Assembly: GCF_000008305.1 (NCBI RefSeq) | Contig: NC_006055.1 | Location: 360,001-392,000 of the forward strand | From: Mesoplasma florum L1 | GTDB lineage: Bacteria; Bacillota_I; Bacilli_A; Mycoplasmatales; Mycoplasmataceae | Direction: 5' to 3' | Length of the DNA: 32,000 nt | Part shown: positions 1 to 32,000 of the stretch, one piece after another | How positions within the stretch are numbered: position 1 is the first letter of the stretch | How the letters are laid out: each line of letters begins with the position of its first letter | Notes under the pieces: model-generated | Seen by the model: the letters and a program-made list of their open reading frames with translations, nothing else | Told to the model about the DNA's origin: nothing | Database searches by the model: none | Position numbers and translations under genes: made by a program

Positions 1-1
1 A

Positions 2-757
2 AAAACTAGAACTTGTGGAATTATTACAAGAAATGGTTATGGAGTAAGATACCATATTGAAGATATTCCAGTTCAAGGAACTAATTCAAAAGGTGTTAAA
101 GCAGCTAATCTAAAAGAAGATTACATAGTTGCTGGTTTAGGATTAACAAGTGAAGATACTATTATGTATTTAACTGAAAAAGACGGAGTTAAAAAATTCA
201 GAAATGAAGATTTACCAATCTATATTAGACCAAAACGTGGAATAAGAGTATTACCAGAACGTAAACGTGGAACAGAATACATTACATTTGCATTTAACTT
301 TAATGCAAATGAAGAAAACATTATTAAAGCAATTGATACTCAAGATATGTATCAAGAAGTTAACGTTAATAAATATCGTCATATTGAATTAACTAGTGTA
401 ACTGGTGATTTTGATATTAAAGATGTTGCATTCGCTAGTTTAAGTGAAATTAATAAGGTTAAACCAAACGATATGCCCCCAGGTGCTTTAAATGCTGATG
501 ATGATGCTGAAGGATATGTGTCTAAAGAAGAAATTAGAGCACGTCAAGAAGCTAACAAAGGTAAAGTGTCAGCTAAAGTAGTGGTAAGCAAAAATATTAA
601 AGAAGAAAGCGAAAAACGTATTCAATCGTTAACTGGTGGTTTAAGTGATTTACTAGGAGATATTTCTTCAGTTTTAGGAACACCAAGCAAATCAAAACCT
701 AAAAAAGAAGTTAAAGATGAATTTCAATTAGACTTAAGTGATCTATTAGAGGAATAA
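2..757 (+). CDS. Type IIA topoisomerase subunit A, C-terminal part (ParC or GyrA; 5' end lies outside the window)
   Basis: The frame is open from the window edge. The translation KTRTCGIITRNGYGVRYHIEDIPVQGTNSKGVKAANLKEDYIVAG... shows the repeated blade pattern of the GyrA/ParC C-terminal beta-pinwheel. It is followed by a K/E/D-rich tail and a TAA stop at 755-757. ParC and GyrA cannot be told apart from this fragment. Confidence 0.7.
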   Translation, partial: KTRTCGIITRNGYGVRYHIEDIPVQGTNSKGVKAANLKEDYIVAGLGLTSEDTIMYLTEKDGVKKFRNEDLPIYIRPKRGIRVLPERKRGTEYITFAFNFNANEENIIKAIDTQDMYQEVNVNKYRHIELTSVTGDFDIKDVAFASLSEINKVKPNDMPPGALNADDDAEGYVSKEEIRARQEANKGKVSAKVVVSKNIKEESEKRIQSLTGGLSDLLGDISSVLGTPSKSKPKKEVKDEFQLDLSDLLEE

Positions 758-766
758 GGAGTTACT

Positions 767-1525
767 ATGGAGTCTTTAATTCATAAAATTGAAAAATACA
801 AGAATCATGATGATTCTAAAATTCAATCAATAATTTCTAAAGTTCTTTACCAAAATTTTTTCAGTGGAAATTTTTTAACAATCAAAGAATTAGCTGAAGA
901 ATGCAATGTTTCAGAATCAACAATAACAGTTTATTCAAAAAATTTAGGTTATTCAGGATATAGAGAATTATTAATCTTACTTAAAATGGAAAATAATTTT
1001 TATAATAAAACTTTTCAAAGCGAAATTGGAGCAAAAAGTGATAAGCAAAAAATAAATAAGTATAGAGAAATTTTAAATGAATTTTTAAATGAACAAAAAA
1101 AAGAAGATGAAAAAATAATTAAATTAGTTGCTAACATGAAAAAGGCAAATAAAATTGTTATAAATTCTAGTTATCAGTTAGATGATATAGCAAATTATTT
1201 TAAAGATCTATTATCATTAAAGTTTGACAATGTTTTAAAAAATGAATTAAAACTTTTTGCTTATAAAAATGCTCAAAATTTAACTGAGAAAGATTTAGCA
1301 ATATTTTTTGTTTCAGGTCAAGACAATGAAATGATGCAATATATTTTTGCTGTAACAAAAAAAATGACTAAAAATATTTTTATTTTTTCTTCAAGAAGTC
1401 AAATAGAAAAATTTGATATGCAAGAAAATGTAATTATTTTAGATGTTCCTAAATTAGGGAGCGATCATACATATAGAAGAATTATTTTAGATAACTATGT
1501 TTCAATAATTTCGTTATTATTGTAA
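767..1525 (+). CDS. RpiR-family transcriptional regulator (N-terminal HTH plus SIS-like C-terminal domain)
   Basis: Intact 252-aa ORF. The N-terminal segment LTIKELAEECNVSESTITVYSKNLGYSGYRELL is the typical RpiR HTH_6 signature. It starts 10 nt after the upstream stop and sits immediately upstream of a PTS/glycosidase operon. Confidence 0.75.
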   Translation: MESLIHKIEKYKNHDDSKIQSIISKVLYQNFFSGNFLTIKELAEECNVSESTITVYSKNLGYSGYRELLILLKMENNFYNKTFQSEIGAKSDKQKINKYREILNEFLNEQKKEDEKIIKLVANMKKANKIVINSSYQLDDIANYFKDLLSLKFDNVLKNELKLFAYKNAQNLTEKDLAIFFVSGQDNEMMQYIFAVTKKMTKNIFIFSSRSQIEKFDMQENVIILDVPKLGSDHTYRRIILDNYVSIISLLL

Positions 1526-1558
1526 AAACCACTTTAAAAAAATAAAAGTGGTTTTTTT
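1525..1558 (+). terminator. Rho-independent terminator after the RpiR gene
   Basis: Perfect 11-bp stem: aaaaccacttt (1525-1535) pairs with aaagtggtttt (1545-1555). The loop is 9 nt and the stem runs into a T-tract ending at 1558. Confidence 0.8.
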
Positions 1559-1621
1559 GTTTGCTTTCTTTTAAGTTTTAAAAAGATTAAAAAATAATAT
1601 TTAAGTGAAAGGAAAAAAAGT

Positions 1622-4171
1622 ATGAAAAATAAAAAAATTATCATTTATGCTCCTGTAAATGGAGTTATAGGTAAAATTAAAGACTTAAAAGATGGTGTTT
1701 TTTCAGAAGGAATGCTTGGTGAAGGGGTTTATATAATTCCTGAATCAAAAGAATTTTATTCACCTATTGATAAAGGTGAGTTAAAACTTGTTACAGCTAC
1801 TAAGCACGCTTATTATTTTGAACATGAAAATGGTCCTAATATTCTTATGCATATTAGTTTAGATACTGAAAAACATCAAGGTAAACCCTTTAAAACATTA
1901 TCAAATGTTGGAGATAAGTTGACTTTAGCAACTAAAATTGTTTCAGTTGATTTACAAATGTGTAAAAAACAAGATGTTAATGTTGCAACACCTATATTAA
2001 TTGACACAAAAGAGTTTTCTGAATGAAAATTTAAACCGTTAGACTTAAAAGGAAAAGTTAAAAGAGGCCAACCTATAGGAGAATTTGTTAAAGTTGAAGA
2101 GAAAAAAATAAATGAAGAAAGTAATGATCTAACTACTTTTGAATTTAAAAATAAATATGAAAAATCTGCAGAAAGTATATATGAATACATAGGGACTGAG
2201 TCTAATTATTCAAAAGTTTATAATTGTATGACTAGACTTCGTTTTTATGTAAAAGATAAACAAATTGTTAACACAGAAGCAATAAAAAAAATGCCAATAG
2301 TAAAAGGTGTTAATTGAAATGGAGAAGAAATTCAAATAATTATTGGAGGAGAAGTTCAAAAAGTTAAAGATGCTTTTGAAAATTATGTTTCAAATAAAAA
2401 TATATCAAAAACTTCTAAAAAACAAGAAGGTTTTGAACAGAAAATAAAACCTAAAAAACCAATGAAAGAAGCTATTTTAGGTGCAATCTCTGGTATTATG
2501 GTTCCAACTTTACCTGTATTTATAACAGTTGGTATGTTAATGGGACTTAAAGCAATACTTGTGCAGGCAGGAGCAATGCCTGAAATAGTAACAGGAATAG
2601 CAAAAGAAGGACAAGTTTCTCTAACAGATGCAGATGTTTTTTCAGCAATATTTTTTATAATAACTGAAATTGCTTTTAAATTTCTAGGGATATTTATTGG
2701 TTATAACACCATGAAATATTTGGGTGGTAATACAATAATGTCAATATTAATAGGATTAGCATTAGCTAATCCATACATATGACAAGGAACTTCATGACCT
2801 TTATTTACAATTGGTTCAACTACAATTAAGGTTCAAGCATTTACAAGTTCTATAATGCCACATATAGCTGCAAATATAATATTCTTTTATCTAGACAAAT
2901 GAATAAAAACGTGAATGCCTTCTGTAGTAGATATAATTTTTAGACCAATGATCGCATTTTTAACAACTATGTTATTAGCATTCTTTATTGTTGGTCCATC
3001 TTTATTTTTAGTTGAACAAGGACTTGCAGTTATTGTTGGATGATTAGGATCAATTCCGTTTGGAATTGGAGTAGCTATATATGCTATATTATGGCAACCT
3101 TTTGTTATATCAGGTATGCATATAGCAATAGCTATGCCTTTATCAATTGGATTAATGCAGGGTACACCTCAAGTTATTTCACCTGCTATTATGTATGGTT
3201 GTTACGGTCAACTTGGAGCAATGATTGGGGTTATGATAATGACTAAAAACTCACAACTAAAAGCAACTTGTATAGCTAATTTAACACCTGGTGTTATTGC
3301 TATTACTGAACCTATAATTTATGGAATTACTTTACCAAAAGGAAGACCTTTTATAGCAGGTTGTTTAGGCGCTGGTTTGGCAGGTTTATTTTCTGGAATT
3401 TTAAACGTTAGATTAATGCATTCAGGAGGATATGGTATTTTCTCAATAGTAGGTTATATCGCTGGTGGTCCAATGAATGTAGCAATGTTTGTTGTTTCTT
3501 TATTAATAGCTGCCTCATCTGCTGCAATTATTTGTTTGTTTATTTATCAAGAAAGACCTTCAGAATTAAAATCAATTAAAAAAATTAGCAGAGTAATTAT
3601 TAAAAATTATGCATTAAAAACTGGTTTAAAAAATAATGAAGTTGAAAAATTGCTTGATGAAAAATTATCTTTAATACAAAATTTTGTTAAAAAAGATGAT
3701 ATAGAAAAAATCAAAAAAGTTGAAGATAGTTATATTAAAATTTCAAAACTAGAAGCAACAATAGATTTATTAAATTCTAAAGATGAAAAAGCTCAACAAA
3801 AATTGAATGAAAAAATGATTAGAGCAAATGAAAAAAATAACTTATTAAATGCTAAAAAAATTTATGACGAATTAGTAAACTTCAAACAAAATTCTAAAAT
3901 TGAGAAATTAATAAATGAATTAAATGAAGTAAAAAAAGCCAATGTTAATTTGGAAAACTGATTAAAAGATCATCAAGATAAATTTATGGAGTTAACTAAT
4001 GAAATTTTACTTAAAATATCAAAAGAAATAGAACTTAATGATATTAATGATTTAAATAGCAATTATTTTAATGCAATACATTCAATTGATATAAATTACT
4101 TAATAACTGAAAAACAAGAAACATTTTTTAATCAAAAAAATGTTAAAAAAAATCTTTTAAATAATAGATAG
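1622..4171 (+). CDS. PTS sugar permease, glucose/beta-glucoside superfamily, fused EIIA-EIIB-EIIC with a ~200-aa K/E/N-rich coiled-coil-like C-terminal tail (849 aa)
   Basis: Track ORFs 1622-2026, 2462-2782, 3116-3961 and 3986-4171 are all in frame 2 and are joined only by TGA codons. I translated the gaps and found no TAA or TAG. The EIIA-Glc motifs are present (TKHAYYFEHENGPNILMHISLDT). The EIIB cysteine motif is YNCMTRLRF. The EIIC region is polytopic and hydrophobic (ITEPIIYGITLPKGRPF). The tail covers about 3560-4171. Confidence 0.85.
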
Positions 4172-4182
4172 AGAGAATAAAT

Positions 4183-5592
4183 ATGGAAATTAAAAAACTT
4201 AAAAAATTTGATGATGATTTTTTGTGAGGCGCTTCAATTTCTGCTTTTCAGGCAGAAGGTGCTTCAACAAAAGATGGTAAAGGTTTATCAATTCAAGATG
4301 TTAAAAAAATTAGTGAAAAATATTCTGATTTTTCAGTAGCTGCGGATTTCTATAATAATTACAAAGAGGATATTGCTTTGCTTAAAGAAATGGGATTGTC
4401 ATCTTTCAGATTTTCAATCTCTTGAACCCGTATTATTCCTGATGGAGATGGTGAAATAAATAAAAAAGGAATTATTTTTTATCATAACTTAATAGATGAG
4501 TTAAAGAAAAATGGGATTGAACCAATTGTTACAATATATCATTTTGACTTACCTTTTTCATTACAACAAAAAGGTGGCTGAAGTAATCGTGATATGATAG
4601 TAAAAGCTTTCTTAAAATATTCAAAAGTGTTATTTAATGAATATGCTAAAAAAGTTAAGTATTGGCTAACAATAAATGAACAAAATGTCATGATAATGAT
4701 AGGAAGCAAAATGAAGTTTTTAAATGGAGGAGATAAAAAATTCAATCAAAATGAGCTTTATAATCAATCTCATAATATGTTTATTGCGCAAGCATTAGTT
4801 ATGGAAGAGATGCATAATAATTTTCCTAATTGTTTAATAGCACCTGCTTTAAACATTGTTTCAATTTATCCCAATTCAAATAAACCTCAAGATTACTTAG
4901 CAGCAATGAATGCATCTGTTATGAGAAATTGATATTATTTAGATGCTATTGTTAGAGGCGAATATAACCCAATAATGTATAAATATTTAGAAGACAATAA
5001 TTTTTTACCTGATTTTAGAAAAGGTGATTATGAAATTCTAAAAAAAGCTAAGCCTGATTTTATAGCGTTTAACTATTATACTTCTGCAACAGTAAAAAGT
5101 GAAATTAATAATTTTATTGAAGTTGAAGAATTAATTGATCAACAAAGATTATTTGATGTGCCTGGTATGTTTAGTTATTGTGAAAATCCAAATTTAGAAA
5201 AAACTGAATATGGTTGAGATATTGATTCAACTGGTTTTAGGGTAACAATGAGGGAAATGTATGAAAGATATAGACTACCTTTAATGATTACTGAAAATGG
5301 ATTAGGACATTCAGAGCAATTAAACGAAAATAATACTGTAGATGATGATTATAGAATTCAATATTATGAAAAACATTTAAATGAATTAAGAAAATGTATT
5401 TCAGAAGGAATAAAAATTATCTCATATAATGCTTGAACAGCTATTGATATTGTTTCATCTCATCAAGGTTTTTCAAAAAGATACGGTTTTATTTATGTTG
5501 ATAGAACAGAAAAAGATTTGAAGGAAATGAAAAGATATCCCAAAAAAAGTTTTTATTGATATAAAGAATATATTAAAAAAATAAAATATTAA
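4183..5592 (+). CDS. bglA: GH1 6-phospho-beta-glucosidase (469 aa)
   Basis: ATG at 4183 follows a gagag RBS. The frame-1 pieces (including track ORFs 4594-4932, 4975-5217 and 5248-5436) join across TGA. GH1 signatures are [27 protein letters not shown], the acid/base motif YWLTINEQN and the nucleophile motif ITENGLG. TAA stop at 5590-5592. Confidence 0.9.
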
Positions 5593-5613
5593 TTTTTTAA
5601 TTCTAATTTTAAG

Positions 5614-5653
5614 TGTAGTACTTATGGCATGATTTCCTAAGTACTACATTTTT
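5614..5653 (+). terminator. Rho-independent terminator after the beta-glucoside operon
   Basis: Perfect 11-bp stem: tgtagtactta (5614-5624) pairs with taagtactaca (5638-5648). The loop is 13 nt and is followed by ttttt. Confidence 0.8.
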
Positions 5654-5693
5654 GTTTAAAAGTATGAGAAAATTAACAAAACATGGAGAACAA

Positions 5694-8411
5694 ATGAAAG
5701 AAAAACTATTTACAAATAAAGATGAACAAAAATTACTAGAAGAAATAAATAATGAAATATTAACTTCTAATGAAGTTTATTTAATTTATCCTTTTATATC
5801 TAAAAGTATCCTTAATAAAATAGCTCCAACTTTTGAATTCTGTGCAAAAAACAATATTCAAATTAAAATTATCTCAACAACATTTGATGATCTAGCTCAA
5901 TATAATAATTTGAATGAACTTAAACTATTAGCTGATAAGTATTCTAATATCAAAATAAAAATAGAAGATAACTTAGAAAGAACTAGTGAAAGAATTCATA
6001 TAAAAGCTTCAATTTTTAAACGAAATCATGAATTATCAACTGCAATTATGGGTTCTTCTAATTTAACTGTTAAGGGAATGATTTCTGGAAGAGAATGAAA
6101 TATTAAATTAACAGAACAAAATAATAAAGAATTAATTAATAAAATGATTAATGAATTTGATAATTTATGAAATGAAGAATTTGTTGATTTTTCAAATGAG
6201 TTTGAAAGAGAATTATTAATTCAAAAGATTAAAGAAAACCAGCAAGCAGTAGTTCAATCAAAAATAGAATTATTATCTAATAATTTAACTAAAAAATACT
6301 TATATAAATTTCAAAAAGAAATTATTGATAAACTAAGTTATCGAAGACATATTAATAAAAATAAAAACTTAGTCATTATGGCCACAGGAACAGGCAAAAC
6401 ACTAGTTTCTGCATTTGATTACAAAAGACAATCAGGACAAGCTAAAAAGGACCTTAAAATCCTATTTTTAGCACATCAAAGAGAAATAGTTGACCAAGCA
6501 ATCAAAACTTATCGCCATGTGCTTGAGAATAATAAATTTGGTGAAGTTATGTATGATGGAAGTATTAATAGTGAAAAACCAATTCACCTATTTGCAACAA
6601 TTCAAACCTTGTCCACAAGATTGAATAAATTCAAACCAAACGATTTTGACATTATTGTATATGATGAAGCTCATCATATAGCAGCAAATACTTTTGATAA
6701 AGTATTTAACTATTTTAAACCTCAACAAATCTTAGGTTTAACAGCAACTCCTGAAAGAGAAGACAATAAAGATATTAAAGCATATTTTGATGATGAATAT
6801 GCTACTGAATTAAGACTATGAGATGCTATTGATCAAAAACTATTATGTCCATTTGATTATTATTGTATAGATGATACTAATACTAATTTACAAGGAGTTA
6901 ATTTAAACTCTGATAAAGATATTTTTAAAGTAGTTAACACTGATTCTAGAAATGAATTGTTATTTAAAACAATTGAAAAATATTTAGGTGTTTATGCAAG
7001 ACCAACAGCATTAATCTTTTGTGTTACAGTAGAACATGCTATTAATATATCAAATTACTTAAACTCAAAGAATTTAAAAGCAGAAGTTTTAACTTCACAA
7101 AATACAAAAGATCGTAAAAGAATCTTACATGAATTTAGTACAGGAAGAATTAACTATTTATGTGTTGTTAATATTTTTAATGAAGGAGTAGATATTCCTG
7201 AAATTAATACTATTATTTTGTTAAGACCAACAAATTCTAAAACAGTATATTTACAACAACTTGGTAGAGGTTTAAGAAAAACAGAACTTAAAAATAAACT
7301 AGAAGTATATGATCTAATTTCTAATATAGATAATAAATATGATATTACTTTAGGAATTAGAAATTTATTTAATCCTGCTATTAGAAGTAGTAAGTCAATT
7401 AGTGCTAAAGAAGGTTTACCTTATAATTGCACAATTAACTTAGAAAAGCATACTGAAGAAATTATTATTAACAGTATGAAGAGTTGATATTTAAATAAAA
7501 ACTCAATGAAATCATATATTGTTGAATATTATGAAAGATTTAAAGAAAAAGCTCTTAATAATATATTGAAAGATTATGATTTAACTTTAATAGATTTTTA
7601 TAATAATTTAGATAACTTATTTATACCAATTGCTAAACAAATTAATAACTTTAATCAAAATGAAAATAACACTAATAGAAACAAAAACATTTTAAAACAG
7701 TTTTTATTCTTAAATAATCATAAAATTATTGATTACTTTTATAAAAGACTATCAAACCAATTATCAAGTAATGAAATTAACTTAGACTTAGATAATTTAT
7801 TAATTACTTCTTGTTTATATGAAATAACTAGTTTTGATAAATTTTTAGATATTTATCCTAACTATTTAAAAATTAATGATTTAGTAAAAAACTTTATTGA
7901 TGAGCATAAAGTGATTGTAGAAGAGTTAGTAATGATTCTTAAATACAAATTAGATAATGAAACTTTAATTTTTGAAAACGAGTATGAAATAGGATTGAAT
8001 ATAAATTCAACTTATACTGTAAAACAAGTTTTATCATTAGTTAATCGTACTAACTTTTTACATTATCGAACTGAAATGAAAGTTTTGACATTTCAAGCAG
8101 GGTTTTTAACTTTTGATAACTCAAAACAAATCATTTTAGCTGATGAAGACAGTGATAATTATGGTAAAAAAACTAAATATGATGAATTGAATAATATATT
8201 CTATTGATCTTTACCTGAAAAAATGACAATTAAAAATAAAATAGTTAGTGATTTTGAAAATGAATATATTAAAAAATACTTGTTTATTCAAGATCAACAA
8301 AACGTCAACAAAAAGAACTTATATTTAAAGCTTTATAAATTTGTAGGTATTGGTAAATTTGAAAAAATGTTAATTGATGATGTTCTTACAGCTAAATTTA
8401 AGTTAAAATAA
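5694..8411 (+). CDS. PLD-family (HKD) nuclease domain + SF2 (ResIII/DEAH) helicase + C-terminal DUF3427-like domain, single 905-aa protein
   Basis: Track ORFs 5652-6098, 6378-6821, 6957-7487, 7506-8207 and 8223-8411 share frame 0 and join across TGA; I checked the gaps for real stops. The PLD motif is HIKASIF...GSSNLT (5997-6062). Helicase motif I is MATGTGKT (6378-6401), motif II is DEAHH (6663-6677), motif III is GLTATPER and motif VI is QQLGRGLR. The C-terminus (FYWSLPEK...YLFIQDQ...YKFVGIG) matches my recollection of the DUF3427 pattern. I prefer the ATG at 5694 (ggaga RBS at 5685-5689) over the track's TTG at 5652, which lies inside the upstream terminator. The ATG at 5664 remains an alternative. 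Confidence 0.8.
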
Positions 8412-8443
8412 ACTAAATTAAAGTATTAAAGGCGGAAACAATA

Positions 8444-9466
8444 ATGGAAAATATAAATTACAAAAAAGCAAAGAAACAAATTAGAAAATATAAATATACT
8501 TTTTTAAAAGTTTTAGGAACAATTATCTTATTTCCTATAGTTTTTATTGTTAGTGCCATACTATCAAAATTCTTTACTCCATACTTATTCAAATATCCAA
8601 GGGCAGGTACTGATGAAAACGGACAAGAAGTAAATACTTTAAATCATTACTTAACAGATATAAAAGAAAAGAAACTAAAAAATTGAGAACTTACTAAAGA
8701 TCAAATTGAAGAATTTGAAATAGGGTCAAAAGAAGCAAGTATAAGTTGTTTAATCTTGAAAAATAATTCAAATAAATGAGTTGTTGCATTACACGGATTT
8801 AAAAGAAATAAGTATATGGGTGTTAGAAACGCTATTCAATTTTATAAAAAGGGATATAACGTAATATCATTTGATGCATATGCTCATGGTAAAACATATG
8901 GTAAATATTCTGATCTTGGAGTAACAAATTCAAAAGTTTTAAATGAAGTTATTAATTGAGTTAAAAATAATAATGATGTTGATGAGTTAGGTATTATTGG
9001 GGTAAGTATGGGAGCAGCTACAGCTGTTTATTGAGCACAACAATATTATCAAGTAAATAAAATCGATTGATTAATTTCAGATTGTGCTTTAACTCAACCA
9101 GTAGAACAAATTAGATTTTTCTTAAAAAAATACTTTAAGTGATTACCTTGATGAATTTCATCATTTAAAATTAATTGATTCTTCAAAAGATATTCAAAAA
9201 CTAATTTAAAAGATATGAATTTACAGAATAATTTAAATTCATTTAGAGATTTACCAGTTTTATTTATTCATGGTAAATTAGATTCATTTATTGATTATAA
9301 TAATTCAATAGTTATGTATTGTGAAAAAAGTAAAGATTCAAATAATAATAAAATTAAAATATTTGATGATTCAGAGCACAGCAGTTCAATAGTTGATCAT
9401 CAAGAAGAATATATATTAATAACAATTGATTTTGTAAGAGAAATAATGAGAAAAAATAAAAAGTAA
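8444..9466 (+). CDS. Membrane-anchored alpha/beta-fold hydrolase (340 aa)
   Basis: Track ORFs 8444-8686 and 9215-9466 are in frame 2 and are bridged by a TGA-rich stretch. The N-terminal TM helix is LKVLGTIILFPIVFIVSAILSKF. The nucleophile elbow is GVSMG, in the context HGFKRN...GIIGVSMGAATA. The C-terminal segment FIHGKLDSFI...DSEHS supplies candidate Asp and His residues. It starts 32 nt after the helicase gene with no terminator in between. Confidence 0.75.
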
Positions 9467-9468
9467 AT

Positions 9469-9489
9469 AAACACCAAATGGTGTTTTTT
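9469..9489 (+). terminator. Rho-independent terminator after the hydrolase gene
   Basis: The stem aaacacc (9469-9475) pairs with ggtgttt (9480-9486) around the loop aaat, and runs into a T-tract. Confidence 0.65.
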
Positions 9490-9533
9490 ATTTTAACTTT
9501 AAAGGAATTCAATTTAATCATAAAATAAGTATA

Positions 9534-10232
9534 ATGATATTAGAAATGAGGTTTTTTCAAATGGATCATGGTTATATATATTCTTACATTGAAAATAAAA
9601 TACTAAGTAATGAATTTAGTGCAGACCAAAAAATGCTTTCAGAAAATCAAATATGCATAAAATTTAATGTTTCAAGAACTTTAGCTAGAGATGTTTACAA
9701 GGAATTAGTAGTTGATGGTTATCTGTATAGTATTCATGGTAAGGGGTATTTTGTAAATGACAAAAAATACTGAATGAAAAATATAGGATTAGATAAAAAG
9801 TATCCTCATTCAGAATATAAAAATGAAATTCTTGACTTCAAAATTGAATTACCTAATTGATTTGTTGAAAATTATAAATTAAATAAAAATGATTATAATT
9901 GTTTTACAAAAGCAAGATATTTAAATAATAAACAAAGACATTTATCATATGTTTTTTTGAATAATAAACTAATTTTAAATATGGATCTTAAAGAAATAAA
10001 AAAATCAGTTGTTAATTATCTAAAAAAAGATTTTGAATTTAAAAAATCATATAATTTTATCAAAATAGAAAAAGCTACAAAATTTGATGCTGATTTTTTT
10101 AGTATTAATGAAAATGATTTTATTGTTTGTCAATATTCCGTAATTTATCATAATGATGAAATAGTATTGCAATGCTCATTAGATAAAAGACCAATTGAAT
10201 ATTTAAATTTTGGATACATAGCAAACGTTTAA
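9534..10232 (+). CDS. GntR-family (HutC/UTRA-type) transcriptional regulator
   Basis: Track ORFs 9534-9773 and 9957-10232 are in frame 0 and join across TGA. The GntR winged-helix signature is LSENQICIKFNVSRTLARDVYKELVVDGYLYSIHGKGYFV. The roughly 150-aa C-terminal effector domain has a length consistent with UTRA. The real start may be the ATG at 9561. Confidence 0.75.
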
Positions 10233-10297
10233 AATCTTGTTACTACAAGTTACACTCACTAAAACCAATTTTATAATAATAATGTGAGGTGACAAAA

Positions 10298-12556
10298 ATG
10301 TCTATAAGAGATAATATAACAAAAAAACAATATGCATATAATTGTGTAGAACATGAAAGAATTTTTTCTATTGAGTCAAACTATGCTATTGCATTAAGAT
10401 TAAGTGACGTTTGAGAAGAAGGCAATAAGCTTTATGTGGAAGTTACTTTTAATAATTTTCAAAAAGCTTATTTATCATTTGCTGAATATGAAAATGGAAT
10501 AGTTAATATAAGATATTGACAAAAACAAATCCCAGTAAATAGATATTATGATAAAAACCATGAAAACATGGTCACAACAAAAATAAAATATAAAAATGAT
10601 AAAAATGAAATAGTAATTTCATTAAAAAATGGTGAAAATATTATTATTACAAAAAATAAATTCCAATTAGCATTAGTAGACGTTAATGGTGAGATAAAAA
10701 CAAAAACTTCTTTAAGACCAGGATGAGATCATTTAGAAGGATATTGCACACCACCTTTAGGATTTAAAATTGATGATAATATTCAAAAGCCATTTATGAC
10801 AATGCAGTTAGCTAGTGAAGAGTTAATTTATGGGTTAGGTGAAAAATTTAACAATTTTGTTAAAAACGGTGTTCAATCAACTATTTTTAATGTAGATAAT
10901 GAAGCTGTTTCAAATGGTGATTATGCTTATTCAGGAGTACCTTTAGTATATTCTTCAAGAAATTGAGGATTACTATTAAATACAGCTCATAAAACAGAGT
11001 GAGAAATTGGTTCACCAACAACCGAAAGTTTATCGTTTATGTCTACAGAAGAATGTTTAGATATAATTTTATTTTCAGGAGATTCATTAAAAGATTTAGT
11101 TAAACAATATACTTTATTTACAGGTAGAATAACTGGTGTTCCAGATGAAGCCTATGGATTATGATTAAACAGACTTTATTATCATAATAAAAAAGAATTA
11201 TTTACTGAAATTGAAAATTCAATAAAAAATGAGTATCCAATAGATGTATTTACATTGGATCCAAAATGAATCAAAAATAGATATACAAAATCATGTAATT
11301 TTGAATTCAATGACGATCAATTTGGAGATTTAGAAACAATGCTTAGCGAAGTCCACGAAAAAGGATTTAAAATGTGTTTCTGAATAAACCCTTATTTACA
11401 AATAGATAACTCTGAAATGTGAAATGAAGTTTACGAAAAAGGTTATCATGTTAAAAAAGCTGATGGAAGTATTGCACATATTTGAAGTGGTTTTGGTAAT
11501 TACCAAGAAACAGCTTCAGCTATAGATTTAACAAATCCAGATGCTGTAGTATATTGAAAAAATAAAATAAAAGATTTAATGTACAAAGGTGTAGATTTTA
11601 TTAAAACTGATTATGGTGATAGTGTTGATGAAGACGCTGTAATGTTTAACGGTGAAAAAGGAACAAATTTTAAAAATGCTTATGCTGAATTATATCTAAG
11701 ATATGTTTATGAAGCAACTCAAGAAGTGAAAGGTATAGATAAAGGTTTCTGTTTATCAAGACCTGGATATATTGGAACACAAAAATATGTTGGAAAATGA
11801 GCTGGAGATTCAGCATCAAGTTTTAATGAACTAAAAATGCAATTACTTTCTGGTTTATCAAATTCACTTTGTGGAACAGTAATGTGAGGAACTGATATAG
11901 GTGGCTTTTTAGATATTAACGCTAATGAAGAAGACTTGTATGCAAGATGATCACAATTTGGTTTATTGACACCTTTTTCAAGATACCATGGTGTTGGAGC
12001 AAGAGAACCTTGATATTTTGGAGAAAAAGACTTAAATATTTCTAGAGAAGCCGCTAAATTAAAAAGACAATTACTTCCTTACTATAAAATCTATGAAAAA
12101 GAAGCTATTGAATCAGGATTACCAATAATAAGACCTTTAGTTCTTGAATTCCCTAATGATACAATTGCTGCTAAAATAGATGATCAATTTATGTTGGGTG
12201 AAAATATTATGGTTGCTCCTATTTTAAGTAATAAAAAATATGAAAGACAAGTTTATTTCCCTGAAGGAAACTGAATTGATTTTTCAGATAAAAAAATTTA
12301 TGAAGGTAACAAAAAATATAATATTGATTGTCCAATTGAAAAAATACTAATCTTTGTTAAAGAAAATTCAATTATACCTATGATTAAAAATCCTATGTAT
12401 AAATTTAACAATATAGATAATGAAAAAATTAAATTAAGAATCTATGGAAATGTTTTAAATGAAACATTAAAATTTAGAATAAATGACAAAGACTACTCTG
12501 TTGAAGTGAGAGACAACAAAATAGTTAATGAAAATGAAAAATTCGAAGTAGAATAA
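10298..12556 (+). CDS. GH31 alpha-glucosidase / alpha-xylosidase family protein (752 aa)
   Basis: ATG at 10298 follows the RBS gtgaggtg. The long frame-2 ORF is interrupted only by TGA; only one piece (11579-11800) appears in the track. GH31 signatures are FWINPY, the nucleophile region GVDFIKTDYGD, and KWAGDSASSF...MWGTDIGGF. TAA stop at 12554-12556. Confidence 0.85.
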
Positions 12557-12566
12557 GGTGAAATTT

Positions 12567-15131
12567 ATGGCAGAAAGCAAAAACATCAAAATTTATGCTC
12601 CCGTAGATTGTCATGTAGAAGATATAAAAGAATTAAATGATGGGGTTTTTAGTGAAGGCTTACTTGGAATGGGTATTTTCTTTGAACCAAAAAACAATAA
12701 AATTTGTTCTCCAGTGTATGGAAAATGCGTTCAAATATTTCATACAAAACATGCTATTCATTTTGAAGATTCAAATGGTAATATTTTATTAATGCATATT
12801 GGTATTGATTCAGTTCAGTTAAATGGTGAAGGGTTTGATTTAAAAATACAACCTGGACAAACTGTTGAACCAAAAACTGAAGTTGTAGATGTTGATTTTA
12901 AATTATTTGAAAAAAATAATATTATAAAATCAACACCAATAGTTATTGAACAAGATCAAAAGTATGATTATAAAATAATATTCTTAAAACCTGGTGATTA
13001 TAAAAAAGGTGATTTAATTTTAGAAATTGAAAAAACAATTAAAACTGAAACAAATATTGAAAAAGAAGAAATCAACTTATTGGATGAACAAGGTAATACA
13101 TTACCTATAATTTTTCAAGATAAATGAGAAAGTTTATCAGCTGAAGTGTTAAAAGCGGTTCAATCAAAAGATAATGTTGTTAATATTAATAACTGTAACA
13201 CTAGATTGAGATTACAAATCAAAGATACATCAATAATAAATACTGAAGAAGTTAAAAATAATAGATGAGTTAAAGGTGTTAACCTAAAAGGGAACGAACT
13301 ACAAATAATTATAGGTCCGGATGCTTATAAACTTAAAGACGCATTCACAGAATTTATAAATAAAAAACAAGTTAGTTTAAAAACTAAAGCGCCTGCTGAA
13401 TCATTTAAGTCAAAGTTTATTAAAATAGTTAATGGTGTTTTAGTACCTGTTGTGCCTGTTATTTGTGCAGCATCATTTATCACTTTAGTAAAAACTATAT
13501 TAGAAACAACTGGAGTTATTGATAGTGTTTCATTGAACTATATTTTTAGTAACAATGAAAGCTTAATTAATGGTGGTATAAAAATACTGTCTGACTATGG
13601 ATTAGTGACTGGTTTATTCTTTATTTTAAGTCAAACTGCTTGGGCCTTTGTTGGAATATATTTTAGTTATTCAACAGTTAAGTTTTTAAAAGGAAACGAA
13701 ATAATGGGTATTTTAATAGGGCTTACTTTAATTTGTCCATTCTTATTTGGAGGAGCAAAATGAGATCTGTTCTCACTTGGAAATTGAACATTTAGTGTAA
13801 CAGCTTATCCTTCATCTATTCTACCGCATATATTTGTTGGTGTAGTATATGTTTACTTTGATAGATGAGTAAGAAAATGAATGCCAGTTAGTGTAGATTT
13901 AATTTTTAGACACTCACTAACTTATGCAGTTTCACTATTATCAGTATTTTTATTTGCTGGACCATTATTGGCTTTAGTTGAAAGTGGATTATATTTTGTT
14001 ATTATTGATGGTTTAGCTAATATACCATATGGTATTGGAACTGGTATATTTGGTTTATTATGACAACCACTTGTTTTAACAGGTATGCACGCAGCATTCT
14101 ATATTCCTATTAATCAACAAATTGGTGAAGGAACACCTTTAGTTTTAGGAACTGTTAAAGAAATCGGTTCTCTTGGTCAATTTGGAGCATGTTTTGCATT
14201 ATTATTTATTACTAAAAATTCAAATTTAAAACAAGTAGCAGTTTCAGCAGCTCCGCCTGCATTATTAGGAATAACAGAACCTGCAATTTATGGTTGCAAC
14301 TTAGTTAAAGTTACACCATTTATAGCAGGATGTATTGGATCAGGAATTGGTGGTATTTATTATGGTGTAACTAACACCCAATTGTATGCAATTGGAAATG
14401 GTGTTTTATGTGCAATAGGTGCTATTCCTGGTGGAACAATGAATCTAGTTAACTGTTTAATTGGATTTGTAATAACAATATGTTCTGCATTTGTGATTAC
14501 TTTATTTTTATATAAAGAAAGAGTTGATGAACAAAAAGGTATCAAAAAAATATATAAAAAAATATCAAGCTTAATTAACCCAAAAAATGAAGCAATAATA
14601 TCATTTGATACAGAAATTTCTGAAATTTCAGAATTATATTCAAAAGAAACAAAAGAACAAATTAAACGTTTAGAAGATTTATTATACAAAAAAGGTATTA
14701 TTGAAAATAAACTTGAAAAAATTAATGTAAAAGAAGATTTAAAAAAACAAAATTATTCTAAAAAAGCATTAAAAGCTTATAAAAAAGATAACAATGAAAA
14801 AGTTGTTAAATATAATACTTTATTACAAAATGTTAAATCAAATAAAAAATCTTTAAATGATAAGTTAGAAGAATATATTAGAGAAATTTTAGAATTAAAT
14901 AGTCAATATAATAAAATTACAATTAAAGCAAAAGAAATAACTAATGAATCAGTTGATAGAGTAGTTATGATCACTAATAAGTCAGAATTTAATGAAATTA
15001 AAAACAATTTTAATCAGTTAATTATGGCCTTAGAAAATAATGCATTAAATTTACCTAAAAATAATGAAGAATTATTTAACTTTCATGCATTTGCTAAAAA
15101 GCAAAAAAACTCAAGTAAAGTTAATGCATAA
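12567..15131 (+). CDS. Second PTS permease, fused EIIA-EIIB-EIIC with a K/E/N-rich C-terminal tail (854 aa); paralog of 1622-4171
   Basis: Track ORFs 12558-13127, 13452-13763, 13881-14063 and 14085-15131 are all in frame 0 and join across TGA. ATG at 12567 lies 6 nt after the aaggtg RBS. The EIIA motif is TKHAIHFEDSNGNILLMHIGIDS, the EIIB motif is INNCNTRLRL and the EIIC motif is ITEPAIYGCNLVKVTPF. The tail covers about 14520-15131. Confidence 0.85.
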
Positions 15132-15138
15132 TAGAAAT

Positions 15139-15170
15139 AAAAACTAGAAGATATTAACTTCTAGTTTTTA
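15139..15170. terminator. Bidirectional rho-independent terminator shared by the convergent PTS and HEPN genes
   Basis: 11-bp stem: aaaactagaag (15140-15150) pairs with cttctagtttt (15158-15168). A-rich sequence lies 5' and T-rich sequence 3', so the hairpin works on both strands. The stop codon of the minus-strand gene (15168-15170) overlaps the stem. Confidence 0.75.
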
Positions 15171-15722
15171 TTTATCAAATTTAATTTTTACCTGATCAAC
15201 TAAATCTATTTCATTACCTGCCATATTTATTTCATTTTTAAAATTAGATTGATAGTTTTTAGTTAAGTTATTGTATAAGAAATTGATGTTCATTTGATTT
15301 TCTAAAATATTGTCTAAAATGATTGGTTTAAAGTGAGAAATCTGATTTCTTAATTCACGTATACCATCAAATTCATTACGAGAAATGATAGGTCTATCAT
15401 TGTATACACTTTGAATTTTATTTAAGTTTTTAAAATATAAATTTTGAGCTTCACTCATGTTAACGTTTTCTTTTAAAAAGAATTCTACATCTTTAACATC
15501 ACAATTCATTAAAACAGCTCTTATATATTCTTCAAAGAAACAAATATAACGATAAAGAATATATTTAAGTCTTAGATCATATTGAATAACAGCAGCTATT
15601 TTAGCATATTCATCAGTATTTAAATATTTAGCTATGTATTGATGATATTCAACACCTTTAAGTTCTTTATATTTATTATATGAATCTATTTCATTCTGAT
15701 TTTTAAATTTTATTTCAATCAT
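15168..15722 (-). CDS. HEPN-domain protein, Abi_2 (AbiD/AbiF)-like, 184 aa
   Basis: Intact ORF with a ggaga RBS. The Rx4H HEPN motif is ELRNQISH (R125-H130, nt 15333-15350). The upstream helix QYDLRLKYILYRYICFFEEYIRAVL resembles the conserved FDxxLRxxL...IE...R block of Abi_2 proteins (from memory, not searched). It is shorter than typical AbiD/F proteins of about 300 aa. Confidence 0.6.
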   Translation of the reverse strand: MIEIKFKNQNEIDSYNKYKELKGVEYHQYIAKYLNTDEYAKIAAVIQYDLRLKYILYRYICFFEEYIRAVLMNCDVKDVEFFLKENVNMSEAQNLYFKNLNKIQSVYNDRPIISRNEFDGIRELRNQISHFKPIILDNILENQMNINFLYNNLTKNYQSNFKNEINMAGNEIDLVDQVKIKFDK

Positions 15723-15788
15723 AGTATCTCCGATATCATAATTATCACATATTAAAACAAAAGTAGATTAATCTTTTAAATAAAGTAA

Positions 15789-15794
15789 TATAAT
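15789..15794 (+). promoter_or_regulatory. Candidate -10 box (TATAAT) for the TIR-like/TM gene pair
   Basis: Exact TATAAT lies 23 nt upstream of the ATG at 15817, in the 94-bp divergent intergenic region. Such matches are common in AT-rich DNA. Confidence 0.3.
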
Positions 15795-15816
15795 AAAATA
15801 AAAAATGGAGGAATAT

Positions 15817-16365
15817 ATGAATAAAAAAGTTTTTATTTCTTATTGGCATTCTGGTCATCAAATACAAAAAGATGAATTAGAAAAAACAGTAAGAGCTTCT
15901 AGAAATATAAATAATTCTGTTCACATTGGAGATATTAATGAAAATCTACCAACTGAAAGAATTTATCAAATAATAAGAGATGATTATTTAAAAGATAGTC
16001 AGGTAACAATTGTTCTTCTAGGTTTACATACAAATCACCGTAAGCATATAGATAGAGAAATTGCTTCATCTATTAGAGAAACATTTTTAAATCCAAGAAA
16101 TGGGCTTGTTATTCTTGTTATGCCTGAGATGGTGCCTTATGTTTCAGCAGGGACATGAAATAGTGAAAGAATATGTGGACCCAGAATTTCAAAAAATATA
16201 AAAAATAACTATGCAGTTTTTGATTATTATCACAACGTAATTAATAACCCTTCAAAATTAAACGAATTAATTGAAAAAGCTTATTTAAATAGAAATAATG
16301 TACTACCCAATAATTCTGATCCTTACAGAAGTAACAATACAAGCTGTACAATATGTGGGAGATAA
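15817..16365 (+). CDS. TIR-like domain protein, ThsB/DUF1863-like (182 aa)
   Basis: ATG at 15817 lies 5 nt after the ggagg RBS; the track start at 15805 overlaps the RBS. One in-frame TGA at 16156. The N-terminal strand KKVFISYWH and the core SQVTIVLLGLHTNHRKHIDREIASSI match the pattern xVFISY...VTxVLIGxxTxxRxWVxYEIxxSI that I recall for DUF1863/ThsB TIR-like proteins. This includes a Glu (E81, nt 16057-16059) at the position of the catalytic glutamate. TAA stop at 16363-16365. Confidence 0.7.
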
Positions 16366-16368
16366 AAG

Positions 16369-17202
16369 ATGAAAATAGAGATTAATAATTTATGATATTT
16401 AGTAATAATTTTAATTATTATATTATTTTTTATTTTTATTCCTTTAATAATAAAAAGTATTAAACTAAAATTAAAAAATAATAAAAACTTAAAACAAACT
16501 AAACAATCATTTAAAAATCTTTTAGATAATAAAGATTTAAGTTTAAATAATAAAATCTTTTTTAAAAGAGAAGATAAAAAATTAAATTTACATCTTAAAG
16601 AACTTATTGGTTCAAGTTCACTTTCAAGTTCAGTTAAAACAAATTTAGATTTTAAAATAGTTACATTTGAGATTCAATCAAATTTACCTGAAAAAATAAA
16701 TAATAGACAAATTTCTTGAAAAGCATTCACAGCGATTATAACTTCTGTTATAACAAATGATTCAAGAGGCGATACTGCAGAAGCAGTTAATTCAATTTAT
16801 CAATTATTTAAATTTTTAAAAAAACTTGTAATTGAAAGTGAGAATTCACCAATCATTCCATCAATGTTACTAAAAATAATAAATACAGATTTAAGGCCAA
16901 TATTAACTTTTACAAGAAGTTTTATGTTTTCTGATGCAGAAGGAAAAAATAAAGTTAAAAAAGATTTTGAAAACCAAGAAGAACAATTTTGAAATAAAAT
17001 TAATGATTTAAAAATTACTTTATTAGAGAGAAATGATTTAAAAATTTTATGTTTATTTTCTCAAAATTACATAACAACTGATGAAATTTATAATTTACTA
17101 AATATTAGCGATGAGTTGAAAAAGCAACTTATGTCTAAAAATAAAGAATCAAAAAAAATTATAGACGAAGTTGAAAAAGAAATAAAAAATTCAAAAATTT
17201 AA
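16369..17202 (+). CDS. Single-pass membrane protein of unknown function (277 aa), probably translationally coupled to the TIR-like gene; absent from the supplied ORF track
   Basis: ATG at 16369 lies 3 nt after the TIR stop. Frame 1 stays open to the TAA at 17200-17202, with three in-frame TGA codons (16393, 16717, 16990). The N-terminal TM helix is WYLVIILIIILFFIFIPLII, followed by a K-rich juxtamembrane stretch. The C-terminal region of about 240 aa contains no motif I recognise, including SIR2, Macro or SLOG signatures. A terminator follows immediately. Confidence 0.65.
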
Positions 17203-17215
17203 GTAAATTTTATAA

Positions 17216-17247
17216 ACAAAGAACTTATTTAAACAAGTTCTTTTTTT
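17216..17247 (+). terminator. Rho-independent terminator after the TIR-like/TM pair
   Basis: 9-bp stem: aaagaactt (17218-17226) pairs with aagttcttt (17235-17243). The loop is 8 nt and the T-run extends to 17247. Confidence 0.75.
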
Positions 17248-17295
17248 GTTTGAGATTTATTTGTTATAAAATATATAAATAAAAAGGGTGAGAAG

Positions 17296-19527
17296 ATGAA
17301 CGAATTATTAACTTTTAGAGGATATGTAGTTAAATATGGTTTTTCAAATGATGCTGGTTGAGGAACTGGTACATTTGCTAGTGAAGATAATTTAAAACAA
17401 CATATGAGTATTAAAGGATCAATAACTAGTATGGATAAAAAAACTTTATATGAAATAACTGGATATTTTGAAGAACATCCTCGTTATGGTAAAAGTTTTA
17501 ATGTTCAAACTTATCGAAAAGCACCTATTCACTCAACTAAAGAACAAATTAAATTTTTAGCAGGTCCTGCATTTCCAGGTGTAGGAGAAAAAACAGCTGA
17601 AATTATAATAAATCACTTAGGTGATAAAGCAATTACACAATTAGTTAAAAATATTGAATTATTAAATGAAATACCAGGACTTAATGCTATTTATATCCCA
17701 ATTATTAAAAAAGGAATAGAAGAGAATATCAGACAAGAAGGTCAAGAAAGATTAAGATATATCTTTTTTGAAAATAATCTTAAAACTTCAATATTAGATT
17801 GAATGGATAATCACTTTGATCAAGATAATGACATTATTGAAAGCATTTTTTCAAATTCATTTTTATCTTTTGCAAAAGATAAAGAAATTGCTTCATTTGA
17901 AGAACTTGATAAAGTTGCTGTTCATTTTGGATTAGAATTACACTCACCTGAAAGAATAGCTTATTGAGCTTGAAAGTTAGCTGATGATTTTTTATTTGCA
18001 TCTGGAGATACTTATACAAACAAAGATTATCTTTCAAGAAGTTTAATGCGTAAGTTAAAAATACAAGATACCGAATTACTTTTTGAAGGTATTTTATATG
18101 CTAAAGAAAAAGGTATTTTAAAATTAACTAAAAATCGTATTTATACAGAAGAATCTTGAAGAGAAGAGCAAATTATCGCAGATAATATAATAAAGCTTAA
18201 TATACCCACTAAAAATGCCAATAAAGAAGGTATTTCATGAGAAATAAATCAAATTGAAGAAGAAATAGCTTATGAAAATAAAATTAAAGATTTTAAATTT
18301 GATGAAAAACAAAGAGAAGCATTAGAATTATTTGCCAATAATAAATTATCTATTATTACTGGTGGACCAGGAACTGGTAAAACAACATTGATTAAAGGAA
18401 TAGTTAAATTGTTTAATCGTATGAGTGGTACTGAGGACTATGCAATAGCAACACCAACCGGAAGAGCTGCTGCTAGAATTAGAGAAACATACAAGAAATC
18501 ATATGCAACAACAATACACAAACTATTAGAAGCAAAAGAACTTAATAAGTTTCAAATTACACAAAATAATCCATTAAATCAAAAACTTGTAATTTTAGAT
18601 GAATGCTCAATGATAGATAATAAATTATTTGCAAGTTTTATACAATCTTGTGATCGAGTTAGAAAAGTAGTTTTAGTTGGTGATGCTAATCAATTACCAA
18701 GTGTAGGGTATGGAAATACATTTGCTGATTTATTAGAACTAGATTTTTTAAAAACAATTAAACTAGATACAGTTCATAGACAAAAGAATGGCAATGGTAT
18801 TGTTGATTTAGCTTATAAAGTGTTAAATGAGACATTAGAGATAAGTGATTTAGAATCTATGAGTAATGTTGAAATAAACTTTGATTATAATAATCAAAAC
18901 ACCATGAACAAAGTTACTGAAATTGTTGGTCAACATTGAGATGATTTAGAAAAAAGAGCTAATCATTTACAAGTTATTTGTCCAATGTATGGTGGTGAAT
19001 TAGGAATTGATGAAATCAATGCTCAAATCCAAAATGAATTTAATGAAAATGTTAAAGATAAAAAGAAAGTCTATGATCGAGGAGATTATCGATTTGTAGT
19101 TGAAGATAAAATCATGTTTTTAAAAAATGACACTGATTTAGATTTAGCTAATGGTGATGTAGGTAAAATAATTAAAATTAATTATGATGCTATAGGTAGA
19201 TTAAAAGATGTTTTAACTGAATTTAATGATAAAGAGATATTATTACAACCAAAAAACTTTAGTGATGTAAAATTATCTTATGCAACTAGTGTGCATAAGA
19301 CTCAAGGAAGTGAATATAATAATGTTTTATTAGTTATAGATAGTCCTAAATTTAATTCAGGCTTTATTAATAAAACATTAATTTACACAGCAGTAACAAG
19401 AGCAAAAGATAAAATAGTTATTTTAGGTGATAGTGATTTATTCTTTAATGCAATTAAAATAACACCACCTAGAAGAAATACAACACTTATTGAAACTATG
19501 CTAGAAAAGAGAGAAACAAATGGGTAA
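17296..19527 (+). CDS. recD2: RecD2-type SF1B ATP-dependent DNA helicase (743 aa)
   Basis: ATG at 17296 follows the RBS aagggtgag. The frame-1 pieces (track ORFs 17404-17802, 18388-18939 and 18985-19527) join across TGA. There is an N-terminal OB-like region and a HhH segment (AGPAFPGVGEKTAEII). The Walker A motif is ITGGPGTGKTT, with LVILDECSMID, VLVGDANQLPSVG, the SH3-like insert DKIMFLKNDTDLDLANGDVG and YATSVHKTQGSEY...YTAVTRAK. Confidence 0.9.
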
Positions 19528-20155
19528 AAAACAAACGTATTTAAAATATTTAGCAACAGCTTCAGGATTATTCTTTTTAAGTTCATTATTGGTTAAATAT
19601 TTTGATTTTAAAAAAGGTGTGTTTGAAGGAAATACAACAGCTTTATTAATAACAGAAATCATTTTATTTTTAATTGGTTGTTTATTATTAGGATTTTATT
19701 GATTTGTTAAATTTTATGATTTAAATAAAGAAAAAGAATATGTAATGACTAAAAAAGAAAAAATTTATTTTCTTAGTTCTTTAGGTTTATATTCATTAAG
19801 TTTAATTTTAACTATGATATTTATTATAGCTGCTCATAATATTGTTAATATAACTACATTGTTTTTTGTAATGATAGTATTTATATTATTAGGTTTAATA
19901 GTAGGATCTGTATTTGAAATGATTAGTCGTTTAGGATATCAAAGCTATGTAGCCAGAAAAGAATATGAACAAGCACAAATAATTAAAAAAGAACGTATCA
20001 AAAAAATGATTAGCGAAGATAAAAGTATAACTGAAGAAGAAGCTAAAACTATAGTTAGTACAAATAAAAAAAGAACAAAAGAAGCTGAAACATTATTGAA
20101 AGCTGATATTGTTAAAAAGAAAAAAGAAAAAGACACTAATCCTTTTAAAGATTAA
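19520..20155 (+). CDS. Hypothetical 4-TM membrane protein with a K/E-rich C-terminal tail (211 aa)
   Basis: Track ORFs 19520-19702 and 19745-20155 are in the same frame and join across the TGA at 19700. The ATG overlaps the recD2 stop by 8 nt. There are two similar 2-TM halves followed by a charged tail. I recognise no family. Confidence 0.55.
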
Positions 20156-20168
20156 TGTCTTTTTTAAA

Positions 20169-22187
20169 TTAATTTTTAATACTCATTGCTGATATTGAGT
20201 ATTTGTTTTTAACTACTTTAATTGTTATTGTAATAGTTTTATTGTCTATAACATATTCAAAATTATTATCATCAATTTGTTTTTCATTTGAAACTTTAAT
20301 TGAATCAAATTTTTCTTGCATTTCTTGTTTTAATTTTTCTTGTGATTCTTTAAATTCTTTTGTTTTATTATTTAAAGCAGTAAATAATCCATTGCTTCCT
20401 TTTGTATCGTTTAATATTTTACCTAAATAGTCAAAAAATGATCCTGATTTTATAAATTCTTTATCATCACCAATAGAAGGTCTAATATATCCTAATTTAC
20501 TTAATAAATCTTTTGGATTTTCTTGTGCAACTTTAACAACACCTTGTAATTGATTTATTAAATTAGAAACATTATTAAAATCTATTTTTAATGGTTGATC
20601 ATTTTCAGTTGTTGTTAAATCAGTTAAACGAGTTAGTAAAGTTTTAATTGTGTAATCACCACTAATCGGGAAACCTAAGATATTAACTTTCCCATTCTTA
20701 TTTAATTTTTTATTTGTAAAAGGTATTAAAAATTTATTTCAAGTAACATCTCATGGTTTTGATAAAATTCCGTCATTAATTAAATCAATTAATAAGTTAG
20801 CAGTTTTTTCATCAATTGTTCCTAGCGCAGCAGCTGCTTTTAAAGCAGTTGTAATTAAAGGTCTAAGAATAGATTCACTTATTTTACCAACTATATTATT
20901 ATTAGAACTTACTAATCCTAATCCTCCAACAAGCATACTTCCTATTGGTTTATTAGGCGTTGAAGTACCATTTAATAACGCTTTAAAAACTCCACTTAAA
21001 CCAGCATCATCATATACTGTATTCGTAAAGTTATACATGAAACCATCTATATCAGGAATTAGCCCATTAGCTGCTGGTTTATATTTTTCATGCCCTCTAA
21101 ATAAAAATTGTAATAAATTTTGTATTTCTTTACCACTTTCATCATTAAAAGTTTTATCTAAATATCTGATTAATTTTTTGATATCTAATTCATTTTTAAC
21201 TTGAGAATATTTTGTATTTCTAATACTTTGTAAATTACTTCATGAAAGTGTTTCAATATTTGATTCTGATTTTTCTATAATTTCTAATCTTTGAGTAGCA
21301 AAGTTATTTAGATAGATAACTAATACTCTAGCAAAGTTAACGATTGAACATAATGAATCTCAATTATCTACAATATTTAGATTAACATTAGATTGTTTTG
21401 ATAAATCTTGCATTGCTAAAACAGAACCATTTAACGCTGCTGCTCTTCATTCATTGGCTTCTTTTGCTGTTGAATTTTTGTATCTTGCTTCTTTACCTGC
21501 AAAAACATTTAAAGCATTACCAAAATCAACAATAGATGAGTTTAAAACTTCCTCCATTGTATAATTTTGATATTTTGCAGTTGAAGGACTTAAAGCATCA
21601 GCTAATTTTTTAATATTGGCATCTGGTAATAATGCTGCTGCATATTCTAATAATCCTTGATCAGAAATGATTTGTGGCATTAAAGTAATTCCTAAATCAA
21701 CTAAAAATAAAATCATTTCAATTATTTGTCCGTTACTCATAAATGAAATTAATGTAGGATAAATATTTGAAATATTCATAATTATATTAGGATCTTTTGG
21801 TGCTGCTCCAGAAATAATTTGAATGTTACTCTTATCTTTTAATTTACTACTTATTAATTCATTACCAAAATATGTAGATTGAATGTCAGTAAAGCGAGAA
21901 TTATTATTTATTCCATTAGTATTTGATGTTTCAGCGGTTGCATCTAATTGTTTTATTCATTTATTTTTAATCATATTTTCATATACATAATTAAAATCAT
22001 AATTTGTAGATTTATTTGAATTTAAATAATATGCTTTAGCTACTTGTTTAAGCAAAATATTAATGTCTTGAGAATTATAAACAGCAGGTTCTTTTGCTTT
22101 AGGTTGTATTTGACCACAAGCAATAACAGAAGCTGAGGCTGAAGCTGTTAAAGTTACAGCAGCCAATAAAGAAATTAATTTTCTCAT
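20169..22187 (-). CDS. Large surface lipoprotein (672 aa), function unknown
   Basis: Track ORFs 21957-22187, 21447-21779 and 20751-21038 share one minus-strand frame. I translated every gap and the 3' extension codon by codon and found only TGA interruptions. The true TAA stop is at 20169-20171. The lipoprotein signal is MRKLISLLAAVTLTASASASVIAC|G. It may belong to a Mollicutes-specific lipoprotein family, but I did not verify this. Confidence 0.75.
20178..20210 (+). terminator. Possible terminator for the + strand membrane gene, embedded in the 3' end of the convergent lipoprotein CDS
   Basis: 8-bp stem: aatactca (20178-20185) pairs with tgagtatt (20196-20203). The loop is 10 nt and is followed by tgttttt. 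Confidence 0.4.
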
Positions 22188-23482
22188 TTTTTACTCAACT
22201 CCTTTGCATGGTCTAAAAGAATTTCAGAAACCAATTCATGAACTTGTTTTGTTGGGTGAACAAAATCAGTAAAGAAAAATTTACTCATGTCTTTATCACG
22301 CTCATTATTGTTATATAAACTTCTTGAAGTTGATCTTGTTGCTGAAATTGTAATGTCTAAAGTATTTTTAGCTCCAAATACAATATCACTTTTAAATTCG
22401 TTTATTACACTAGAAACATTATCAAATAAATCTAATTTAGGATCTGTATTAAATGTCATTTTCTCGTTATTTAATTTTATTTCTATTGCTTGACCATCAC
22501 TATATGCTTTATCAATAATTGCGTCTTGTCCTGCTATTTTTTTAAATTCATTTTCTAACTCATTAGTTTTTTTGTATAAATCATATAATTCAATTGAATC
22601 AGGATAGTATTGTTCAACTTCGTTAAGAACATTCATTATTTTAGAATAATATTCATCACAAATATTAATTATAAATTCAGCTGTTTTCTTTGCTTTAGAA
22701 TTTCCTGCGTTAGCTTCATTAAAAATATCGCGATATCTTGGTGGAAAGTCCATTCTTGGAGGTGTCATAAAAATTATGTTTTTTATACCGTTGTTTAATA
22801 AATTAAATAAAGCTGTTCTTACTCTATCAATGCTATCATTCATAAATTCTATTTGTTTTGCTTCATTTCCTTCAAAACCAATTAATGAAAATAAATCATT
22901 ACCACCAATTTCAAAAAACACTAAATCATTGTTGTTAATCTTATGTTGAGACAATAAAGCTTCAGTTTGTCTATCAATAGTTGCATCATTTAATAAAATA
23001 CCAGTCGGTAAATCAAGTTTAGCTGCAGTAGCTCCACCAACAGAATAGTTTTTACCATAATTTGTGCTTTCTTTTTTAGATAAGAAATTACTTGGTTTCA
23101 TTTCCCCAAAACCTAATTTTTCTGACAAAATTGTTCCAGCTGTCATTCCATTACTAAAAGCTGAATAATGCACATCATTTTTTTCATAACCATAAGCCCC
23201 TGATAGACTTACATTTAAATCAACCATTTGATTTGCAAACTTAGTTTTGATTAAATTTGAGATTCCATCAGTATCACTCAAACTATCACCAACTATATAA
23301 AAATTAGTAAAACCAAATTTACCTGGTTGACTATCATCGATTGCTTTTGATTTATCAATCCCTTTTCCAATCATTAATGGATTGTTAGTGAATGGTTCTT
23401 GATTTTCCCCACAACTAATAACACTAGTAACTACAGGGGTTATTAATGCTGTTGCCGCTAAAATTGCTAATAACTTTTTCAT
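22175..23482 (-). CDS. GDSL/SGNH-family lipase/esterase lipoprotein (435 aa)
   Basis: I prefer the start at 23482 (MKKLLAILAATALITPVVTSVISC|GE lipobox, aggaga RBS) over the track's 23545. The block I motif is FYIVGDSLSD, block III is IGGND and block V is DFVHPT. The track end at 22184 is a TGA, so under code 4 the ORF continues to the TAA at 22175-22177. It therefore overlaps the downstream gene start by 13 nt. Confidence 0.8.
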
Positions 23483-23483
23483 T

Positions 23484-24404
23484 TTATTCTCCTGCACTTT
23501 CAACTTTTTCAGATTTTTCTCATTTTTTATATTTTCATATTCCAAAACCTAAGCATGTAGGTGAAACTACAACAGCTGATAACATAAAAATAAATGATAA
23601 TTGAGCCATTGTAAGACCTCTTGTAAAGTTTGGATGATATAAGTCGTCAATTGTTACATAATCAGCAACATCTTCAACTATTAAATTTTTGTCTACAAAC
23701 GGATTTTGTAAACTTTGAATACTAATTGCATATTTGATTGAATCAATTTGTTGATTTAAAAATCATACCTTGTTATTCACTAGTTTTGTTCCTGGTGATT
23801 GTTTTACTGTAATTCCTGTCAAACCAGGACCAGTAGATTCAATTAAATCTTCATATTCATCTTGATCTCATACTGATTGTTGCTTAATTGCATTTTCTCT
23901 TAAATCGCTTGAAAACATTTCACTAATTCCATTTTTATGAAAAATTCATTGAGTACCAGTATTAACATAACCATATGATTGAAATTCTGATGCAATAGCT
24001 TGATCAAATTTAATCATATCTGTAGCAATGTCATAAAAATCAATATTTTGTTTTTGATCAATAACTGGTTGTCATCTTTCTGTATATCAATCATTTGTAA
24101 AATCAGTATATAAAGGTGTAAATTTGTCCTTTTCAGCTGCATTAAAAGAATCAATTGTTGAGATAGCATCAGCTAAATATGAAGTTCTTATAACGTTATG
24201 CATAATTGGTTCATATAATGGACTTTCTGCGTCTAAAACATACTTGTCTTTTGGCATAATAATTTGTAATTGTTTTTTAACTGAGTTAATAAATCTAATA
24301 GATTCAATTCCAAGTCCTGGTATAGTAGAGGCGACAGCACCAATACCGTATAAAGAAGATATCACAATAAGTGTTATCCCTTGTTTCTTAAGTCCAAACT
24401 TCAT
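23484..24404 (-). CDS. Hypothetical membrane protein with N- and C-terminal TM helices (306 aa); first gene of the lipase/lipoprotein operon
   Basis: Track ORF 24087-24404 extends across 7 TGA codons to the TAA at 23484-23486; I checked every triplet. The N-terminal TM is GITLIVISSLYGIGAVAS and the C-terminal TM is MAQLSFIFMLSAVVVSPTCLGFGIW. The stop lies 1 nt before the ATG of the lipase gene. The RBS is agagga. Confidence 0.6.
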
Positions 24405-24452
24405 AAAAAATTTTCCTCTTTTATAACTTTCGTTTAAATAATATTAAGTATG

Positions 24453-24480
24453 ATTATACATTAAATAATTATATTTTCAA
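24453..24480 (-). promoter_or_regulatory. Candidate sigma-70-type promoter of the membrane/lipase/lipoprotein operon (TTGAAA - 16 nt - TGnTATAAT)
   Basis: The minus strand reads ttgaaa (24480-24475), then atataattatttaa, then tgtataat (24460-24453), about 45 nt upstream of the ATG at 24404. The -35 element lies inside direct-repeat copy 1. Confidence 0.4.
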
Positions 24481-24494
24481 AACTTTGTTGTTTT
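24461..24494. repeat. 34-bp direct repeat, copy 1 (orphan duplicate of the last 10 sense codons plus stop of dinB)
   Basis: ttaaataattatattttcaaaactttgttgtttt is identical to 26130-26163. The flanks on both sides are unrelated. Confidence 0.9.
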
Positions 24495-24971
24495 GCAAAA
24501 CAATAAATTAAAGGTTGAAAAGTATTAAAGCTAATAAAATTTTTCTAATAATGGGAAACTCACATTTTTTAAAACTATTTTACTTTTAAGAATTTATAAT
24601 AAATAAGAGTTTCTTAATTCGTTTCTTAATTCATTTAGAAGTAAGTCAATTATTATACTAATATAAAAAATTCAACATATTTATATTCTTTTCGTATTTC
24701 ATTACATTTAAGATTATAAATTGATTCCTGTTTAACGATTTATTTTCTCAATCAAGATTTATAATTATTTAATAAAATTATATTTACTTTAAATTAAAGT
24801 ATCAATAAAATTTAAAGTAAAGTAAAAAAATATGTTGTAAAAAATTAGACAAGAAAATATTAGATAAAATTATATATTTTTTCTTGCTATATTTTTTAAA
24901 ATAGTGACTTTAAACTTACAAAAATATTTTAAGTTAACGAATAAAATAATAATTAAAAAAAGGAAAAATAT

Positions 24972-25862
24972 ATGAAAAAAGAATTTAACAAAGAAATCAT
25001 AAAATTATCACCTAATAGAATAAATACGTTATTAGTAATTCAAAATAATCATTTTTTTGAAAGTGAGATTTTAAATAGACTAATTGACTTTATTGAAAAA
25101 ATGCAAGTTTTTGAAAAAGTTTTTGAAAATGTTTTTGAAAAACATTATTCTTTGCATAAATTAATTAAACAATCATTTAGTTATTGCAATTCTTTATTTA
25201 TTTTAAGGTCAGCAATAGAAAGTAATAAAATTGATGAAAAACTATTGTTTGAAAATTTTAGCAGTTTAACTTGATTATATTGTAAAAACATAATTTTCTT
25301 AATTAATGAAGAAAATGAAAATAATAAAGAAAAAAATTATAAATTAGGAAGTGATTTTTTAGAAGCTAATATTAATTTTTTAAGTTTTTTAAGAAATTTA
25401 TTTTCTCATTTCTACTTAGATTCAATAACTATTCATAAACTTTTAAATTCTATATATGAATTTAATTTTTATAATAATAAAATTATTAATGATTTAGTTA
25501 ATTCAAAACCAAATAAGTTATGTATGTTTGATTTGCTAAACTCAAATAAAAAAACAATAACACTTTGTAAAATACAAAATAAATATTTGGATGAGGCAAT
25601 TTTAAATTTTAATAAAAATGATTTTGATGAAAATATGGAAGAAGTTTTATATGTAAAAGACGTAGATAAAATAAGAATTAAACTTTATGATGAAATCTTT
25701 AAGAATTTTCAAGAAAATAAAATAAATATTTTTAGTAATCCAGATCACTGAATAACATATTTAAGATTAAGTGATAATTATTTTTTAAGAATAGAAATGT
25801 ACCCTTTTATTCATTCATTAATTGAATATTTTGAAATCTTTTATAATATTTTGAAAAAATAA
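24972..25862 (+). CDS. HEPN-domain (Rx4H) Abi-like protein, 296 aa
   Basis: Track ORFs 24972-25274 and 25524-25751 are in frame 0 and join across TGA codons at 25272 and 25749. TAA stop at 25860-25862. The HEPN motif is FLRNLFSH (R141-H146, nt 25392-25409), resembling the LRNxxxH motif of the 15168-15722 protein. It is otherwise a helical, low-complexity, N/K-rich sequence. Confidence 0.5.
25117..25152 (+). repeat. 3 x 12-bp in-frame tandem repeat (gtttttgaaaaa/t) encoding VFEK-VFEN-VFEK
   Basis: Read directly from the sequence, inside the HEPN ORF. Confidence 0.85.
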
Positions 25863-26129
25863 AGTTGACTATAAGTTAAATAATTAATGAAAACAATAAA
25901 GTGAATAAGTTAATATTTTAGAAAATATGTTAAAGAAAAATAAGAAAAGTAATGCAATATTCTATTGCATATCTTATTTAAAGTAGATTTAATTACTAGA
26001 ACTTGCATGAATGAAAAAGAAATTAAGCATCATAGTAAATAAAAATTTAGTTATTTTCTAAATAGTTTTATTAACTATCTTTCTTTTATGAAAAATACCA
26101 ATAAAATAAAAATTAAATTATTTATAGTT

Positions 26130-26163
26130 TTAAATAATTATATTTTCAAAACTTTGTTGTTTT
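26130..26163. repeat. 34-bp direct repeat, copy 2 (the functional 3' end of dinB)
   Basis: Identical to 24461-24494. On the minus strand it encodes ...QQSFENIII*. Confidence 0.9.
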
Positions 26164-27242
26164 ACCAGTTTATCCTTTTCGATTAAATTAGTTACTCCAA
26201 TTCCAATTAAAGAAATAGATTCACCATCATAAATATCATCTAAAATAACTTTAACTCTTGAGTATAATTTTTCTAAACTATCTGTATATTCGTTAAAAGT
26301 TTCACTATATGTTCTTCTTTTTTTTTGTTCTTTTTTGTCAAAATTAATTTCTTGATTATAAAACTTAATTGACAATGTTACAGTTTTTGCAAGAATATTG
26401 TTCTTTTGCATTCTCAATACAACTTTTTCTGCTAAATTAAACAATATTTCTTCAATATCTTCAATTGCCATATTTTTCTTATCAAAAGTTTTTTCTTTAG
26501 ATATTGATTTAACTGATGTTTCTCAATATGCTATTTCATCATTTTTAATTCCATGTAATTTTTGATACATTTTTTGTCCAGATAAACCAAAACTATCAGC
26601 TATTATTTTTTCATCAAGTTTCACAAAATCATTTACTGTTTTAACGTTTAATAACTCCATTTTTTCCAAAGATGAACTACCAACACCAATAACATCTTTG
26701 ATTGATTTATTTCATATTAAAGTTTTAAAATTTTCTTTTGTTATTATTGTTATTCCATTAGGTTTTTTCATATCACTACCCATTTTTGAAAATAACCTTG
26801 TAAAACTAGCACCTATACTACAAGTTAAACCTGTTTCTTGATAAACTGCAGCTTGAATAGCTAAACATAAATTTTGAACATTTCCATATTTCTCTCAAAT
26901 ATTAGTAGCGTCAATAAAACATTCATCGATACCTAAAACCTCTACCTTATATGTAAACTGTTCTTTTATTAAATTAAATATTCTTTCGCTATATTCTTCA
27001 TATAGATCTCTATTACCTTCTTTAATTATTAATTCACCATAAGCTAGTTGTTTTGCTTCAAATATAGGCGTTCCTGCTTTTATCCCATATTTTCTAGCAT
27101 CATATGAAGCTGCAACAATAATACTTCTATCATTATTTCTTGCTACAACAACTGGTTTATTTTTTAAAGTCTTATCATGAGCTTGCTCACAACTTGCAAA
27201 AAAAGCATCCATATCAAGATGCAAAATTACTTTTTGATTCAT
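26130..27242 (-). CDS. dinB: DNA polymerase IV (Y-family), 370 aa
   Basis: Track ORFs 26895-27242 and 26130-26471 share one frame and join across TGA. The N-terminus ILHLDMDAFFASCEQ carries the catalytic Asp motif, followed by VVVA...IIVAASYDARKYGIKAG, GIDECFID and CSIGASFTRLFSKMGSDMKKPNG. The RBS is aaaggagg. Confidence 0.9.
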
Positions 27243-27257
27243 GTGGATGCCTCCTTT

Positions 27258-28061
27258 TTATGTTAAGTATTTTCAAGATTGATTAACAACTTTGTTTAGT
27301 TCTTCATCTTTTCAATTCTTTTGTTTTTCTGTTTTTGTTAAATAAGCTAAATATTCAATATTTTGTTTCTTATTACCAACTATTGGTGAATAAGTTAATC
27401 TATCAACAGAGAAACCATTTTCTTTAGAATAATATATAAAATTTTTAATAACTTGTAAATGTGTTGATTTTAAATTAACTTTACCATTTTTAGCTAATTC
27501 ACTACCTGCTTCAAACTCAGGTTTGATTAATACAACACCACTTGTTTGCTCTTGAATTAAATTGTTTAAAGTTGGTAAAATTTTATCTAATGAAATAAAA
27601 CTTACATCGCAACAAAAGAATTCTATATTTTTATCAAAGTCTTCTTTTTTTGCATATCTAAAATTATATTTTTGCATATCTTTGACTAATTTATTATTTT
27701 TTAAAGATTCATCTAATTGATCAGTACCTACATCAACTGCATAAACTAAACTTGCATTATTTTCTAAACATACTTGTGTAAAACCACCAGTTGAAGCACC
27801 AATATCTAAACATACTTTATTGTTTAAATCAATTTTTCAATCCTTAATAGTTTTTTCTAATTTTAAACCAGCTCTTGAAACAAAAGTACTTTGCTTCAAT
27901 CTAATATCGATTAAATCAGTTTCACTAACCATAAAACCAGCTTTTGTAATTAAAACATTATTTACATATACTTCTTTTCTATTAACTATTTGTTCTTTTG
28001 CCTTACTTCTTGTAGAAACTAATGCTTTTTCTACAAGAACTTCATCTAAACGCTTTTTCAT
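27258..28061 (-). CDS. tlyA: TlyA-family 16S/23S rRNA (cytidine-2'-O)-methyltransferase (hemolysin A-like), 267 aa
   Basis: Track ORFs 27837-28061 and 27312-27677 share one frame. The N-terminal S4 domain is KKRLDEVLVEKALVSTRSKAKEQI. The SAM motif is CLDIGASTGGFTQV. The track end at 27312 is a TGA, and the true TAA is at 27258-27260. Confidence 0.85.
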
Positions 28062-28267
28062 TAATTAAATTCTTCGATTTTATTTTCTGCTAAAACTTTG
28101 TTAATAGTGCCTTTGTATTCAGTTAGCTTTTCTTTTGCTAATTGAATTCTTTTAATGTTTTCTTCAAATATCTTCATTGCTTCTTCCATTGATATTTCAC
28201 TTGATGATAATTTTAATGTTTCTTCTTTTAATTCAATAATTAATTGATCGTATGTTTTATTTTCCAT
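28061..28267 (-). CDS. xseB: Exodeoxyribonuclease VII small subunit
   Basis: 68-aa helical protein with ...[29 protein letters not shown]..., typical of XseB. It lies immediately downstream of xseA with an 11-nt overlap. Its TAA shares 1 nt with the tlyA ATG. Confidence 0.85.
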
Positions 28268-29471
28268 GTTTTTTTACTCCTTTTATGATAGTTTCTATTT
28301 CACCATCTTTTAACACAAGTTTTATTTCTTGATTTATATCTACTTTGTCAACAGAATTAATAATTTGCTTATCTTTACTCATAATTAAACCAAATCCTTT
28401 GTCTAATGGCTTTTTAGGGTCTAATAGAGCTGTTTTTGATTCTATGTTTTCTATAAACATTTCATTTCTGCTAATTATATTGTTTATATTATTGATAAAA
28501 CTTTTTTCAATGTAATTTAAATCAAGTGATTGTAAGTCATATTTATTATTAATCTTTAAAATATTTTGTTTTTTAAATTCTTCAATTTTTAATTGTTGGT
28601 TGTTATAAACATTCTTAAATAAACGAATTTGATTTTCATAATTATATGCTAATTCTTTTAATAGTTCTTCTGTACTAATTGAAGCTAATTCAGCTGCTGC
28701 AGTTGGTGTTGCTGCTCTTAGATCAGCAACATAATCACTTAGTGTTATATCTGGTTCATGACCAACAGCACTAATTACTGGAATTGATGAATCAACTATG
28801 GCTTTTAAAACTTTCATTTCATTAAAAGTTCATAAGTCTTCATAACTTCCTCCACCACGACCAACAATTAAGATATCTAACTTAGGTTCAAATAAATTAG
28901 CTTGTTGTATTTTATTTGCTATATCAAACTTAGCAGTTTCACCTTGAACCATTGTTGGAAACAAGTAAATGTTTACAGAAGGCATTCTTCTTTTTAATGT
29001 TGTTATTAAATCTTTAATAGCTGCACCAGAATCAGTTGTTATTAAACCAATATTTTTAGCAAATCTATTTATTGGTTTTTTTCTTGATTCATCTGTTCAA
29101 CCTAGAGCAGTTATTTCTTTTAAACGTTCTTCAAAAATTTCTTGAAGATCACCTTTTCCTTCAACACTTACATCAACAGCTTCAAAACTTACTCTTCCAC
29201 TTGGAACATAATAAGTTAATCTACCATAACATGTAATTTCCATTCCTTCTTTTACATTTAAGTTTGTTAGTTTGTGTGCATTACTTTTTCATATCATTGC
29301 AGCTATTGTGCTTTGATTATCTTTTAAAGAAAAATATACATGTCCCGATTTGTTAAAAGTTAGATTGCCAACTTCCCCTCTGACATATATATTTTTAAAA
29401 TAATTACTACCTTCAATAGCTTCTTTAAATATTTGACTTATTTCAGCTACTGAAAATATTTTGTTTTCCAT
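28257..29471 (-). CDS. xseA: Exodeoxyribonuclease VII large subunit (404 aa)
   Basis: Track ORFs 29289-29471 and 28257-28817 share one frame and join across TGA. The N-terminal OB fold is [17 protein letters not shown]...[24 protein letters not shown]. The catalytic region is ...[32 protein letters not shown]. Confidence 0.9.
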
Positions 29472-29875
29472 TATAGTTTAATAACCTTATCCAAACACGC
29501 ATTTACAAACTTGTAATCAAAATCAACTTCGTTTTCTTTCACCAAATTAACTAATTCATTAATTGTTACAGCTTTTGGAGTTGGAGTAAAAATAATTTCA
29601 TATGCACCAATAATTAAAATTGATTGAATGTATGTTGGTATTCTTTCTCATTTTCAATTAGCACTTAAATGTTTAATAATTTCTTTTTTCAGATCTGAAA
29701 GCTTTTCAGCAATATTATTTGCTATTAGTGTTGTCTCAACATCTAATTTTTCTTGTGTTTCATCTAATATATCTTGTTTGATGTAATTAACATCATTATT
29801 CATTAATAAATATCTATAAAACATTTGAACTAGATATGTACGTCTTTTTGTCATACTTAATTTTTGTTCACTCAT
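29471..29875 (-). CDS. nusB: Transcription antitermination factor NusB (134 aa)
   Basis: Track ORF 29654-29875 extends across TGA codons to the TAA at 29471-29473, overlapping the xseA ATG by 1 nt. The sequence is RRTYLVQMFYRYLL...W.W.RIPTYIQSILIIGAYEIIFTPTPKAVTINELVNLVKE, which is NusB-like. The RBS is aggtg. Confidence 0.8.
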
Positions 29876-29914
29876 AATATCACCTGCCCCTTGATTTATT
29901 AATTATCTCATATT

Positions 29915-30796
29915 TTATTTAACTTTTTTGGAAAAATTTTTATTAATTAGGTTTTCAATTTCTTCTTTATATGGAGGTTTATCTTCTACATAAGGTGTTT
30001 CTAAAATTTTTGGAATATCTATATATTCTTCATCTCAAAGTACTTTTAATAAATTGTCAAAACCAATGTAACCATAACCAATATTCTCATGTCTATCTTT
30101 ATGAGCTAATAACGGGTTTTTTGAATCATTTAAATGGAAACATAAAACTTTATCTTTACCAATTGTTTTATTAATTTCTTCTTTAATTAATTCTCAATTA
30201 TTAAAATCATAACCAGCATCATGCATATGACATGTATCTAAACATACAGCAACTTTTTCTGGTTCGTTTACATTATCAATAACATATTTAAAATCATTTA
30301 AAGATAAACCAACTTCAGTACCTTTTCCAGCCATTGTTTCTAATGCAATAATTACATTAGTTTGACTTGACGCAACAGCATTTAATCCTTTTACTAAAGC
30401 ATTTAAAGCATCTGTATAATCACCTTTTAATCTTGCTCCTGGGTGTAAAACTAAAATCTTAACTCCGATATCTTCACAACGTTTAATTTCTTGTTTTAAA
30501 AAATCAACACCAAAATCTCAAGTTGTTTGATTAACTGGATTTGAAATATTAATAATATAAGGTGCATGAACTACAATGTGATCTTTGTTAATATTATTTT
30601 CTTTTAATAATTGATTAAATTCTTCAATATACAACTTATCAGTTGCAGTACGAACTGAGTTTTGTGGTGCACCAGTATAAAACATTAAAGTATTAGCTTC
30701 ATAACTTAAAGCTTCTTTTACACTTCCGATTAAATATTCTCCATGTTTATTTGATTTGCTCATACCAACATGGCTACCTAAAATTGGTTTTTTCAT
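29915..30796 (-). CDS. nfo: Endonuclease IV (AP endonuclease, TIM-barrel Nfo family), 293 aa
   Basis: Track ORF 30518-30796 extends across TGA to the TAA at 29915-29917. The motifs are GSHVGMS, VVHAPYIINISNP, LVLHPGA, IALETMAGKG, VCLDTCHMHDAGYD and FHLNDSKN...KDRHENIGYG. Confidence 0.9.
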
Positions 30797-30799
30797 TTT

Positions 30800-31624
30800 T
30801 TATTCTCCTTTAAAATGTTTTATTGCATATGCTTTATCTTGATTTAATAAATCTTTCAGTTCGTCTAAGTTATTTACTTTAATACTTTCACGTATAAAAT
30901 CAATAATTTCTACATCGATTCCTCATCCATAAATATCTTGATCAAAATCTAAAATATGACTCTCAAATACATTAACTCCATTTTTATTAGTTCAATAAGC
31001 GCTAATACTTGGATATGCTTTTTCGTCATTTGGTAATTTAGTAGTTGTTAAATAAACAGCTTCTTTCAAAATCAACTCATCATTAATAATGATATTTGCA
31101 GTTGGATAATTAATTGTTCTCCCAATGTGGTTACCATGCTCAACAAAACCTTTAAAACCAAAATTAAAACCATTTAAATTTTTATATTCTTGAATTTTTC
31201 CTAATTTTAAAAACTCTTCACTCTTTTTAATATCATTATTAAGTTTTTCATCATATTTAATAATTGTTTTATCTTCAAAAGCTGTTTCAATTTTGGCTAG
31301 ATCTGAATTGTTATCAAATAAATAAACTTTTTGAATATTTAAATCTTGTTTAATTCTTTCATAATTATATTCTTGATTAAATGAATGTCATAAAACAAGT
31401 TCACAATCTAAATCTTTGGCTTTTTGCTCAATTCCTTTATTTGGAATTATATTTTTAAAGTTACTAATTTCTTTTTGAATCAAAATAACTTTTAAATTGT
31501 TCTCTTTCGCTTTTTTAATTAAATTAGTTTCATTTTCATCTCATTTATCAAATTCTGCAAATACAGCTACTGTTTGAGGCAAATTTCATAGCATCATTAG
31601 CATTTCATTATAGTGTATAGTCAT
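30800..31624 (-). CDS. ribF: Riboflavin kinase / FAD synthetase-like protein (274 aa); absent from the supplied ORF track
   Basis: ATG at 31624 follows the RBS gggggaga. The ORF is interrupted only by TGA (6 codons) and ends at the TAA at 30800-30802. The riboflavin-kinase signature is GFVEHGNHIGRTINYPTANI, followed by ...FESHILDFDQDIYG. The N-terminal adenylyltransferase half is divergent. Confidence 0.75.
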
Positions 31625-31751
31625 TTTGTTTCTCCCCCACTTAATACAATTTAATTTAATTATATTTTTAAAATTCAAATTAATGTTGTACTAAATTATT
31701 AATTTATTTCTATTTTACATTATAATTATAAAATGTGAAAAGGAGAAAATT

Positions 31752-32000
31752 ATGGCTGAAAAAAAAACAAGCTAAAAGCAAAATTAAAATTGTTAAACCA
31801 CTAAAAAAAGAAACCAAAAAAACAAAAGAATTACTTTCTGATTTAAACGTTAAAATTAACAATAGCGAAGTTTCAGAAAAAGAAAAAAGATTGACTTTAA
31901 TTAAAACTCATAAAAAAATTACAAATCTTTTATTAAAAACTATTCCATATTTATTATTCTTATTTATTTTAGATGTTGTAATGTTGAGTGTCATTACAGT
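31752..32000 (+). pseudogene. Membrane-protein gene whose RBS-served ATG is out of frame with the long ORF because of an A9 tract (frameshift, phase-variable or mis-assembled); 3' end lies outside the window
   Basis: The aggag RBS (31741-31745) lies 6 nt upstream of the ATG at 31752. Translation gives MAEKKTS* with a stop at 31773. The A9 run is at 31759-31767. The +1 frame is open from 31732 to the window end (…QAKSKIKIVKPLKKETKK…TIPYLLFLFILDVVMLSVIT, with a TM helix). An in-frame GTG at 31735 without an RBS is the only alternative start. Confidence 0.5.

What the first reader, a model, noticed from the sequence alone, without database searches (positions are those of the whole stretch)
5694..9489. 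Terminator-bounded PLD-nuclease/SF2-helicase/DUF3427 giant gene plus membrane alpha/beta-hydrolase wedged between two sugar loci
A 905-aa single polypeptide combines three parts:
- An HKD phospholipase-D-type nuclease domain (HIKAS...GSSN).
- A complete ResIII/DEAH helicase core.
- A DUF3427-like C-terminus.

This nuclease-helicase logic is typical of restriction-like or anti-phage single-gene systems, but as far as I know this exact architecture has no assigned function. It is followed after 32 nt, with no terminator, by a TM-anchored serine hydrolase. The pair is insulated by terminators at 5614-5653 and 9469-9489. It splits two functionally similar regulator/PTS/glycosidase modules, which looks like an accessory insertion.
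Basis: partly seen in the sequence, partly recalled or inferred. Interest (0 to 1): 0.6.

Follow-up and report, generated by a model that had tools for sequence, protein, structure and literature searches.

The report
SauUSI-family restriction enzyme in Mesoplasma
The 905-aa gene is a Mesoplasma florum member of the known SauUSI family of ATP-driven enzymes that cut foreign DNA carrying modified cytosine; it has an unusually diverged DNA-reading end, and the hydrolase next to it is an unrelated neighbour.

Summary
The gene at 5694-8411 is real. It is mfl314 of Mesoplasma florum L1, read with TGA=Trp. It has the four-part layout of SauUSI, the characterised Type IV restriction enzyme of S. aureus (PDB 7CLG):
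- a PLD nuclease (HxK, GSSN);
- an SF2 ATPase with every motif intact;
- a helical coupler;
- a C-terminal beta-rich domain.

Sequence matches to SauUSI (E 1e-72; family profile 4e-101) and to PADLOC mREase_IV (2e-101) cover the first 620-640 residues. The C-terminus matches neither Pfam DUF3427 nor anything outside Mesoplasma/Spiroplasma among 1.84 billion proteins. Modelled alone, its best PDB matches are SRA-type modified-cytosine readers, SauUSI's own included.

The "accessory insertion" reading is reversed: in all six genus relatives the gene sits between parC and recD2, and the sugar modules are the variable cargo. The two-gene idea fails:
- the hydrolase has its own promoter;
- it lies 150-330 kb away in other genera;
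- it is a pseudogene beside an intact nuclease in one species.

The modification and sequence context recognised are unknown. The host has two C5-methyltransferases, and removing Dcm methylation did not help transformation. This scan has found SauUSI-family genes on other DNA before.

The parts
5611..5651 (+). Hairpin plus U-run; terminator of the upstream GH1 gene (mfl313)
   Evidence: dG -17.4 kcal/mol, z -4.45, 0 of 200 shuffles as good. The 13-nt loop explains why the consensus scan missed it.
5668..5677 (+). Weak promoter (-10 GAAAAT) and mapped transcription start of mfl314 (genome 365676/7)
   Evidence: Published TSS table of Matteau et al. 2020, PMC7745072 supplement. The TSS lies downstream of the alternative in-frame ATG at 5664, which supports ATG 5694 as the start.
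5694..8411 (+). mfl314: 905-aa SauUSI-family Type IV restriction endonuclease (code 4)
   Evidence: Published annotation 365694-368411, 'DNA/RNA helicase'.
5694..6188 (+). PLD-family nuclease domain (aa 1-165); HxK at H102/K104 (nt 5997-6011), GSSN at 120-123 (nt 6051-6062)
   Evidence: Pfam PLDc_2 4.1e-08 and RE_NgoFVII 3.1e-08. H102/K104 align to SauUSI H119/K121, and GSSN to SauUSI S142/N143. Invariant in the family.
6300..7373 (+). SF2 helicase-like ATPase (aa 203-560): Walker A 6381-6401, DEAH 6663-6674, motif III 6741-6752, motif VI 7254-7277
   Evidence: ResIII 1.9e-35, Helicase_C 2.2e-15. Motifs invariant in 27 orthologues. Coordinates.
7446..7958 (+). All-helical coupler region (aa ~585-755)
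   Evidence: AF2 model: helices, pLDDT 76-96. It occupies the place of the SauUSI coupler, 618-805. The full-length Foldseek alignment to 7CLG spans ~929 columns.
7962..8408 (+). SRA-like target-recognition domain (aa ~757-905); a sequence orphan outside Mesoplasma/Spiroplasma
   Evidence: Domain-only model (pTM 0.71): the top 16 PDB hits are all SRA-type modified-cytosine readers, including SauUSI at TMq 0.55. No Pfam hit. No PDB sequence hit. Only clade members among 1.84 billion proteins.
8404..8415 (+). Own promoter (-10 TAAAAT, overlapping the mfl314 stop codon) and transcription start of the hydrolase gene
   Evidence: Published TSS 368414/5 and TU_175.
8444..9466 (+). mfl315: membrane-anchored alpha/beta-fold serine hydrolase. 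A neighbour, not part of the system.
   Evidence: Abhydrolase_1 1.8e-16, no PADLOC hit. TM segment aa 20-44, GVSMG 186-190. Core gene in 13 M. florum strains whereas mfl314 is non-core. Unlinked outside the genus.
9469..9486 (+). Intrinsic terminator that ends both transcripts (TU_174, TU_175)
   Evidence: Consensus scan. Published terminator 369470-369484.

Best explanation
mfl314 encodes a stand-alone Type IV (modification-dependent) restriction endonuclease of the SauUSI family.

Inferred mechanism, by analogy with SauUSI:
1. The protein dimerises through its PLD domains, so that the two HxK motifs form one active site.
2. The C-terminal SRA-like domain flips a modified cytosine of incoming DNA into an aromatic pocket.
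3. This signal passes through the helical coupler and switches on the SF2 ATPase.
4. The enzyme translocates along the DNA, and the PLD site cuts it.

Inferred: modification dependence, ATP dependence, dimerisation, and which modified base and sequence context are read.
For: - PDB 7CLG (SauUSI) is by far the best sequence match: 1.3e-72, or 4e-101 with the family profile. The next best, RadD, scores 5e-18 to 1.8e-29.
- PADLOC mREase_IV scores 1.9e-101.
- The full-length model's best structural match is 7CLG at 2e-35, aligned over ~929 columns.
- The C-terminal domain modelled alone matches AbaSI, PvuRts1I, SauUSI, LpnPI, SUVH6, MspJI, KRYPTONITE, TagI and then UHRF1. All are flipped-modified-cytosine readers. 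TMq is ~0.5 and probability 0.93-1.0.
- Catalytic and ATPase motifs are invariant in 27 orthologues, and so are many reader-domain residues, including W838.
- In two independent weak but co-linear alignments, W838, F804, I814 and L815 fall on SauUSI's pocket residues W868, Y831, F841 and I842.
- No homologue of either host C5 methyltransferase lies within +-10 kb in about 30 loci. SauUSI also lacks a companion methylase.
- The nearest non-Mollicute relatives are canonical PLD-helicase-DUF3427 proteins.
- The gene is transcribed and tolerates transposon insertion.
Against: - Pfam DUF3427 does not match. hhalign against canonical DUF3427 regions gives only 6% probability. Reader homology therefore rests on a predicted fold of moderate confidence (pLDDT 71; Foldseek E 3e-4 to 1e-2).
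- The base-reading Asp of SauUSI (D858) has no strictly conserved counterpart: the acid is shifted by one position and varies in the family.
- The host carries two C5-methyltransferase genes, so it probably has 5mC of its own.
- Plasmid prepared in a dam-/dcm- E. coli strain transformed M. florum no better than methylated plasmid (bioRxiv 10.64898/2026.09.29.755066). Dcm sites fit the published SauUSI motif S5mCNGS (my reading of the motif).
- RNA level is low (55, against 380 for the neighbour), and the protein's quantification columns read 0 in the published proteomics table; I did not check that table's headers.
- There is no biochemical test of this protein or of any Mollicute orthologue.
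Confidence: 0.75

Rival explanations
1. It is the restriction arm of a classical R-M arrangement. The enzyme attacks unmethylated sites, and one of the chromosome's C5 methyltransferases, 10-17 kb upstream, protects the host (a fused NgoAVII/CglI-like ATP-dependent system).
For: - The N-terminal domain also matches Pfam RE_NgoFVII.
- Two C5 methyltransferases lie nearby in the genome.
- A second, more distant class of PLD-helicase genes in relatives sits directly upstream of a C5 methyltransferase.
Against: - No methyltransferase homologue lies within +-10 kb of the orthologue in about 30 loci.
- Each of the two host methyltransferases already has its own nuclease neighbour: GmrSD-like and Sau3AI/MutH-like.
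- The reader domain matches SRA-type modified-base readers. No B3-type domain of BfiI/NgoAVII appears among the Foldseek hits.
- The second-copy class has an unrelated C-terminus.
Confidence: 0.08
2. It is a housekeeping repair or recombination nuclease-helicase (RadD/XPB-like), kept in the parC-recD2 neighbourhood for chromosome maintenance rather than defence.
For: - It holds a fixed syntenic position in 6/6 genus relatives and occurs widely in the family.
- RadD and XPB are the next-best helicase matches.
- No mobile-element genes lie beside it.
Against: - The SauUSI match is 50-70 orders of magnitude better than RadD and includes the PLD nuclease.
- The C-terminal domain has an SRA-like reader fold.
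- The gene is non-core among 13 M. florum strains, tolerates transposons and is absent from JCVI-syn3.0.
- It is broken in several endosymbiont Spiroplasma.
- The surrounding ~40 kb is rich in defence genes.
Confidence: 0.07
3. It is a two-gene system in which the membrane alpha/beta hydrolase mfl315 acts with the nuclease-helicase.
For: - The gap is 32 nt with no terminator between the genes.
- A read-through transcript, TU_174, covers both genes.
- The genes are adjacent in 4 of 6 genus relatives.
Against: - The hydrolase has its own TSS and about 7x the RNA level.
- About 6 kb of unrelated cargo separates the two genes in G001 and in M. grammopterae.
- It is absent from +-8-10 kb in about 22 Spiroplasma and M. 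seiffertii loci.
- Its orthologues lie 149 and 330 kb from the nuclease in G013 and G019, and it is a pseudogene (11 TAA) beside an intact nuclease in G005.
- The two genes fall in different conservation classes, core versus non-core.
- It has no PADLOC hit.
Confidence: 0.03

Closest known systems
SauUSI of Staphylococcus aureus (Type IV restriction enzyme; PDB 7CLG; PMC3141236, PMC7913695)
   Same: - One polypeptide with the same domain order: PLD nuclease, SF2 ATPase, helical coupler, SRA-fold reader.
- The catalytic HxK and GSSN and all ATPase motifs align.
- The best sequence match (1e-72; profile 4e-101) and the best structure match (2e-35).
- No adjacent methyltransferase.
   Different: - Residues 620-905 have no significant sequence similarity to SauUSI, and Pfam DUF3427 does not match.
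- The base-reading Asp is not conserved in place.
- It is 48 aa shorter.
- The host probably carries 5mC itself.
- No sign of Dcm-site restriction in published transformation tests.
- Untested biochemically.
Canonical PLD-helicase-DUF3427 proteins (e.g. in Rothia, Clostridiaceae and Kiritimatiellaeota genomes; PADLOC mREase_IV)
   Same: 32-35% identity over the nuclease and ATPase, and the same architecture and length class. The PADLOC mREase_IV profile matches aa 5-636 at 1.9e-101.
   Different: Those proteins score 5e-19 to 5e-86 on PF11907. The Mollicute clade scores nothing. Its reader-domain profile finds only clade members among 1.84 billion proteins.
SRA-type readers of AbaSI/PvuRts1I (5hmC/glucosyl-5hmC), MspJI/LpnPI (5mC) and UHRF1/SUVH (5mC)
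   Same: These are the best fold matches of the C-terminal domain modelled alone, with TMq 0.4-0.55.
   Different: Sequence identity is 8-18%. The attached nucleases differ (Vsr-like or PD-(D/E)XK, without an ATPase). Which modification the Mesoplasma domain prefers cannot be read from the fold.
NgoAVII / CglI ATP-dependent R-M systems (PLD-B3 R subunit plus SF2 H subunit plus C5 methyltransferase)
   Same: A PLD nuclease of the same Pfam family (RE_NgoFVII hit) working with an SF2 ATPase.
   Different: Those are separate R and H subunits with a B3 reader and a cognate methyltransferase.

Membership tests
SauUSI family (Type IV ATP-dependent restriction endonucleases) | N-terminal PLD-family nuclease with catalytic HxK and GSSN | tested here: met
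   H102/K104 and G120-N123 align to SauUSI H119/K121 and S142/N143. They are invariant in 27 orthologues.
SauUSI family (Type IV ATP-dependent restriction endonucleases) | Central SF2 helicase-like ATPase with intact motifs I, II, III and VI | tested here: met
   ResIII 1.9e-35 and Helicase_C 2.2e-15. ATGTGKT, DEAH, TATP and QQLGRGLR are invariant.
   The model is all-helical over aa ~585-755 at pLDDT 76-96. The sequence alignment to 7CLG runs into the first coupler helices, to residues 617/631. The Foldseek alignment spans the whole chain.
SauUSI family (Type IV ATP-dependent restriction endonucleases) | C-terminal SRA-fold target-recognition domain | tested here: met
   Domain-only model: the top 16 PDB matches are all SRA-type readers, including 7CLG itself (E 1.4e-3, TMq 0.55). 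This is fold-level evidence from a model of pLDDT 71 and pTM 0.71.
SauUSI family (Type IV ATP-dependent restriction endonucleases) | No cognate methyltransferase next to the gene | tested here: met
   No homologue of either host C5 methyltransferase lies within +-8-10 kb in about 30 orthologue loci. The window's neighbours are sugar genes and a hydrolase. N6/N4 methyltransferases were not searched for.
SauUSI family (Type IV ATP-dependent restriction endonucleases) | ATP-dependent cleavage of DNA only when it carries 5mC/5hmC | not testable with these tools
   Needs biochemistry. The one relevant published observation is negative: dam-/dcm- plasmid gave no better transformation.
Pfam DUF3427 (PF11907) | Match to the family HMM above its gathering score (27.7 bits) | tested here: not met
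   - No hit at E<=0.1 on the whole protein, nor at E<=10 on aa 601-905 or 751-905.
- None of 59 orthologues carries a precomputed PF11907 hit.
- Positive control: Rothia, Clostridiaceae and Kiritimatiellaeota relatives score 5e-19 to 5e-86.
- hhalign against those regions gives probability 6%, E 0.006, co-linear over 112 columns.
NgoAVII/CglI-type ATP-dependent R-M | B3-like DNA-binding domain on the PLD subunit, a separate helicase subunit, and an adjacent C5 methyltransferase | tested here: not met
   Single fused polypeptide. The listed Foldseek hits show SRA-type folds and no B3 domain. No linked methyltransferase.
   Adjacent in only 4 of 6 genus relatives. Unlinked in all other genera examined. 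Pseudogene in G005.

The most novel reading that the evidence does not exclude
The clade-specific reader domain has been retuned. It may read a cytosine modification or sequence context different from SauUSI's S5mCNGS, for example 5hmC or a hypermodified cytosine of phage DNA, or 5mC in a context the host never makes. That would let a Type IV enzyme coexist with the host's own two C5 methyltransferases. Mesoplasma and Spiroplasma would then hold a new specificity class of SauUSI-type enzymes.
Probability: 0.3. Interest if true: 0.45.

Novelty: new member of a known kind. Interest (0 to 1): 0.25.

Why it matters
Mesoplasma florum is being developed as a near-minimal chassis for synthetic genomics, where low transformation and genome-transplantation efficiency is a practical bottleneck. 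mfl314 is still annotated only as "DNA/RNA helicase", with unknown function, in the published resources for this organism. Recognising it as a SauUSI-type restriction enzyme points to one concrete, dispensable gene to delete or to evade. It sits among several other defence genes in the same ~40 kb: a methyltransferase with a GmrSD-like nuclease, a Sau3AI-like R-M pair, and a Thoeris-like TIR cassette. Beyond that it is an ordinary member of a well-characterised family. The only biological twist is a reader domain that has diverged past sequence recognition, in a host that probably methylates its own cytosines.

Tried and rejected
- Pfam on the isolated C-terminus at E<=10 found nothing.
- The C-terminal profile against PDB sequences at E<=10 found nothing.
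- The exhaustive profile search of 1.84 billion representatives found only clade members and fragments. The three marginal long hits are MBG and Ig repeat proteins and are spurious.
- hhalign against canonical DUF3427 regions was co-linear but gave 6% probability. I treat it as inconclusive.
- Second-copy PLD-helicase genes in relatives were tried as a bridge to DUF3427. They have no PF11907 hit either, and their C-termini are unrelated to this one.
- The 'accessory insertion' reading is rejected on synteny.
- The hydrolase partnership is rejected.
- A B3-type reader is rejected by the fold search.
- Literature searches for a SauUSI-like enzyme, a Type IV system or a methylome in Mesoplasma or Spiroplasma found nothing relevant.
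- I tried to find which of the 13 M. florum strains lack mfl314 in Data Set S3 of PMC5893858. The text held did not resolve this.
Full report
**What is there.**
- The window uses genetic code 4. Long frames open only when TGA is read as Trp, and GC content is about 25%.
- The window is positions 360001-392000 of a single 793,224-bp contig. [quoted passage not shown]
- The ATG at window 5694 gives a 905-aa protein with five in-frame TGA codons.
- A published transcription start at genome 365676 lies downstream of the other in-frame ATG (window 5664). This supports 5694 as the start.

**Domains and motifs.**
- Pfam finds a PLD nuclease (PLDc_2 and RE_NgoFVII, aa 18-159), ResIII (203-355) and Helicase_C (427-528).
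- HIKAS (102-106), GSSN (120-123), Walker A (230-236), DEAH (324-327), TATP (350-353) and QQLGRGLR (521-528) are present. All are invariant in 27 orthologues that are 50-94% identical to it. So the nuclease and the motor look catalytically competent.

**It is a known architecture.**
- PADLOC's "Type IV methyl-directed restriction enzyme" model matches aa 5-636 at 1.9e-101.
- The best solved-structure match is 7CLG at 1.3e-72, or 4e-101 with the family profile. The next best, RadD, is 50-70 orders of magnitude weaker.
- The PDB sequence file calls 7CLG "Putative helicase". The structure library labels it "ATP-dependent restriction endonuclease SauUSI".
- The literature describes SauUSI as one polypeptide with a PLD nuclease, an SF2 ATPase, an alpha-helical coupler (618-805) and an SRA-fold target-recognition domain (806-953, the region earlier called DUF3427). 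It cuts DNA carrying S5mCNGS or the 5hmC equivalent, needs ATP, and has no companion methylase (PMC3141236, PMC7913695).
- Earlier notes of this scan report SauUSI-family genes in several other genomes.

**The C-terminal third is the one unusual part.**
- *No sequence match.* Pfam DUF3427 gives no hit on the whole protein or on the isolated C-terminus even at E<=10. None of 59 orthologues carries a precomputed PF11907 hit. The model itself works on this architecture: the nearest non-Mollicute relatives (Rothia, a Clostridiaceae MAG, a Kiritimatiellaeota MAG; 32-35% identical over nuclease and ATPase) score 5e-19 to 5e-86 on PF11907.
- *No distant sequence relatives.* A profile of the last 155 residues finds nothing in PDB sequences. 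In 1.84 billion representative proteins it finds only Spiroplasma family members, fragments and three spurious repeat proteins. hhalign against canonical DUF3427 regions gives only 6% probability.
- *The fold does match.* In the full-length AlphaFold model the last 300 residues are confident (pLDDT 76-96). They form a helical block (~585-755) followed by a beta-rich domain (~757-905). Foldseek aligns the whole chain to 7CLG (2e-35, ~929 columns). The TM-score is low, which suggests the domains are arranged differently.
- *The domain alone matches modified-cytosine readers.* Modelled on its own (pTM 0.71), its best PDB matches are AbaSI, PvuRts1I, SauUSI, LpnPI, SUVH6, MspJI, KRYPTONITE and TagI, followed by UHRF1. 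All are SRA-type readers that flip a modified cytosine. TMq is about 0.5. No B3-type (BfiI/NgoAVII) domain appears among the listed hits.
- *Pocket residues (inference only).* Two independent weak but co-linear alignments place the invariant W838 on SauUSI's stacking W868. They place F804, I814 and L815 on the pocket residues Y831, F841 and I842. The base-reading D858 has no fixed counterpart; an acid one position earlier is common but not invariant.
It has diverged beyond sequence recognition, so its exact specificity may differ.

- All six same-genus genomes carry an orthologue (84-95% identical) at a similar chromosomal coordinate, and 15 of 23 same-family genomes have a match.
- The conserved order in the genus is parC ... 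mfl314 ... mfl315 ... orf184 ... recD2 (orf743 has RecD2-type domains).
- The content between these anchors changes from species to species:
  - the RpiR/PTS/GH1 and GntR/GH31/PTS modules here;
  - a KAP NTPase and an ascorbate-type PTS/epimerase/transketolase module in M. grammopterae;
  - DUF285 proteins in G001.
- So the sugar modules are the inserted cargo, and the nuclease gene is part of the older scaffold.
- At species level the published pangenome still scores mfl314 as non-core among 13 strains, transposon-tolerant and absent from JCVI-syn3.0. mfl315 is core.
- Copies are broken in some endosymbiotic Spiroplasma.
- Widely inherited, dispensable and occasionally lost: this pattern fits a defence gene.

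**The hydrolase is not a partner.**
- Published transcript maps show a read-through unit covering both genes. They also show a separate, stronger start for mfl315 at window 8414, whose -10 box overlaps the mfl314 stop codon. RNA levels are 380 for mfl315 against 55 for mfl314.
- The two genes are split by about 6 kb in two genus relatives.
- No hydrolase homologue lies within +-8-10 kb of the orthologue in about 22 Spiroplasma and M. seiffertii loci.
- The hydrolase orthologues of G013 and G019 lie 149 and 330 kb from the nuclease gene. In G005 the hydrolase is a pseudogene with 11 in-frame TAA stops beside an intact nuclease gene.
- It has no PADLOC hit.

**Self versus non-self.**
- No homologue of either host C5 methyltransferase lies near the orthologue in any locus examined. 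This fits a Type IV enzyme.
- The chromosome does encode two C5 methyltransferases 10-17 kb upstream of the gene. One is followed by a GmrSD-like nuclease. The other is divergent from a MutH/Sau3AI-like nuclease, directly before parE-parC.
- From general knowledge, if the second pair has Sau3AI-type specificity (GAT5mC), the T before the methylated C would already exclude SauUSI's S5mCNGS. This is an inference, not a test.
- A 2026 preprint reports that plasmid from a dam-/dcm- E. coli strain transformed M. florum no better than methylated plasmid. Dcm sites fit SauUSI's motif. So either this enzyme has a different specificity, or it is too weakly expressed to matter under those conditions, or other barriers dominate.
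- In the published proteomics table the quantification columns for mfl314 read 0. I did not verify that table's headers.

**Rivals.**
- A classical R-M arm protected by a host methyltransferase is unlikely (0.08).
- The two-gene system with the hydrolase is rejected (0.03).

**Verdict.** This is a real gene. Its parts were described accurately, except that the C-terminus is DUF3427-like only by fold. It is a new, diverged member of a well-characterised family of Type IV restriction enzymes. Automated defence annotation already recognises it, so novelty and interest are low to moderate. The remaining open question is what modification and sequence context the clade-specific reader recognises in a host that probably methylates its own cytosines.

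Noticed in passing
window 15805-17202: The 186-aa protein at 15805-16365 matches Pfam ThsB_TIR (3.8e-17). A 277-aa ORF with no Pfam hit follows 3 nt later.
   Followed up: partly
L112 (genome 344001-360000): 4849-8752 and 9411-12061: Just upstream of the window there are two further restriction-type units. One is a C5 methyltransferase followed by a GmrSD_N/GmrSD_C nuclease. The other is a MutH/Sau3AI-like nuclease divergent from a second C5 methyltransferase that ends directly before parE-parC. Together with mfl314 and the TIR cassette, this makes about 40 kb of defence-rich chromosome.
   Followed up: partly
L106:1002-5200, L110:1237-5199 (also L107-L109, L111): Several relatives carry a second, distant PLD-helicase gene (32-38% identical, 930-1040 aa, no DUF3427 hit, C-terminus unrelated to mfl314's). 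In M. grammopterae and G024 a C5 methyltransferase follows it directly. The M. grammopterae methyltransferase is 68% identical to the L1 enzyme that sits beside GmrSD. A SauUSI-like nuclease paired with a methyltransferase is unexpected for a Type IV enzyme. The own genome lacks this second copy.
   Followed up: partly
G005:C1:425743-426515 (L020:11357-12001): The hydrolase orthologue next to the intact nuclease gene is a pseudogene in this species (11 in-frame TAA stops).
   Followed up: no
L041, L044; G033:C1:723606-726312: The mfl314 orthologue is interrupted by stops or frameshifts in some Spiroplasma, including S. ixodetis sAp269 and the endosymbiont of Nebria riversi.
   Followed up: no
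protein P0061 (538 aa): A 'hypothetical protein' deposited under the firefly Lamprigera yunnana matches the clade-specific C-terminal domain (E 1e-20). This probably reflects Spiroplasma DNA in the insect assembly.
   Followed up: no
window 8404-8415: The mapped -10 box of the hydrolase promoter (TAAAAT) overlaps the stop codon of mfl314. The 3' end of the nuclease gene therefore doubles as the neighbour's promoter.
   Followed up: no
L021:6925-8580 (M. grammopterae): A 551-aa KAP-family P-loop NTPase occupies the parC-to-nuclease gap in M. grammopterae, where L1 has the RpiR/PTS/GH1 module. This is another sign that the interval is an integration hotspot.
   Followed up: no

Follow-up and report, generated by a model that had tools for sequence, protein, structure and literature searches.

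The window analysed here is a stretch of 32,000 nucleotides from the genome of Mesoplasma florum L1, which uses genetic code 4. Translation with table 4 gave three open reading frames at the locus, namely 15168-15722 on the minus strand (184 aa), 15817-16365 on the plus strand (182 aa) and 16369-17202 on the plus strand (277 aa), and their products have exactly the sequences of M. florum L1 AAT75676-78. These are exactly the coordinates given by the initial annotation of the window, along with the gap of 3 nt between the stop codon of the 182-aa TIR gene and the ATG of the gene for the 277-aa membrane protein. The 184-aa protein is Abi_2-like and carries a HEPN motif (RNQISH), and its gene is a syntenic neighbour of recD2; it is divergent from the 182-aa gene (thsB), with a common intervening region of 94 bp. 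The 277-aa gene is called thsG-like below.

The thsB gene contains one TGA codon for tryptophan and is preceded by the ribosome binding site GGAGG at 15807-15811 (plus strand), 5 nt 5′ of its ATG. The position of this site favours the start at 15817 over that at 15805, and the public annotation of the product (182 aa) agrees with it. A candidate -10 box TATAAT for thsB-thsG was read from the sequence at 15789-15794 (plus strand), within the inserted segment described below, and was not called by the consensus promoter scanner, which requires a -35 match. A Shine-Dalgarno-like motif GGGAGA for the thsG-like gene sits inside the 3′ end of thsB. The two terminator hairpins which had been proposed as the limits of the locus are both real by folding energy. 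The hairpin at 15135-15173 is bidirectional, lies on both strands between the convergent PTS EIIABC gene (plus strand) and the HEPN-like gene (minus strand) and has a perfect stem of 16 bp with U-runs on both sides (-16.6/-16.5 kcal/mol, z -6.7/-7.4 per strand); it ends the PTS and HEPN-like genes and is not an edge of the Thoeris insert. The hairpin at 17212-17249 (plus strand) is the intrinsic terminator of the thsB-thsG operon, with a stem GAACTT.../...AAGTTC followed by T7 (9-bp core stem and T-run, -9.5 kcal/mol, z -2.3), and is followed by the conserved promoter/RBS region of recD2, whose conserved leader starts at ~17259. No RNA family match was found in an Rfam search of the whole window. 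A type IV restriction enzyme is present among the neighbouring genes.

The limits of the variable DNA were obtained by blastn against empty sites. Window positions 15165-15752 and 17222-18996 are separated by only 8 bp in M. entomophilum, with a similar arrangement in M. chauliocola, which places the inserted segment at ~15753-17221 (about 1.47 kb, with a right edge uncertain to ~17258) and includes in it thsB, the thsG-like gene, their upstream region and most of their terminator. The initial annotation had taken 15168-17247 as one unit; the variable segment is only this smaller part, which has its own upstream region and terminator. The TIR and ThsG-like pair was found in only two M. florum genomes, closely related to each other, in which both frames are intact, each differing by a single conservative substitution. 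Another M. florum strain, M. entomophilum and M. chauliocola lack the pair, and in these recD2 lies immediately next to the HEPN-like gene. A search for direct or inverted repeats flanking the insert found none, and a transposon origin was rejected on the lack of terminal or target-site repeats. Other Mollicute TIR-ThsG pairs are located at unrelated sites (dnaN/thyA, ABC transporter, HNH) and have no HEPN-like neighbour. The TIR and ThsG-like genes are thus a recently inserted accessory two-gene unit.

The HEPN-like gene has a different history. It was found beside recD2 in at least five Mesoplasma species and in many M. florum strains without the TIR and membrane protein genes, at 77-95% identity, with 13 sequence variants across M. 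florum, M. entomophilum, M. tabanidae and M. coleopterae and separate clusters for M. melaleucae and M. chauliocola. Among the sampled loci it occurs without TIR/ThsG in L002, L004-6 and L180, and adjoins recD2 in L002, L004 and L180. An HMM of the HEPN-like family run over 3673 ORFs of 179 loci gave no match beyond the Mesoplasma orthologues (L001, L002, L004-L006), and a 296-aa ORF with the motif RNLFSH, considered as a relative, showed no relatedness. The description of the 184-aa protein as an Abi_2-like HEPN protein stands in respect of its motif, the RNQISH residues (R125, N126, H130) being invariant in 10 HEPN-like sequences down to 46% identity, but the Pfam Abi_2 profile PF07751 is matched only below threshold (14.3 bits against 25.6). 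All 10 homologues align with Abi_2 weakly and consistently over most of the profile, again below threshold (best E 0.0035). Like Abi_2 proteins (AbiD/AbiF-like HEPN), the 184-aa protein is all-alpha in its AF2 model, of moderate quality (pLDDT 67), and has R-x4-H near the C-terminal third; unlike them it is shorter than typical, falls under the cut-off, is encoded in the syntenic core of the M. florum clade and not on an island, and has no PDB match (best Foldseek E 7.2; no hit in a PDB sequence profile search). The HEPN-like gene is therefore an independent, vertically inherited, core and syntenic gene and not a Thoeris component, and it could have a defence role of its own, of the Abi type.

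The 182-aa protein was matched by PF08937 (ThsB_TIR) with 63 bits (E=3.6e-17, cut-off 21.2) over profile positions 1-97 of 100, in agreement with the ThsB TIR-like fold first suggested for it. Its Glu81, the predicted catalytic glutamate (codon GAA at 16057-16059, plus strand), is together with I82 among the five columns that stay invariant when the TIR domains of ThsB proteins of types I, III, VI, IX and XI are aligned, and is also invariant in an alignment of the six-member TIR subfamily. The corresponding glutamate is catalytic in B. cereus ThsB. A search built on the TIR alignment retrieved more than 526 TIR relatives from genomes via shared signature motifs, and the same TIR clade was seen to be partnered interchangeably by ThsG, TIR-SLOG and CMP hydrolase effectors, a pattern typical of a signal generator. 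The M. florum TIR shares 36% identity across 130 aa (E 2e-24) with Ga0209396_100023224, a validated type VI ThsB that Table S1 of Yirmiya et al. (bioRxiv, December 2025, doi 10.64898/2025.12.03.692087) assigns to TIR cluster 2741407742. On this evidence the 182-aa protein is a genuine TIR of the ThsB type.

The 277-aa protein has one transmembrane helix at residues 10-28 (16396-16452, plus strand), where the mean Kyte-Doolittle value is 3.44 over 19 residues, every other window being at or below 1.05. In the AF2 monomer model this corresponds to a helix over residues 3-36, together with a long low-confidence linker, an all-alpha ThsG-like (DUF6650-like) domain at residues ~110-260 (16696-17148, plus strand; pLDDT 79-94) and a C-terminal coiled extension. 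The residues conserved in its family are W117, T125, E138-A139, S142, N172, R176-P177 and L179. No match to SIR2, SLOG or Macro was found in it with Pfam or PADLOC, as the initial annotation had said along with the single helix, and the all-alpha fold in the model excludes these three folds. It gave no match to PDB folds, and a word-indexed homology search returned the protein itself alone. An exhaustive phmmer search of 1.84 G representatives gave just 10 relatives, all of them low-complexity and AT-rich. A relative adjoins a ThsB_TIR gene in six of the six contexts (L003, L007/8, L009, L010, L012), in both gene orders and with the transmembrane helix present or absent. The proposed coupling of the TIR gene to the downstream membrane protein gene is borne out, and the adjacency recurs across phyla.

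The libraries have nothing in Pfam, NCBIfam or PADLOC for any ThsG-like class. PF20355 (DUF6650) had no match at E up to 10 in the 10 family members or in the class X and class Y representatives, nor in the validated E. coli-type and Gammaproteobacteria ThsG-TM effectors, and as these validated effectors miss it too, the profile does not discriminate for the branch with a transmembrane helix. The neighbours of plasmid matches to the Bacillus-type type VI TIR were other genes or another class-Y ThsG, with no Pfam-positive DUF6650 among them. Because validated ThsG proteins likewise have no Pfam or PADLOC match, the negative library results for the 277-aa protein are uninformative. It had been suggested that standard pipelines miss such systems in code-4 genomes on account of their ORFs; this holds, and PADLOC 2.0 lacks a model for ThsG, even for the validated proteins.

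The connection of the 277-aa protein with ThsG was made through family profiles. With the family HMM a homologue was found abutting the TIR in ~37 of 80 genome loci; under strict criteria a ThsG-like gene lies beside the TIR in 31 of 80 genome loci and 51 of 80 metagenome loci, and the family together with its TIR adjacency spans bacteria and archaea. The validated effector Ga0209396_100023225 was recovered at L101:3022-3657, and it was reached by the Mollicute-only profile with E 1.9e-9 (24.6 bits), by the class X profile with 2.5e-17 and by the E. coli-class profile with 9e-15. In a shuffle control (n=5000) the best score with the Mollicute profile was 13.7 bits against the real 24.6, and none of the shuffles reached the real scores. 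A chain of hhalign comparisons to validated ThsG (local mode, TM regions trimmed) gave 97-98% at each step, against less than 1% for the reversed controls, and the motif register was preserved across the M-X-Y-Z profile alignments. When the profile of the Mollicute family was compared directly with E. coli-type ThsG the result was non-significant (0.6%), and the M. florum sequence taken alone was borderline with the profile of validated class Y (9.9 bits, with 2 of 5000 shuffles equally good), so that membership rests on the family profiles and the transitive chain. On these comparisons (family HMM, hhalign chain and Mollicute profile) the 277-aa protein is a very divergent member of the ThsG family and the predicted effector of a type VI Thoeris system. 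The initial annotation had regarded it as an unassigned and perhaps new effector class, and had named in advance three findings that would count against novelty. These are seen in part: a known Thoeris effector module is matched, although it is ThsG and not Macro, and of the three genes one, the HEPN-like gene, proved to be core and syntenic.

Type VI Thoeris is described as ThsB with ThsG ('DUF6650'), in which the N-terminal transmembrane helix is optional, and ThsG is predicted to form a hexameric tube with basic inter-protomer pockets (doi 10.64898/2025.12.03.692087). In the closest validated relative the signal is 2′cADPR, exogenous 2′cADPR arrests ThsG-expressing cells, and two of five type VI systems gave no detectable 2′cADPR (doi 10.64898/2025.12.03.692087). 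The M. florum pair is likewise a two-gene operon with a tightly coupled stop and start, a ThsB of the same TIR clade and an effector whose all-alpha domain shows profile-level homology to validated ThsG, and it shares the N-terminal helix with the validated Gammaproteobacteria and E. coli type VI systems. It differs in that the effector is extremely divergent, AT-rich and encoded in code 4, with ~18% identity to class X in the profile alignment, and in that its host belongs to the Mollicutes, which are missing from the published table entries searched. The soluble class X (~160 aa) comes nearest to the helical domain, but the single transmembrane helix is as in class Y. The type II system (ThsB with TM-Macro, His-ADPR) is similar in having a TIR and a membrane-anchored effector that presumably kills via the membrane, but the M. 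florum effector has no Macro domain and is predicted to be all-alpha rather than alpha/beta, and its TIR belongs to a different clade. The type I system (ThsB with SIR2-SLOG ThsA, 3′cADPR) has in common the PF08937 ThsB, the conserved glutamate and the logic of signal generator and effector, while the M. florum effector has neither SIR2 nor SLOG and is a small membrane protein, not an NADase. No Mesoplasma or Mycoplasma entry was found in the supplementary table rows searched (doi 10.64898/2025.12.03.692087), and a literature search found no paper on Thoeris in Mollicutes. Apparently no Thoeris had been noted in this group before the M. florum pair.

Taking these observations together, we consider it probable that ~15753-17250 is a self-contained two-gene type VI Thoeris anti-phage operon, which the lineage of M. 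florum L1 gained by insertion into the short spacer that separates recD2 from an older Abi_2-like gene. By homology to the validated systems, ThsB would sense infection and through its catalytic Glu81 would convert NAD+ into a cyclic ADP-ribose isomer, possibly the 2′cADPR of the closest validated relative. The 277-aa protein, probably as an oligomer, would bind this signal with its all-alpha ThsG domain, and the protein, via its single N-terminal transmembrane helix, may then compromise the membrane and lead to growth arrest, that is, abortive infection.

Other explanations of the same locus have also to be weighed. The 277-aa protein could be a Thoeris effector of a new class, unrelated to those described, as its lack of any Pfam, NCBIfam, PADLOC or PDB fold match, the word-indexed search and the non-significant direct comparison with E. 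coli ThsG would suggest; we hold this unlikely, since the family profiles reach validated ThsG with clean shuffled and reversed controls, validated ThsG is equally invisible to Pfam and PADLOC, and the TIR partner lies in the validated type VI ThsB clade. That all three genes make up one composite system, as the initial annotation allowed, with the TIR signal or the membrane protein controlling the HEPN RNase-type protein, is very improbable. Their adjacency, the common 94-bp divergent region and the invariant RNQISH are in its favour, as are two ORFs with R-x4-H motifs just upstream of ThsB on a validated type VI scaffold (L101:1201-2380), but those ORFs are not homologous to the HEPN-like gene. 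The distribution disfavours it strongly, the HEPN-like gene standing beside recD2 in many genomes without TIR/ThsG, its HMM matching no ORF at other TIR loci and the other Mollicute pairs having no such neighbour.

A further possibility turns the roles around and makes the TIR itself the NAD+-depleting effector, with the membrane protein as sensor, regulator or anchor. Many bacterial TIRs are NADase effectors, and Yirmiya et al. caution that the TIR could act as effector in unverified configurations (doi 10.64898/2025.12.03.692087). The closest validated relatives nevertheless make a signal, 2′cADPR arrests the cells that express their ThsG, and the TIR clade pairs with ThsG, TIR-SLOG and CMP hydrolase as signal generators do, so this arrangement too has a small probability. 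The pair might lastly be an inactive relic, or a module without a defence function in a host with few known parasites; it is present in only two closely related genomes, and we know of no phage of M. florum. Such decay or change of function is hard to reconcile with frames that are intact in both strains, with the retained catalytic glutamate and family-conserved residues, or with an operon having its own ribosome binding sites and terminator and a type IV restriction enzyme nearby, and we regard it as highly improbable.

Under the preferred reading as a type VI operon there is still a question of subtype. The Mollicute proteins and the soluble class X may form a distinct ThsG-like branch, perhaps responding to a TIR product other than 2′cADPR, as is hinted by the two type VI systems which made none, and this would make them a separate Thoeris subtype. 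Class X is widespread, adjoining the TIR clade in at least five lineages of archaea as well as in many phyla of bacteria, and is missed by the current Pfam, PADLOC and NCBIfam models. We consider this division possible but rather doubtful.

The data suggest that a near-minimal code-4 Mollicute, which is also a synthetic-biology chassis, carries a complete and strain-variable defence system of the signalling type that is invisible to standard-code and HMM-based pipelines. The range of ThsG and of type VI Thoeris would now include the Mollicutes. The orphan look of the 277-aa protein was due to its composition and divergence, and it was resolved by anchoring the search on the TIR and profiling the neighbours. 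The published count for type VI is 255 operons, two of them in archaea (doi 10.64898/2025.12.03.692087), and the ThsG-like family appears considerably larger than this, given its presence at 31 of 80 and 51 of 80 sampled TIR loci and in several archaeal lineages. For chassis engineering, the thsB-thsG pair is dispensable accessory DNA with a mapped insertion site. If the separate subtype is real, M. florum L1 would also be a minimal-genome host in which it can be studied.

The window, from Mesoplasma florum L1, has a G+C content of about 24% and TGA is read in it as a sense codon, so open reading frames were called with translation table 4. The three genes proposed in the initial annotation were all recovered: gene A (15168-15722, minus strand, 184 aa), the TIR gene divergent to it (15817-16365, plus strand, 182 aa) and a membrane-protein gene (16369-17202, plus strand, 277 aa) which starts 3 nt past the TIR stop. 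The encoded proteins are identical to AAT75676, AAT75677 and AAT75678, and strain CP023736 is 99.3% identical to the window. The start of the TIR gene was placed at 15817 and not at 15805 because GGAGG sits 5 nt upstream of this ATG. The two hairpins also proved real on folding, one at 15135-15173 with a 16-bp stem (-16.6 kcal/mol, z about -7 on each strand) and the other at 17212-17249 with a 9-bp core stem and a T-run (z = -2.3); a consensus terminator scan missed both because it needs at least three G-C pairs.

The TIR protein is of ThsB type, as had been claimed. It matches PF08937 (ThsB_TIR) with 63 bits (cut-off 21.2), and the ThsB models of PADLOC weakly. Glu81 does not vary within the subfamily, and an alignment with published ThsB TIR domains of Thoeris types I, III, VI, IX and XI retains it among five invariant columns. 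One genome per species was scanned, which gave more than 526 relatives of about 40% identity over bacterial and archaeal phyla, and the validated type VI ThsB Ga0209396_100023224 is 36% identical to the M. florum protein (E 2e-24).

The membrane protein found only itself in a word-indexed homology search and matched no family of Pfam, NCBIfam or PADLOC, while exhaustive phmmer gave 10 representatives among 1.84 billion. A ThsB_TIR gene adjoins every relative with readable context (comparison loci L007/8, L009, L010 and L012), at unrelated chromosomal sites, in either gene order and whether or not the relative has the TM helix; on a standard-code contig of 43% G+C, a TIR gene (39% identical) is followed immediately by a soluble 174-aa relative. 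With an HMM of this partner family, a homologue abutting the TIR gene was detected in about 37 of the 80 genome loci, at E-values as low as 8e-27. When the two genes were strictly required to share a strand and to lie at most 150 bp apart, pairs were counted in 31/80 genome and 51/80 metagenome loci. The family divides into four classes. Class M holds the Mollicute proteins, most of which have a single TM helix; class X proteins are soluble and about 160 aa long; those of class Y, of about 220 aa, combine one TM helix with the domain; and class Z consists of the E. coli type VI pair with its counterparts in Listeria, Priestia and L. plantarum.

Yirmiya et al. (bioRxiv, December 2025, doi 10.64898/2025.12.03.692087) describe 11 validated and 29 putative Thoeris types; type VI uses 2'cADPR as its signal and consists of ThsB and ThsG ('DUF6650', in some cases with N-terminal TM helices), the latter with a hexameric tube as its modelled form. 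The scaffold of the validated ThsB Ga0209396_100023224 was recovered (L101, Ga0209396_1000232), and its effector, at 3022-3657, is a class Y protein. In local hhalign comparisons of TM-trimmed sequences, M-X gave a probability of 97.2% (E 3.7e-11) and X-Y one of 97.3% (E 2e-11); reversed-sequence controls were not significant (below 1%). The shared motifs stay in register through these alignments, reading AW..f..L.TSV, EAv.SI..IF and iiN.kiRPIL in class M, AAWeLYvELlTRI, ALdSvYsLF and VLNQ.vRPFtAKWH in class X, and AhrIYiEL.TRK, EiY.SWY.lF and ILN.GLRpHLT in class Y. Against validated ThsG, a Mollicute-only HMM scored E 1.9e-9 (24.6 bits; best of 5000 shuffles 13.7) and the class X HMM E 2.5e-17, and none of the 5000 shuffles came near either score. 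With the independent class X profile the single M. florum sequence scored 29.2 bits (best shuffle 10.3); with that of class Y it was borderline. Direct M-Z profile comparison was not significant, and canonical Pfam-positive DUF6650 was not reached from the classes searched. PF20355 is matched by no class, not even by validated TM-bearing ThsG proteins, so a Pfam negative is uninformative for this family. As judged from these profiles, the M. florum membrane protein is a very divergent member of the type VI (ThsG) kind, which replaces the earlier view of an unassigned protein and possible new effector class. No earlier report of Thoeris in Mollicutes was found in the searchable literature or the searched parts of that paper's tables (doi 10.64898/2025.12.03.692087).

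The initial annotation had joined gene A to this pair as one three-gene unit; comparison between genomes shows that the three are not one. The TIR and membrane proteins occur in two genomes only, L1 and CP023736. Gene A adjoins recD2 divergently in M. entomophilum, M. chauliocola and M. florum CP022506, with about 110 bp and nothing else between them. The counterparts of 15165-15752 and 17222-18996 are separated by 8 bp in M. entomophilum; this alignment of filled and empty sites therefore delimits a variable element of about 1.47 kb (approximately 15753-17221), holding its own upstream region, the two genes and a terminator. Terminal or target-site repeats flanking it were looked for and none were found. 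Parsimony favours its gain in the L1 lineage. Two features point to a Mollicute donor: the element has in-frame TGA codons, and the TIR proteins nearest to its own, at 43-52% identity, are encoded on other low-G+C contigs, likewise read with table 4.

Orthologues of gene A, 77-95% identical to it, are carried by many M. florum strains and by M. entomophilum, M. tabanidae, M. coleopterae, M. melaleucae and M. chauliocola. Its family HMM matched nothing but Mesoplasma orthologues of gene A among 3673 ORFs of 179 fetched loci, and no such neighbour accompanies any other Mollicute TIR pair examined. The protein is all-alpha with an invariant RNQISH motif, in keeping with the proposed Abi_2-like HEPN identity; the Abi_2 match is below threshold in 10/10 homologues and no PDB match was obtained by sequence or fold, which leaves this identity plausible but unproven. 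Whether or not it is such a protein, gene A is a resident gene outside the Thoeris system.

Gene turnover has a hotspot on either side of the gene A/recD2 pair. The recD2 surroundings of M. florum CP022506 (L180; 734-1732 and 5706-8109) differ again from L1: a DUF4238 gene lies downstream of an MMSYN1_0478-family gene, and where L1 has the GntR-GH31-PTS sugar operon there is a HAAS-like/PadR pair with a 319-aa ORF. In the window, a 915-aa PLD-nuclease and DEAD/ResIII helicase protein (5664-8411, plus strand) matches PADLOC mREase_IV, a type IV methyl-directed restriction enzyme (E 1e-101); 5.6-17.2 kb forms a loose defence/variable stretch (mREase_IV-like gene, Abi_2-like gene, Thoeris pair) interrupted by the sugar operon. 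A further 1.6-kb segment (24495-26129), between the gene of a 306-aa membrane protein and dinB, is missing in CP023736; it includes the lowest G+C of the window (17% at 25-26 kb) and a 296-aa ORF (24972-25862, plus strand) with an R-x4-H motif, RNLFSH, for which no Pfam or PADLOC match and no relation to gene A were detected. Two ORFs directly upstream of ThsB in L101 (1201-1773 and 1799-2380) likewise carry R-x4-H motifs, RNSKAH and RNEFAH; the latter ORF matches Pfam MtlR (E 1.2e-6), and neither is homologous to gene A. A gene with a HEPN-like motif beside type VI Thoeris is nevertheless recurrent.

In the proposed mechanism, ThsB would sense infection and convert NAD+ via Glu81 into a cADPR isomer (2'cADPR in the nearest validated relative); the basis for these two steps is the protein's family and its conserved residues. 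What follows is modelled on the validated type VI systems: the signal would be bound by the ThsG-like domain, probably in an oligomer, and the TM-anchored effector would harm the membrane and lead to growth arrest. Of all these steps, the identity of the signal is the weakest, as 2'cADPR was undetected in two of the five type VI systems tested (doi 10.64898/2025.12.03.692087).

On the E. coli A14 chromosome (L096, 1770-3118), the type VI pair, effector gene first and TIR gene second, overlaps stop to start and is cargo of a P2-like prophage, beside its portal and terminase genes; the effector is a hypothetical protein in RefSeq, and of 5426 complete E. coli genomes 42 contain the pair. An Aureispira plasmid (L099, NZ_CP133672, 1-3970) has three consecutive TIR genes of different clades and then a single class Y ThsG gene; one of the three is akin to Bacillus-type type VI ThsB, and another, which has an N-terminal extension, belongs to the clade studied here. 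Other genes follow this TIR clade in L039, L046, L048, L049, L062, L071 and L077 (about 4516-5600), in L080, and in L029 and L089; these neighbours are a protein of about 350 aa with a full-length HMUDK_hel (5-hmdU DNA kinase helical domain, E 1e-114), a MazG plus MazG_C protein and a TIR plus SLOG protein, of which the HMUDK_hel and MazG proteins may represent additional kinds of effector or partner. In archaeal MAGs of Thermoplasmata, Methanoregula, Methanophagales, Methanosarcinaceae and Promethearchaeota/Asgard (L013, L037, L053, L082, L083), a gene of this TIR clade is directly followed by a ThsG-like gene, and these cases from an 80-locus sample outnumber the archaeal type VI systems reported so far, which are two. 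With this TIR clade, ThsG-like partners appear to be much commoner than current models detect, and commoner in archaea too.

Follow-up and report, generated by a model that had tools for sequence, protein, structure and literature searches.

A TIR gene and a co-transcribed membrane-protein gene of Mesoplasma florum L1 form an accessory pair for which a Thoeris-like role is proposed

In an open reading frame track of Mesoplasma florum L1, a stretch of 1.2 kb downstream of a TIR gene appears empty, which raised the question of whether the region carries a gene at all and, if so, what its product does beside the TIR protein. The window analysed here is the 32,000-nucleotide stretch of contig NC_006055.1 from position 360,001 to 392,000 (assembly size 793,224 bp), and five- and lower-digit coordinates refer to it. 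The first-pass annotation had placed in this region a 277-codon frame with TGA codons at 16393, 16717 and 16990, and had described it as invisible to the track. The frame and the empty stretch were both found as described, and the features of the gene and its neighbour are as follows.

16369..17202, plus strand: mfl321, the target gene; 277 codons, 834 nt, encoding a single-pass membrane protein
15817..16365, plus strand: mfl320, the ThsB-type TIR gene; 182 aa, Pfam PF08937 ThsB_TIR
16357..16361, plus strand: Shine-Dalgarno-like GGGAG, read from the sequence, 7 nt before the mfl321 ATG and within the end of the TIR gene

With translation table 4, mfl321 is a single open reading frame of 277 aa on the plus strand, in which the three TGA codons encode W9, W117 and W208 and are the only codons that differ from table 11. 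With table 11, no ORF of at least 60 aa is present on either strand between 15805..16158, itself a truncated TIR fragment under that table, and 17404..17802. The gene is thus absent from the track because the track treated TGA as a stop. TGA plainly encodes tryptophan in M. florum L1, where it occurs 1924 times against 73 for TGG in the 339 ORFs of 300 aa or more, and the long genes of the window are all broken up when read with table 11 but intact when read with table 4; ORF tracks for this genome must use table 4. The description of the gene as invisible holds for the table 11 track, but not for the public annotation, which already has mfl321 (peg.320, YP_053562.1) as a hypothetical protein at 376369-377202 (Baby 2018, PMC5893858, Data Set S1), with coordinates and length identical to those of the 277-codon frame. 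It is listed there as "Not mapped / Unknown", with no function, family or link to TIR or Thoeris. Hence mfl321 is not a new gene; what is new here is its family, the TIR linkage, the boundaries of the cassette and the functional proposal.

The possibility that the frame is non-functional, being either open by chance or a decaying pseudogene, was weighed against several lines of evidence. At the local composition (47% A, 34% T), the probability that 277 codons are free of TAA and TAG is 2.4e-12, and none of 2000 shuffles had an open stretch of more than 131 codons. The first-pass annotation had proposed codon usage and codon-position statistics as a check, and these gave a frame-specific signal: the codon-usage log-odds is 0.425 in the frame and at most 0.144 in the other five, where the long genes of the genome have a mean of 0.577 (sd 0.155), and the GC content by codon position (26/22/8%) descends as in the genes of the genome. 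The overall GC content of 18.7%, very low against 27% for the genome, would suit a non-functional frame, as would the frameshifted or stop-bearing copies that are common in relatives (G005, G042, G520 and several copies in a Spiroplasma-like genus). Stops or frameshifts in relatives had been named in advance as an outcome that would speak against coding. They are literally present in these copies, but do not refute the coding of mfl321, because they reflect the decay of an accessory cassette, and the coding assignment here stands. Against a non-functional frame, full-length homologues of 242-262 aa share the motifs of Mfl321, and the TGA codons at 16717 and 16990, two of the three, coincide with the family-conserved tryptophans W117 and W208.

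RNA-seq and proteomics, which had also been proposed as checks, are both positive in published data. Mass spectrometry detected Mfl321 with two validated unique peptides and nine validated PSMs, at about 116 molecules per cell, and Mfl320 with four validated peptides at about 118 molecules per cell (Matteau 2020 EV6, PMC7745072), and the mean FPKM is 436 for mfl320 and 260 for mfl321 (Matteau 2020 EV5, PMC7745072). With mRNA and validated peptides at hand, a non-functional frame is already refuted by proteomics and we regard it as extremely improbable; mfl321 is a real, transcribed and translated gene. The constitutive expression of both proteins without apparent harm fits a latent system and fits a non-toxic role equally well.

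The relationship of mfl321 with the TIR gene was then read from their transcription unit, the signals of which are listed below.

15789..15794, plus strand: -10 box TATAAT of TU_180 (Matteau 2020 EV1/EV3: 375788-375794), read from the sequence
15799, plus strand: transcription start site of TU_180 (Matteau 2020 EV1/EV3: gTSS 375798-375799)
17218..17248, plus strand: TU_180 intrinsic terminator; 9-bp hairpin with an AT-rich stem (17218-17243), then a U run

TU_180 was mapped by 5'-RACE and RNA-seq to 375798-377256 (1458 nt) and contains exactly peg.319 and peg.320, with one transcription start site and one terminator (Matteau 2020 EV3, PMC7745072). The stop codon of the TIR ORF (16363-16365) lies 3 nt upstream of the mfl321 ATG, in agreement with the first-pass annotation, and the position of the GGGAG inside the end of the TIR gene suggests coupled translation of mfl320 and mfl321. 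The terminator claimed shortly after the ORF is also present: the hairpin with its U run begins 15 nt past the stop codon and folds with -9.8 kcal/mol (z -2.15), and the published map has the stem-loop at 377219-377241 (about 17220-17241 in the window) and the end of the unit at 377256 (Matteau 2020 EV3, PMC7745072). A simple terminator scan found no terminator after mfl321, because that scan requires at least three G-C pairs and the stem is AT-rich. Downstream, mfl323 (19520-20155, plus strand) encodes a small membrane protein and its start overlaps the recD2 stop; it is co-transcribed with recD2 in TU_181 of the published transcription-unit map and is tagged non-core and "E", with a miss probability of 0.105.

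The product of mfl320 matched PF08937 ThsB_TIR in Pfam with an E-value of 3.8e-17 and 63 bits (cut-off 21.2) and the PADLOC ThsB models with E-values down to 3e-6; the genome has no other PF08937 match. DUF1863 is, as we take it, the earlier name of the ThsB_TIR family. The published annotation places mfl320 at 375817-376365 with the conserved domain "DUF1863" (Baby 2018, PMC5893858, Data Set S1). The longest ORF of the TIR gene would start at 15805, which is probably wrong; translation most likely begins at 15817, at the annotated ATG, which has GGAGG (15807-15811) in front of it and is 18 nt away from the transcription start site mapped at 15799. The TIR proteins linked to an Mfl321-type partner form a group of their own, with 37-46% identity to Mfl320 and the invariant motifs F-I-S-Y, V-T, L-G and D-x-E-I. 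Across six partner-linked TIRs, the glutamate of the D-R-E-I motif (E85 in ORF numbering) never varies.

The topology and fold of Mfl321 were examined next, and two parts of the gene are needed for their description.

16393..16452, plus strand: transmembrane helix codons of mfl321, N-terminal, residues 9-28
16699..17061, plus strand: conserved helical core of mfl321, residues 111-231, from the AF2 model and an alignment of 30 sequences

The transmembrane helix followed by a soluble region that had been noted earlier was recovered as one N-terminal helix (residues 9-28). The Kyte-Doolittle hydropathy over 19 residues has its maximum of 3.44 at residue 10, and the same scan found no second hydrophobic segment; a single N-terminal hydrophobic segment is present in all full-length family members. 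The 22 residues after the helix carry a net charge of +8, which by the positive-inside rule predicts an N-out/C-in orientation with the remaining ~250 residues in the cytoplasm, including a helical domain of ~170 residues. An AF2 model built from a 5-sequence alignment was of moderate quality (mean pLDDT 60, pTM 0.51). It has a helix over residues 3-53, low confidence for the linker (32-101) and the C-terminal tail, and pLDDT 70-89 for residues 111-231, where it places helices at 111-128, 136-156 and 162-183, a hairpin at 186-196 and helices at 201-220 and 222-231. In the 30-sequence alignment, the near-invariant residues of this core are W117, N130, S132, G134, E138, A139, S142, F147, L168, K169, N172, R176, P177, L179, R183 and F207-W208, with W117 conserved in 28 of 30 sequences and W208 in 21 of 25. 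Nine of these, N130, S132, G134, E138, S142, K169, N172, R176 and R183, make up a polar and basic conserved cluster.

No model of Pfam, PADLOC or NCBIfam matched Mfl321, and the same scans on nine family members and ten further members or core segments returned no recurrent family. The only sequence-profile match, PDB 1zke, had an E-value of 0.059 and was rejected as not credible. Foldseek searches with the AF2 model against the PDB and the viral models of BFVD gave nothing below an E-value of 0.3.

The distribution of the family was then followed in sequence collections. A word-indexed single-protein search returned Mfl321 itself only, and ten family proteins came out of a full HMMER scan covering 1.84 billion representatives, all of them K/N/I-rich and Mollicutes-like; three are full-length (253-262 aa; 33%, 30% and 35% identity) and the rest are fragments. 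A profile search added a 242-aa family protein of a Spiroplasma endosymbiont. Of 398 genomes of the order searched in six frames, 17 contained the family, which was concentrated in one large-genome Spiroplasma-like genus, 8 of the 11 genomes of which were positive, and tblastn against plasmid and phage collections found no family copy. In these searches the Mfl321 family is thus tiny and found only in Mollicutes-like sequences.

The neighbourhoods of these relatives bear on the claim that mfl321 encodes the partner of the TIR protein, which is borne out by the common transcription unit and by the pairing kept in other genomes. At least 13 genomes or contigs have a ThsB_TIR gene directly adjoining the partner gene, and four relative orientations occur among them. 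For the genomic loci, HMMs of both families were built here and run on all fetched loci, and the TIR gene was found directly beside the partner in G000, G463, G449, G487, G456, G442, G520, G042, G445, G320, G481 and G007; only in G484 and G005 was no TIR gene found within the 1.5-kb flanks of the partner. Two contigs with clean gene calls (L014 and L016) have the partner followed 19-29 nt downstream by a PF08937 ThsB_TIR gene. This order, partner then TIR, is the usual one; the genes are divergent in G445 and G320 and convergent in G007, and the order TIR then partner is found only in the M. florum L1 locus. The varying orientation speaks for a functional linkage rather than an inherited gene order. 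Pairwise identities of the partners and of the TIRs are correlated with a Pearson coefficient of 0.84 over 85 non-independent pairs, and in the Spiroplasma endosymbiont transposases of IS elements lie between the partner and the TIR gene.

Several of these loci have features of their own. Tandem duplication of the partner is frequent in the Spiroplasma-like genus. In three of its genomes (G463, loci L024/L041; G449, L025/L042; G487, L026/L040) two partner copies precede a single TIR gene; G463 and G449 each have one broken copy, and G487 has two open ones. The TIR ORFs of these three loci are 386-455 aa long, with an extra C-terminal region that is absent from Mfl320. Metagenomic contig L016 has an HNH endonuclease gene (1680-2537) next to the partner-TIR pair, and L014 has a gene of the ETX_MTX2 pore-forming-toxin family and an ABC ATPase upstream of it; both neighbourhoods look accessory.

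The boundaries of the pair in M. florum were defined by blastn against the loci of sister genomes, and the divergent neighbour upstream was considered together with them.

15757..17259, no strand assigned: accessory cassette of ~1.5 kb (promoter, TIR gene, partner gene and terminator), from blastn against sister loci
15168-15722, minus strand: mfl319, the divergent neighbour, with a weak Abi_2 match (E 0.05)

Against the loci upstream of recD2, homology ends at ~15752-15789 and resumes at ~17222-17260. Five sister genomes of the genus (G001-G004 and G006) lack the cassette at this site, and in them the mfl319 homologue is followed by ~42 nt of unrelated intergenic DNA and then by the recD2 promoter region, so that TU_180 and nothing else is missing. 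The sixth sister genome, G005, has the cassette at the same site with ~500 bp covering the TIR gene deleted, and its partner is a pseudogene broken by TAA stops. Patchiness of this kind, with precise indels, joint loss, duplication and decay, is typical of defence cassettes. In agreement with an accessory nature, mfl320 and mfl321 are both non-core among 13 M. florum strains (Baby 2018, PMC5893858). A role of mfl319 as a third component was rejected: each of the six sister genomes has the gene intact, also the five without the cassette, and it does not adjoin the pair in other loci and is transcriptionally silent. It contains an R-x4-H (HEPN-like) motif in ELRNQISHF. The gene belongs to the M. 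florum core and is non-essential (Baby 2018, PMC5893858), and despite a mapped transcription start site of its own it has an FPKM of 0.24 and was undetected by MS (Matteau 2020, PMC7745072).

In the published transposon screen neither gene of the pair received an insertion ("E"), with miss probabilities of 0.143 for mfl320 and 0.052 for mfl321, and both carry the tag "NC-E-0", that is, non-core, putatively essential and with no JCVI-syn3.0 homologue (Baby 2018, PMC5893858). The joint miss probability is ~0.0075 (0.143 x 0.052), and ~69 genes are expected to escape the screen by chance. The lack of insertions in both genes is unexpected for a dispensable defence pair, yet within chance; it is probably a matter of chance and could hint at a cost of disruption. 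Such a cost would suit a linked accessory module with no role in defence, for instance a toxin-immunity pair, an addiction pair, or NAD/ADPR signalling at the membrane that serves life in an insect or plant niche. The joint figure fits an addiction-like cost as a weak hint, and the restriction of the family to host-associated Mollicutes is also in line with such a module. Against it stand the number of genes expected to be missed by chance and the five sister genomes that live without the cassette, as well as the patchy distribution, precise presence or absence, pseudogenes, tandem duplication and IS neighbourhoods, which are typical of defence genes, and we consider a non-defence module unlikely. 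The tag matters for practice, since M. florum L1 is a genome-minimisation chassis and "NC-E-0" means that mfl320 and mfl321 would be kept in "essential-gene" designs; that five sister genomes have a precise empty site speaks for a dispensable, accessory cassette.

The reading that we favour, and hold to be rather more probable than the others together, is that mfl320 and mfl321 form a two-gene Thoeris-like anti-phage (abortive-infection) cassette with a new membrane effector. It rests on co-expression, predicted topology, conservation and linkage, and the effector role of Mfl321 is putative and proposed from context. In the proposed mechanism, Mfl320 would sense infection and convert NAD+ into an ADP-ribose-derived signal, which would bind the cytoplasmic helical domain of Mfl321, where N130, S132, E138, K169, N172, R176 and R183 are a candidate pocket. 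Binding might then lead to oligomerisation of the membrane helix and a breach of the membrane, by which the infection would be aborted. This manner of killing is modelled on the transmembrane effectors of Thoeris II, V, VI and VII, CBASS and Pycsar, and a single transmembrane helix is a weak basis for predicting pore formation. We know of no phage of M. florum. More tentatively, and falling a little short of probable, Mfl321 may found a new Thoeris effector family or type, so far restricted to Mollicutes, in which a single-pass protein would sense the TIR-made nucleotide, possibly an undescribed one, through its helical domain.

The roles of the two proteins could also be reversed, with Mfl321 acting as a membrane sensor or regulator (of phage adsorption, DNA entry or membrane stress) and the TIR protein killing by NAD+ depletion, as do TIR effectors of systems that work without a second messenger. 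Bacterial TIRs are effectors that deplete NAD+ in CBASS, Pycsar, pAgo and Avs (bioRxiv 10.64898/2025.12.03.692087), Mfl321 has no recognisable killing domain, and the conserved pairing fits this arrangement equally well. However, Mfl320 matches the ThsB-specific Pfam and PADLOC models, whose characterised members are signal producers, and a short stand-alone TIR beside a transmembrane protein is the canonical Thoeris layout; we consider reversed roles quite unlikely. The defence systems of the wall-less, genome-reduced Mollicutes are poorly charted. If the Thoeris-like cassette with Mfl321 as effector is the true reading, a TIR with a single-pass effector of no recognisable domain would extend the Thoeris repertoire. 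The effector would also be very small for structural work (~170 cytoplasmic residues), and the near-minimal model bacterium that expresses the pair would allow its dissection with few confounders.

The comparison with known systems was made against the recently extended Thoeris repertoire, which comprises 29 putative types, of which seven, V-XI, are newly verified (Yirmiya et al., bioRxiv 10.64898/2025.12.03.692087). Transmembrane effectors occur in several of these types and include DUF2270, DUF6650 with or without transmembrane helices, SLATT and ion channel proteins (bioRxiv 10.64898/2025.12.03.692087). None of the supplementary-table entries listed from that study is from Mesoplasma, Spiroplasma or Mycoplasma (bioRxiv 10.64898/2025.12.03.692087), and our literature search turned up no paper that connects Thoeris with Spiroplasma or Mollicutes. 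The general features of Thoeris are found in the M. florum pair, namely a ThsB-type TIR with the catalytic Glu, an adjacent co-transcribed partner and a pairing kept across genomes. An adjacent, co-transcribed ThsB-type TIR and membrane protein is the Thoeris layout, and a Thoeris-like mechanism is proposed for this reason.

The type II system consists of ThsB and a TM-Macro effector (ThsA/ThsC) with His-ADPR as the signal. It resembles the M. florum pair in combining a TIR signal producer with a transmembrane effector that has a cytoplasmic ligand-binding domain, and in membrane disruption and abortive infection as the proposed outcome. Mfl321 differs in having no Macro domain in the Pfam, PADLOC and NCBIfam scans, in having one transmembrane helix against two, and in a model that is all-helical except for one hairpin. 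The Macro fold is alpha/beta. Thoeris V (ThsF, DUF2270, with three transmembrane helices), VII (ThsH, SLATT) and X (ion channel) and the transmembrane effectors of CBASS and Pycsar are alike in logic, a cytoplasmic small-molecule signal activating a membrane protein, with cell death or arrest as the result. Mfl321 has no match to DUF2270 (PF10028), SLATT or the channel families, and has one hydrophobic segment against the three of ThsF.

Type VI pairs ThsB with ThsG (DUF6650, PF20355, some members with N-terminal transmembrane helices) and uses 2'cADPR as the signal (bioRxiv 10.64898/2025.12.03.692087). Like the M. florum pair, it is a two-gene operon of a short ThsB-type TIR and an effector with one or more N-terminal transmembrane helices, and the effector has an all-helical cytoplasmic domain of ~150 residues in a fold without a known match. 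The AF2 helices of DUF6650 (26-41, 54-74, 82-99 and 116-143; pLDDT 80) and of Mfl321 (111-128, 136-156, 162-183 and 201-231; pLDDT 60) are similar in order and length, and Foldseek of the DUF6650 model against the PDB gave no significant match, only generic four-helix bundles. PF20355 was not found in the six frames of the genome, nor in 19 family sequences or segments at E<=10. In hhalign, 9- and 30-sequence profiles of the Mfl321 family were compared with a single DUF6650 protein and with a 37-sequence DUF6650 alignment; the probabilities were 1.4%, 0.4% and 0.1%, and the global score equalled that of column-shuffled controls. By eye, three motif blocks of the core (16699-17061) are colinear with the DUF6650 consensus, an impression to which the profile-profile statistics lend no support. 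Homology of Mfl321 with DUF6650 was considered and is not claimed, as the profile comparison does not support it. The closest architecture to Mfl321 is thus that of type VI ThsG (DUF6650 with a transmembrane helix), with no sequence relationship detected between the two, and we class mfl320 and mfl321 as Thoeris-like, with Mfl321 representing a new effector family, and do not assign the pair to a numbered Thoeris type.

Follow-up and report, generated by a model that had tools for sequence, protein, structure and literature searches.

A reused insertion point behind dinB in Mesoplasma florum L1: a single-gene cassette bracketed by a perfect 34-bp duplication of the dinB tail

Insertion of a cassette behind dinB

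We analysed a 32-kb window of the Mesoplasma florum L1 genome (positions 360,001-392,000, read with genetic code 4) in which a 1635-bp cassette carrying a single gene, mfl327, lies directly behind the stop codon of dinB, bracketed by two perfect copies of a 34-bp sequence. The insertion is genuine, and the cassette is not an autonomous element. The same point is occupied in relatives by two other, unrelated cassettes, and this reuse of the dinB-tail point is new here.

The 34-mer, TTAAATAATTATATTTTCAAAACTTTGTTGTTTT, is found at 24461-24494 (copy 1) and at 26130-26163 (copy 2) with no mismatches between the copies. A third copy was not found in a search of the window allowing up to three mismatches, none of 100 shuffled controls gave a 34-mer match, and the sequence is the sole long perfect direct repeat in the window. 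As the sequences flanking each copy are unrelated, the repeat is exactly 34 bp long. The repeat search thereby confirmed what the initial annotation had reported, namely a perfect 34-bp repeat with unrelated flanks that brackets a cassette. Copy 2 (minus strand) belongs to dinB as its true 3' end and reads, under code 4, as the last base of a valine codon followed by the final 10 sense codons (KQQSFENIII) and TAA, in line with its earlier description as the last 10 sense codons plus stop. Beyond copy 2 in the direction of dinB transcription, cassette DNA takes the place of a promoter -10 box. Copy 1 (minus strand) is an orphan dinB tail located 56 bp upstream of the mfl326 ATG, where it provides the mfl326 operon promoter with its upstream half. 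This orphan tail can be regarded as a dated fossil which holds the sequence as of insertion time.

dinB (mfl328; 26130-27242, minus strand) encodes DNA polymerase IV with Pfam IMS and IMS_C domains and is the final gene of its own transcription unit (PMC7745072 supplement, transcription unit tables). On the other side, mfl326 (23484-24404, minus strand), encoding a 306-residue membrane or secreted protein, is the first gene of an operon and is followed by mfl325 (GDSL lipase) and mfl324 (lipoprotein); its transcription unit extends from 384445 to about 380131, with an experimentally mapped start site at 384444/5 and a -10 box at 384452-58 (PMC7745072 supplement). The operon promoter spans 24444-24480 on the minus strand of the window, comprising the start at 24444/5, the -10 box TATAAT at 24453-24458, a 16-nt spacer and the -35 box TTGAAA at 24475-24480. 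Given the published start (24444/5 in the window) and -10 box, the -35 box falls within copy 1, and the earlier proposal that copy 1 supplies TTGAAA fits these mapped positions. In genomes lacking the cassette the equivalent promoter spans the dinB stop codon. The ancestral state, as read from these sequences, would be one in which the last ca. 20 bp of dinB double as the -35 half of the next operon's promoter.

The inserted cassette (24495-26129) is absent from empty-site strains and outgroup species. Its GC content is 16.5%, compared with 24.5% for the window and about 25-29% for the flanking genes. It contains one intact ORF between noncoding arms of 477 bp and 267 bp, which bears out the earlier description of a lone gene with long noncoding arms. 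No recognisable ORF or pseudogene remnant was found in the arms, Rfam and tRNA scans of the cassettes returned nothing, and the ends of the window's cassette show no terminal inverted repeats above AT-rich background. Two weaker signals, an arm-to-arm similarity of ca. 150 nt at 68% and many weak inverted repeats, likewise look like AT-rich background and were rejected. CP022506 carries the same cassette at 99.6% identity (6 differences). Searches of plasmid, phage, viral and metagenome collections with the cassette DNA gave no match, so the other genomic context that the initial annotation had proposed looking for was not found in these collections.

Distribution and reuse of the insertion point

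Empty sites, in which the dinB TAA is followed directly by TGTATAAT, were found in five M. florum genomes (CP022514, CP023735, CP022505, CP022512 and CP022508) and, outside the species, in M. tabanidae, M. melaleucae, M. chauliocola and one uncultured lineage. The CP022508 site equals the window junctions minus one repeat and the cassette, as expected from the proposed 1635-bp insertion with duplication of its target. The single-34-mer site predicted from the idea that dinB once abutted the lipase/lipoprotein operon therefore exists in relatives, and the case named in advance as refuting insertion, two copies in all relatives, is not what is seen, since the outgroups and the five M. florum genomes are single-copy. 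Preservation of both the dinB C-terminus and the neighbour's promoter, also proposed earlier, is evident from copy 2 completing dinB and copy 1 holding the -35 box. Trees of the flanks mix strains with and without the cassette inside a clade of more than 99% identity, a pattern that fits gain and loss by recombination. A tblastn search of genome contigs with dinB (table 11) returned only distant non-Mollicute dinB, probably as a result of TGA=Trp codons breaking the matches.

In relatives, the same point is occupied by a cassette with a 244-residue orphan gene and by another with an ASCH gene. All three cassettes are small (1.0-1.6 kb, one gene each), and they have no common sequence or arms beyond the duplicated target. 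The duplicated dinB tails measure 26, 34 (window) and 39 bp; in all three the fixed end of the duplication is the A of TAA while the other end varies. The ASCH gene, like mfl327, contains TGA=Trp codons, which points to Mollicute donors. Searches with the 244-residue protein against plasmids, phages and viral contigs, and with the 26-mer core against metagenome and viral contigs, returned nothing. The ASCH cassette also carries an apparent DnaX N-terminal fragment that is too short for a search to confirm.

Two other variable islands lie nearby, a ThsB island and a DUF4238 island, and neither has long flanking repeats. A general "tail-duplication" mechanism was rejected on this ground; duplication appears only where two functions overlap.

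The junctions themselves bear inverted repeats. At the left junction (26116-26139, minus strand) the structure AATTATTTA-AAACTA-TAAATAATT has arms made up of the repeat's end and the cassette's first bases, and has been published as a weak predicted dinB terminator with a dG of -3.3 (PMC7745072 supplement). A 9-bp junction-spanning inverted repeat occurs at about 0.5-0.8% of random positions. The other junction, formed by the end of copy 1 and the cassette end, holds a perfect 16-nt palindrome, TTGTTTTGCAAAACAA (24488-24503), whose significance is uncertain because it was spotted after the fact. Junction-spanning inverted repeats are commoner than in background sequence. A sub-threshold CRISPR-repeat match on the junction palindrome (E 0.19) was put down to chance.

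Origin of the insertion

Our preferred reading, which we hold tentatively and to which we give, taken as a whole, somewhat less than an even chance, combines an accessory cassette, insertion by host machinery through illegitimate or short-homology recombination, a selected duplication of the dinB tail and cargo of defence or toxin type. Foreign Mollicute DNA would have been taken up by one M. florum lineage, and the 1635-bp non-autonomous cassette with mfl327 would have been joined right after the dinB stop by the recombination and repair machinery of the host, presumably with no involvement of a dedicated integrase or transposase. As the dinB end overlaps the promoter and leaves no neutral DNA, an insertion could survive only with the overlap segment doubled. 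One repeat copy would then complete dinB and the other stand before the -10 box, yielding the 34-bp repeat, and only those products that duplicate the dinB tail would be viable. Homologous recombination in the conserved flanks may account for the present spread among strains, and clean loss could take place via recombination between the two 34-mers. The junction of any excised circle would be expected to read from the cassette end ...ATTGTTTTGC through the 34-mer into AACTATAAAT... The L1 gene table lists RecA, RecU and ComEC.

Two known situations resemble this reading in part. Integration hotspots without mobility genes share its conserved flanks (dinB and the mfl326 operon), strain-variable and low-GC defence-like cargo, patchy distribution within the species and the presence of other such sites in the terminus region, but differ in that the insertion point is here reused to the base and the flank is duplicated, while the window's other two variable sites have no such long duplication. 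Campbell-type single crossover of circular DNA would likewise place a homologous segment once on each side of the insert and allow the insert to be lost by recombination between the copies; however, the homology here is only 26-39 bp, and three unrelated circles each with a dinB tail ending at the stop would go unexplained.

The host-machinery reading leaves one observation unaccounted for, namely that three unrelated cassettes start at the same base. Random illegitimate joining followed by selection predicts scattered ends, and a fixed base indicates a directed process or a cleavage hotspot. Integrases that insert DNA into gene 3' ends typically leave identity that reaches the very end of the target and an inner boundary that varies, and the elements targeting such ends usually differ in the length of the identity block. 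It is accordingly possible, if doubtful, that the repeats are attL and attR, and that the cassette is an integrase-less remnant of the CIME type or a trans-mobilised satellite whose recombinase is encoded elsewhere. Crossover would occur within the common 26 bp, with insertion at the dinB 3' end; each element would bring a replacement dinB tail, so that identity stops at the stop codon. This reading accommodates the common insertion point with identity always ending at TAA, the varying identity length between elements, and the clean empty sites inside the same clade of more than 99% identity, which are compatible with precise excision. A CIME-type example is found in Streptococcus thermophilus at fda. 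CIMEs are by definition elements that have lost integration and transfer genes and kept attL and attR (PMC6323972), and they share with the dinB site direct repeats which duplicate the end of a housekeeping gene and bracket foreign cargo, a restored target gene, the absence of integration and transfer genes inside, and cargo that differs between strains at the same site.

Against the att reading, no integrase was found in any of the three cassettes and neither integrase nor transposase in the window including its cassette, as had been noted earlier for the cassette and its surroundings. The L1 gene table has no entry with the annotation terms integrase, recombinase, transposase, xer or site-specific. 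An integrase-bearing or larger element was not found at the dinB site in the genomes examined, which covered this locus in M. florum, M. entomophilum, M. coleopterae, M. tabanidae, M. melaleucae, M. chauliocola and contigs of the uncultured lineage; unlike for CIMEs, no cognate integrase-bearing element is known at the dinB site or in Mesoplasma. The cassettes are also tiny for such elements and have nothing in common beyond the duplicated target, arms included, the arms contain no recognisable pseudogene remnants, and no convincing recombinase-type core is visible in the common 26 bp. The initial annotation had already likened the repeat to an att core and suggested trans mobilisation or a decayed element: three unrelated cassettes at one base speak for a directed process, whereas the recombinase it calls for was found neither in the window nor among the L1 gene table entries. 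A transposon or IS element with target-site duplication does not fit, as the cassette has no terminal inverted repeats, there is no transposase in the cassette or the window, and duplications of 26, 34 and 39 bp with one fixed end do not show a characteristic length.

An unlikely alternative, which would also address the fixed base, is that the position after the dinB stop is a true site-specific capture point working by an unrecognised mechanism in genomes without annotated integrase, transposase or Xer. Its fixed end would lie between TTATTTAA and TG, the other end being variable. A candidate for the activity involved is nicking or recombination by a factor that is either encoded by the host or transient, and the junction inverted repeats may guide it.

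We consider it very improbable that the dinB tail and promoter form or overlap a dif site at which the host Xer recombinase inserted the cassettes, as in IMEX (CTX, TLC and the gonococcal genetic island, which integrate at dif via host XerCD). This idea was prompted by location: the dinB site lies 4.3 kb from the GC-skew and gene-strand switch that marks the replication terminus (about 20.1 kb in the window), and it is found at 48.5-50% of every complete genome. Like IMEX, the cassettes are integrase-less and near the terminus, and the abrupt stop of repeat identity on one side resembles IMEX attachment sites, whose similarity to dif covers the central region and one arm while the other arm diverges (PMC5357621). 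However, Xer genes are not annotated in the L1 gene table and no match to a Bacillus-type dif was found in the window, and the idea was rejected on these two grounds. In addition, the repeat evolves as ordinary coding sequence, with third-position and amino-acid differences from one species to the next, unlike the conserved 28-bp dif, and a functional dif would not be stable if perfectly duplicated.

That no insertion took place, and that the arrangement goes back to an old local duplication or to an ancestral gene lost in other lineages, has only the faintest chance of being correct: it would suit this view that the searches found the cassette in no other genomic context, but every outgroup species and many strains of M. 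florum have the compact single-copy site, the GC content of the cassette is far from that of the flanking genes, the repeat is still perfect, and other lineages carry different cargo at this point.

Whichever route was taken, the locus is a precisely reusable insertion point at which three unrelated foreign genes have been accepted with dinB and the operon undamaged, and it illustrates clearly how signals that overlap, here a gene end doubling as half a promoter, force duplication on insertion. To our knowledge, M. florum, which is under development as a near-minimal chassis, is considered to have essentially no mobile elements in its genome. If the one-base reuse is truly site-specific, it would represent an unknown integration route in recombinase-poor Mollicutes and the site could serve as a natural safe harbour or "landing pad" for engineering in a near-minimal bacterium.

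Cargo gene mfl327

The cargo gene mfl327 (24972-25862, plus strand) encodes an orphan protein of 296 residues in which TGA specifies tryptophan twice, at residues 101 and 260; residues 141-146 read RNLFSH, an R-x4-H motif. Its only homologue, P0018, is distant, and R141, N142, S145 and H146 are invariant between the two proteins; the R-x4-6-H catalytic motif expected of HEPN proteins is thus present as a conserved RNLxSH. The homologue adjoins an AlwI-type restriction-modification system. We conclude that mfl327 probably encodes a protein of the defence or toxin type, its R-x4-H motif being HEPN-like; the function is inferred from this one motif and the neighbouring genes only. Together with its homologue it may constitute a very small family, confined to Mesoplasma and a candidate for a role in defence.

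The label "HEPN/Abi-like" given to the gene in the initial annotation has the R-x4-H motif as its sole basis. Searches against Pfam, NCBIfam, PADLOC and PHROGs gave no family match even at E values up to 10, a profile search of PDB sequences returned nothing relevant, and protein searches of plasmids, phages and viral contigs returned nothing. AlphaFold models built from the single sequence and from a two-sequence alignment were mostly helical but unreliable (mean pLDDT 41.6 and 47.9) and too poor for fold comparison; the best Foldseek match of the low-confidence model in the PDB had an E value of about 1. For the cargo gene alone, a comparison with HEPN proteins of the Abi_2 family (AbiD/AbiF-like, PF07751) can be drawn. 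Similar features are the R-N-x3-H motif in a predicted helical region, the small size and the defence-like genomic context. In contrast to Abi_2, mfl327 has no significant profile match and belongs to a family of only two members, and an RNase or abortive-infection role would be putative, with a fold predicted at low confidence. In culture, RNA-seq counts of mfl327 were near zero and the protein was undetected (PMC7745072 supplement).

The island of the M. lactucae homologue sits between old M17 peptidase paralogues (72-88% identical) and not between recent repeats. Further defence-like genes are present near the cassette in the window.

A duplicated dinB tail flanks the cassette

The 32-kb window has a GC content of 24.5%, and its genes are intact solely when TGA is read as Trp. 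Published L1 coordinates for mfl326 (383484-384404), mfl327 (384972-385862) and mfl328/dinB (386130-387242) equal the window values plus 360,000. The perfect direct repeat reported by the initial annotation was recovered exactly: the 34-mer has two copies, at 24461-24494 (copy 1) and 26130-26163 (copy 2), and is the sole perfect long direct repeat within the window. No third copy was found there at up to three mismatches, and shuffled sequences gave no match. Translation with TGA as Trp confirmed that copy 2 consists of the final ten sense codons of dinB (KQQSFENIII) and its TAA stop, to which one extra base must be added; the identity of dinB was confirmed by Pfam IMS and IMS_C matches. Downstream of copy 1, mfl326 follows after 56 bp. 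The 1635 bp between the copies (24495-26129, 16.5% GC) carry one intact 296-aa ORF, mfl327, with noncoding arms of 477 bp and 267 bp. The cassette showed no terminal inverted repeats above background and no recognisable pseudogenes in its arms.

Using dinB orthologues from a protein search, the genomic contexts of this site were compared. As the initial annotation had anticipated, a single-copy empty site was found in related strains, namely in five M. florum genomes (CP022514, CP023735, CP022505, CP022512 and CP022508) and in the outgroup species M. tabanidae, M. melaleucae and M. chauliocola, as well as in an uncultured lineage (dinB 83% identical). Here, the dinB TAA is directly followed by TGTATAAT and, 50-57 bp on, by the mfl326 start codon. 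Because the CP022508 junction equals the window junctions minus the cassette and one repeat, these sites indicate that dinB ancestrally abutted the lipase/lipoprotein operon and that the cassette was inserted with duplication of its target, in agreement with the original proposal. The same cassette with both repeats is present in CP022506, with 6 differences from the window copy over 1635 bp, and the mfl327 protein is 100% identical to M. florum L1 AAT75684 and W37 AGY41413. Trees computed by neighbour joining from the 5-kb and 4-kb flanks did not unite the cassette-bearing strains (n=2) as a clade; these were mixed with four empty-site strains in a group more than 99% identical. The implication is that the cassette was either gained and then cleanly lost or exchanged by homologous recombination.

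Promoter overlap explains the duplication

The primary start of mfl326 in L1 has been mapped on the minus strand to 384444/5, and its TATAAT spans 384452-58 (PMC7745072 supplement); in window coordinates, start and -10 box lie at 24444/5 and 24453-58. A TTGAAA at 24475-80, 16 bases upstream of the TATAAT, falls within copy 1, so that the published start and -10 box (PMC7745072) fit the earlier claim that copy 1 supplies the -35 box of the operon promoter. In the empty-site genomes, TTGAAA (or TTGATA) doubles as dinB codons F-E-N (or F-D-N) and the -10 box begins two bases past the dinB stop codon. The dinB tail and the promoter thus overlap, and an insertion separating them destroys one of the two unless the overlap is duplicated. 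The tail, QQS[FL]xx[IV], is conserved in the species compared and may correspond to the beta-clamp-binding tail that Pol IV enzymes typically carry.

A hybrid promoter-like stretch was also seen at 26100-26155 (minus strand), where the TTGAAA of copy 2, a 17-nt spacer and the cassette's first bases, TATAAA, point into the cassette, antisense to mfl327; the published map lists no start site for it.

Unrelated cassettes reuse one insertion point

The main new result is that a single insertion point has been reused by unrelated cassettes. M. florum strains carrying the dinB variant P0010 have at the same position a 1033-bp cassette with a 244-aa orphan gene antisense to dinB, flanked by a 26-bp duplication, AAAGTTTTGAAAATATAATTATTTAA. 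The site is occupied in M. entomophilum and M. coleopterae by a cassette of 1.43 kb whose gene encodes an ASCH domain (PF04266, E 1.5e-22); the duplication around it measures 39 bp, has two mismatches and could include one further T. The duplicated segment stops at the A of TAA in all three cassettes while its opposite end differs. The three (16.5%, 19.2% and 22.8% GC) have no sequence in common above AT-rich noise, and no RNA families or tRNA were found in them. In the ASCH lineage, the orphan tail copy keeps the M. tabanidae bases and the dinB copy has changed twice, so the orphan is a fossil of the tail at insertion.

The downstream arm of the ASCH cassette (M. entomophilum CP022507, locus L083, ca. 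12040-12135) holds a short open frame ending in ELYRKYRPSNFGDIAGLKIT, which resembles the DnaX N-terminus. A search did not confirm this likeness, the fragment being too short; if true, it would hint at an origin of the cassette as a fragment of some other Mollicute's chromosome.

The mfl327 gene

No family match for mfl327 was obtained in Pfam, NCBIfam, PADLOC or PHROG. When 1.84 billion representative proteins were searched exhaustively with HMMER, one relative emerged, a protein of 311 aa from M. lactucae (E 1e-6, 25% identity). Both proteins contain F[LM]RNL[FM]SH[FY], which includes an R-x4-H motif, a C-terminal block W.TY..L..NYFLRI.MY.F and the two TGA-encoded Trp residues of mfl327. 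The M. lactucae homologue adjoins an AlwI-type restriction enzyme and two D12-class methyltransferases (CP024967, locus L099, 8001-12459), and this block sits between two diverged M17 peptidase paralogues. Structure models of mfl327 were unreliable (pLDDT 42-48) and fold searches uninformative. RNA-seq counts are 1-7 reads for mfl327 compared with hundreds for its neighbours, with no protein detected and no start site listed (PMC7745072 supplement). The initial HEPN/Abi-like label is supported by the R-x4-H motif, which the sole homologue keeps. Given the missing family match, the unreliable models and the single distant relative, a HEPN-like defence or toxin function is a reasonable lead, not a finding.

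Variable sites near the replication terminus

At ca. 20.1 kb, GC skew changes sign, its cumulative curve peaks and genes flip from the plus to the minus strand, placing the replication terminus inside the window, 4.3 kb from the dinB site, whose position is 48.5-50% along every complete genome. Two further strain-variable sites are nearby. The first is a two-gene ThsB-TIR island (15757-17259; ORFs 15805-16365 and 16369-17202) that is absent from CP022506. The second, at 20155/20169, is a 13-bp gap between convergent gene ends in the window; in CP022506 and CP022508 a DUF4238 gene sits there, and M. melaleucae and M. chauliocola have genes of 195-202 aa at this point. Neither site has long flanking repeats, so the duplication is confined to the one spot at which two functions share the same DNA.

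One gene of the island encodes a ThsB-type TIR protein (PF08937, E 4e-17); the product of the other (277 aa) has a membrane helix at its N-terminus and matches no family. ThsA was not recognisable, and the island may be an atypical Thoeris-like pair. A second protein with a HEPN motif (RNQISH; 184 aa, 15168-15722, minus strand) is encoded next to the island and occurs in L1 as well as in CP022506; its match to Abi_2 is sub-threshold (E 0.05). A stand-alone, defence-like 919-aa protein near the terminus (5652-8411, plus strand) joins a PLD/NgoFVII-type nuclease domain at its N-terminus to a ResIII/DEAD helicase.

Origin of the insertion

The dinB-site finding is real and its central interpretation, insertion with duplication, is right; there is good support for the insertion, for the duplication and the reason behind it, and for the cassette being non-autonomous. 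No integrase, transposase or resolvase was found in the 32-kb window, consistent with the initial annotation, and no larger element at any dinB locus examined. The annotated L1 gene table has no entry for integrase, recombinase, transposase, xer or site-specific and lists RecA, RecU and ComEC. The cassette, which the initial annotation had proposed to look for elsewhere, gave no matches in plasmid, phage, viral-contig and metagenome-contig searches, and the 26-mer core of the repeat gave none in metagenome and viral contigs.

As to where the cassette came from, we tentatively favour acquisition independent of a recombinase. DNA taken up by the cell would have been attached by illegitimate or short-homology joining, with selection for products keeping both dinB and the promoter, and the cassette would subsequently have spread and been lost by RecA-dependent recombination. 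This is favoured because these genomes show no recombinases, other islands here were gained with no long repeats at their edges, and the cassettes resemble unconnected fragments of Mollicute DNA. What it handles poorly is that three independent events share one end point. Att-type integration by an unseen recombinase explains this naturally, since the identical stretch would then extend as far as the restored gene does and its inner limit would vary. Such integration, a credible though rather unlikely route, needs a helper recombinase, and none was seen at these loci. Insertion at dif by an IMEX is highly improbable, as the L1 gene table lists no Xer genes and the window showed no dif-like sequence, and an ancient duplication with no insertion is about as improbable given the empty sites in the outgroups. 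Integrase-less islands flanked by a duplicated gene end are a known kind to which the dinB-site cassette belongs; what is unusual here is that, in a genome poor in recombinases, unrelated cassettes have gone in at exactly the same base.

Both window cassette junctions form inverted repeats with the adjoining repeat ends: AATTATTTA-AAACTA-TAAATAATT at the left junction (26116-26139), published as a weak dinB terminator (PMC7745072 supplement), and the perfect palindrome TTGTTTTGCAAAACAA at the other (24488-24503). The 244-aa cassette also has junction-spanning inverted repeats of 7-9 bp. Taken together, those of both cassettes exceed background, a pattern spotted after the fact; they could be terminators or a footprint of the joining reaction. 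A rare 10-mer palindrome, TTTTGCAAAA, has two copies in the 32-kb window, one of them (24491) at the right junction of the cassette, and is found again within the unrelated 244-aa cassette, 16 nt in from its left end (locus L087, 7129); its presence in both may be coincidence.
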